Shown: piece by piece, positions 1-27,854 of the stretch | Numbering within the stretch: the first letter of the stretch is position 1 | How the letters are laid out: every line of letters starts with the position of its first letter | Assembly (NCBI GenBank): GCA_048550095.1 | Contig: JBLYYV010000100.1 | Location: 1-27,854, forward strand | DNA from: Gammaproteobacteria bacterium | GTDB taxonomy: Bacteria > Pseudomonadota > Gammaproteobacteria > Steroidobacterales > GCA-2729495 | Reading direction: 5' to 3' | DNA length: 27,854 nucleotides | The notes under the pieces: model-generated | What the model saw: only the letters and a program-made list of their open reading frames with translations | Databases searched by the model: none | What the model was told of the DNA's origin: nothing | Translations under genes and position numbers: made by a program

Positions 1-1217
1 AAAGGCGTGGCTTCGGCCGCGCGGGTCTGCAGCATGCCCGTCAGCGACAGGATGCGCGAGTATCCCAGCGCATCCGCGGGCGTCCATTCGCCGGCGGCCT
101 CGCCGTACACGCCCTTCGTCGCCGCCATCAGCGAGTGCGGGGAACTGAGCCCTTCGACGAACACGCTGCCGGCGCGGAATTGTGTTCTCACTTCGCCGGT
201 CACGAAACGTTGCGACGATTCCAGCAGGCACTCGATGTCGCGGCAGACCGCGTCGAGTTGTTTGCCTTCGTGCACGAAATCGCCATAACTCGCTGCCACA
301 CTGTCTTTGATGCGCGCCTGCAGCGAGCTCAGCGTCAGTTTTTCGAGCTCGCGGTGCGCGGTCAGCAGAACCTCCGCGGCCGGCGCCTCGAATGCCACGC
401 GGCCCTTGGTGCCCAGCACGGTGTCGCCGAGGTGGATGCCCCGGCCGATGCCGAACGGACCGGCGAGCTGCTCCAGCTTTTCGATCAGATCCACCGGGTT
501 CATCTTCTCTCCGTCGATACTGACGGGGATGCCCTGATCGAAACCGATCGAATGCGTTTCAGGCCGCAGGTTTTGCTCGAGCGCGCCGGGCGACAGCACC
601 CAGGCATCCTCGGGGATCGAGCCGAACGAGTCCAGCGTCTCCTTGCCCCCGATCGAAACGCCCCACAGGCCGCGATTGATCGAGTAGTCACCGCTCTTGC
701 TCGGCACGGGAAAGCCGCCGTCCTCCAGGTATTTGACCTGCTCCGCGCGCACGAACGAGTGATCGCGCACGGGCGCCAGGACTTCCAATGCCGGGTTGAT
801 CGTGCGCAGGGCAACTTCGAAACGCACCTGGTCGTTACCCGCCGCCGTGCAGCCGTGCGCGACGGTGTCGCTGCCGCGCGCGGTCGCGATTTCCGCGAGC
901 AGCGTCGCCTGAATTCCGCGCTCCGCGCCCACGCACAGCGGGTAGAGTTGCCCGCGGCGCACATTGCCGGCGATCAGAAACCGAATGACGCGGTCGAAAA
1001 ATTGCTGGCGCGCTTCGACGAGCACATGCTCGAGTGCGCCGAGCGCCATCGCTCGTTCTTCGAGTTCGCGCGCTGCGGTTGCATCGAGACCGCCGGTATT
1101 GATGCATACGGTCACGACCGGACGCCCGTATTTTTCTTTTAGCCACGGCACGCAGAAGGACGTATCGAGGCCGCCGGAAAAAGCGAGGATGATCGGGGAG
1201 TCGGTTTGATCGGTCAT
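1..1217 (-). CDS. argG: Argininosuccinate synthase, 3' end runs off the window; absent from the ORF track
   Basis: Manual translation from the ATG at 1217 gives MTDQTDSPIILAFSGGLDTSFCVPWLKEKYGRPVVTVCINTGG, containing the ArgG AFSGGLDTS ATP-binding motif. The window-edge sequence reads in the same frame (EWTPADALGYSRILSLTGMLQTRA). Lies directly downstream of argR. Confidence 0.95.
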   Translation of the reverse strand, partial: MTDQTDSPIILAFSGGLDTSFCVPWLKEKYGRPVVTVCINTGGLDATAARELEERAMALGALEHVLVEARQQFFDRVIRFLIAGNVRRGQLYPLCVGAERGIQATLLAEIATARGSDTVAHGCTAAGNDQVRFEVALRTINPALEVLAPVRDHSFVRAEQVKYLEDGGFPVPSKSGDYSINRGLWGVSIGGKETLDSFGSIPEDAWVLSPGALEQNLRPETHSIGFDQGIPVSIDGEKMNPVDLIEKLEQLAGPFGIGRGIHLGDTVLGTKGRVAFEAPAAEVLLTAHRELEKLTLSSLQARIKDSVAASYGDFVHEGKQLDAVCRDIECLLESSQRFVTGEVRTQFRAGSVFVEGLSSPHSLMAATKGVYGEAAGEWTPADALGYSRILSLTGMLQTRAAEATP

Positions 1218-1266
1218 TGCTGCGTACCTTGCATGTATGGCGCTTTGAATCGCGCGCCGCTGACGG

Positions 1267-1749
1267 TTATTGCGTCGTTCGGTTGTCCAGTTGCTCGCGC
1301 AGTTTAGCGACGAGCCTGCGTTGTTCGATAACACTTCGTGTCGCGACGAAGATCGAGTCGTCGCCGGACAGCGTGCCGACGATCTCGGGCCAGCCCGTGC
1401 GGTCGAGATAGACGGCCACCCGCTGCGCCGCCCCGACCGCCGTCTTGACGATGGTCAGGTTGTCGCCGGCCGTGTCGATCTCTCGGACGAACTCGCCGAG
1501 CAGCGTCAGTTCGCGGTGGTTCGATCGGGTGACCGATTGAGCGGCTTCGTCCGCCGGCGACGCATAGCCATCGTCCAGCTTGGTGACGCCCAGCGCCTTC
1601 AGGTCCCGGCTGACGCTGGACTGCGTCGCCTCGATCCCGCGCGAGCGCAGTCGCTCCACCAGCTGCGTCTGGCGGGCTACCGGTTCCGTCCGGATGATCT
1701 CGAGGATCGCCTCCTGACGCTTCCGGCCGATGTCGGATCTGGCTGGCAT
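1267..1749 (-). CDS. argR: Arginine repressor (about 160 aa; start reassigned to the ATG at 1749)
   Basis: Winged-helix N-terminus RQEAILEII..Q..LVERL..GIEATQSSVSRDL and C-terminal arginine-binding GTLSGDDSIFV. The ORF-track extension to 1971 overlaps the opposite-strand esterase. Confidence 0.95.
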   Translation of the reverse strand: MPARSDIGRKRQEAILEIIRTEPVARQTQLVERLRSRGIEATQSSVSRDLKALGVTKLDDGYASPADEAAQSVTRSNHRELTLLGEFVREIDTAGDNLTIVKTAVGAAQRVAVYLDRTGWPEIVGTLSGDDSIFVATRSVIEQRRLVAKLREQLDNRTTQ

Positions 1750-1753
1750 GTCA

Positions 1754-1791
1754 ATATTATGCGCATAAATAATTAAGGATGCGCATAATAT
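1754..1791. promoter_or_regulatory. 13-bp perfect inverted repeat upstream of argR; probable ArgR operator (ARG-box-like)
   Basis: ATATTATGCGCAT (1754-1766), 12-bp AT-rich spacer, then ATGCGCATAATAT (1779-1791), starting 5 bp upstream of the argR start codon. Confidence 0.6.
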
Positions 1792-1864
1792 CACTAACAC
1801 GCTCGAAGTCAATCGCCAGTTGCTAGTATTCGCGCTTTGTGAAACCCGGCACGGAGCGCATTGC

Positions 1865-2530
1865 GTGGCAGAACTGGACACCATCGAACTCGAGACCGGC
1901 CCCAATCCGGCCGCGGCGGTCATCTGGATGCACGGTCTGGGTGCCGATGCGCACGATTTCGAGCCCGTCATCCCGATCCTGGATTTCGGGCCGAGTCGCC
2001 CGGTTCGCTATGTATTCCCCAATGCGCCGGTCCGGCCGGTGACGCTGAACGGCGGGATGGCGATGCGCGCCTGGTACGACCTGATAAGTATGGATCGGAA
2101 CGCGCCCGAGGACGAGGCGGGTATCCGTGACAGCGCGGTCGGCATCGACGCCTTGATCGAGCGCGAAGTCGAGCGCGGTATCGCATCCTCCCAGATCGTC
2201 ATGGCCGGTTTCTCGCAGGGCGGCGCGATGGCTTTGTTCACGGCGTTGCGCTATGCGCAGCCCCTGGCCGGCATCCTCGCGCTGTCGACTTACCTGCCGC
2301 TTGCCGCCGCCGTATTCCAGGAGCGCACGGACGCGAATGCCCGGCTGCCTATCTTCATGGGGCATGGCGTAGTCGACGATGTGGTGCCGATCAATTTCGC
2401 GCGCAATTCACGCAAGCGACTGACGCAGCTCGGGCACGAGGTCGAATGGCGCGAGTATCCGATGCCGCATTCGGTGTCGCCCGATGAATTGCTGCACATC
2501 AAGGCCTTCCTCGATCGCGTACTGGCTTGA
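1865..2530 (+). CDS. Phospholipase/carboxylesterase family alpha/beta hydrolase
   Basis: WMHGLGAD, PNAPVRPVTLNGGMAMRAWYD, nucleophile elbow GFSQGG, HGVVDDVVP and C-terminal PHSV catalytic His. GTG at 1865 follows a GGAG SD-like element. Confidence 0.92.
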   Translation: MAELDTIELETGPNPAAAVIWMHGLGADAHDFEPVIPILDFGPSRPVRYVFPNAPVRPVTLNGGMAMRAWYDLISMDRNAPEDEAGIRDSAVGIDALIEREVERGIASSQIVMAGFSQGGAMALFTALRYAQPLAGILALSTYLPLAAAVFQERTDANARLPIFMGHGVVDDVVPINFARNSRKRLTQLGHEVEWREYPMPHSVSPDELLHIKAFLDRVLA

Positions 2531-2543
2531 TCGCAGGTTCCGG

Positions 2544-3491
2544 TCAGGTGTTCTCGTCGAGCGGGCGCGGCAGCCGCATCGGCGAGTCCGGTAATCCGAG
2601 ACTCTCGAGCGACGGGCCGACGTGATCGTCGAACCATGCTTCGATGAGCCGGTAGGCGATCGAGACTTTCGGCGGGAGGATGATCTTCCGCTCGGCGATA
2701 TCTTCGCGACTTACCCAGCATGCCTCCGCCAGTTCTTCGTCGTTGCAAACGATGTCGGTGGACATTGCCGTCGCATGAAAGCCGATCATGATGGCCGCCG
2801 GAAACGGCCATGGCTGCGAGGCCAGGTAGCGACACTCTGCGACTTTTATATTCGTCTCTTCATGGACCTCGCGCCGCAAGGCGTCCTCGAGACTTTCGCC
2901 CGGTTCGACGAATCCGGCAATCGTCGAGAAGCGATTTTCAGGCCAGCTTGCCTGGCGGCCGAGCAGGCAACGTTCGCCATCGCCGACGAGCACGATGATC
3001 GCCGGGTCGAGGCGCGGAAAGCTGCGGTGGCTGCAATCGGGATCGGCGCACTCCATGACGAAACCCGCTTCGAGGAGGCGATTCCGTGAGCCACAAACCC
3101 CGCAGTAACGGTGCCGCTCCTGCCACGCGACCATCGCCCTCGCATACGCGGCGAGTGCCGCATCCTGAGCGAGCAAGCGCCCCGATGCCTCGCGCAGCCT
3201 GATGAATTCGCCGCGTCCTCCGGTCCAATTCTTGTCGTCCACGGCAACGCCGAATACATGCGCCTCGCCGAGTACGCCAAGAAAGGTTAACCGCTCAGGG
3301 TCGCCGATCAGATCGGCGGCGTCGTCGCGACTCAGCAACGCGAGTCGCTCGTTTTCGATCAGGAATCGGTCGTCGAGGACGGGGACGATCCTGCTCGACG
3401 ATCGTCGCAATGCCTCGTCGAGTGCCGCGGGTTGCGTACGCAGTTCGCTGCATCGGTCGATGTACTGGCCGGAAAAGACGATCGCATCCAT
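2544..3491 (-). CDS. nudC: NAD(+) diphosphatase / NAD-cap decapping Nudix hydrolase (start reassigned to the ATG at 3491)
   Basis: Zn ribbon YCGVCG...MEC...C, FPRLDPAIIV, Nudix box GFVEPGESLEDALRREVHEET and the NudC signature SQPWPFP. Confidence 0.95.
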   Translation of the reverse strand: MDAIVFSGQYIDRCSELRTQPAALDEALRRSSSRIVPVLDDRFLIENERLALLSRDDAADLIGDPERLTFLGVLGEAHVFGVAVDDKNWTGGRGEFIRLREASGRLLAQDAALAAYARAMVAWQERHRYCGVCGSRNRLLEAGFVMECADPDCSHRSFPRLDPAIIVLVGDGERCLLGRQASWPENRFSTIAGFVEPGESLEDALRREVHEETNIKVAECRYLASQPWPFPAAIMIGFHATAMSTDIVCNDEELAEACWVSREDIAERKIILPPKVSIAYRLIEAWFDDHVGPSLESLGLPDSPMRLPRPLDENT

Positions 3492-3537
3492 CCGGCGACA
3501 ATGCCGAATCGGGGTGATCGACACAAGAATGCAGAGC

Positions 3538-4104
3538 TCAGTTTCTGCGGCACTGGTCCTTGTACTCGCAGAGTGGGCAGCGCTCATAGTCCAGCGCGTA
3601 AGTATCCTGCACGTAAGGACCCCGGCAAGACTGGCACCAGGCGAGGCACAGTTCTCCGGTCTCGATCAGCGCGTGATAGAGATTCCAGCTCCATTCGAAA
3701 GAAAACTGCGGCTCGGGCACGAGATGCACATAGGTCTCGAATGCCTGGCAGACCCGTGCTCCGAGCGAAACGCGGTCGAGATCACGCAGCGGGGCTGGGC
3801 GCCGGTCGTCGTTCAGTTGAAATACGGAACAGCAGCCGAACAGGCAAGCGAGAATCGTGGCGTCCGTTTGTCGGCGTGAGCAATCGACGAATCGCGCGAT
3901 CTGGCGCGGCGATTTCCCGCGCCGTCGCTTGACGTCGTGCTGGCCAGCACCGCTGAAGTAGGTGCCATAGAGTTTGCGTATCCGATCCTCGGTAAAACCC
4001 GTGCACGAACGGATCGTGCCGGTCCTCGCCTCATGGCGGATCATCCGCACCGCCAGGTCGAATTTCTCGATTTCTCCCGTGTAGCGATCGTCCGTTACGC
4101 GCAT
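3538..4104 (-). CDS. FlhC-family transcriptional activator-like protein, 188 aa (target genes unknown)
   Basis: LAVRMIRHEARTGTIRSCTGFTEDRIRKLY aligns ungapped to E. coli FlhC [30 protein letters not shown] (recalled). GKSP, QAFETY and WNL..LIETGEL follow the FlhC pattern. Zn site C157-x2-C160...C176-x2-C179. AGGAG SD upstream of the ATG at 4104. Confidence 0.8.
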   Translation of the reverse strand: MRVTDDRYTGEIEKFDLAVRMIRHEARTGTIRSCTGFTEDRIRKLYGTYFSGAGQHDVKRRRGKSPRQIARFVDCSRRQTDATILACLFGCCSVFQLNDDRRPAPLRDLDRVSLGARVCQAFETYVHLVPEPQFSFEWSWNLYHALIETGELCLAWCQSCRGPYVQDTYALDYERCPLCEYKDQCRRN

Positions 4105-4160
4105 TTGCCAATCTCCTGAGTTTTCGGGGAAATGCGCCTGACGGCCAAATCCCTGCGTAA

Positions 4161-4200
4161 TTGTCGTTTTATGGTTTAATAAACCCATATATAGTATATC
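4161..4200. promoter_or_regulatory. AT-rich divergent promoter core between the FlhC-like and FlhD-like genes
   Basis: Overlapping -10-like hexamers TAGTAT (+, 4192-4197) and TATACT (-, 4198-4193). Imperfect inverted repeat TATGG-TTTA A TAAACCCATA at 4170-4189. No clear -35 elements. Confidence 0.4.
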
Positions 4201-4228
4201 TGTCGAGCAAGGGTAGGGGGAAACCAGA

Positions 4229-4846
4229 ATGCAATGCAAGTCTCCGGATACGCACATCTACGCTGAGCTGACGTCGCTAAACGCCGGCTTGCTTCGAATT
4301 CTCGTCTGGCAGGATCCGCGGGATACGCATGGCCAGCCGCGCCTGGCGCCGGAAATAGCGCTGCAGCTCCGTGGACTCACGCGGGAGCAACTCGCCTTTA
4401 TCGCCGGCACGCCCGCGTTGCTGGCCGGTTTCGTGCCATCGGCTGAAGCCGATCCGGCCGACCGTGTCGCTGATTCGGGCGCGTTCGCGCATCAGTACAT
4501 GCCTTCTGATCCGGTCGCCATCACGGCCGGCGCGCCCCGGCTGGCGGTCGACGAATGGTTGCGACTGACCCGCGTCTTTACCGCGACGCTGCTCACGTGG
4601 CTGTGGAAATCCGACCAGCACGATGAGTTGGTTCGTGCGTTGTGCATCGGCTGTGGGGAAAAGCTCCCGCAACTCAGCGTGCGCCGCATCGAGTCTCTCG
4701 CCACGGACGCGGCGCCGCGGTTGCGCGTGCGCTTTGCCGGGCATCCGCGCTTCTGGTCCGATCTGATCGCCGCCGCCCGGTCGGCGGATCCTCAGTTCCG
4801 CGCGCTGTCGCGATTGGCGGTTATACCGCTCGTATTGGCCGAGTGA
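4229..4846 (+). CDS. FlhD-like protein, 205 aa, apparently two tandem FlhD-like repeats
   Basis: Repeat 1: ELTSLN...LAPEIALQLRGLTREQLAFIAGTPALLAGF. Repeat 2: FTATLLTWLWKSDQHDELVRALCIG...LPQLSVRRIESLATDAAPRLRVRF. Both follow E. coli FlhD [25 protein letters not shown]...[24 protein letters not shown] (recalled). Adjacent to an FlhC-like gene; AGGGGG SD. Confidence 0.6.
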   Translation: MQCKSPDTHIYAELTSLNAGLLRILVWQDPRDTHGQPRLAPEIALQLRGLTREQLAFIAGTPALLAGFVPSAEADPADRVADSGAFAHQYMPSDPVAITAGAPRLAVDEWLRLTRVFTATLLTWLWKSDQHDELVRALCIGCGEKLPQLSVRRIESLATDAAPRLRVRFAGHPRFWSDLIAAARSADPQFRALSRLAVIPLVLAE

Positions 4847-4901
4847 CGTCTCGACTGAATAAGGTTGGATTGCGGGGGCCCGCGTAGGACAATGCGCGCC
4901 C

Positions 4902-5849
4902 ATGCACGCACTCTCGATCAGAAACCTGACCAAGGTCTATAAGAACGGTATTCAGGCCCTGAAGGGAATCGATCTGGACGTTGCCGAGGGCGATTTCTTC
5001 GCCCTGCTCGGGCCGAATGGCGCCGGGAAGACGACCGCGATCGGCATCATCACGTCGCTCGTAAACAAGAGCGCAGGCGAGGTGCGGGTATTCGGTCACA
5101 GCCTCGATTCGGCGCCGAATGCGGTCAAGGCGAGCATCGGGGTCGTGCCGCAGGAGATCAACCTGAATCAGTTCGATCAGGTCGAGAATTGTGTCGTCAA
5201 CCAGGCCGGTTTTTACGGCATTCCGCCTCACGAGGCGCAGCAACGCGCCAAGGTGATTCTGGAGCAGCTCTCCCTGTGGGACCGGCGCGACGATATCGCC
5301 CGTAACCTGTCCGGCGGCATGAAACGCAGGCTGATGATCGCTCGCGCGCTGGTGCATCAACCCAGGTTGTTGATCCTGGATGAGCCGACCGCGGGCGTCG
5401 ACATCGAAATTCGTCGATCGATGTGGCGCTTCCTGCGGGAACTCAACGAGTCGGGCACCACGATCATCCTGACCACGCATTACCTGGAAGAGGCAGAGAG
5501 CCTGTGTCGGCATGTCGCGATTATCGATGGCGGCGAAGTGATCCAGAATCATCCGATGGACGAGTTTCTCCGCACGCTCAAACAGCAGAACTTCATCGTC
5601 AACACCCGGGATCCGGTCGCCGCCGTCCCGGTGCTGGATGGCTGTGTCCTTTACAAGCGCAAAGATTACGAACTGGAGCTCGCGGTCCAGCGCGACCATG
5701 ACCTGAACGATGTGTTCGCGGCGTTGACGAAATCCGGCGTGCGCATCGTCAGTATGCGCAACAAAACCAATCGCCTGGAAGAGTTGTTCTTCAACCTGAC
5801 AGATCGCAGCGACCGGGTCGCGGCGATCGAGCCGGAGTCGGAAGCGTGA
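4902..5849 (+). CDS. yadG: ABC-2 type transporter ATP-binding subunit (YadG-like)
   Basis: Walker A GPNGAGKT, signature LSGGMKRR, Walker B LLILDEP, and C-terminal SMRNKTNRLEELF typical of YadG. Confidence 0.9.
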   Translation: MHALSIRNLTKVYKNGIQALKGIDLDVAEGDFFALLGPNGAGKTTAIGIITSLVNKSAGEVRVFGHSLDSAPNAVKASIGVVPQEINLNQFDQVENCVVNQAGFYGIPPHEAQQRAKVILEQLSLWDRRDDIARNLSGGMKRRLMIARALVHQPRLLILDEPTAGVDIEIRRSMWRFLRELNESGTTIILTTHYLEEAESLCRHVAIIDGGEVIQNHPMDEFLRTLKQQNFIVNTRDPVAAVPVLDGCVLYKRKDYELELAVQRDHDLNDVFAALTKSGVRIVSMRNKTNRLEELFFNLTDRSDRVAAIEPESEA

Positions 5850-6619
5850 CCCCGCGCCAGCAACTGGTTGCGCTGTATACGCTGGTGCGCAAGGAGATGA
5901 GCCGCGTCACGCGCATCTGGGTACAAACGATCGTGCCGCCTATCATCACCATGTCGCTCTACTTTCTGATCTTCGGCAACCTGATCGGTCGCCGCATCGG
6001 CCAGATGGACGGCTTCGACTACATGCAGTACATCGCGCCCGGCTTGATCATGATGTCGGTCATCCAGAATTCTTACGGCAACGTCGTGTCGTCGTTCTTC
6101 GGCGCGAAGTTTCAACGACATCTCGAAGAAATGCTCGTTTCACCGATGCCGACCTACGCCATTATCCTCGGCCATGTTGCCGGCGGCGTACTCCGCGGGT
6201 TGATGGTGGGTTTCATCGTCACGCTGATCGCGCTGTTTTTCACCGACTTGAAAGTCTCGAACGCGTTGATCACGTTGAGCATCGTGATCCTGACGGCCGT
6301 CGTATTTGCGCTGGCTGGACTGATTAACGCGATCTTCGCTCGCAAGTTCGACGATATTTCGATCATTCCGTCTTTCGTACTGGCGCCGCTGACCTATCTC
6401 GGTGGCGTGTTCTATTCGATTACGTTGCTGCCCGATTTCGCGCAGAAACTGTCGTTGCTGAACCCGATCCTGTACATGGTGAACGCGTTTCGCTACGGCA
6501 TGCTGGGCGTTTCGGATATCGAAATCGGCCGCGCCTATGCGATCATTTTCGTCTTCATCGCCGTATTGTTCGGCGCGAGCATGGTCCTGATGAAGAAGGG
6601 TATCGGGATCAGGGAGTAG
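5846..6619 (+). CDS. yadH: ABC-2 type transporter permease (YadH-like)
   Basis: Multiple hydrophobic helices; QTIVPPIIT, PGLIMMSVIQNSYGNVVSSFF and PLTYLGGVFYS. GTGA start/stop overlap with the ATPase gene. Confidence 0.9.
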   Translation: MTPRQQLVALYTLVRKEMSRVTRIWVQTIVPPIITMSLYFLIFGNLIGRRIGQMDGFDYMQYIAPGLIMMSVIQNSYGNVVSSFFGAKFQRHLEEMLVSPMPTYAIILGHVAGGVLRGLMVGFIVTLIALFFTDLKVSNALITLSIVILTAVVFALAGLINAIFARKFDDISIIPSFVLAPLTYLGGVFYSITLLPDFAQKLSLLNPILYMVNAFRYGMLGVSDIEIGRAYAIIFVFIAVLFGASMVLMKKGIGIRE

Positions 6620-6631
6620 TCGCGGCGTCTT

Positions 6632-7312
6632 ATGTGTGGAAGATTCGCTTTTTATTCGCCGCACGAGGCCGTCCAGGATGTCTTCGGCGTGACTTTCCCG
6701 GCGCCGCTGGAACCGCGCTATAACATCGCCCCGAGCAGTTTCATCGTCGCGTTACGAGCGGGTAGCGAGGAGACGATCGAACCCGCGATGCTGAAGTGGG
6801 GCCTGGTGCCCTCATGGGCGAAGGACCCGGCGATCGGCAACCGCATGATCAACGCGCGCGCCGAGACGGCGCACGAGAAGCCGTCGTTCCGCGCGGCATT
6901 CAAGCGCCGGCGCTGCATCATCCTGGCGGACGGCTTTTACGAATGGCATCGTGAGGGTGAGCACAAGACTCCGTATTTCATTGCCCTGCCGGAGCGACGT
7001 CCGTTTGCGATGGCCGGACTCTGGGAGCACTGGCAGGGGAGCGAAGGATCGGAGTTGCAGACCTGCGCAATTCTGACAACCGCTGCGAACGCTGTGATGA
7101 AACCCCTGCACGACCGGATGCCTATCATTCTGCCGCCCGAAGACGCGCGGCGCTGGTGCGGCCATGCGGCCGACGACCGGGCTGCGGCTGGTCGATGCCT
7201 GGCTCAGAACGAGAATGACCGGCTGGTGCACTGGCCCGTATCGACGGTCGTCAACAACCCGCGCAACGACGGTCCGGATCTCGTTGAACCGGCTCCGCCG
7301 AGCGAGGGCTAG
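6632..7312 (+). CDS. SOS response-associated peptidase (SRAP/HMCES/YedK family) abasic-site-binding protein
   Basis: N-terminal MCGRF with catalytic Cys2, PRYNIAP, WGLVPSW, INARAET, GFYEW, HDRMP and C-terminal VNNPRN. Confidence 0.95.
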   Translation: MCGRFAFYSPHEAVQDVFGVTFPAPLEPRYNIAPSSFIVALRAGSEETIEPAMLKWGLVPSWAKDPAIGNRMINARAETAHEKPSFRAAFKRRRCIILADGFYEWHREGEHKTPYFIALPERRPFAMAGLWEHWQGSEGSELQTCAILTTAANAVMKPLHDRMPIILPPEDARRWCGHAADDRAAAGRCLAQNENDRLVHWPVSTVVNNPRNDGPDLVEPAPPSEG

Positions 7313-7971
7313 TTCCGCTCCAGCGTGAAGCGATTCCCCTGTTGATTGAGGATCGCACCGGTCGACGTGATTTCCTCGACGACCGGTCCCTCCGTGAGCC
7401 GCTCGCCTTCGCGATACTTGCTCATATTGATAAACACGAAGCGTTTTTGCGGGTCGCTCGCGTACACGTGCATGTCGAGATGCAACTGCGGCATCGAAAT
7501 GATGCCCGCGACCAGCAACTGTTCGAATCTCGGCAGGGACGGCTGGATATTCTCGGTTGCCTCTTCAGCTACGAACCGCGGCGGGTCCTCGTCGGTCACG
7601 ATCGGCACGTCGGCTGCGACGGCGACGACCGGTTCGCGCTTGACGGCAGGCTTCGGCGCCGCCTTGGGTTGCGCCGTCGCTGAATCGGCCACCGTCGGTT
7701 CGGTGGCTTCCTGCCGCAGAGACCGGGTAGCGGGCGGTCGAGTCGCGGCAGCCGGCGTCGCCGCAGGCACCGGCCCCCCGTTTTCCGCCGGACCCGCAAA
7801 GTAGATCCAGCCAACCACGAGCGCGTTTAGCAGCAGGACGACGACGAGAACCGGTATCCAGAGATTGCGCGGGTTTTTCTCCACGCGTTGCTGGGTGGTC
7901 GCGAGCCCGGGCGTTACCTGTTGCTGGCGCTCCGCGTCGCTCTTGCGTAATGCGTCGAGTATGAAAGACAT
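7309..7971 (-). CDS. gspB: General secretion pathway protein B (ExeB/GspB)
   Basis: Family-typical start MSFILDALRKSDAER, one TM helix, Pro/Ala linker and C-terminal LDMHVYASDPQKRFVFIN..YREG domain. Follows exeA; 4-bp CTAG stop overlap with the SRAP gene. Confidence 0.85.
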   Translation of the reverse strand: MSFILDALRKSDAERQQQVTPGLATTQQRVEKNPRNLWIPVLVVVLLLNALVVGWIYFAGPAENGGPVPAATPAAATRPPATRSLRQEATEPTVADSATAQPKAAPKPAVKREPVVAVAADVPIVTDEDPPRFVAEEATENIQPSLPRFEQLLVAGIISMPQLHLDMHVYASDPQKRFVFINMSKYREGERLTEGPVVEEITSTGAILNQQGNRFTLERN

Positions 7972-7975
7972 GGGT

Positions 7976-9679
7976 TCAGTTGACCCGCGCCAGCCGGGGA
8001 CTGCCGGGCTGGTTCAGATCCGTGTTAATGGCGATTTGCGTCTGGTAGCCCACCAGGCCGTCCACCGTCAGGCGGCGTTGACGCTGGTAGTCCCGAACGC
8101 GTAACTCGAGATCCTGATCGAAGAGTTCGGAGTCCATCGGGCTGACGGGTTCGCCCTGGATCCTTGCCAGGCTCTCGCGCAGCCACTTGATATCTGCATG
8201 TCGCATGCCCGGGATAAATTGCTTGACCCCGTCGATCTGCGGCCGCCACAGCAGCAGGTAGTCGCCGAACCAGTACTCTCCCAGGTCGTCGATGCTGACC
8301 GTGTAGGAATCCGCACCGATCGACAGCACGGCTCGTCGCTCATCGAGACCCGACAGTACGACCTGGTGTTGGTTTCCATCCGGATCCCGCAACGAAAGTA
8401 TCACCGGGCGGTCGAGACTCCGTACCTGGGCCAGCGAACCGCGCTGAAACAGGCAGCGCAAGCCATCGCCCTGGGCCTGCTCGCAGGCGCGGGTCGTCGC
8501 GCGCTGGTACTCGAGCCCCCACAGACCAAACAGCGTGGCGAATGCGTTGTCGGTGTCCGTGGCACCATTCCGTTGGCTCAGTAAGGGCCCGATGTTCGAT
8601 GGCGAATCCTGATCCCCGTCGCGAATCGCCGTGTCCGTATCGCTGCCGGGAGCGGTAGAGGAGACAGCGGGTTCGCCGGGCATGGCGACAGTTTCATCCG
8701 CCGTTGCCGGAATGGCGGGCGCGGGCAGCGTCGCGGTCTCCACCGGATCTGCGGACGGCGGCCGGGACAGATTGGACAGCGCCCAGTTGGCGGCAAAGAT
8801 CAGGCCCGCGACCGCACCCACGGTCGCGAGTCGTGCGAGCCACGGTCGCCATATGGCCCAGGGCGAGAAGTCGCGGTCGAGGACCTCGCTCGCTGCTTTG
8901 CGCAACAGTTTCGGCGTCACTTCGCGCGACTCTTCGGTGAAGGCGCCGAGCATGGCGCGGTCGGCGATGACGTTGATCATGCGCGGCACGCCATGCGTTA
9001 ACTTGTACAACTCGCGTTTCGCCGCGGGCGTGAAAATCGGAGCGACCGCGCCGGCGACCTTCAGACGGTGGTCGATGTAAGTGAGCGATTCCTCGCGCGA
9101 TAACGGCTCGAGGTGATAGCGCCCGGTGATGCGTTGCGCCAATTGCCGCAGGTCGTTGCGCGCGAGCATGGCGCGTAACTCGGGCTGGCCGATCAGGATG
9201 ATCTGCAGAAGCTTCTGCTTGGTCGTTTCCAGGTTCGTCAGCAAGCGGACCTGTTCCAGCACATCGATTCTGAGGTTCTGCGCTTCGTCGACGATCAAAA
9301 TTGTGCGCCGCCCCTCGCTATGGTTCTTCAGCAGGAACGCGTTCAGCGCATTGGTCAGGTCCTTGATGCTGTGGGCGCGCTCCGACAGCGGAACGTGAAG
9401 TTCCTCGCAGATCGCGCTCAGAAATTCGTTGCGGGAAATCTGCGGATTCAGGATCAGCGCCACGTCGGTCGTGTCCGGAATCTGCTGCAGCAGGCTCCTG
9501 ACGAGCGTGGTTTTGCCGGTGCCGACTTCGCCGGTCAGCTGGATGAATCCACCGCTCTCGCGGACGCCATAGACGAGATGCGCAAGCGCCTCCGTATGGC
9601 GTTCGCTCATGAAGAGGTAACGCGGATCGGGCGCGATGGAGAACGGCTTCTCGTTTAGTCCGAAAAAGCGGGTATACAT
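7976..9679 (-). CDS. exeA: ExeA/GspA AAA+ ATPase with TM helix and C-terminal peptidoglycan-binding domain
   Basis: MYTRFFGLNEKPFSIAPDPRYLF, Walker A GEVGTGKT, Walker B IVDEAQ, GQPEL, GVPRMINVIADRAML and PG-binding VRDYQRQRRLTVDGLVG. Confidence 0.93.
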   Translation of the reverse strand: MYTRFFGLNEKPFSIAPDPRYLFMSERHTEALAHLVYGVRESGGFIQLTGEVGTGKTTLVRSLLQQIPDTTDVALILNPQISRNEFLSAICEELHVPLSERAHSIKDLTNALNAFLLKNHSEGRRTILIVDEAQNLRIDVLEQVRLLTNLETTKQKLLQIILIGQPELRAMLARNDLRQLAQRITGRYHLEPLSREESLTYIDHRLKVAGAVAPIFTPAAKRELYKLTHGVPRMINVIADRAMLGAFTEESREVTPKLLRKAASEVLDRDFSPWAIWRPWLARLATVGAVAGLIFAANWALSNLSRPPSADPVETATLPAPAIPATADETVAMPGEPAVSSTAPGSDTDTAIRDGDQDSPSNIGPLLSQRNGATDTDNAFATLFGLWGLEYQRATTRACEQAQGDGLRCLFQRGSLAQVRSLDRPVILSLRDPDGNQHQVVLSGLDERRAVLSIGADSYTVSIDDLGEYWFGDYLLLWRPQIDGVKQFIPGMRHADIKWLRESLARIQGEPVSPMDSELFDQDLELRVRDYQRQRRLTVDGLVGYQTQIAINTDLNQPGSPRLARVN

Positions 9680-9743
9680 TGACCGGTGCCTTTCGTAGTC
9701 GCCGCTATTCTAGGTGGAAGCGGGCCGGTTCGGTAGGGCTGGG

Positions 9744-10634
9744 TCAGGTGCGGCGCAAAACGATCATGTGCGCGAGATAGTCCAGGCCCTCGGTGTCGCA
9801 GTTCAACGAGTCGAGCTCGGCCAGCGCCATCTTCAGCAACTCGTCCGAACGCCGCCGCGCCTCGTCCATTCCGAGCAGACTCGGGTAGGTGGCCTTGTCG
9901 TGCGCGATGTCCGCACCCTGCTGCTTGCCGATTTCCTCCGTCGTGCCTTCGATATCGAGGATGTCGTCGCGGATCTGGAACGCCAGCCCCATATAGTCCA
10001 CGAATCGCTCCAGCCCATGCAGTTCGGTAGTCGAGCGCTCCGGCGGGCAATAGGCGGCCGACATGACGCTGGCGCGCAGCAAGCGGCCGGTCTTCAGCCG
10101 GTACATGTGCTCGAGTTCGGCGACGTCCAGATTCTGCCCTTCGGCGCCGATGTCGATTGCCTGTCCACCGGTCATGCCCTCCGATCCGCAGCATCGAGCG
10201 ATCAGGTCGATGATCCGTATCTTCTCGGCCGGGTAGTCGCGCAGGGCCGGCGCGCTGGCCAGTGTCATGAATGCCAGCGGCTGCAGCGCATCTGCCGCGA
10301 GTATGGCCGTCGCCTCGTCGAAAGCGCGATGAGTGGTGGGGCGGCCGCGGCGAAGATCGTCGTCGTCCATCGCCGGCAGATCGTCGTGCACCAGCGAGAA
10401 TGCATGCATCATCTCGATAGCGGCAGCCGGTGCGTCGAGCATGTCCACCGGTACGCCCAGCGCCTCGCCCGTTGCGTATACCAGCAGTGGACGGATTCGC
10501 TTGCCGCCGCCGAGCACCGAGTAGCGCATGGCTGCATGCAACTTCTGCGGTTTGACGCTGGGGCCCGGCAGGGCCTCGTCCAGTACGTTCTCGATGCGCT
10601 CGAGATAGCTATCGATACGGTCTTCGAATTTCAT
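9744..10634 (-). CDS. ispA: Farnesyl diphosphate synthase / geranyltranstransferase (start reassigned to the ATG at 10634)
   Basis: YSVLGGGKRIRP, FARM HDDLPAMDDDDLRRGRPT, GMTGGQAID, KTG and SARM FQIRDDILD. Confidence 0.93.
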   Translation of the reverse strand: MKFEDRIDSYLERIENVLDEALPGPSVKPQKLHAAMRYSVLGGGKRIRPLLVYATGEALGVPVDMLDAPAAAIEMMHAFSLVHDDLPAMDDDDLRRGRPTTHRAFDEATAILAADALQPLAFMTLASAPALRDYPAEKIRIIDLIARCCGSEGMTGGQAIDIGAEGQNLDVAELEHMYRLKTGRLLRASVMSAAYCPPERSTTELHGLERFVDYMGLAFQIRDDILDIEGTTEEIGKQQGADIAHDKATYPSLLGMDEARRRSDELLKMALAELDSLNCDTEGLDYLAHMIVLRRT

Positions 10635-10713
10635 GCGCCAAGCATAGAGATTTCGACAGTTCAGGCCAAATGTTGTTCGGCTAAACCGGGTTCGACCGAT
10701 TACAATGCGCTGC

Positions 10714-11703
<990 letters not shown>

Positions 11704-11723
11704 CTCGCCCGGGCCAGCATCGA

Positions 11724-12785
11724 ATGACTGTCGCGACTGCACCCGGAAAACTCGTCATCTTCGGTGACTATGCCGTGCTGGAAGGCGCACCGGCGGCGGC
11801 GACCAGCGTCGACGTCAGGGCGCATGCCCAGGTGGATGTGACCGACGGTCGCAACAGCGTCTTCATCGACCTGGCCGGCGGCAACGCCTACGACTTCGTC
11901 GTGGAACCGGGTGCCGACCTCGTCTGGACGACGGCTTCACCCGGCGACAGGGGCACGGTCGTTGCAGCCGTGCTCGATATCTGTCACGAACTCGTGCACT
12001 TGCGCGGTCCGATGCCTGCATTGCGCATCAGCCTGAATACCGATGCGTTTTTCACGCGCGCGAACGACCGTACCGAGAAACTCGGTCTCGGATCGAGCGC
12101 GGCGGTGCTCGTGGCACTGACCGGCGCGTTGCTCGACGCGTTGCGCGTCCCCGCCGAGCCGGATTCCCTGATCAGGATTTGTCACGAGGCACATCACCGG
12201 TTTCAGGGCGGGCACGGCAGTGGCATCGACGTGGCGACCGCCGTCCTCGGCGGGGTCATCGGCGTGCGTCGGGATCCCAAGAGCGAGTACCCGCTGGCCG
12301 AGTCTTTGCCATGGCCGGACGGCCTGCTGATGCTGGCGGTCTGGTCCGGCAGCAGCGCCTCCACCCCAGAGTTGCTGACACGATTCAATGCGTATCGGGA
12401 TCAGCACAAGGATGGATTTCGCACTCATCTGATGCATCTGGAGCGGTTCGCAGAACAGGCCGACGCGGCATGGCGGGAGGGTCGGGTAGCAGAAGTGCTG
12501 TCAGCGCTAACGGGCTATGACAATGCGTTGCGTGCGCTCGACTACGATGCGGGAATCGGCATCAACACCCAAGTTCATGAGCGCTTACGCGGCATGACCG
12601 AAAAGCATGGCGCGGTTTACAAGACTTCCGGGGCCGGCGGCGGTGACTTCGGGATCGTCCTGACAAATTCTTCGGAGGTGCTCGAGCAGGTTGCCGACGA
12701 AATGCGCGCTGCCGACTTCATGCTGCTCGATGCCGATCTGAACGCGGCCGGACTGTCGATCTCGCCCGGCGAAGACCCCTCTTAG
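11724..12785 (+). CDS. GHMP kinase, most like phosphomevalonate kinase (MvaK2 type)
   Basis: APGKLVIFGDYAVLE, KLGLGSSAA, AH..FQGGHGSGIDVA and K.SGAGGGD are typical of phosphomevalonate kinases. Starts 20 bp after mvaD. Confidence 0.8.
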   Translation: MTVATAPGKLVIFGDYAVLEGAPAAATSVDVRAHAQVDVTDGRNSVFIDLAGGNAYDFVVEPGADLVWTTASPGDRGTVVAAVLDICHELVHLRGPMPALRISLNTDAFFTRANDRTEKLGLGSSAAVLVALTGALLDALRVPAEPDSLIRICHEAHHRFQGGHGSGIDVATAVLGGVIGVRRDPKSEYPLAESLPWPDGLLMLAVWSGSSASTPELLTRFNAYRDQHKDGFRTHLMHLERFAEQADAAWREGRVAEVLSALTGYDNALRALDYDAGIGINTQVHERLRGMTEKHGAVYKTSGAGGGDFGIVLTNSSEVLEQVADEMRAADFMLLDADLNAAGLSISPGEDPS

Positions 12786-12800
12786 GATCGAGAGCCTGTC

Positions 12801-14267
12801 TTACTGAACGAAGCGGTAGTACTCGATTCCGGCATCCTGAAACGCATGGGTCGTTTCGGAACCGACGCGGTCGACGACGAATTCGGACTGCGGCGCGTAA
12901 TGAATGCCGGCGAGGCTCGAGCGGTCGCGCAACGCCAGGTATTGGTCGTGAGTCAGGTCAACCATCGGTAACAGCGCCGATTTGAATTCGATCGATCGCG
13001 CCCCGTGTTCCCAACCCGGTACCATGCGAATCGGAATGGCATCCGCGGCATCGCCGCTGCCGTAACCCACGAGCAGAATCTCCTTGCCCGTGACATCGAT
13101 CTCGTCGCAACTCGCTTCGTCGAGTCCCGCGGCGAGCCACGCAGGCAGTGCGGCCGTATACAGATTGCCGAGCTCGCGCATGCTCGCCGTGCCGAGCAAC
13201 ATCTTGTGTCGCACATACTGATCGAAAGCGTCGGAACGCCGGAACGATTTCAACACCTTAAGCCCGGCTGGAAAGATTTCGTCGCTGATTTTTTCGCGGA
13301 CACCGAACCCGGCGAGATCCGGAGTCCTGTCGACTTCGGCGACAAAGTCCGTGAACGCTACACCCGCAGAATCGCAATAGGACTGCAATTCGTCGTGATC
13401 CGCGGCGCCGCCATGCGCCAGGGCAAACAGGTAGGCCATGCCCCAGCCGGTCTCCGGCATGCGTTGATAAGGACGATGCATGAAGATCGCTTCGACGTTT
13501 CGAACGTGCTGCGCCGGGTCGATATCTCGTTTCCGGTACATGTCCTCGAGCGCGCGTTGCATCTCGTCGACATAGCAACTGGTCGAGTATTTGCCGTTGA
13601 ATACGGGGATATCGACGAAGTCCGGGCTGGCTCCGGTGCCGTTACGATTGATCAGCGGTTTGCGGAAATCGACGCCGCGGTAATCGGATGCGGTACCTGA
13701 TTCGGACAGGTCGATCGTTGCGATGGTCGGGTCAGCGCTCAGCAGCATGGCCACCGCGCCGGCGCCCTGGGTCGGTTCACCGCTGCTGCCGCGCTCATAC
13801 AGCGCCTTGTCCGCAGATACGACGATCGCAAGCGAGTCGCTGCCGTCAGTTGCCAGAAAGCGCAGCGCATTCTTGAGTCCGTAGACGCCGCCGAGGCATG
13901 CGTGCTTAAACTCGGGGACTTCGCAGTTGCGGGACAGGCCCGGCAGGCCGAGTCCCTTCAGTGCAGAGTCCACCATGCCCTTGATAATGACCGCGCCGGC
14001 GGAGTTGTCGGTACTCGATTCGGTGCCGAGGCCGAGGTAGCGAACCCGCGCCGGGTCGACGTCGTAATTCTGGATTAACCTCAATACCGCGTTGGCCGCC
14101 ATCGTGTAGACGCTCTGTTGCGGACCGAGCAAACGGAAGCCTGTGCCAACAACCTGGCGAATCTTGTCCCAGTCGGCACCGGTCCACTCGCACCATTGCT
14201 GCAAGTCCACCCGGTAGGGCGGTAAATACAGTGACAGTCCGCTGAGTCCGACGGGTCGTGAGTTCAT
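12801..14267 (-). CDS. mvaS: Hydroxymethylglutaryl-CoA synthase, long form (488 aa)
   Basis: GTES (E83), KHACLGG (C124), EPTQGAGAVAML, DFRKP, GKYS, HRPY (H264), GNLYTAAL (N368) and GYGSG. Converges on mvaD and the kinase. Confidence 0.88.
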   Translation of the reverse strand: MNSRPVGLSGLSLYLPPYRVDLQQWCEWTGADWDKIRQVVGTGFRLLGPQQSVYTMAANAVLRLIQNYDVDPARVRYLGLGTESSTDNSAGAVIIKGMVDSALKGLGLPGLSRNCEVPEFKHACLGGVYGLKNALRFLATDGSDSLAIVVSADKALYERGSSGEPTQGAGAVAMLLSADPTIATIDLSESGTASDYRGVDFRKPLINRNGTGASPDFVDIPVFNGKYSTSCYVDEMQRALEDMYRKRDIDPAQHVRNVEAIFMHRPYQRMPETGWGMAYLFALAHGGAADHDELQSYCDSAGVAFTDFVAEVDRTPDLAGFGVREKISDEIFPAGLKVLKSFRRSDAFDQYVRHKMLLGTASMRELGNLYTAALPAWLAAGLDEASCDEIDVTGKEILLVGYGSGDAADAIPIRMVPGWEHGARSIEFKSALLPMVDLTHDQYLALRDRSSLAGIHYAPQSEFVVDRVGSETTHAFQDAGIEYYRFVQ

Positions 14268-14345
14268 GAGTGAAGTCTGTGATCGATCAGGTCGCCCGGC
14301 GCTCGGCGGGCTGGGGCTGGGCCCCGCATGGTTGCAAATCTGTGG

Positions 14346-14837
14346 CTATTCTACCGTGATTGTCACGACCTTAGACACAATCGGCGGCTGATGCGGTACG
14401 TGATTTCCGTCGCCCAGCACCAGCTGGAGGGTGTGCTGGCCGGGTTCGAGCTCGATCGAGGTCTCCGTCTGGCCTTTACCATAGTGTACGTGCTGAGCAT
14501 CCGCGGGCACGGGCGCGTCCGGGTTGGCCAGCTCGGTGTCGATCAGGAGGTGATGATGCCCGGTGTTCGGCGTGTGCTGACCGGCGGGTGCGACGCTCAT
14601 GCCGCTGATGCCGAATTTCACGCTGAGCGGTGAGCTGACCGTGGACCCGTTCGCCGGGCTGATAATGAACACGGTCGCGCCCGGCGGGGCCGGAGATCGC
14701 TGCAGTGCCGGCGGCGTCGATGCGTTTTCCGAGGCGCCGGTCGGGGCCTGTTCCTGGCCGCCGCAGCCGGCGGTCAACAGCGAGAAACCGAGAATAAACG
14801 AGCAAGCGAGAAGCGGGGATACGTGGCAGCGATGCAT
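14346..14837 (-). CDS. DUF4399 domain lipoprotein (start probably the ATG at 14837)
   Basis: Signal peptide with lipobox LTAGC (Cys25). V.IISP..G..V..P..VKFG..GM.VAPAG, GHHHLLID, H.GKGQTE..L.PG.HTLQL.LGD..H match DUF4399. Confidence 0.85.
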   Translation of the reverse strand: MHRCHVSPLLACSFILGFSLLTAGCGGQEQAPTGASENASTPPALQRSPAPPGATVFIISPANGSTVSSPLSVKFGISGMSVAPAGQHTPNTGHHHLLIDTELANPDAPVPADAQHVHYGKGQTETSIELEPGQHTLQLVLGDGNHVPHQPPIVSKVVTITVE

Positions 14838-14975
14838 GATTGAGGGTCCTCCGGTCCGGGCCGACACGGGATGTTAACCGACGCGGTCTGCGGTGTCATG
14901 AACTCGCCGACCGCGCCATCGCGAGGCGATCCGCATATTGTGAAATACCCGGCGCCTCGCGCCCGCATCGTTGCT

Positions 14976-17453
14976 TCAGGCTGCGGGTTTCTTGCGGCGC
15001 GGCGTTGGTGCGGTCTTGGTGCCCAGTTCACTGCTGTCGAAGTCGTCGACCGCGATCAGGGCCATGACCTGCTCGTCCAGATCCCGCATTTGCCGGGCCT
15101 CGTCGGCGGTCAGCACGCCTGCGGCCTCGGCGCCGTCGATGACGGCCAGCGGGTCGCCATCCTCGATGACACCCGCGCGCCGCGCGTCTCGAATCTTGCC
15201 TTCCAGCGGACTGGCGGCCTCCGCCGCGACCAGCGCCGCCTGCAAGCGGCCGAGCGGGTTGCCCGGCTCATCCGTCGAGTAAATCCCAGCGCACAATCGT
15301 TCGCGCGCCTCCGTCGGATACGTGATCAGGTCCACAATTTGCTGGCCGAGCTCGTCCGCGGGCGAGAAATACATGCGGCCGCGAGGAAAAATCAGCCCGC
15401 GCAGTATCGCTGCGACGAATCGGTTCGGGAAATTCCTCAGGAAGCCATGCAGTTGTTCCTGTGCCTGATACAGCAAACGGCGGCAGGACCATTCGACCAG
15501 GGGCAGATCGGCCTCGGGCCTGCCCTGATTCTCATAGTGCTTGAGCACCATGCTCGCGAGATACATCGAGCTGAACACGTCGCCGAGGCGGGCGGACAGG
15601 GATTCCTTCCGTTTGAGTTCGCCGCCGAGGGTCAGCATCGATACGTCGGCCGCCAGCGCGAATGCAGCGCTGTACCGGTTGATATGCTGGTAGTAGCGCG
15701 CCGTCGGGCCGCCGTGAGGGACATCGCTGAGCTTCGCATGCGTCAGCGCCAGCACGAACGAGCGAGCGGCGTTGCTGATGGCGTAACCGATGTGGCCGAA
15801 CAGATGCGTGTCGAACTCATCGAGACTCTGGTCGAAGTCGGGATTGGCGGCCGCTTCCATTTCCTTCAGTACGTAGGGATGACAGCGGATCGCACCCTGG
15901 CCGAAGATGATCAGGCTGCGCGTCAGGATATTCGCGCCCTCGACGGTAATCGCGATCGGAATCGCCTGGTAGGTGCGGCCCAGGTAATTGTTGGGCCCCA
16001 TGACGATGCCCTTGCCGCCATGGACATCCATCGCGTCGTTCGCAACGCGCCGGCCGATTTCGGTGCAGTGGTACTTCAGAATCGCGGACGGTACGGCCGG
16101 TTTCTCGCCTCGACCCAGCGCCGCGCAGGTCACCGAGATCGCCGCCGTGGCCGTATAGACTTCGCCCGCCATTCGCGCGAGTACTTCGCCAATCCCTTCG
16201 AACCGGCTGATCGGCAGATTGAACTGCTGGCGGATCCGCGTGTAGGCGCCGGACGCCCAGACGGCTGCCTTGCCGCCGCCCATTGCATTTGACGGCAAGA
16301 CGACGGAGCGACCGGCGGCCAGCTGCTCCATCAGCATGCGCCAGCCCTGACCGGCGCGTTCAGGTCCGCCGATGATGCAGTCGAGCGGCAAGAACACATC
16401 CTTGCCCTGCGTGGGGCCATTCTGGAACGGATTATTCAGCGGGAAATGGCGTCTGCCGATCGTGATGCCCTTGGTGTTAGTCGGGATCAACGCCGCCGTA
16501 ATGCCGTATTCGTCCTCTTCACCGATCAGGTGATCCGGATCGTATAGCTTGAATGCCAGGCCGAGGACAGTCGCGATCGGCGCGAGCGTGATGTAGCGCT
16601 TGTCCCAGTTCAGCCGGATGCCGATGATTTCCTTGCCGCCAAACTTGCCCTTGCACACGACGCCCGTGTCAGGGATCGAGGCCGCATCTGATCCGGCGCG
16701 GGGGCCGGTCAACGCGAAGCACGGAATCTCTTCTCCGCTCGCGAGCCCGGGCAGGTAGCGTTCCTTTTGTTCCTCCGTCCCATAGTGAAGCAGCAGCTCC
16801 GCGGGTCCGAGCGAGTTAGGCACGCCGACCGTCGACGCGGCGACCGTATTACGGCTCGCGAGCTTGGCGAGCACCATCGCGACTCCGTAGGGTGAGAATT
16901 CCAGGCCGCCGTATTTCTTCGGGATGATCATCGCGAAGAAGCGCTGCTCCTTGATGTATGCCCAGACTTCCGGCGGCATGTCCGCGAGCTCGTGCGAGAT
17001 CTGCCAGTCATCGAGCATGCGGCACAATTCTTCGGTGGGCCCGTTGAGGAACGCCTGTTCTTCGTCGCTCAGCTTCGCGGCCGGCATCGCCGTCAGCTTC
17101 GCCCAGTTAGGTTGGCCGCTGAACAGCTCGCCGTCCCACCAGACCGTACCGGCCTCGAGCGCCTCGCGCTCGGTCTCGGAGATGGACGGCAGAATGCTCT
17201 TGTATAACTTGAGCAGCGGCGCCGTGACCTTGTCGCGCCGCAGGCTCTCGTTGTTCAGCAAGACCATTGCGGCGAAACCGACCCACAGAATCAGGTCCAG
17301 CAGGCCGGCGCTGTTGCTGAACAGCGTGTAAACCAGGATAGAAAAACCGAGAACGAAGGTCGACGTTTTCAGGTCGACGCGTCGGTACGCAAGTGCCAGC
17401 GCTACGCCGACAAGGGCAATGGACCAGGCGATCCAGAGTAAGAACGAGAACAC
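14976..17453 (-). CDS. fadE: Acyl-CoA dehydrogenase FadE (825 aa, N-terminal membrane anchor)
   Basis: ISETEREALEAGTVWWDGELFSG, VPNSLGPAELLLHYGT, CFALTGPRAGSDA, WDKRYITLAP and TVEGANILTRSLIIFGQG. GAGG SD before the GTG. Confidence 0.95.
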   Translation of the reverse strand: MFSFLLWIAWSIALVGVALALAYRRVDLKTSTFVLGFSILVYTLFSNSAGLLDLILWVGFAAMVLLNNESLRRDKVTAPLLKLYKSILPSISETEREALEAGTVWWDGELFSGQPNWAKLTAMPAAKLSDEEQAFLNGPTEELCRMLDDWQISHELADMPPEVWAYIKEQRFFAMIIPKKYGGLEFSPYGVAMVLAKLASRNTVAASTVGVPNSLGPAELLLHYGTEEQKERYLPGLASGEEIPCFALTGPRAGSDAASIPDTGVVCKGKFGGKEIIGIRLNWDKRYITLAPIATVLGLAFKLYDPDHLIGEEDEYGITAALIPTNTKGITIGRRHFPLNNPFQNGPTQGKDVFLPLDCIIGGPERAGQGWRMLMEQLAAGRSVVLPSNAMGGGKAAVWASGAYTRIRQQFNLPISRFEGIGEVLARMAGEVYTATAAISVTCAALGRGEKPAVPSAILKYHCTEIGRRVANDAMDVHGGKGIVMGPNNYLGRTYQAIPIAITVEGANILTRSLIIFGQGAIRCHPYVLKEMEAAANPDFDQSLDEFDTHLFGHIGYAISNAARSFVLALTHAKLSDVPHGGPTARYYQHINRYSAAFALAADVSMLTLGGELKRKESLSARLGDVFSSMYLASMVLKHYENQGRPEADLPLVEWSCRRLLYQAQEQLHGFLRNFPNRFVAAILRGLIFPRGRMYFSPADELGQQIVDLITYPTEARERLCAGIYSTDEPGNPLGRLQAALVAAEAASPLEGKIRDARRAGVIEDGDPLAVIDGAEAAGVLTADEARQMRDLDEQVMALIAVDDFDSSELGTKTAPTPRRKKPAA

Positions 17454-17504
17454 GATTGGGGCACCTCGAAATCTTGGGGACCGGGCTGCTCACTATAGCG
17501 CATC

Positions 17505-17535
17505 ACCGGGATGCCCGTGTGACAGGCATCCCGGT
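17505..17535. terminator. GC-rich hairpin downstream of mdh; possible terminator or RNA-stability stem
   Basis: ACCGGGATGCC (17505-17515), 9-nt loop, GGCATCCCGGT (17525-17535). No U-tract follows, so intrinsic termination is uncertain. Confidence 0.4.
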
Positions 17536-17562
17536 CGGCGCGGGTTCTGCCGAATTATTGGG

Positions 17563-18540
17563 CTACAGGAGGTCTTCGACCGCGGCGCGTTCTTCGCGCA
17601 GCTCCGCGTCGGTTGCATCCATGCGTTCACGGCTGAAGTCGCTGATGTCCAGGCCCTGCACGATTTCGTACTTACCCTGGCTGCAGCGGCACGGGTACGA
17701 GTAGATTACGCCCGGCGCGATGCCGTAGCTGCCGTCCGACGGGACCGCCATGCTGACCCAGTCGTCGCCCGGCGTGCCGAGCGCCCAGTCGCGCATGTGA
17801 TCGATTGCCGCGGATGCCGCAGAGGCGGCGCTCGACAATCCGCGGGCCTTGATGATCGCGGCGCCGCGCTGTTGAACGGTCGGGATGAAGTCGTCCACCA
17901 GCCAGCTCTCGTCGACCAGGTCCGACGCGGCGCGGTCGTCGACGACGACTTCGCTGATGTCGGGATATTGTGTCGCGGAATGGTTACCCCAGATCGTCAT
18001 ATTGCGAATCTTGCTGACGTGTGAGCCGGTCTTGGTGGCCAGTTGCGCGAGTGCGCGATTGTGGTCCAGGCGCGTCATCGCGGTGAAGTTTGCCGGATTC
18101 AGATTCGGCGCGTTCTGCTGCGCGATCAGCGCATTGGTGTTTGCCGGGTTGCCGACGACGATCACTTTGATATCGCGGCTGGCATGGTCGTTCATGGCCT
18201 TGCCCTGTACCGAGAAGATCGCGGCATTGCCTTTCAGCAGATCGGCGCGTTCCATCCCCGGTCCGCGCGGCTTGGCACCGACGAGGAGCGCGTAGTCCGC
18301 GTCGGCGAACGCGACGTCGGGATCGTCGGTCGACACGACACCGTGCAGTGTCGGGAATGCACAGTCTTCGAGCTCCATCGCGACGCCCTTCAGGGCGTCC
18401 AGGGCGGGCGGAATCTCCAGGAGTTGCAGGATGACCGGCTTGTTGCTGCCGAGCAGCTGGCCCGATGCGATGCGAAATGCCAGCTGATAACCGATCTGTC
18501 CGGCGGCGCCGGTAATTGTGACTCTGGCGGGTTGTGTCAT
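17563..18540 (-). CDS. mdh: Malate dehydrogenase (type 2 / cytosolic-like)
   Basis: [50 protein letters not shown] and [11 protein letters not shown]. Confidence 0.97.
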
Positions 18541-18555
18541 AGGTTGTTCTTCCTG

Positions 18556-18897
18556 TCAGCGATTCTGTTTCTTGTAGGCCCGGACCTGCTCATTGAAATC
18601 CGCGGCAACTTTTTCCATTTCGTCCACCGCCGCATTGTGGCGCTGGGTATGCATTTGCAGCTCGTCCGCCGTAGGTTCGCGGCCGAGCTCCGATTCTTCC
18701 CGGTCGAGGCATTCGAGGTAAGACTCCATCTCCGTCATGTACTTCTTGATGAGCGACTGCGCATCGACCAGTTGTTCGGTGGTCGCGGTCGCTCCATCCG
18801 GAATCGCCACGCGTTGTGGGTATGGGCAAGCGGCGTCAACCGCAGATGCGAAGCTTACGGCGCACACAGCGATGAACAGTCTGCTTATTCTTGGCAT
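18556..18897 (-). CDS. Small secreted hypothetical protein, helical, two Cys in the mature part
   Basis: Signal peptide ending SAVDA-A, amphipathic helical pattern, GAG SD-like element upstream. Ends 15 bp before the mdh start. Confidence 0.8.
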   Translation of the reverse strand: MPRISRLFIAVCAVSFASAVDAACPYPQRVAIPDGATATTEQLVDAQSLIKKYMTEMESYLECLDREESELGREPTADELQMHTQRHNAAVDEMEKVAADFNEQVRAYKKQNR

Positions 18898-19143
18898 TCG
18901 TCAGGCTCCTCGGATGTGCGATCTGTCAGGGTAGCTGGTGATTAAACCCGGTGTTCTGACGGTCCTGATGGCAGGGAATGTCGACGCCGGATGATTTTTC
19001 GTGGCGAGATTATGCATCACAAACAGAATATTGCGCCAATATGCACGGTCGATAGATACGGCGCTGCGAGTCTGCCGAGAATTAAGGCTATGATTCTAAG
19101 TGTTTTTTTGATCGACGAAGGGTGCAGGCTTCGCGCGACTGCC

Positions 19144-21174
19144 TCATGCAAACAACTCGCGGTACGAGGTGTTGCCCCGGCTCGCCGTCAGCAGGAGGTT
19201 GAAATAGTCGGCTGCGGTCATCGGTTGACCGAACAACAAGCCCTGCACGAGATCGCAGTTGAGCACTTTCAGATAACTGAGTTGTAGTTCGGATTCGACG
19301 CCTTCCGCGACCACGTCCATTTTCATACTGTGAGCGAGATCGATAATGGCAGACACGATCGTCGTGCCTTCCTTGTTGATCAGGATTTCACGAATGAACG
19401 ACTGGTCGATTTTCAAAGTATCGATCGGGAACTGTTGCAGCGCGCTCAGCGACGAGTATCCGGTGCCGAAATCGTCGATCGACAGGCTGAGTCCCAGGTC
19501 GGAGAGCTGGCGCAGGATTCGGATCGTATGCTCCGGGTCACGCATCAGCGTTGTTTCAGTGATTTCGAGTTCCAGCGCCTGCGGTGATACCCCGTGTTTC
19601 TTCAGGATGCGCTTGATGCGATTCGTGAAGTTCGGTTGTGCGAGCTGCTTCAGTGACAGGTTGACCGAAACCTTGCCGCTTCCGGGAATCCGATGCTGCC
19701 AGTCACTCAGGTCCTTGCAGACCTGATTCAGCACCCATTCGCCGATCTGCACGATCAGGTTCGTTTCCTCTGCGAGGGGGATGAACTCGGACGGCAGAAC
19801 GAGTCCGCGATCCGTCAACTCCCAGCGAACCAGGGCCTCGGCGCCGGCGATGTCGCCCGTCTTGACGTCGATCTTCGGCTGGTAGTGCACGAGCAGTTCG
19901 TCGAGCTCGTATGAGCGTCGGAGCTTGCTCTTGAGAATCAGGCGTTCCACCGAAGCGGCGTTCATCTGTGCGTCGAAAAACTCGAATCGCGTGCGCGGAC
20001 TGCGCTTCGCATGGTACAGGGCTGCGTCCGCGTTTCTGATCAGCTCGATCACGTTGTCGGCGTCCTTCGGAAAACTCGCGATACCGATGCTGATGCCCAT
20101 GTGAATCTCGTGGCCCTGGACGATCAAGAGTTTGCCGAGGTCCTTGCGAAGCTTCTTGGCGAAGGATTGCAGATACGCGTTCAGCTCTTCCTTCGGGCGA
20201 TCCCACTCGATTGCTATCGCGAATTCGTCGCCGGCCAATCGCCCGGTGACGGCGTTCGCCGGCAGCAGCTTGGTCAGGCGACTCGCCAGGCATTCGAGGC
20301 ATGTGTCGCCGGCCGCGTGTCCATAGGTGTCGTTGATATCCTTGAAGCGATCGACGTCGAAGTACAGCAGCGCAACCTGCTTGCGGGTTTTTTGCGCGCG
20401 CGCGATGTGCTGCTGCAATAAATGCTGAAACTGCATTCGATTCGGGATTTTGGTCAGCGCATCGATCTTGGCAAGGTAGCGAATCCGTTTCTCGGTTGCC
20501 TTGCGCTCGGAGATGTTGCGGGCCGCGATGATGAAGCCCTTGTTCGCGAAACCATCCGCGTCGATGCGCGAGCACGTGTACGACACGGGGACCTCGACTT
20601 CTCCGCGGGTGACCAGCGCCGCCTCGTGCGTTCGTTTGTCGCTCCCCTGCATGAATTCATCGGCGAACCGCGTCGCCACAAGTTGGCGCATTGGCGTGCC
20701 ATTCAATTCGTCGGTTTCGTAGCCGAGCATGCGAGTCGCCGCCCGGTTGACGAACTCTATGGCACCCTCGTTATCTGTCTTGATGACAGCGTCATTGAGC
20801 GCGCCGAGCACGCGATCGAGTTCCTCGCGCGATACCTTGCGTTCATGCAGACGGTGGCTTAACCAGTGCAGAGATTCCGTTAACTGGCCGAGATCGTCCG
20901 CGTTGTCCGGCAAATTGTCGTCACCGCCATCGCCGATCTCGCTGCCGAGCTTCTGTCCCACCTCCACGAGATTGCGTGTCAGGACCGCCTGCCGGTACGT
21001 CAGCAGTGCGGCGATGGCCGCGACGATCGCGATCGTGGCGAGGATCGACAATGTCACCGCGTCCGGCCCGCCCGCAATCCTGCCTTGCCAGACCGCCGCT
21101 GCCGCAGCGGACACGGCGATCAGCGTGACCAGGGCAGTCACGAGGTATCTGGATAACAGGCTCAACGGTCGCAT
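19144..21174 (-). CDS. Membrane-anchored HAMP-like / PAS / GGDEF / EAL cyclic-di-GMP enzyme
   Basis: Two N-terminal TM helices, PAS (IEFVNRAATRMLGY), DALTKIPNR, FKDINDTYGHAAGD, AGDEF, EALVRW, ELEITE, DDFGTGYSSL, LKIDQSF and VAEGVE. Confidence 0.93.
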   Translation of the reverse strand: MRPLSLLSRYLVTALVTLIAVSAAAAAVWQGRIAGGPDAVTLSILATIAIVAAIAALLTYRQAVLTRNLVEVGQKLGSEIGDGGDDNLPDNADDLGQLTESLHWLSHRLHERKVSREELDRVLGALNDAVIKTDNEGAIEFVNRAATRMLGYETDELNGTPMRQLVATRFADEFMQGSDKRTHEAALVTRGEVEVPVSYTCSRIDADGFANKGFIIAARNISERKATEKRIRYLAKIDALTKIPNRMQFQHLLQQHIARAQKTRKQVALLYFDVDRFKDINDTYGHAAGDTCLECLASRLTKLLPANAVTGRLAGDEFAIAIEWDRPKEELNAYLQSFAKKLRKDLGKLLIVQGHEIHMGISIGIASFPKDADNVIELIRNADAALYHAKRSPRTRFEFFDAQMNAASVERLILKSKLRRSYELDELLVHYQPKIDVKTGDIAGAEALVRWELTDRGLVLPSEFIPLAEETNLIVQIGEWVLNQVCKDLSDWQHRIPGSGKVSVNLSLKQLAQPNFTNRIKRILKKHGVSPQALELEITETTLMRDPEHTIRILRQLSDLGLSLSIDDFGTGYSSLSALQQFPIDTLKIDQSFIREILINKEGTTIVSAIIDLAHSMKMDVVAEGVESELQLSYLKVLNCDLVQGLLFGQPMTAADYFNLLLTASRGNTSYRELFA

Positions 21175-21430
21175 CGGTTGCGTTCATTTCCTCTGCGCAG
21201 ACGCGTGCACGACGGTCGCGGGCCTTCGTCGTGTTGCAGTGGTCCGTTGGGGGGAAACGAATCGCCTGCGCGCATGTTGTTGTTTTTCTCGCCAGGGTGA
21301 GGCAACCGCTGGCTGACTCGGGCTATTCCCGAATATTTCCGTATATGATATCACTCGTGGAAAGAATGGTGTCTAACATTCGGTTTTCCCGATAGAATTC
21401 GTTGTGTAGCAAGCGCTTGACGGTGGCTGG

Positions 21431-22825
21431 GTGGACAAGGACGCGCATAAAAGTGCCCTGATCGTTGACGATTCGCGCACGGCTCGCGAGGCGCTCGCAC
21501 GCGTGCTTCGGCAGCACCAGATTGCGGTCGAGATGGCCGAATCCGCCGAGGAGGCGCTGGAGGTCCTGGTCCGTGCGCGCCCCGACGTGATTTTCATGGA
21601 TCACCTGATGCCCGGCATGGACGGGTTTCAGGCCGTTCGAGCGATCAAGGACAATCCGGCCACCGCAACGATCCCCATCATGATGTATACGTCTCAGGCC
21701 GGCGAGTTATATGTCGGCCAGGCTCGCGCGCTCGGCGCAATCGGGGTATTGCCGAAACAGATCAAGCCCGTGCAGGTTTCGGAGACGCTGAAATCGCTGA
21801 ACCTGCTGCCGCGCGCGCAGGATCCGCAGGAGGTTGTCGAGAATCGGGTCGAGCCTGAGAGCGAAGTTCAGCAGACGCTGGCCGATGTCGAGGACATGAT
21901 GGAACCGGCCGACTGGAGCGAACTCCATCGCTGGTTCGCGCAGATGCTCGAACATCATGGTCACACCATGCGCGCGGACATCGAAGCGAGCGTTGCACGC
22001 CTGCTCAAAGCAAACGTCGATGAGCAGGATCCGACCGGGGAGCATCGCGTTCCCGGTCATGGCGACGTCCCGCACACGCAGCTCAGTCGCATGAATACGA
22101 CAACCTTGCTGGTCGCTGCGCTGGCGGTGTTCGCCGCGTTGTTCTTCTGGCTGTATGTCGAAAAGCAGCGCGACTGGCGCGATGTCTATGCGCAAAACGT
22201 CGAGTTGCTCGAAGTGCTGCAGGCGCAGCAGGCTGAGGCTGAAGCCGTCGGAGTTGACGCGAGGCTCGGCGGCCGCCCACCGATGGGCAGGACCGGATCA
22301 GAGCGCATCGTGCCGGAGCTCGAGTGGGCGGCCAATCAGTTCGCGTCGTATGGCGCGGCGGAAGTTCCGTTGAGCGATCAGCGGCTGGATTTGATCGAAA
22401 GCCTCGTCCGTCAGTTGCGCTCCGTGGGATTCCAGGGCGAAGTTCAAATCGATACCCACGTAGGCGACTTCTGTTACGTGCAGGGCGCCGAGGGTGTTCT
22501 CGAGTTCGCACCGGAAGAATTGCCGGTCGCTGACTGCGATCGCATCGGGCTCGATGAGGAAGAGGCGCGTGCAGTTTCGGCGAAGCAGTCCGTTGCATTC
22601 GCCAACTACCTGGCCGCGTTCGAGCGCGAGGCGGAGCGGGACGTCCGTATCAGTGTCAATGCGCACGGCAACTCGAGTCCGCAGTATTCATATCCGGCGC
22701 GATCGGCCGACAACACGGCCGGCGCCTGGAACGAAGTCGCGCGACAGAACAATCGTGTCCAGGTTCGCCTCGTCGCGGATACCGCCAGCCCGCCCGGTGA
22801 TTTCGGCCGGTCCGGGCGACGTTAG
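21431..22825 (+). CDS. Response-regulator receiver domain fused to a TM helix and an OmpA/MotB-like C-terminal domain
   Basis: Receiver residues intact (IVDDS, FMD, YTS, LPK). Hydrophobic TLLVAALAVFAALFFWLYV. C-terminal AHGNSSP...RQNNRVQVRLV resembles the OmpA-like G.G...P...NRRVEI motif. Confidence 0.8.
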   Translation: MDKDAHKSALIVDDSRTAREALARVLRQHQIAVEMAESAEEALEVLVRARPDVIFMDHLMPGMDGFQAVRAIKDNPATATIPIMMYTSQAGELYVGQARALGAIGVLPKQIKPVQVSETLKSLNLLPRAQDPQEVVENRVEPESEVQQTLADVEDMMEPADWSELHRWFAQMLEHHGHTMRADIEASVARLLKANVDEQDPTGEHRVPGHGDVPHTQLSRMNTTTLLVAALAVFAALFFWLYVEKQRDWRDVYAQNVELLEVLQAQQAEAEAVGVDARLGGRPPMGRTGSERIVPELEWAANQFASYGAAEVPLSDQRLDLIESLVRQLRSVGFQGEVQIDTHVGDFCYVQGAEGVLEFAPEELPVADCDRIGLDEEEARAVSAKQSVAFANYLAAFEREAERDVRISVNAHGNSSPQYSYPARSADNTAGAWNEVARQNNRVQVRLVADTASPPGDFGRSGRR

Positions 22826-22837
22826 GTCGCCGGGAAT

Positions 22838-23815
22838 TTGATGAGCGAGTTCAAGCCGCCGGGATTGTTGCGTGGCCCGCATGCGCAATCGATTGTTGCG
22901 CGCGTTGGCCTCAGGCGCGCGCGTGTGCGATCGCAAGCAGCCGAATTGATTGCGGCGTCCGAGGACATCGTTGCCGACGTCGGCGATGGCGTGCGCCTGC
23001 TCGTGCACCATACGGCGCCGCGAGGCGACGGCAACGGTAAATTGGCCGTGCTGCTGCATGGCTGGGAGGGCAGTGCGACCGCGACCTACGTGTTGTCGGT
23101 ATCCGACCGACTGTGGCGCGAGGGCTATCGCATCGTGCGCATTAACCTGCGCGATCATGGCGACTCGCATCATCTGAATGAAGAGTTGTTCCATTCGTGC
23201 CGGCTCGACGAGGTGATCGGTGTAGTGCGCTGGGCGCAACGGGAGTTTCCGCGCGATGACATGTATATGGTCGGTTCGTCGCTCGGCGGTAATTTCGCGC
23301 TGCGGGTCGCCGCGGGCGCGAGCGATTCAGGACTCGACATTCGGCGGGTCGTCGCGATTTGTCCGGTGCTCGATCCCGAGCAGACAATGCATGCCCTGGA
23401 CCACGGGTCGATCATCTATCAGCGCTATTTCATGCACCGCTGGCGGATGTCACTGGAACGCAAGAAGGCGGCGTTTCCACAGCGTTTCGATTTCACCCGC
23501 CTGGAGCGCTTTAATACGCTCGAGGATATGACCGACTACTTCGTTCGTCATTACACTGAGTATTCGGACCTGACGACGTACCTTCGCGGTTACGCCCTGA
23601 CCGAAGGGCGGCTCGAAGGCCTGACGGTACCCAGCACGATGCTCCTTGCAAAGGACGATCCCGTTATTCCCGTTGCGGGGCTCAAGCGAATCGCGCGACC
23701 GGACTGCCTGCGAATCGAGACCACGACGCACGGCGGGCATTGCGGATTCATATCCGATCTGCGGCTGAACAGCTGGGCCGACCAGTTCGTCATGCGCGAG
23801 CTGGAATTGAACTGA
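22838..23815 (+). CDS. YheT-family alpha/beta hydrolase
   Basis: GPHAQSI, LLHGWEGS, INLRDHG, GSSLGGN, AKDDPVIP and GGHCGF. Starts 12 bp after the receiver gene. Confidence 0.9.
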   Translation: MMSEFKPPGLLRGPHAQSIVARVGLRRARVRSQAAELIAASEDIVADVGDGVRLLVHHTAPRGDGNGKLAVLLHGWEGSATATYVLSVSDRLWREGYRIVRINLRDHGDSHHLNEELFHSCRLDEVIGVVRWAQREFPRDDMYMVGSSLGGNFALRVAAGASDSGLDIRRVVAICPVLDPEQTMHALDHGSIIYQRYFMHRWRMSLERKKAAFPQRFDFTRLERFNTLEDMTDYFVRHYTEYSDLTTYLRGYALTEGRLEGLTVPSTMLLAKDDPVIPVAGLKRIARPDCLRIETTTHGGHCGFISDLRLNSWADQFVMRELELN

Positions 23816-23847
23816 AGCGATCGATCCGGTCGTCAGCGGTTCGGTCG

Positions 23848-24231
23848 TCAACGATACCCGTAGCCGAGTTGCCTGATCGACGTCACGATTCCGTTCTCGA
23901 AGCGAATGACCCGCATCAGGCGGCGCGGACCGAAATTGTAGGTCCATTCCTCGATGACTACTTCTTCGTAGGCGCGATCCGCGAATAACAGCTCGCGATC
24001 GTTCCGGCCGGTTGAGCCGAGCCGATAACGCGTGTATCCGAGCGACCGGTTTCTGGGCACACCGGCGCGAACGAGGGTGCGGACCTGCACGGATTCGGGC
24101 TCCCCGCAGAACCTCAGCACCTTGCCCTGCGGCGCCCCGTCGCTGATGAGCCTGGAACCGCAGCGCAGTGCGGCCGCGGGCTGAGCCAGCAGCAGGGTGC
24201 CGACCAGAAAAATCAGGATTCGCCAGTACAT
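23848..24231 (-). CDS. DUF2845 domain secreted protein
   Basis: Signal peptide then LRCGSRLIS.G...KVLRFCGEP and EEWTYNFGPRRLMRVIRFENG, the DUF2845 pattern. Confidence 0.88.
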   Translation of the reverse strand: MYWRILIFLVGTLLLAQPAAALRCGSRLISDGAPQGKVLRFCGEPESVQVRTLVRAGVPRNRSLGYTRYRLGSTGRNDRELLFADRAYEEVVIEEWTYNFGPRRLMRVIRFENGIVTSIRQLGYGYR

Positions 24232-24379
24232 GGATGTAATCTCCGGTCACGAGGCCTTACTATCGCGCCTTGTTTTAGAGTTGAGCCCGACCCCAGCTTA
24301 CAGGCGGACACTGAATGGCCCATGAACGAATTCGAGCCGGCGCGCTACCCGGTGGTCCGTCACGCGAGCTCGCGGCGTC

Positions 24380-25942
24380 GTGAGCGACCAGCTCGAGCGT
24401 CGTCTCCAGGCGTTGTCGAAGCCCGACTTCGCCGGCTGCCTGCATGGCGGGCACCACGGCATCGAGAAGGAAAGCCTGCGCGTTACGCCCGACGGCTACA
24501 TTGCCGATACTGATCATCCGATCGGGCTCGGCTCGGCACTGACGAATCGATTCATCACGACGGACTATTCGGAGGCGCTGCTCGAATTCGTGACGCCGCC
24601 GGTCGGTTCCGTCTGGGAAGCCATCCAGTACCTGTGCGATATTCATCAGTTCGTCTACGGGCACCTCGACGAGGAGCTGCTGTGGGCGATGAGCATGCCG
24701 TGCATGATTCGCTCGGAAGCGGACGTGCCGCTGGCGCGTTACGGGTCATCGAACGTTGGCATGATGAAGACCGTCTACCGCCGCGGTCTCGGTTATCGCT
24801 ATGGCCGCAACATGCAGGCGATCGCGGGAATTCACTTCAACTATTCGCTGTCCGAGTCCTTCTGGCCGGTCTACCGCGATATCGAGGGCTGGGGTGCCGA
24901 CGAGTCCGAATTCCGCTCGCTGGCCTATCTCGGTCTCGTGCGCAATGTGCGGCGGCTGAACTGGCTGTTGCTATATCTGTTTGGCGCGTCACCTGCCGTG
25001 TGCAGGACTTTCCTGGCGGGTATCGATACGAATCTCGAGGCGTTCGACGCCGGCACGCTATACGGCCCCCATGCGACGTCGCTGCGCATGAGCAACATCG
25101 GTTATCAGAACTCGAATCAGGCGGCACTGAACGTTTCGGCCAACAGCCTCGACGAGTACATCCACGATCTCGACTATGCGGTTCGAACCCCGAACAAGTC
25201 CTATGAGGAAATCGGCATCAAAGTCGACGGCGTCTATCGTCAACTGAACGCCAACCTCCTGCAGATCGAGAACGAGTACTACAGCGCCGTGCGCCCGAAA
25301 CGCGTCGCGCGCAGCGGGGAGAAGCCCACCGAAGCCCTGCGGCGCGGTGGAGTCGAGTACGTCGAACTGCGGTCACTTGATATCAGCCCGTTTGATCCGG
25401 TCGGCATCAATCGGGTCCAGGTGAAGTTTCTCGAAACCTTCCTGATCTATTGCCTGCTAAAAGACAGCCCGCCGATCAGCATCCACGAGAAGCATGACAA
25501 CAGTCACAACCACGCGGAGTCAGCCGGTCGGGGCCGCGAACCCGGGCTTGAATTGCGGCGTCAGGGCCGTACCTGCAAGTTGCAGGACTGGGGGCTCGAG
25601 ACGTGCCGGGAGATGCTGCCTGTGGCCGGGCTGCTGGAGTCCGGCGGCGGTACCGCATACACGGATGCCGTCAATACGCAGATCGCTGCCCTGGAGGATC
25701 CGGAACGCACGCCATCCGCGAGGTTTATCGGTGAACTCACCGACAACCGGCAGAGCGTTTTCGAGTATGCGATGGAGCTGAGCCGACGATACAGGGACTA
25801 CTTCGGTGCGTTGCCTGACGACATGAATGCTCACCATCAGCCCCTGATCGATGAGAGTCGTGAGTCGCTGCTGCGGCAGGCGGACGTGGAGGCGGCCGAT
25901 ACGATCGACTTCGATGCCTACCTGGAGCGCTACTTCTCCTGA
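24380..25942 (+). CDS. gshA: Glutamate-cysteine ligase
   Basis: GIEKESLRV, ITTDYSEALLEFVTP, MQAIAGIHFNYS, ATSLRMS.IGY, LQIENEYYS.VRPK and EYVELRSLD. Confidence 0.97.
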   Translation: MSDQLERRLQALSKPDFAGCLHGGHHGIEKESLRVTPDGYIADTDHPIGLGSALTNRFITTDYSEALLEFVTPPVGSVWEAIQYLCDIHQFVYGHLDEELLWAMSMPCMIRSEADVPLARYGSSNVGMMKTVYRRGLGYRYGRNMQAIAGIHFNYSLSESFWPVYRDIEGWGADESEFRSLAYLGLVRNVRRLNWLLLYLFGASPAVCRTFLAGIDTNLEAFDAGTLYGPHATSLRMSNIGYQNSNQAALNVSANSLDEYIHDLDYAVRTPNKSYEEIGIKVDGVYRQLNANLLQIENEYYSAVRPKRVARSGEKPTEALRRGGVEYVELRSLDISPFDPVGINRVQVKFLETFLIYCLLKDSPPISIHEKHDNSHNHAESAGRGREPGLELRRQGRTCKLQDWGLETCREMLPVAGLLESGGGTAYTDAVNTQIAALEDPERTPSARFIGELTDNRQSVFEYAMELSRRYRDYFGALPDDMNAHHQPLIDESRESLLRQADVEAADTIDFDAYLERYFS

Positions 25943-25964
25943 TTAAACCGTAGCGCGCGACCCG

Positions 25965-27197
25965 TCATGCAAGGGCCGCGGTCGCGAGCGCCTTGAACTC
26001 GATGGATTCGTCGGCAAGGATTTCCGGATCGATGCGGGCTCCTGCCGCGATCAGTTTCTTCGACAGCATGAATTCGCGCGCCTTGTTGATAGCGTCCACG
26101 GCGATGAGTCGATCGCCATCCATGTAGAACGCCGCGAACGAGCGAGCGTCCGGATCGCCACGCAACACGACCTGATCGTGCTCGCCCGACAGCCCGACGA
26201 TCTGCAATTTCAGATCGTACTGATCCGACCAGAACCAGGGTATCTGCGCATACGGTTTCAATTGGCCGCAAATGGTCGCGGCCGCGGTCTTGGCCTGCTC
26301 CTGCGCATTGTGCACCGACTCCAGGCGGAGGCGCCGTCCCAGCAGGCTGTTGGGATGGTTGGTGCAGTCGCCGATCGCGAGGATATGCGGATCGCTGGTC
26401 CGGCAATACTCGTCCACCAGGATGCCGTCGTCGCAATCAATGCCGGCCGCCTCGGCGATATCCGTCGTCGGCAGGATGCCAACGCCGATGCAGACCATAT
26501 CCGCCGGGGATTCCTGGCCGTCCGACGCGCGCAGCGCCTCCACGTGACCGTCGCCCAGCAGTGTGCTGTTCGGATTGCGGTTGCAGCGGATGTCGACGCC
26601 TTCCTCGGTGTGCACCTTCTCGAAAAATGCCGAGACTTCCGGACACACGACGCGGTTCATGACGCGATCCGCCATCTCGCGGACCGTGACGTTCAGGCCG
26701 TGTTTGACCGCGACGGCGGCGACTTCCAGCCCGATATAACCCGCGCCGATAACGATCAGGTTCTTGCCGGCCTGAAAGTCGGGCTGCATTCGGCGGACGT
26801 CATCAATCGTTCGCAGGTAGTGCACGCCTTCGAGGTCGGCGCCGGGAATGTCGATCTTGCGGACCTGGCTTCCGGTCGCGACGACCAGGCTTCCGTATGC
26901 CAGTTTCTCGCCGGAACTCAGCTTGACCGTTCGATTCTGTGCGTCGATCGACTCGACGCGCGTCGACAGCCGGATGTCGACGTCATGATCGTCATAAAAC
27001 TTTTGCTGCCTGATAAACAGCCGATCGAGTTCCAATTCACCGGCAAGATACGCTTTCGACAACGGCGGACGCTGGTATGGGAGATACTTTTCCTCGCCGA
27101 CCATGATGATTTCGCCTTCGAAACCACCCTGGCGAAGCGAAACCGCGACCTGACCAGCCGCGTGACCCGCGCCGGCGATAATGACGTTGTCGGACAT
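25965..27197 (-). CDS. FAD-dependent NAD(P)H:ferredoxin reductase (putidaredoxin/rhodocoxin reductase-like)
   Basis: GAGHAAG, PYQRPPLSK, VIGAGYIGLEVA, RTSDP.ILAIGDC, RLESVHNA.EQA and PWFWSDQYDLKLQIVG. Confidence 0.9.
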   Translation of the reverse strand: MSDNVIIAGAGHAAGQVAVSLRQGGFEGEIIMVGEEKYLPYQRPPLSKAYLAGELELDRLFIRQQKFYDDHDVDIRLSTRVESIDAQNRTVKLSSGEKLAYGSLVVATGSQVRKIDIPGADLEGVHYLRTIDDVRRMQPDFQAGKNLIVIGAGYIGLEVAAVAVKHGLNVTVREMADRVMNRVVCPEVSAFFEKVHTEEGVDIRCNRNPNSTLLGDGHVEALRASDGQESPADMVCIGVGILPTTDIAEAAGIDCDDGILVDEYCRTSDPHILAIGDCTNHPNSLLGRRLRLESVHNAQEQAKTAAATICGQLKPYAQIPWFWSDQYDLKLQIVGLSGEHDQVVLRGDPDARSFAAFYMDGDRLIAVDAINKAREFMLSKKLIAAGARIDPEILADESIEFKALATAALA

Positions 27198-27251
27198 GTG
27201 TGCCTCGGATTATTGTTGCTGTGACAAGTGTTTTGCCCGTGCAGGCGGCCC

Positions 27252-27259
27252 ATTATACT
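27252..27259. promoter_or_regulatory. Overlapping divergent -10-like hexamers between the ferredoxin reductase and qor genes
   Basis: ATTATACT reads TATAAT on the minus strand (27257-27252) and TATACT on the plus strand (27254-27259), inside a 138-bp divergent intergenic region. Confidence 0.3.
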
Positions 27260-27335
27260 CGCTGGTCGGAGCACAAACGTCCGCGATATGCGTATCGTCA
27301 CGGCGGCCGCGCAGCAAATCAATAAGGGAAAGACG

Positions 27336-27854
27336 ATGGCAAGAGCGATCATGATCGACGAGTTCGGCGGGCCGGAAAAACTCGAATTTCGCGAGGTCGA
27401 TGTACCGGAGCCCGGGCCCGGAGAGGCTCTGATCGAGCACAAGGCGATCGGCCTGAACTTCATCGACACCTATCATCGTTCCGGGCTTTATCCGCTCGAC
27501 CTGCCGACGGGTCTCGGCGTCGAGGCGGCGGGCATCGTCACTGCGGTCGGGGATGGCGTAGATACCGTCGACGTCGGCGATCGAGTCGCCTACCTCGGAC
27601 TGCCGCCGGGGGCATATGCTGAGCAGCGGGTATTCGCGGCTGATCGGCTGGTCAGGATTCCCGACTCGGTCAGCTTCGAGACGGCCGCGGCCGCGATGCT
27701 CAAGGGTCTGACCGCCTGGTGCCTGCTGCGTCGGAGCTACGCGGTTCAGGCGGGCGACGATATCCTCGTTTACGCGGCCGCCGGTGGCGTCGGACTGATC
27801 GCCGTGCAGTGGGCCACGAGTCTCGGGGCGCGCGTCATTGGTGTCGTCAGCACC
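27336..27854 (+). CDS. qor: NADPH:quinone oxidoreductase (zeta-crystallin/MDR family), 3' end runs off the window; absent from the ORF track
   Basis: Manual translation: MARAIMIDEFGGPEKLEF...AIGLNFIDTYHRSGLYP..LPTGLGVEAAG...AAMLKGLTAW...AAAGGVG. Confidence 0.93.
   Translation, partial: MARAIMIDEFGGPEKLEFREVDVPEPGPGEALIEHKAIGLNFIDTYHRSGLYPLDLPTGLGVEAAGIVTAVGDGVDTVDVGDRVAYLGLPPGAYAEQRVFAADRLVRIPDSVSFETAAAAMLKGLTAWCLLRRSYAVQAGDDILVYAAAGGVGLIAVQWATSLGARVIGVVST

What the first reader, a model, noticed from the sequence alone, without database searches (positions are those of the whole stretch)
3538..4846. Orphan, divergently transcribed FlhC-like / FlhD-like regulator pair: candidate undescribed master-regulator system
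Seen: a 188-aa protein colinear with FlhC over its whole length (N-terminal LA..I..AR..T...R..KLY, G..P, WxL, CxxC..CxxC Zn site), head-to-head across 124 bp with a 205-aa FlhD-like protein. Known: FlhD4C2 is the flagellar master activator of enterobacteria and Betaproteobacteria, encoded as a co-directional flhDC operon. Homologues SetCD and AcaCD activate transfer of SXT/R391 ICEs and IncA/C plasmids. Here the pair is divergent and sits among housekeeping genes (nudC, yadGH), with no flagellar, chemotaxis or conjugation gene within about 28 kb. Inference: a third functional class of FlhDC-type sigma70 activator with an unknown regulon. Pipelines may already label the FlhC-like gene, but I know of no characterised system with this layout.
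Basis: partly seen in the sequence, partly recalled or inferred. Interest (0 to 1): 0.85.

Follow-up and report, generated by a model that had tools for sequence, protein, structure and literature searches.

The report
Chromosomal FlhC / double-FlhD regulator pair
Two back-to-back genes encode a distant relative of the two-protein flagellar and plasmid "master switch" FlhDC, with the D subunit built from two fused FlhD-like domains. The pair is a core chromosomal feature of one mostly uncultured order of Gammaproteobacteria, is kept with or without flagella, and carries a genome-unique palindromic control site between its genes; its targets beyond its own locus are unknown.

Summary
Window 3538-4104(-) encodes a 188-aa protein with the FlhC fold and an invariant Cys4 site. 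Across 124 bp, 4229-4846(+) encodes a 205-aa FlhD-superfamily protein.

What I add or correct:
- **Partner architecture.** It is not a single FlhD but two FlhD-like repeats in one chain. The plasmid activator AcaD (202 aa) has the same length and aligns colinearly.
- **Distribution.** The pair is a single-copy, syntenic core gene pair of one gammaproteobacterial order (35 of 41 relatives). It was found only in genomes of that order in a 400-genome class-wide sample. The two genes co-occur 1:1 and were divergent in all 23 loci examined.
- **Not flagellar.** 18 relatives, two of them closed genomes, have the pair but no FlhA.
- **Operator.** A 24-bp palindrome (4168-4191, core TATGG-N10-CCATA) sits in the intergenic region. 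Its exact core occurs once per genome in four genomes. This points to autoregulation and control of the flanking yadGH and nudC units, not to a demonstrated large regulon.

"Third class" undercounts the known mobile-element relatives (SetCD, AcaCD, SgaCD, BisDC), but a chromosomal, non-flagellar, non-mobile branch is undescribed in the literature I could search. This scan has found the same kind of pair on other DNA in at least seven genomes. It is a new variant of a known kind.

The parts
3538..4104 (-). FlhC-like subunit, 188 aa. It has an N-terminal helical/HTH-like region that is nearly invariant in the family, an Arg-rich loop (RRRRGKSPR) and a C-terminal Cys4 zinc ribbon (C157, C160, C176, C179).
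   Evidence: ORF. Pfam FlhC 25.7 bits. Family profile versus PDB FlhC: 8J56_C E 8e-5, 2AVU_E E 6e-3. AF2 pLDDT 87.5, pTM 0.84. Foldseek top three hits are FlhC, TM 0.65-0.78, and the next hit has E>1. Invariant cysteines.
4105..4228 (.). Shared 124-bp divergent control region between the two start codons. Shine-Dalgarno-like AGGAG and GGGGGA lie before the two ATGs.
   Evidence: Read directly from the sequence. Intergenic length is 102-247 bp in 22 related loci. The consensus scan found no sigma70-like promoter.
4168..4191 (.). 24-bp palindromic candidate operator TTTATGGTTTAATAAACCCATATA (core TATGG-N10-CCATA). It ends 37 bp upstream of the partner's ATG. Its right arm overlaps a conserved TATAGT(A), a possible -10 element at 4190-4195.
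   Evidence: Conserved inverted repeat in the pair's intergenic region across the order. The exact core occurs once per genome in G000, G013, G020 and G021. Hits with at most 1 mismatch: 13 in 3.5 kb of pair intergenic DNA against 1 in 302 kb of flanks. Leave-one-out PWM: 34.9 bits against 23.2 for the next best site in 3.09 Mb.
4229..4846 (+). Partner, 205 aa: a single-chain double FlhD. Repeat 1 spans about residues 8-68 (4250-4432). A poorly conserved linker spans about 69-103. Repeat 2 plus C-terminal helices spans about 104-205 (4538-4843).
   Evidence: No Pfam hit for this sequence. 28 of 91 family members hit Pfam FlhD. N-half profile versus FlhD 8J56_A E 1.2e-6. C-half profile versus 8J56_A E 1.7e-5 over FlhD residues 9-103. 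AF2 pLDDT 85.7, pTM 0.81, with two helix-helix-helix-strand repeats. VIA-align best of 48,161 chains is FlhD, Z 6.0, rmsd 2.2 A, on model residues 108-169.
4902..6619 (+). yadG-like ABC ATPase (4902-5849) and yadH-like ABC-2 permease (5846-6619). They are co-directional with the partner and start 55 bp downstream of it, so they probably form one operon with it.
   Evidence: Pfam ABC_tran and ABC2_membrane. The same order yadH-yadG-partner<>FlhC-like is kept in all loci of the window's family and in several other families.
2544..3491 (-). nudC (NADH pyrophosphatase type Nudix). It lies 46 bp downstream of the FlhC-like gene on the same strand and is probably co-transcribed with it.
   Evidence: Pfam NUDIX, NUDIX-like and Zn_ribbon_NUD. 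Conserved downstream of the FlhC-like gene in most loci. Only a weak terminator-like hairpin lies between the genes.

Best explanation
The two genes encode the C and D subunits of an FlhDC-superfamily heteromeric transcription factor of the AcaCD/SetCD architectural type. The C subunit is a zinc-ribbon FlhC-like DNA-binding protein. The D subunit contains two FlhD-like domains in one chain, an intramolecular 'FlhD dimer', so the complex is probably C2:D'2 rather than C2:D4.

This version is fixed in the core chromosome of one order of Gammaproteobacteria and inherited vertically. It is independent of flagella and of conjugative elements.

I infer that the complex binds the 24-bp palindrome in its own 124-bp divergent promoter region. 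From there it would autoregulate and control the two flanking transcription units, partner-yadG-yadH and flhC-like-nudC. Because the right arm overlaps a probable -10 element, the effect on the partner/yadGH unit is more likely repression or a MerR-like switch than classical upstream activation. Further, weaker targets may exist but are not established.

Shown: homology and fold of both proteins, the double-FlhD architecture, strict pairing, synteny, distribution, independence from flagella, and the conservation and uniqueness of the palindrome.

Inferred: complex formation, who binds the palindrome, the sign of regulation, and the signal.
For: - **Homology and fold:** for C; for D.
- **AcaD comparison:** AcaD is 202 aa and aligns colinearly with the partner over both halves (hhalign P 1e-4). 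AcaC aligns with the C family (E 1e-5). AcaC and AcaD co-purify and both are needed for activity (PMC4207636).
- **Pairing:** FlhC-like is present in 35 of 41 relatives and the partner in 34 of 41, in the same genomes. The one apparent exception, G035, has a weak partner hit. The genes are adjacent and divergent in 23 of 23 loci, including loci with different neighbours and a paralogous copy.
- **Vertical inheritance:** identity falls with kinship, from 66-90% within the genus (one 73%-complete MAG, G002, is at 46%) to 53-62% within the family and 38-51% within the order.
- **Not flagellar:** 18 genomes have the pair but no FlhA, including closed genomes G013 and G020. Three have FlhA without the pair. 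FleQ-type sigma54 activator genes sit 14-19 kb from flhA in flagellated relatives.
- **Operator:**. Half-sites change together in distant lineages (for example AATTGC...GCAATT in L026 and TGCCA...TGGCA in L070) while position and symmetry are kept.
Against:
- No transcript data; no RNA run was listed.
- The consensus scan finds no sigma70-type promoter in the intergenic region, so promoter positions are guesses.
- The palindrome could be bound by one subunit alone or by another factor.
- In three families of the order and in a more distant lineage, yadGH and nudC are not adjacent. There the FlhC-like gene precedes a CitMHS/TrkA_C transporter, so control of yadGH/nudC cannot be the universal function.
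- Direct similarity between the two halves of the partner is weak (hhalign P 6e-4 to 6e-3). The repeat rests on each half matching FlhD.
- VIA Z of 6.0 is modest for a helical protein, and Foldseek found no PDB match for the whole partner model.
Confidence: 0.62

Rival explanations
1. It is simply the flagellar class I master regulator (FlhDC) of this lineage, diverged in sequence and gene order.
For: The own genome does have flagellar genes (FlhA on contig C127). Pipelines name some orthologues 'flagellar transcriptional regulator FlhC'. The FlhC fold is shown.
Against: 18 relatives have the pair without FlhA, including two closed genomes and several at 96-100% completeness. Three have FlhA without the pair. 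Flagellated relatives carry FleQ-type sigma54 activator genes next to their flagellar clusters. No flagellar gene lies in the window or in any of about 30 related loci. The palindrome's exact core is absent from the rest of each genome, so flagellar promoters do not share it.
Confidence: 0.05
2. It is a mobile-element activator, or a recently captured remnant of one, like AcaCD/SetCD, that still controls excision or transfer genes of an island.
For: Its architecture is closest to AcaCD. A paralogous divergent pair in relative G021 lies beside a VirB4/TraC-like ATPase and a Cus-like RND efflux cluster, an ICE-like setting.
Against: The window's pair is single-copy, held in conserved synteny with housekeeping genes across the family, and tracks the species tree. 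No integrase, relaxase or T4SS gene is in the window. GC content at the locus is only slightly below the window average. A single-sequence tblastn of the ICE-like paralogue found no plasmid match.
Confidence: 0.04
3. It is a global or pleiotropic regulator whose main regulon lies elsewhere, for example among signalling genes. The palindrome would be only its autoregulatory site.
For: Known family members are master activators with many targets (PMC4207636, PMC4542580). The N-terminal half of the C subunit is almost invariant, which suggests strong constraint. There are 9 PWM hits of at least 14 bits in the genome against 0-3 in shuffles. Those examined lie near GGDEF, Hpt/sigma54-regulator, HD-GYP-like and MarR/ABC-exporter genes. 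The MarR/ABC site recurs in 4 of 8 genomes of the genus, and the HD-GYP-like site recurs in G003. Neighbours differ between lineages.
Against: Secondary sites score far lower (23 bits or less against 35). They are AT-rich stretches in a GC-rich genome. One lies inside a probable coding frame. G003, which keeps the HD-GYP-like site, lacks the pair in its assembly. No coherent functional theme is established.
Confidence: 0.24
4. The palindrome is the operator of some other regulator, or the FlhC-like protein acts alone on DNA while the double-FlhD protein is a modulator or anti-factor rather than a co-binding subunit.
For: No binding data exist. In E. coli, FlhC carries the DNA-binding activity and FlhD modulates specificity (background knowledge; Claret and Hughes 2000, cited in PMC7423338).
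Against: The palindrome travels with the pair into every genomic context examined and is unique in the genome, which rules out a global factor's site. Strict 1:1 co-occurrence and adjacency and the AcaCD precedent favour a complex.
Confidence: 0.1

Closest known systems
AcaCD, master activator of IncA/C (IncC) conjugative plasmids, with relatives SetCD (SXT/R391 ICEs), SgaCD (SGI1), AqaCD and AsaCD (PMC4207636, PMC4542580)
   Same: It is a two-subunit FlhDC-superfamily regulator. The C subunit is about 183-190 aa with the FlhC domain and Cys4 ribbon. The D subunit is about 200 aa, twice the size of FlhD, with the recognisable FlhD domain in its C-terminal half and an extra N-terminal module. 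AcaD (202 aa) aligns colinearly with the partner family over both halves. AcaC aligns with the C family. Both are non-flagellar.
   Different: AcaCD and its relatives are encoded on mobile elements as co-directional D-C operons under Acr/SetR-type repressors and activate tra/xis genes. Here the genes are divergent, chromosomal, core and vertically inherited, with no transfer genes, and carry a unique palindrome in their own promoter region. Sequence relationship is remote (hhalign P 1e-4 to 1e-5). AcaD's N-half gave no Pfam FlhD hit.
FlhD4C2, flagellar class I master regulator of Enterobacterales and Burkholderiales (PDB 2AVU, 8J56, 1G8E)
   Same: The C subunit has the FlhC fold over its full length (TM 0.65-0.78) and the same four-cysteine zinc site. 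Each half of the partner is homologous to FlhD.
   Different: FlhD is a 116-aa protein that homodimerises; here two FlhD-like modules are in one 205-aa chain. flhDC is a co-directional operon, whereas this pair is divergent. The window's proteins fall below the Pfam and NCBIfam thresholds (25.7 against 27 bits; 25.6 against 216 bits). Presence is uncoupled from flagella.
BisDC of ICEclc (PMC7423338)
   Same: It is a two-subunit activator named by analogy with FlhDC. BisC carries DUF2857 and shows structural similarity to FlhC. A few members of the partner family give weak DUF2857 hits (8 of 91, best E 0.0017).
   Different: BisD is a ParB-like protein with no FlhD domain. BisDC is ICE-borne and part of a bistability feedback loop. 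No ParB domain is present here.

Membership tests
FlhC (Pfam PF05280 / NCBIfam NF009365) | Profile match above the curated threshold | tested here: not met
   Pfam 25.7 bits against a cut-off of 27, C-terminal 52 residues only. NCBIfam equivalog 25.6 bits against 216. However, 29 of 30 orthologues match Pfam FlhC at E<0.01, best 2.7e-9. It is a superfamily member, not an FlhC equivalog.
FlhC (Pfam PF05280 / NCBIfam NF009365) | FlhC three-dimensional fold over the whole chain | tested here: met
   The AF2 model (pLDDT 87.5) has as its top three PDB hits 2AVU_E, 8J56_F and 8J56_C, at E 6.5e-6 to 1.2e-5, TM 0.65-0.78 and 176-178 aligned columns. The next hit has E 1.4.
FlhC (Pfam PF05280 / NCBIfam NF009365) | Four-cysteine zinc site (CxxC...CxxC) | tested here: met
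   C157, C160, C176 and C179 are invariant in 30 orthologues and align with the FlhC cysteines.
FlhD4C2 flagellar master regulator | Co-occurs with, and controls, flagellar genes | tested here: not met
   18 of 35 pair-bearing relatives lack FlhA, including closed genomes. Three FlhA-bearing relatives lack the pair. Control of flagellar promoters is not testable here.
FlhD (Pfam PF05247) | Sequence homology to FlhD | tested here: met
   The window's protein alone gives no hit. 28 of 91 family members hit PF05247, best 1.5e-8. The N-half profile hits 8J56_A at E 1.2e-6 and the C-half profile at E 1.7e-5.
FlhD (Pfam PF05247) | Single-domain protein of about 116 aa that forms a homodimer | tested here: not met
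   The protein is 205 aa with two FlhD-like repeats joined by a variable linker.
AcaCD/SetCD-type mobile-element activators | C subunit of about 180-190 aa plus D subunit of about 200 aa with a C-terminal FlhD domain | tested here: met
   AcaD is 202 aa with Pfam FlhD at residues 106-179. AcaC is 183 aa. Alignments with the partner and C families are colinear.
AcaCD/SetCD-type mobile-element activators | Encoded on a conjugative or mobilisable element as a co-directional D-C operon that activates transfer genes | tested here: not met
   The pair is divergent, chromosomal, syntenic and core. No transfer genes are in the window. Activation of transfer genes is not testable here.
Heteromeric C/D complex (any FlhDC-type) | Physical complex of the two subunits | not testable with these tools
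   Only indirect evidence: 1:1 co-occurrence and adjacency in 23 of 23 loci, and homology to complexes with solved structures or shown co-purification.
BisDC | D subunit with a ParB/CTP-clamp domain | tested here: not met
   The partner has no ParB hit.

The most novel reading that the evidence does not exclude
The pair is a domesticated, order-wide chromosomal descendant or sister of mobile-element 'master activators'. It works as a C2:D'2 complex with a single-chain FlhD pseudo-dimer and has been rewired into a tightly autoregulated switch for a physiological programme unrelated to motility or DNA transfer, such as envelope or export functions, or c-di-GMP signalling. It would also reveal that the D subunits of AcaCD/SetCD-type activators are in general fused double FlhDs.
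Probability: 0.3. Interest if true: 0.7.

Novelty: new variant of a known kind. Interest (0 to 1): 0.55.

Why it matters
FlhDC-type regulators are textbook master switches for flagella. Their mobile-element relatives drive the spread of multidrug-resistance plasmids and ICEs.

A vertically inherited, non-flagellar, non-mobile branch that is near-universal in an abundant sediment and rhizosphere lineage shows that the family has a third way of life. It also provides a natural single-chain FlhD dimer, which fixes the subunit stoichiometry and could clarify how the poorly understood AcaD/SetD subunits are built.

The genome-unique palindrome makes the system directly testable by EMSA, DAP-seq or reporter fusions, even though the hosts are mostly uncultured.

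In addition, it corrects annotation: calling these genes 'flagellar transcriptional regulator FlhC' is misleading.

Tried and rejected
- **Foldseek of the whole partner model against PDB** gave nothing significant. The FlhD match appeared only with the exhaustive VIA-align search.
- **Direct repeat-versus-repeat hhalign** is weak, so I argued the repeat through FlhD instead.
- **Single-sequence phmmer of the FlhC-like protein against PDB** found no FlhC. The family profile was needed.
- **The search for related loci with the single protein** returned only two named MAGs, labelled Chromatiaceae and Chromatiales. I could not determine the GTDB order name myself.
- **tblastn of the ICE-like paralogue against plasmids** found no match.
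- **pVCR94 (KF551948)** is not in the plasmid collection, so I used pAR060302 instead.
- **RNA evidence:** no RNA-seq run holding the locus was listed. DNA runs are rhizosphere and marine-sediment metagenomes.
- **Regulon inference by motif scanning** gave only weak secondary sites without a coherent theme. I treat them as leads, not findings.
- **The FleQ Pfam search** is noisy because of receiver-like domains. Only the hits of about 450-490 aa next to flhA were used.
- **Literature searches** for a described chromosomal non-flagellar FlhC/FlhD family found none.
Full report
**1. Observation**

The ORF table and sequence show two genes.
- The minus-strand frame 3538-4257 has its conserved start at the ATG at 4104, giving 188 aa. 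All 30 aligned orthologues begin MRVTD, preceded by AGGAG.
- The plus-strand ORF 4229-4846 gives 205 aa.
- The start codons are 124 bp apart.

**2. The C gene**

On its own the protein is below family thresholds.
- Pfam FlhC scores 25.7 bits against 27, covering the C-terminal part only.
- The NCBIfam FlhC equivalog scores 25.6 bits against 216.
- Single-sequence phmmer against PDB misses FlhC.

Homology is nevertheless solid.
- More than 1,775 homologues exist in metagenomes and MAGs, and 29 of 30 sampled hit Pfam FlhC.
- Their profile hits FlhC of Cupriavidus (8J56_C, E 8e-5) and E. coli (2AVU_E, E 6e-3) as the top two PDB sequences, with the N-terminal helices also in register.
- The AF2 model (pLDDT 87.5, pTM 0.84) matches only FlhC chains in the PDB: E about 1e-5, TM 0.65-0.78, 176-178 aligned columns, with the next hit at E 1.4.
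- The four cysteines C157, C160, C176 and C179 are invariant.

**3. The D gene**

The 205-aa protein has no Pfam or NCBIfam hit, and the word-indexed search finds only 25 relatives. An exhaustive profile search finds 197 cluster representatives, nearly all 190-230 aa.

The alignment shows two conserved modules split by a variable linker. Evidence that both modules are FlhD-like:
- Of 91 diverse members, 28 hit Pfam FlhD, best 1.5e-8.
- When the halves are scanned separately, 32 of 91 N-halves and 8 of 91 C-halves hit FlhD.
- The N-half profile hits the three FlhD entries of the PDB (8J56_A E 1.2e-6; 1G8E E 7.7e-5; 5HXG E 1e-4).
- The C-half profile hits 8J56_A at E 1.7e-5 over FlhD residues 9-103.
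- The AF2 model (pLDDT 85.7, pTM 0.81) has two helix-helix-helix-strand repeats, at 8-68 and 104-167, followed by C-terminal helices.
- Foldseek finds nothing for the whole model. An exhaustive alignment to 48,161 chains ranks FlhD first: 8J56_A, Z 6.0, rmsd 2.2 A, 61 of 65 residues, on repeat 2.
- Direct repeat-to-repeat similarity is weak but in register (P 6e-4 to 6e-3).

The partner is therefore a single-chain double FlhD. The first-stage note e1-5299831 had the same idea.

**4. Relation to known systems**

AcaD of IncC plasmid pAR060302 is 202 aa and AcaC is 183 aa.
- AcaD's Pfam FlhD domain lies in its C-half.
- AcaD aligns colinearly with the partner family across both halves (P 1e-4; N-half alone P 8e-4).
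- AcaC aligns with the C family (E 1e-5).
- AcaC and AcaD co-purify, and both are required for activation (PMC4207636).

Known FlhDC-like activators outside flagella are SetCD, AcaCD, SgaCD, AqaCD and AsaCD (PMC4542580) and BisDC (PMC7423338). All are on mobile elements. Full-text searches found no description of a chromosomal, non-flagellar family.

**5. Distribution and inheritance**

The own genome is a MAG of 3.09 Mb in 430 contigs, 87% complete. It has no other FlhC or FlhD match.
- Among 41 relatives including the own genome, the C gene is present in 35, in 28 of 30 high-quality genomes and in 14 of 17 families of the order.
- Identity decreases with kinship.
- The D gene is present in the same genomes. 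In G035 it is detectable only weakly.
- In a 400-genome sample of the class, only the four genomes of this order match.
- Named records are MAGs labelled Chromatiales, Chromatiaceae or Gammaproteobacteria.
- Source samples are rhizosphere and marine-sediment metagenomes.

**6. Synteny**

In all loci of the window's family, and in several other families, the order is yadH<-yadG<-partner<>FlhC-like->nudC.

In three other families and in a more distant lineage, the pair instead precedes a CitMHS/TrkA_C transporter, in the three families also DUF885, and trp genes.

In every one of 23 loci scanned with HMMs, the two genes are adjacent and divergent. The same holds in two further distant loci, L069 and L070.

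One relative, G021, has a second, 25%-identical pair beside a VirB4/TraC-like ATPase and a Cus-like RND system, which is an ICE-like setting.

**7. Not flagellar**

FlhA is found in 20 of 41 relatives.
- 18 genomes have the pair but no FlhA, among them the closed genomes G013 and G020.
- Three have FlhA but not the pair.
- FleQ-type sigma54 activators of about 450-490 aa lie 14-19 kb from flhA in flagellated relatives.
- The window contains only housekeeping and signalling genes.

**8. Control region**

The intergenic regions share a palindrome with consensus T-W-T-A-T-G-G-N10-C-C-A-T-A-T-A. It often extends to TATAGTA on the partner's side and is sometimes present in two to four copies.
- In the window it is at 4168-4191, ending 37 bp before the partner's ATG.
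- The exact 10-base core occurs exactly once in each of G000, G013, G020 and G021, always here.
- With at most 1 mismatch there are 13 hits in 3.5 kb of pair-intergenic DNA against 1 in 302 kb of flanking DNA.
- A PWM built without the window's site scores it at 34.9 bits, against 23.2 for the next best position in the genome.
- Distant lineages keep the symmetry and position but change both half-sites together.

This is the signature of a dedicated operator that co-evolves with the pair. Who binds it is inferred, not shown.

**9. Regulon leads (weak)**

Nine sites of at least 14 bits occur in the genome, against 0-3 in shuffles.
- The five best-scoring, which I examined, lie near a GGDEF protein, an Hpt/sigma54 response-regulator unit, a MarR/ABC-exporter divergon, an HD-GYP-like gene, and inside a probable nucleotidyl-transferase gene next to lptD.
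- The MarR/ABC site recurs in 4 of 8 genomes of the genus. The HD-GYP-like site recurs in G003, whose assembly lacks the pair.
- I do not regard a regulon as established.

**10. Verdict**

This is a real, conserved and undescribed chromosomal branch of the FlhDC superfamily, architecturally nearest to AcaCD. It has a fused double-FlhD subunit, divergent genes and a unique autoregulatory-type palindrome.

It is not the flagellar regulator, and it is not shown to be a master regulator.

The same kind of pair has been reported by this scan on at least seven other genomes with concordant follow-ups. I reached the above independently before reading those notes.

Noticed in passing
L032 (G021:C1:951613-964137), pair at about 5995-7310: A second, 25%-identical divergent FlhC-like/double-FlhD pair in a closed relative genome. 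It lies beside a VirB4/TraC-like conjugative ATPase (960 aa) and a Cus-like RND efflux cluster (DUF411, OEP, HlyD, AcrB). This is an ICE-like context, suggesting exchange between mobile and chromosomal versions. No palindrome of the chromosomal type was seen in its intergenic region.
   Followed up: partly
L021, L026, L027, L070/L071: An alternative conserved context in other lineages: PALP enzyme ... partner<>FlhC-like -> CitMHS/TrkA_C transporter -> (DUF885) -> trpE(GDCFB). In both context types a transporter gene lies next to the pair.
   Followed up: partly
G000:C397:5008 (L040 2509), between a 615-aa ABC exporter and a MarR-family gene: A palindrome resembling the operator (AATCTGGTCTGATCGGCACATATA, 19 bits). 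Similar sites of 15-18 bits occur in the orthologous intergenic region of 3 further genomes of the genus. It may be a secondary target or the MarR protein's own operator.
   Followed up: partly
G000:C251:1663 (L041) and G003 (L052 1018): An operator-like palindrome about 0.5-0.6 kb upstream of an HD-GYP-like (HD_5) gene, conserved at 25.6 bits in G003, whose assembly lacks the pair. A further weak site lies upstream of a GGDEF protein (C113:1273). A c-di-GMP link is possible but speculative.
   Followed up: partly
window 9680-14267: Mevalonate-pathway genes (HMG-CoA synthase at 12801-14267; MVD/GHMP-kinase genes in the syntenic L003) lie next to ispA and an exeA/T2SS-B-like pair in a gammaproteobacterium. 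First-stage notes e1-5299832 and e1-5299833 also recorded this. The same genes are syntenic in distant relatives.
   Followed up: no
window 6632-7312 (+): An SRAP (YedK-type, SOS-response-associated peptidase) gene lies directly after yadH. It is conserved at that position in several relatives.
   Followed up: no
I confirmed only the GGDEF-EAL domains.
   Followed up: no
AFDB cluster A0A0S7Z000: One structural relative of the partner is auto-named 'AraC family transcriptional regulator', and some C orthologues are named 'flagellar transcriptional regulator FlhC'. Both names are probably misleading annotations for this family.
   Followed up: no

What the first reader, a model, noticed from the sequence alone, without database searches (positions are those of the whole stretch)
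4229..4846. FlhD-like protein looks like a single-chain FlhD pseudo-dimer
Seen: the protein is about twice FlhD length. Residues about 13-68 and about 113-169 each follow the FlhD pattern, joined by a Pro/Ala/Asp-rich linker. Repeat 2 aligns without gaps to recalled E. coli FlhD over two blocks (25 aa sharing D16 and G25; 24 aa sharing L..L[ST]...[IM]..LA.........RF), with a 4-residue deletion between them. Known: FlhD acts as an intertwined homodimer, and each FlhC binds one FlhD dimer. Inference: gene duplication and fusion gave an asymmetric dimer mimic, so the complex would be (DD)2C2 with two diverged halves able to specialise.
Basis: partly seen in the sequence, partly recalled or inferred. 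Interest (0 to 1): 0.75.

Follow-up and report, generated by a model that had tools for sequence, protein, structure and literature searches.

The report
Natural single-chain double FlhD regulator
This 205-residue protein carries two copies of the FlhD fold in one chain, apparently a built-in version of the FlhD dimer. It is always encoded back-to-back with an FlhC-like zinc protein, even in relatives that have no flagella, which points to an undescribed non-flagellar branch of the FlhDC regulator family.

Summary
ORF 4229-4846(+) is a real, conserved gene: 197 clusters of relatives, nearly all 190-250 aa and all labelled hypothetical.

The N-half (about residues 5-69) is homologous to FlhD. 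The family profile hits FlhD chains in the PDB at E 8.6e-7, and HH probability is 96.6%.

The C-half (about 107-205) is also an FlhD-family module. Its own HMM hits short, Pfam-FlhD-positive proteins at 30-37 bits (9.4e-7 per genome) and canonical FlhD at 17.5 bits.

In a confident AlphaFold2 model (pLDDT 84.5, pTM 0.81), both halves superpose on FlhD chain 8j56_A residues 4-68, at rmsd 1.4 Å and 2.1 Å. The model's only two beta-strands are the segments equivalent to the FlhD Cys65 dimer contact.

Direct similarity between the two halves is only marginal (P about 0.002-0.005).

The gene lies divergently from an FlhC-like gene with an invariant Cys4 site. The two co-occur in 21 of the 24 other family genomes searched and are both missing from the same three. 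The synteny nudC | C <> D | yadGH holds across the order.

At least five genomes with the pair (96-100% complete, two of them closed) lack both FlhA and flagellin. So this is not a dedicated flagellar master regulator.

Stoichiometry, DNA target and regulon are untested. I rate it a new variant of a known kind.

The parts
4229..4846 (+). Gene for the 205-aa tandem FlhD-like protein (P0001), stop codon included
   Evidence: ORF. Conserved start (MxCKSPD), with a GGGGGA Shine-Dalgarno-like run 7-12 nt upstream of the ATG. 197 related clusters.
4241..4435 (+). N-half, residues 5-69: FlhD N-terminal core (long helix, two short helices, strand)
   Evidence: Profile A2 against PDB FlhD: E 8.6e-7, 3.5e-5 and 4.5e-5. 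HH probability 96.6%. VIA-align Z 6.8 with rmsd 1.7 A and Z 6.4 with rmsd 1.4 A.
4436..4546 (+). Linker, residues 70-106: Pro/Ala/Asp-rich, variable in length, low confidence in the model
   Evidence: Composition. Indels and low conservation. pLDDT 52-71. In the alignment shown in full about 30 residues or more always separate the strand from the next helix.
4547..4843 (+). C-half, residues 107-205: complete, diverged FlhD-like module (core 108-169, then three C-terminal helices with the conserved HPRFW.DL motif)
   Evidence: VIA-align rank 1 of 48,161: FlhD 8j56_A, Z 6.1, rmsd 2.1 A, 61 of 65 residues. The C-half HMM hits single-domain Pfam-FlhD-positive proteins at 30-37 bits and canonical FlhD at 17.5 bits. 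Per-genome E 9.4e-7. Pfam FlhD hits the C-half of member P0149.
3538..4104 (-). Divergently transcribed FlhC-like gene (188 aa; conserved start MR.TD.RY at 4104, not the upstream ATG at 4257)
   Evidence: Pfam FlhC E 2.5e-5, below the curated cut-off. Profile A3 against PDB FlhC: 8j56_C E 3.5e-5, 2avu_E 0.0036, with two colinear stretches. Cys157, 160, 176 and 179 are invariant, as are R41, R43, K44 and the R60-K64 basic patch.
4170..4189 (.). 20-bp palindrome TATGGTTTAATAAACCCATA in the 124-bp divergent intergenic region: candidate operator
   Evidence: The ATGG-N10-CCATATATAGTA block is conserved in 11 relatives whose D-like proteins are only 31-39% identical. More distant loci carry a different perfect inverted repeat at the same distance. 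The site is unique in G000 and in two closed relatives.
4190..4195 (+). -10-like hexamer TATAGT, 33 nt upstream of the D-like ATG; no -35 consensus
   Evidence: Sequence. Invariant ATATATAGTA block. The consensus promoter scan found no full sigma-70 promoter.
4902..6619 (+). Downstream ABC-2 transporter pair (ATPase 4902-5849, YadH-type permease 5846-6619), 55 bp after the D-like stop with no terminator between them
   Evidence: NF011648, E 2.7e-123. Synteny in more than 20 relatives and in outgroup families. No terminator-like site.
2544..3491 (-). nudC (NAD+ diphosphatase) downstream of the FlhC-like gene: conserved neighbour
   Evidence: NF001299, E 7.4e-71. Synteny.

Best explanation
The gene encodes a natural single-chain FlhD pseudo-dimer.

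Architecture:
- An N-terminal FlhD core (residues 5-69).
- A flexible linker of about 37 residues.
- A diverged but complete FlhD-like module (residues 107-205).

The two modules most likely fold onto each other within one chain, in the way two FlhD chains intertwine in the FlhD homodimer (inferred from the model). The protein most likely works with the product of the divergently transcribed FlhC-like gene, a Cys4 zinc protein that keeps part of FlhC's basic DNA-binding patch. Together they would form an FlhDC-type heteromeric transcription regulator, plausibly (DD)2C2 by analogy with FlhD4C2 (inferred).

In FlhD4C2 each FlhD homodimer is used asymmetrically, with one 'internal' and one 'peripheral' subunit. 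A fused and diverged pseudo-dimer would hard-wire that asymmetry (inferred).

The system is chromosomal and conserved across an order of uncultured marine Gammaproteobacteria. It is not tied to flagella. Its most likely direct target is its own divergent promoter region, which carries a conserved, co-varying palindrome next to the -10 box. Through that promoter it would also control the downstream yadGH-like ABC transporter (low-confidence inference).
For: Shown by tools:
- The gene is real and the architecture conserved.
- The N-half is FlhD-like.
- The C-half is an FlhD-family module.
- The model is confident: pLDDT 84.5, pTM 0.81, all five models 82.5-84.5. Its only two strands fall at the positions equivalent to FlhD Cys65.
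- The Cys65-Cys65' contact across the FlhD dimer, and the internal versus peripheral FlhD subunits, are described in PMC3510510.
- The neighbour is FlhC-like with an invariant Cys4 site.
- D-like and C-like genes are present in the same 21 of 24 family genomes and both missing from the same 3.
- The divergent adjacency and the nudC/ABC synteny hold in every locus examined, including other families of the order.
- The pair occurs in genomes without FlhA (12 of 22 pair-bearing family genomes, G000 included). Five of these, two of them closed, also lack flagellin.
- The palindrome is conserved and co-varies, and is unique in the genome.
- ESM Atlas neighbour clusters of 208-247 aa carry Pfam FlhD in 21-32% of members, and 41 of 136 family members match Pfam FlhD.
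Against: - P0001 itself has no Pfam or NCBIfam hit, and Foldseek found nothing.
- The VIA-align Z-scores (6.1-6.8) lie in a range that the tool warns can arise by chance for helical proteins. Here they are the top hits, cover 61 of 65 residues, and the next hits score Z 3.8-5.2.
- Direct similarity between the N-half and C-half is marginal (HH probability 7-17%).
- I could not obtain model coordinates, so the intramolecular dimer-like packing was not measured by superposition on an FlhD dimer.
- No complex prediction or experiment links the protein physically to the FlhC-like protein.
- The genes are divergent rather than an flhDC operon.
- Nothing tested shows which protein binds the palindrome. 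Its position between the -35 and -10 regions would also suit a repressor or a MerR-type regulator.
Confidence: 0.62

Rival explanations
1. The chain has two FlhD-like modules, but they do not pair within one chain. Each N-half pairs with the C-half of another chain (a domain-swapped homodimer or a higher oligomer), or each half recruits a different partner.
For: The 37-residue flexible linker would allow swapping. FlhD's fold is an intertwined dimer, so either topology satisfies it. A monomer-only AlphaFold2 prediction is biased towards intramolecular packing.
Against: All five models agree, pTM is 0.81, and the two equivalent strands pair within the chain. In the alignment shown in full the linker is never shorter than about 30 residues, which fits a need to reach back to the start of the second module.
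Confidence: 0.15
2. It is the flagellar class I master regulator (FlhDC) of this lineage, only in a fused form.
For: It is homologous to FlhD and FlhC. G000 has flagellin and FlhA but no canonical FlhD.
Against: 12 of the 22 family genomes that carry the pair lack FlhA. Five of them (96-100% complete, two closed) also lack flagellin. Two genomes have FlhA but no pair (G003, G008). The locus is syntenic with nudC and yadGH, not with flagellar genes. The conserved palindrome was not found upstream of other genes in G000.
Confidence: 0.07
3. Only the N-half is FlhD-derived. The C-half is an unrelated helical domain that resembles FlhD by chance or convergence, so the protein is an FlhD fused to a different effector or partner-binding domain.
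For: HMMER with the full-length profile reported only the N-half against PDB FlhD. HH probability for the C-half against canonical FlhD is at most 50%. Z 6.1 is modest.
Against: The C-half-only HMM hits several ~105-aa proteins that pass Pfam FlhD's own cut-off. It does so at 30-37 bits over nearly their whole length, and it hits canonical FlhD in the same register (E 9.4e-7). Pfam FlhD hits the C-half of P0149. FlhD is the top structural match of 48,161 chains. Reversed-sequence controls score 7-10 against 18-24.
Confidence: 0.06
4. The D-like protein acts without the FlhC-like protein, for example as an anti-activator or decoy that mimics an FlhD dimer, and the adjacency reflects regulation rather than a complex.
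For: The genes are divergent, not co-transcribed. The D-like protein evolves much faster (31-39% identity) than the C-like protein (50-68%) across the same loci.
Against: The two genes are present and absent together, and the head-to-head arrangement is invariant across the order. FlhC needs FlhD for stable, specific DNA binding in the known system (PMC3510510).
Confidence: 0.1

Closest known systems
FlhD/FlhC flagellar master regulator (E. coli FlhD4C2, PDB 2AVU and 1G8E; Cupriavidus necator FlhDC, 8J56)
   Same: Both halves have the FlhD N-terminal fold, and the N-half has clear sequence homology. The partner gene is an FlhC homologue with the Cys4 zinc site and part of the basic patch. The strand that carries the dimer contact (Cys65 in FlhD) is present in both halves.
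   Different: - There are two FlhD modules in one 205-aa chain rather than a 116-aa chain that homodimerises, and the halves are unequal and diverged.
- The Cys65 equivalent is Ala in the N-half and Val or Leu in the C-half.
- The genes are divergent rather than an flhDC operon.
- The pair occurs in genomes with no flagellar genes.
- The candidate operator is a single 20-bp palindrome abutting the -10 box. The FlhD4C2 box has two 17-18-bp repeats with a 10-11-bp spacer.
Mobile-element FlhDC-like activators SetCD (SXT/R391 ICEs), AcaCD (IncA/C plasmids), SgaCD (SGI1)
   Same: These are non-flagellar uses of an FlhD-like plus FlhC-like heteromeric activator. The C-half of this protein scores best against short FlhD-like proteins encoded upstream of FlhC-like genes in other Gammaproteobacteria (multi-copy in one genome, so possibly mobile).
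   Different: Those D subunits are single-domain proteins of about 100 aa, encoded with their C partner on mobile elements, and they drive transfer genes. This locus is chromosomal, syntenic across a whole order, and fused. I did not compare it directly with SetD or AcaD sequences.
BisDC of ICEclc (Pseudomonas)
   Same: A two-component activator named by analogy to FlhDC, in which the 'D' component is a fusion protein.
   Different: BisD is a ParB-like CTP clamp fused to a helical domain with no detectable FlhD similarity, and BisC lacks the zinc site (bioRxiv 10.1101/2024.09.16.613209). Here both modules are FlhD-like and the C partner keeps the Cys4 site.
Single-chain pseudo-dimers of obligate dimer folds, such as the double histone fold
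   Same: Two copies of a fold that exists only as an intertwined dimer are encoded in one chain and assemble intramolecularly, which lets the halves diverge (PMC13088155; abstract only).
   Different: The fold and function are unrelated. This is an analogy of evolutionary logic, not homology.

Membership tests
FlhD (Pfam PF05247 / FlhD superfamily) | The single sequence reaches the curated Pfam or NCBIfam threshold | tested here: not met
   P0001 has no Pfam or NCBIfam hit even at E<=1. 41 of 136 family members match PF05247, best E 1.5e-8.
FlhD (Pfam PF05247 / FlhD superfamily) | Profile-level sequence homology to bona fide FlhD | tested here: met
   N-half: PDB FlhD E 8.6e-7 to 4.5e-5; HH 96.6%, E 5.5e-10. 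C-half: 30-37 bits against Pfam-positive short FlhD-like proteins, 17.5 bits against canonical FlhD; E 9.4e-7 per genome.
FlhD (Pfam PF05247 / FlhD superfamily) | FlhD N-terminal fold (long helix 1, short helices, strand at the dimer axis) | tested here: met
   In the predicted model both halves superpose on 8j56_A residues 4-68, at rmsd 1.4 A (Z 6.4) and 2.1 A (Z 6.1). This rests on a prediction, not an experimental structure.
FlhD (Pfam PF05247 / FlhD superfamily) | Single-domain chain of about 105-120 aa that forms an intertwined homodimer | tested here: not met
   The chain is 205 aa with two modules. This architecture is the norm in the family. Short representatives are fragments or frameshifts.
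FlhDC system | flhD immediately upstream of flhC on the same strand (operon) | tested here: not met
   The genes are head to head, 124 bp apart, in every relative examined.
FlhDC system | Partner FlhC homologue with the Cys4 zinc site | tested here: met
   Profile A3 against FlhC: 8j56_C E 3.5e-5, 2avu_E 0.0036. Cys157, 160, 176 and 179 are invariant. The Pfam FlhC score of 24.6 bits is below the 27-bit cut-off.
FlhDC system | Association with and control of flagellar genes | tested here: not met
   The pair is present in 12 family genomes without FlhA. Five of them (two closed) also lack flagellin. Regulation itself was not tested.
FlhDC system | D4C2 hetero-hexamer (here (DD)2C2) that binds DNA through FlhC | not testable with these tools
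   No multimer prediction and no coordinates were available.
Mobile-element FlhDC-like activators (SetCD/AcaCD/SgaCD) | Encoded on an ICE, plasmid or genomic island next to transfer genes | tested here: not met
   The chromosomal synteny nudC | C <> D | yadG yadH is conserved across the family and in other families of the order.

The most novel reading that the evidence does not exclude
This may be the first natural hard-wired heterodimer of FlhD. Two FlhD paralogues that had already diverged would have fused into one chain: one closer to flagellar FlhD, the other closer to the short FlhD-like proteins found upstream of FlhC-like genes. The fusion would fix the internal/peripheral asymmetry that FlhD homodimers adopt in FlhD4C2. 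With a divergently encoded FlhC-like zinc protein, it would form a previously unrecognised chromosomal, non-flagellar master-regulator system in an abundant group of uncultured marine Gammaproteobacteria, with its own operator type and regulon.
Probability: 0.35. Interest if true: 0.75.

Novelty: new variant of a known kind. Interest (0 to 1): 0.62.

Why it matters
FlhD4C2 is a textbook regulator, but its architecture is still puzzling. FlhD contributes little DNA contact yet is essential, and each FlhD homodimer sits asymmetrically in the ring.

A natural protein that fuses two diverged FlhD modules would help in three ways:
- It offers a ready-made tool for asking what each position in the dimer does, because the halves can be mutated independently.
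- It shows that the FlhDC family extends beyond flagella and mobile elements to a conserved chromosomal system.
- It gives about 200 clusters of 'hypothetical proteins' a testable annotation.

The closed genomes among the relatives may be cultured strains, which would make genetics feasible.

Tried and rejected
- Single-sequence searches found nothing useful: Pfam and NCBIfam gave no hits, and phmmer against the PDB gave only noise.
- Foldseek against the PDB found nothing with either model. Only VIA-align recovered FlhD.
I took genomic context from the genome search, the search for related loci and the fetch from genomes instead.
- The flagellar master-regulator reading is rejected on the absence of FlhA and flagellin.
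- A genome-wide search for the palindrome in G000 found no regulon. The strict site is unique, and the loose ATGG-N10-CCAT pattern is no commoner than at other spacings. G000 is only 87% complete.
- Closed relatives also carry only the one exact site. G007 has a second.
- I looked for naturally split forms, with the N-half and C-half as separate genes. The short representatives are contig-end fragments, 'partial' records or frameshifted genes.
- Full-text searches of the held library found no description of a tandem or single-chain FlhD, and no open paper on the 8J56 structure.
- The overlapping minus-strand ORF 4277-4933 is treated as a GC-rich artefact, because the plus frame is the conserved one.

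Full report
**1. The gene is real**

Window 4229-4846(+) is an ATG-to-TGA ORF of 205 codons. It has 25 close relatives of 194-219 aa, down to 37% identity. An exhaustive profile search found 197 representative clusters at E<=1e-3, and almost all match end to end at 190-250 aa. Every source name seen is 'hypothetical protein', from metagenomes or MAGs. The start (MxCKSPD) is conserved and preceded by a GGGGGA Shine-Dalgarno-like run. The overlapping minus-strand ORF 4277-4933 is a high-GC artefact. Related loci carry NCBI labels such as uncultured Chromatiales, Chromatiaceae or Gammaproteobacteria MAGs.

**2. The N-half is FlhD**

P0001 alone hits nothing in Pfam, NCBIfam or the PDB.
- A 24-sequence profile put three FlhD chains at the top of the PDB list, weakly (E 0.08-0.5).
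- A 136-sequence profile made this significant: 8j56_A E 8.6e-7, 5hxg_B 3.5e-5, 1g8e_A 4.5e-5. All cover profile positions 8-84 against FlhD 4-87.
- hhalign of the N-half against an FlhD alignment gives probability 96.6-96.7%, E about 5e-10.
- 41 of 136 family members match Pfam FlhD individually, best E 1.5e-8.
- ESM Atlas neighbour clusters (208-247 aa, 'hypothetical') carry PF05247 in 21-32% of members.

**3. The C-half is also an FlhD-family module**

Four independent lines support this.

(a) Structure. The model built from the 136-sequence alignment is confident: mean pLDDT 84.5, pTM 0.81, all five models 82.5-84.5. In an all-against-all VIA-align search of 48,161 PDB representatives, the top hit is FlhD 8j56_A. 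The match has Z 6.1 and rmsd 2.1 A over 61 of 65 residues, model 108-169 against chain 4-68. The earlier, poorer model already gave the same match at rank 4.

(b) Profile against genomes. When the full-length profile was run over 300 Gammaproteobacterial genomes, canonical FlhD matched the N-half positions (8-117, E 8.7e-8). Short ORFs of 104-118 aa in G310 (four copies), G059, G042 and G265 matched the C-half positions (about 88-181), with E 9.4e-7 to 3e-4 per genome. Three of those ORFs (two in G310, one in G059) pass Pfam FlhD's own cut-off. The ones whose flanks I examined sit just upstream of FlhC-like genes.

(c) Half-specific HMMs, with E-values given for Z=1 over 412 ORFs searched:

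| HMM | Short FlhD-like proteins | Canonical FlhD |
|---|---|---|
| C-half only | 30-37 bits, over nearly their whole length | 17.5 bits, same register |
| N-half only | 18.8 bits | 32.9 bits |

(d) Other profile evidence. hhalign of C-half 100-175 against canonical FlhD gives E 1.7e-4, probability 50%. Reversed-sequence controls score 7-10 against 18-24 for the real comparisons. Pfam FlhD hits the C-half of member P0149 (127-210 against profile 18-100, E 0.0096).

**4. The N-half also superposes on FlhD**

In the second-look VIA-align run the N-half aligned to 1g8e_A (Z 6.8, rmsd 1.7 A, model 5-67 against chain 1-66). It also aligned to 8j56_A (Z 6.4, rmsd 1.4 A, model 8-69 against chain 4-68). 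The next hit scored Z 3.8. So the same FlhD chain segment fits both halves. Foldseek itself found nothing. The Z-scores are modest by the tool's own caveats. They are nonetheless the top hits, they cover almost the whole target, and they agree with the sequence evidence.

**5. Internal repeat**

Direct hhalign of the N-half against the C-half is colinear and in the expected register (4-73 against 5-73), but only marginal: P 0.0015-0.005, probability 7-17%. The halves are therefore related through FlhD, not recognisably to each other.

Their opposite preferences in section 3(c) suggest one of two histories: a very old duplication, or a fusion of two paralogues that had already diverged.

The halves are also unequal. 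The N-half keeps only the FlhD core plus a vestigial segment (the conserved 'RVAD' at about 79-82). The C-half is a full module with three C-terminal helices and the nearly invariant L165, R168, W176 and L179.

**6. Pseudo-dimer packing (inferred)**

I could not obtain coordinates, so I could not superpose the model on a two-chain FlhD dimer. The indirect evidence is as follows.
- pTM 0.81 for the whole chain implies a defined arrangement between the halves.
- DSSP assigns only two strands, 66-68 and 165-167, so they must pair with each other.
- In the alignments these are the segments equivalent to the FlhD strand that carries Cys65: A66 in the N-half, and V167 or L165 in the C-half.
- In FlhD crystal structures Cys65 of one chain is disulfide-bonded to Cys65 of the other (PMC3510510).
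- The linker (residues 70-106, 51% Pro/Ala/Asp, low pLDDT) varies in sequence and length. In the alignment shown in full it keeps about 30 residues or more between the strand and the next helix.

**7. The partner**

The divergent ORF, with its conserved start at 4104, encodes a 188-aa FlhC-like protein.
- Pfam FlhC gives E 2.5e-5, below the cut-off.
- A 16-sequence profile hits FlhC 8j56_C (E 3.5e-5) and 2avu_E (0.0036) in two colinear stretches.
- Four Cys (157, 160, 176, 179) are invariant, as are R41, R43, K44 and the R60-K64 basic patch. R41 and K44 align with E. coli FlhC R39 and K42, which were among the residues mutated in FlhC variants that lost DNA binding (PMC3510510).
- Within the family, D-like and C-like genes are present in the same 21 of 24 genomes and both missing from the same three.
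- C-like genes occur in 13 of 16 other families of the order. In the loci fetched from 12 of these, ten carry a divergent 187-248-aa ORF next to the C-like gene that shows the same two-half pattern on inspection. In the other two the ORF could not be read: one extraction picked the ABC gene instead, and one stretch is masked. Most of the 12 loci are flanked by the ABC ATPase and nudC.
- One of these outgroup genomes (G039) is unpublished. It contributes only one count to the 13 of 16 tally and one weak D-like hit, and no conclusion depends on it.

**8. Not a flagellar regulator**

G000 has flagellin and FlhA but no canonical FlhD. However, 12 of the 22 pair-bearing family genomes lack FlhA. 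Five of them (96-100% complete), including the single-contig genomes G013 and G020, also lack flagellin. Two genomes have FlhA but no pair. The locus is chromosomal and syntenic: esterase, nudC, C-like <> D-like, yadG/yadH-type ABC-2 transporter, then SRAP. It is not on a mobile element.

**9. Candidate operator**

The 124-bp intergenic region holds a 20-bp palindrome (4170-4189) abutting a -10-like TATAGT (4190-4195). There is no -35 consensus.
- The block ATGG-N10-CCATATATAGTA is conserved in 11 relatives whose D-like proteins share only 31-39% identity.
- More distant loci carry different perfect inverted repeats at the same 38-39-nt distance from the start codon. This is co-variation typical of an operator evolving with its binding protein.
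- The strict site is unique in G000 (87% complete) and in two closed relatives.
- G007 has a second perfect copy upstream of a Rieske-type oxygenase gene.

Nothing here tests which protein binds the palindrome. I infer, with low confidence, autoregulation by the D-like/C-like complex and control of the downstream ABC transporter. That transporter begins 55 bp after the D-like stop, with no terminator-like site between them.

**10. Comparison and novelty**

Known FlhDC-type systems are the flagellar FlhD4C2 and the mobile-element activators SetCD, AcaCD and SgaCD. BisDC is a looser case: its D component is a ParB-like fusion with no FlhD similarity, and its C component lacks the zinc site.

I found no report of a tandem or single-chain FlhD in the held literature. 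The closest conceptual analogue is the double histone fold pseudo-dimer (abstract only).

I classify this as a new variant of a known kind, on four features:
- an FlhDC-family regulator whose D subunit is a fused, asymmetric pseudo-dimer;
- a divergent rather than operonic gene arrangement;
- a chromosomal locus with conserved synteny;
- no association with flagella.

An earlier first-stage note on the same stretch (e1-5299830) called the pair an orphan, divergently transcribed FlhC-like/FlhD-like regulator system. My results agree with it.

**Limits**

All structural statements rest on AlphaFold2 models.

Noticed in passing
window 4170-4195: A 20-bp palindrome, TATGGTTTAATAAACCCATA, abuts a -10-like TATAGT upstream of the D-like gene. 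The block is invariant in relatives with highly diverged coding sequence. More distant relatives carry a different inverted repeat at the same position. The site is unique in the genome.
   Followed up: partly
L063 2409-2432 (G007:C78:84408-84431): A second perfect copy of the ATGG-N10-CCATATATAG site occurs in a congeneric genome. It lies between an MFS transporter gene and a Rieske-type [2Fe-2S] oxygenase gene, so the oxygenase may be a regulon member.
   Followed up: partly
L025, L027, L028, L057-L059, L061 (G310, G059, G042, G265): Short (104-118 aa) FlhD-like proteins, three of which pass Pfam FlhD's cut-off, are encoded just upstream of FlhC-like genes with extra Cys motifs. There are four copies in G310, so they may be borne on mobile elements. 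They resemble the C-half of the tandem protein more than canonical FlhD does.
   Followed up: partly
window 3538-4257 (-): The longest ORF for the FlhC-like gene starts at 4257 and would overlap the D-like start. The start conserved in all relatives is the ATG at 4104 (MR.TD.RY). Likewise, nudC probably starts near 3491, not 3587.
   Followed up: yes
window 7309-9679 (-): A GspB-like gene (PF16537, T2SSB) and an ExeA-like gene (AAA plus peptidoglycan-binding domain) sit downstream of the SRAP gene. They look like type II secretion accessory proteins.
   Followed up: no
L054 (G139), L060 (G264): Two-half D-like ORFs also turn up in genomes of other Gammaproteobacterial families outside the window's order, so the architecture is rare but not confined to one order (about 4-5 of 300 sampled genomes).
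   Followed up: partly
P0111, P0130: Two shorter family members on long contigs look like frameshifted or truncated copies, because their tails diverge from the family. They do not look like natural split forms.
   Followed up: partly
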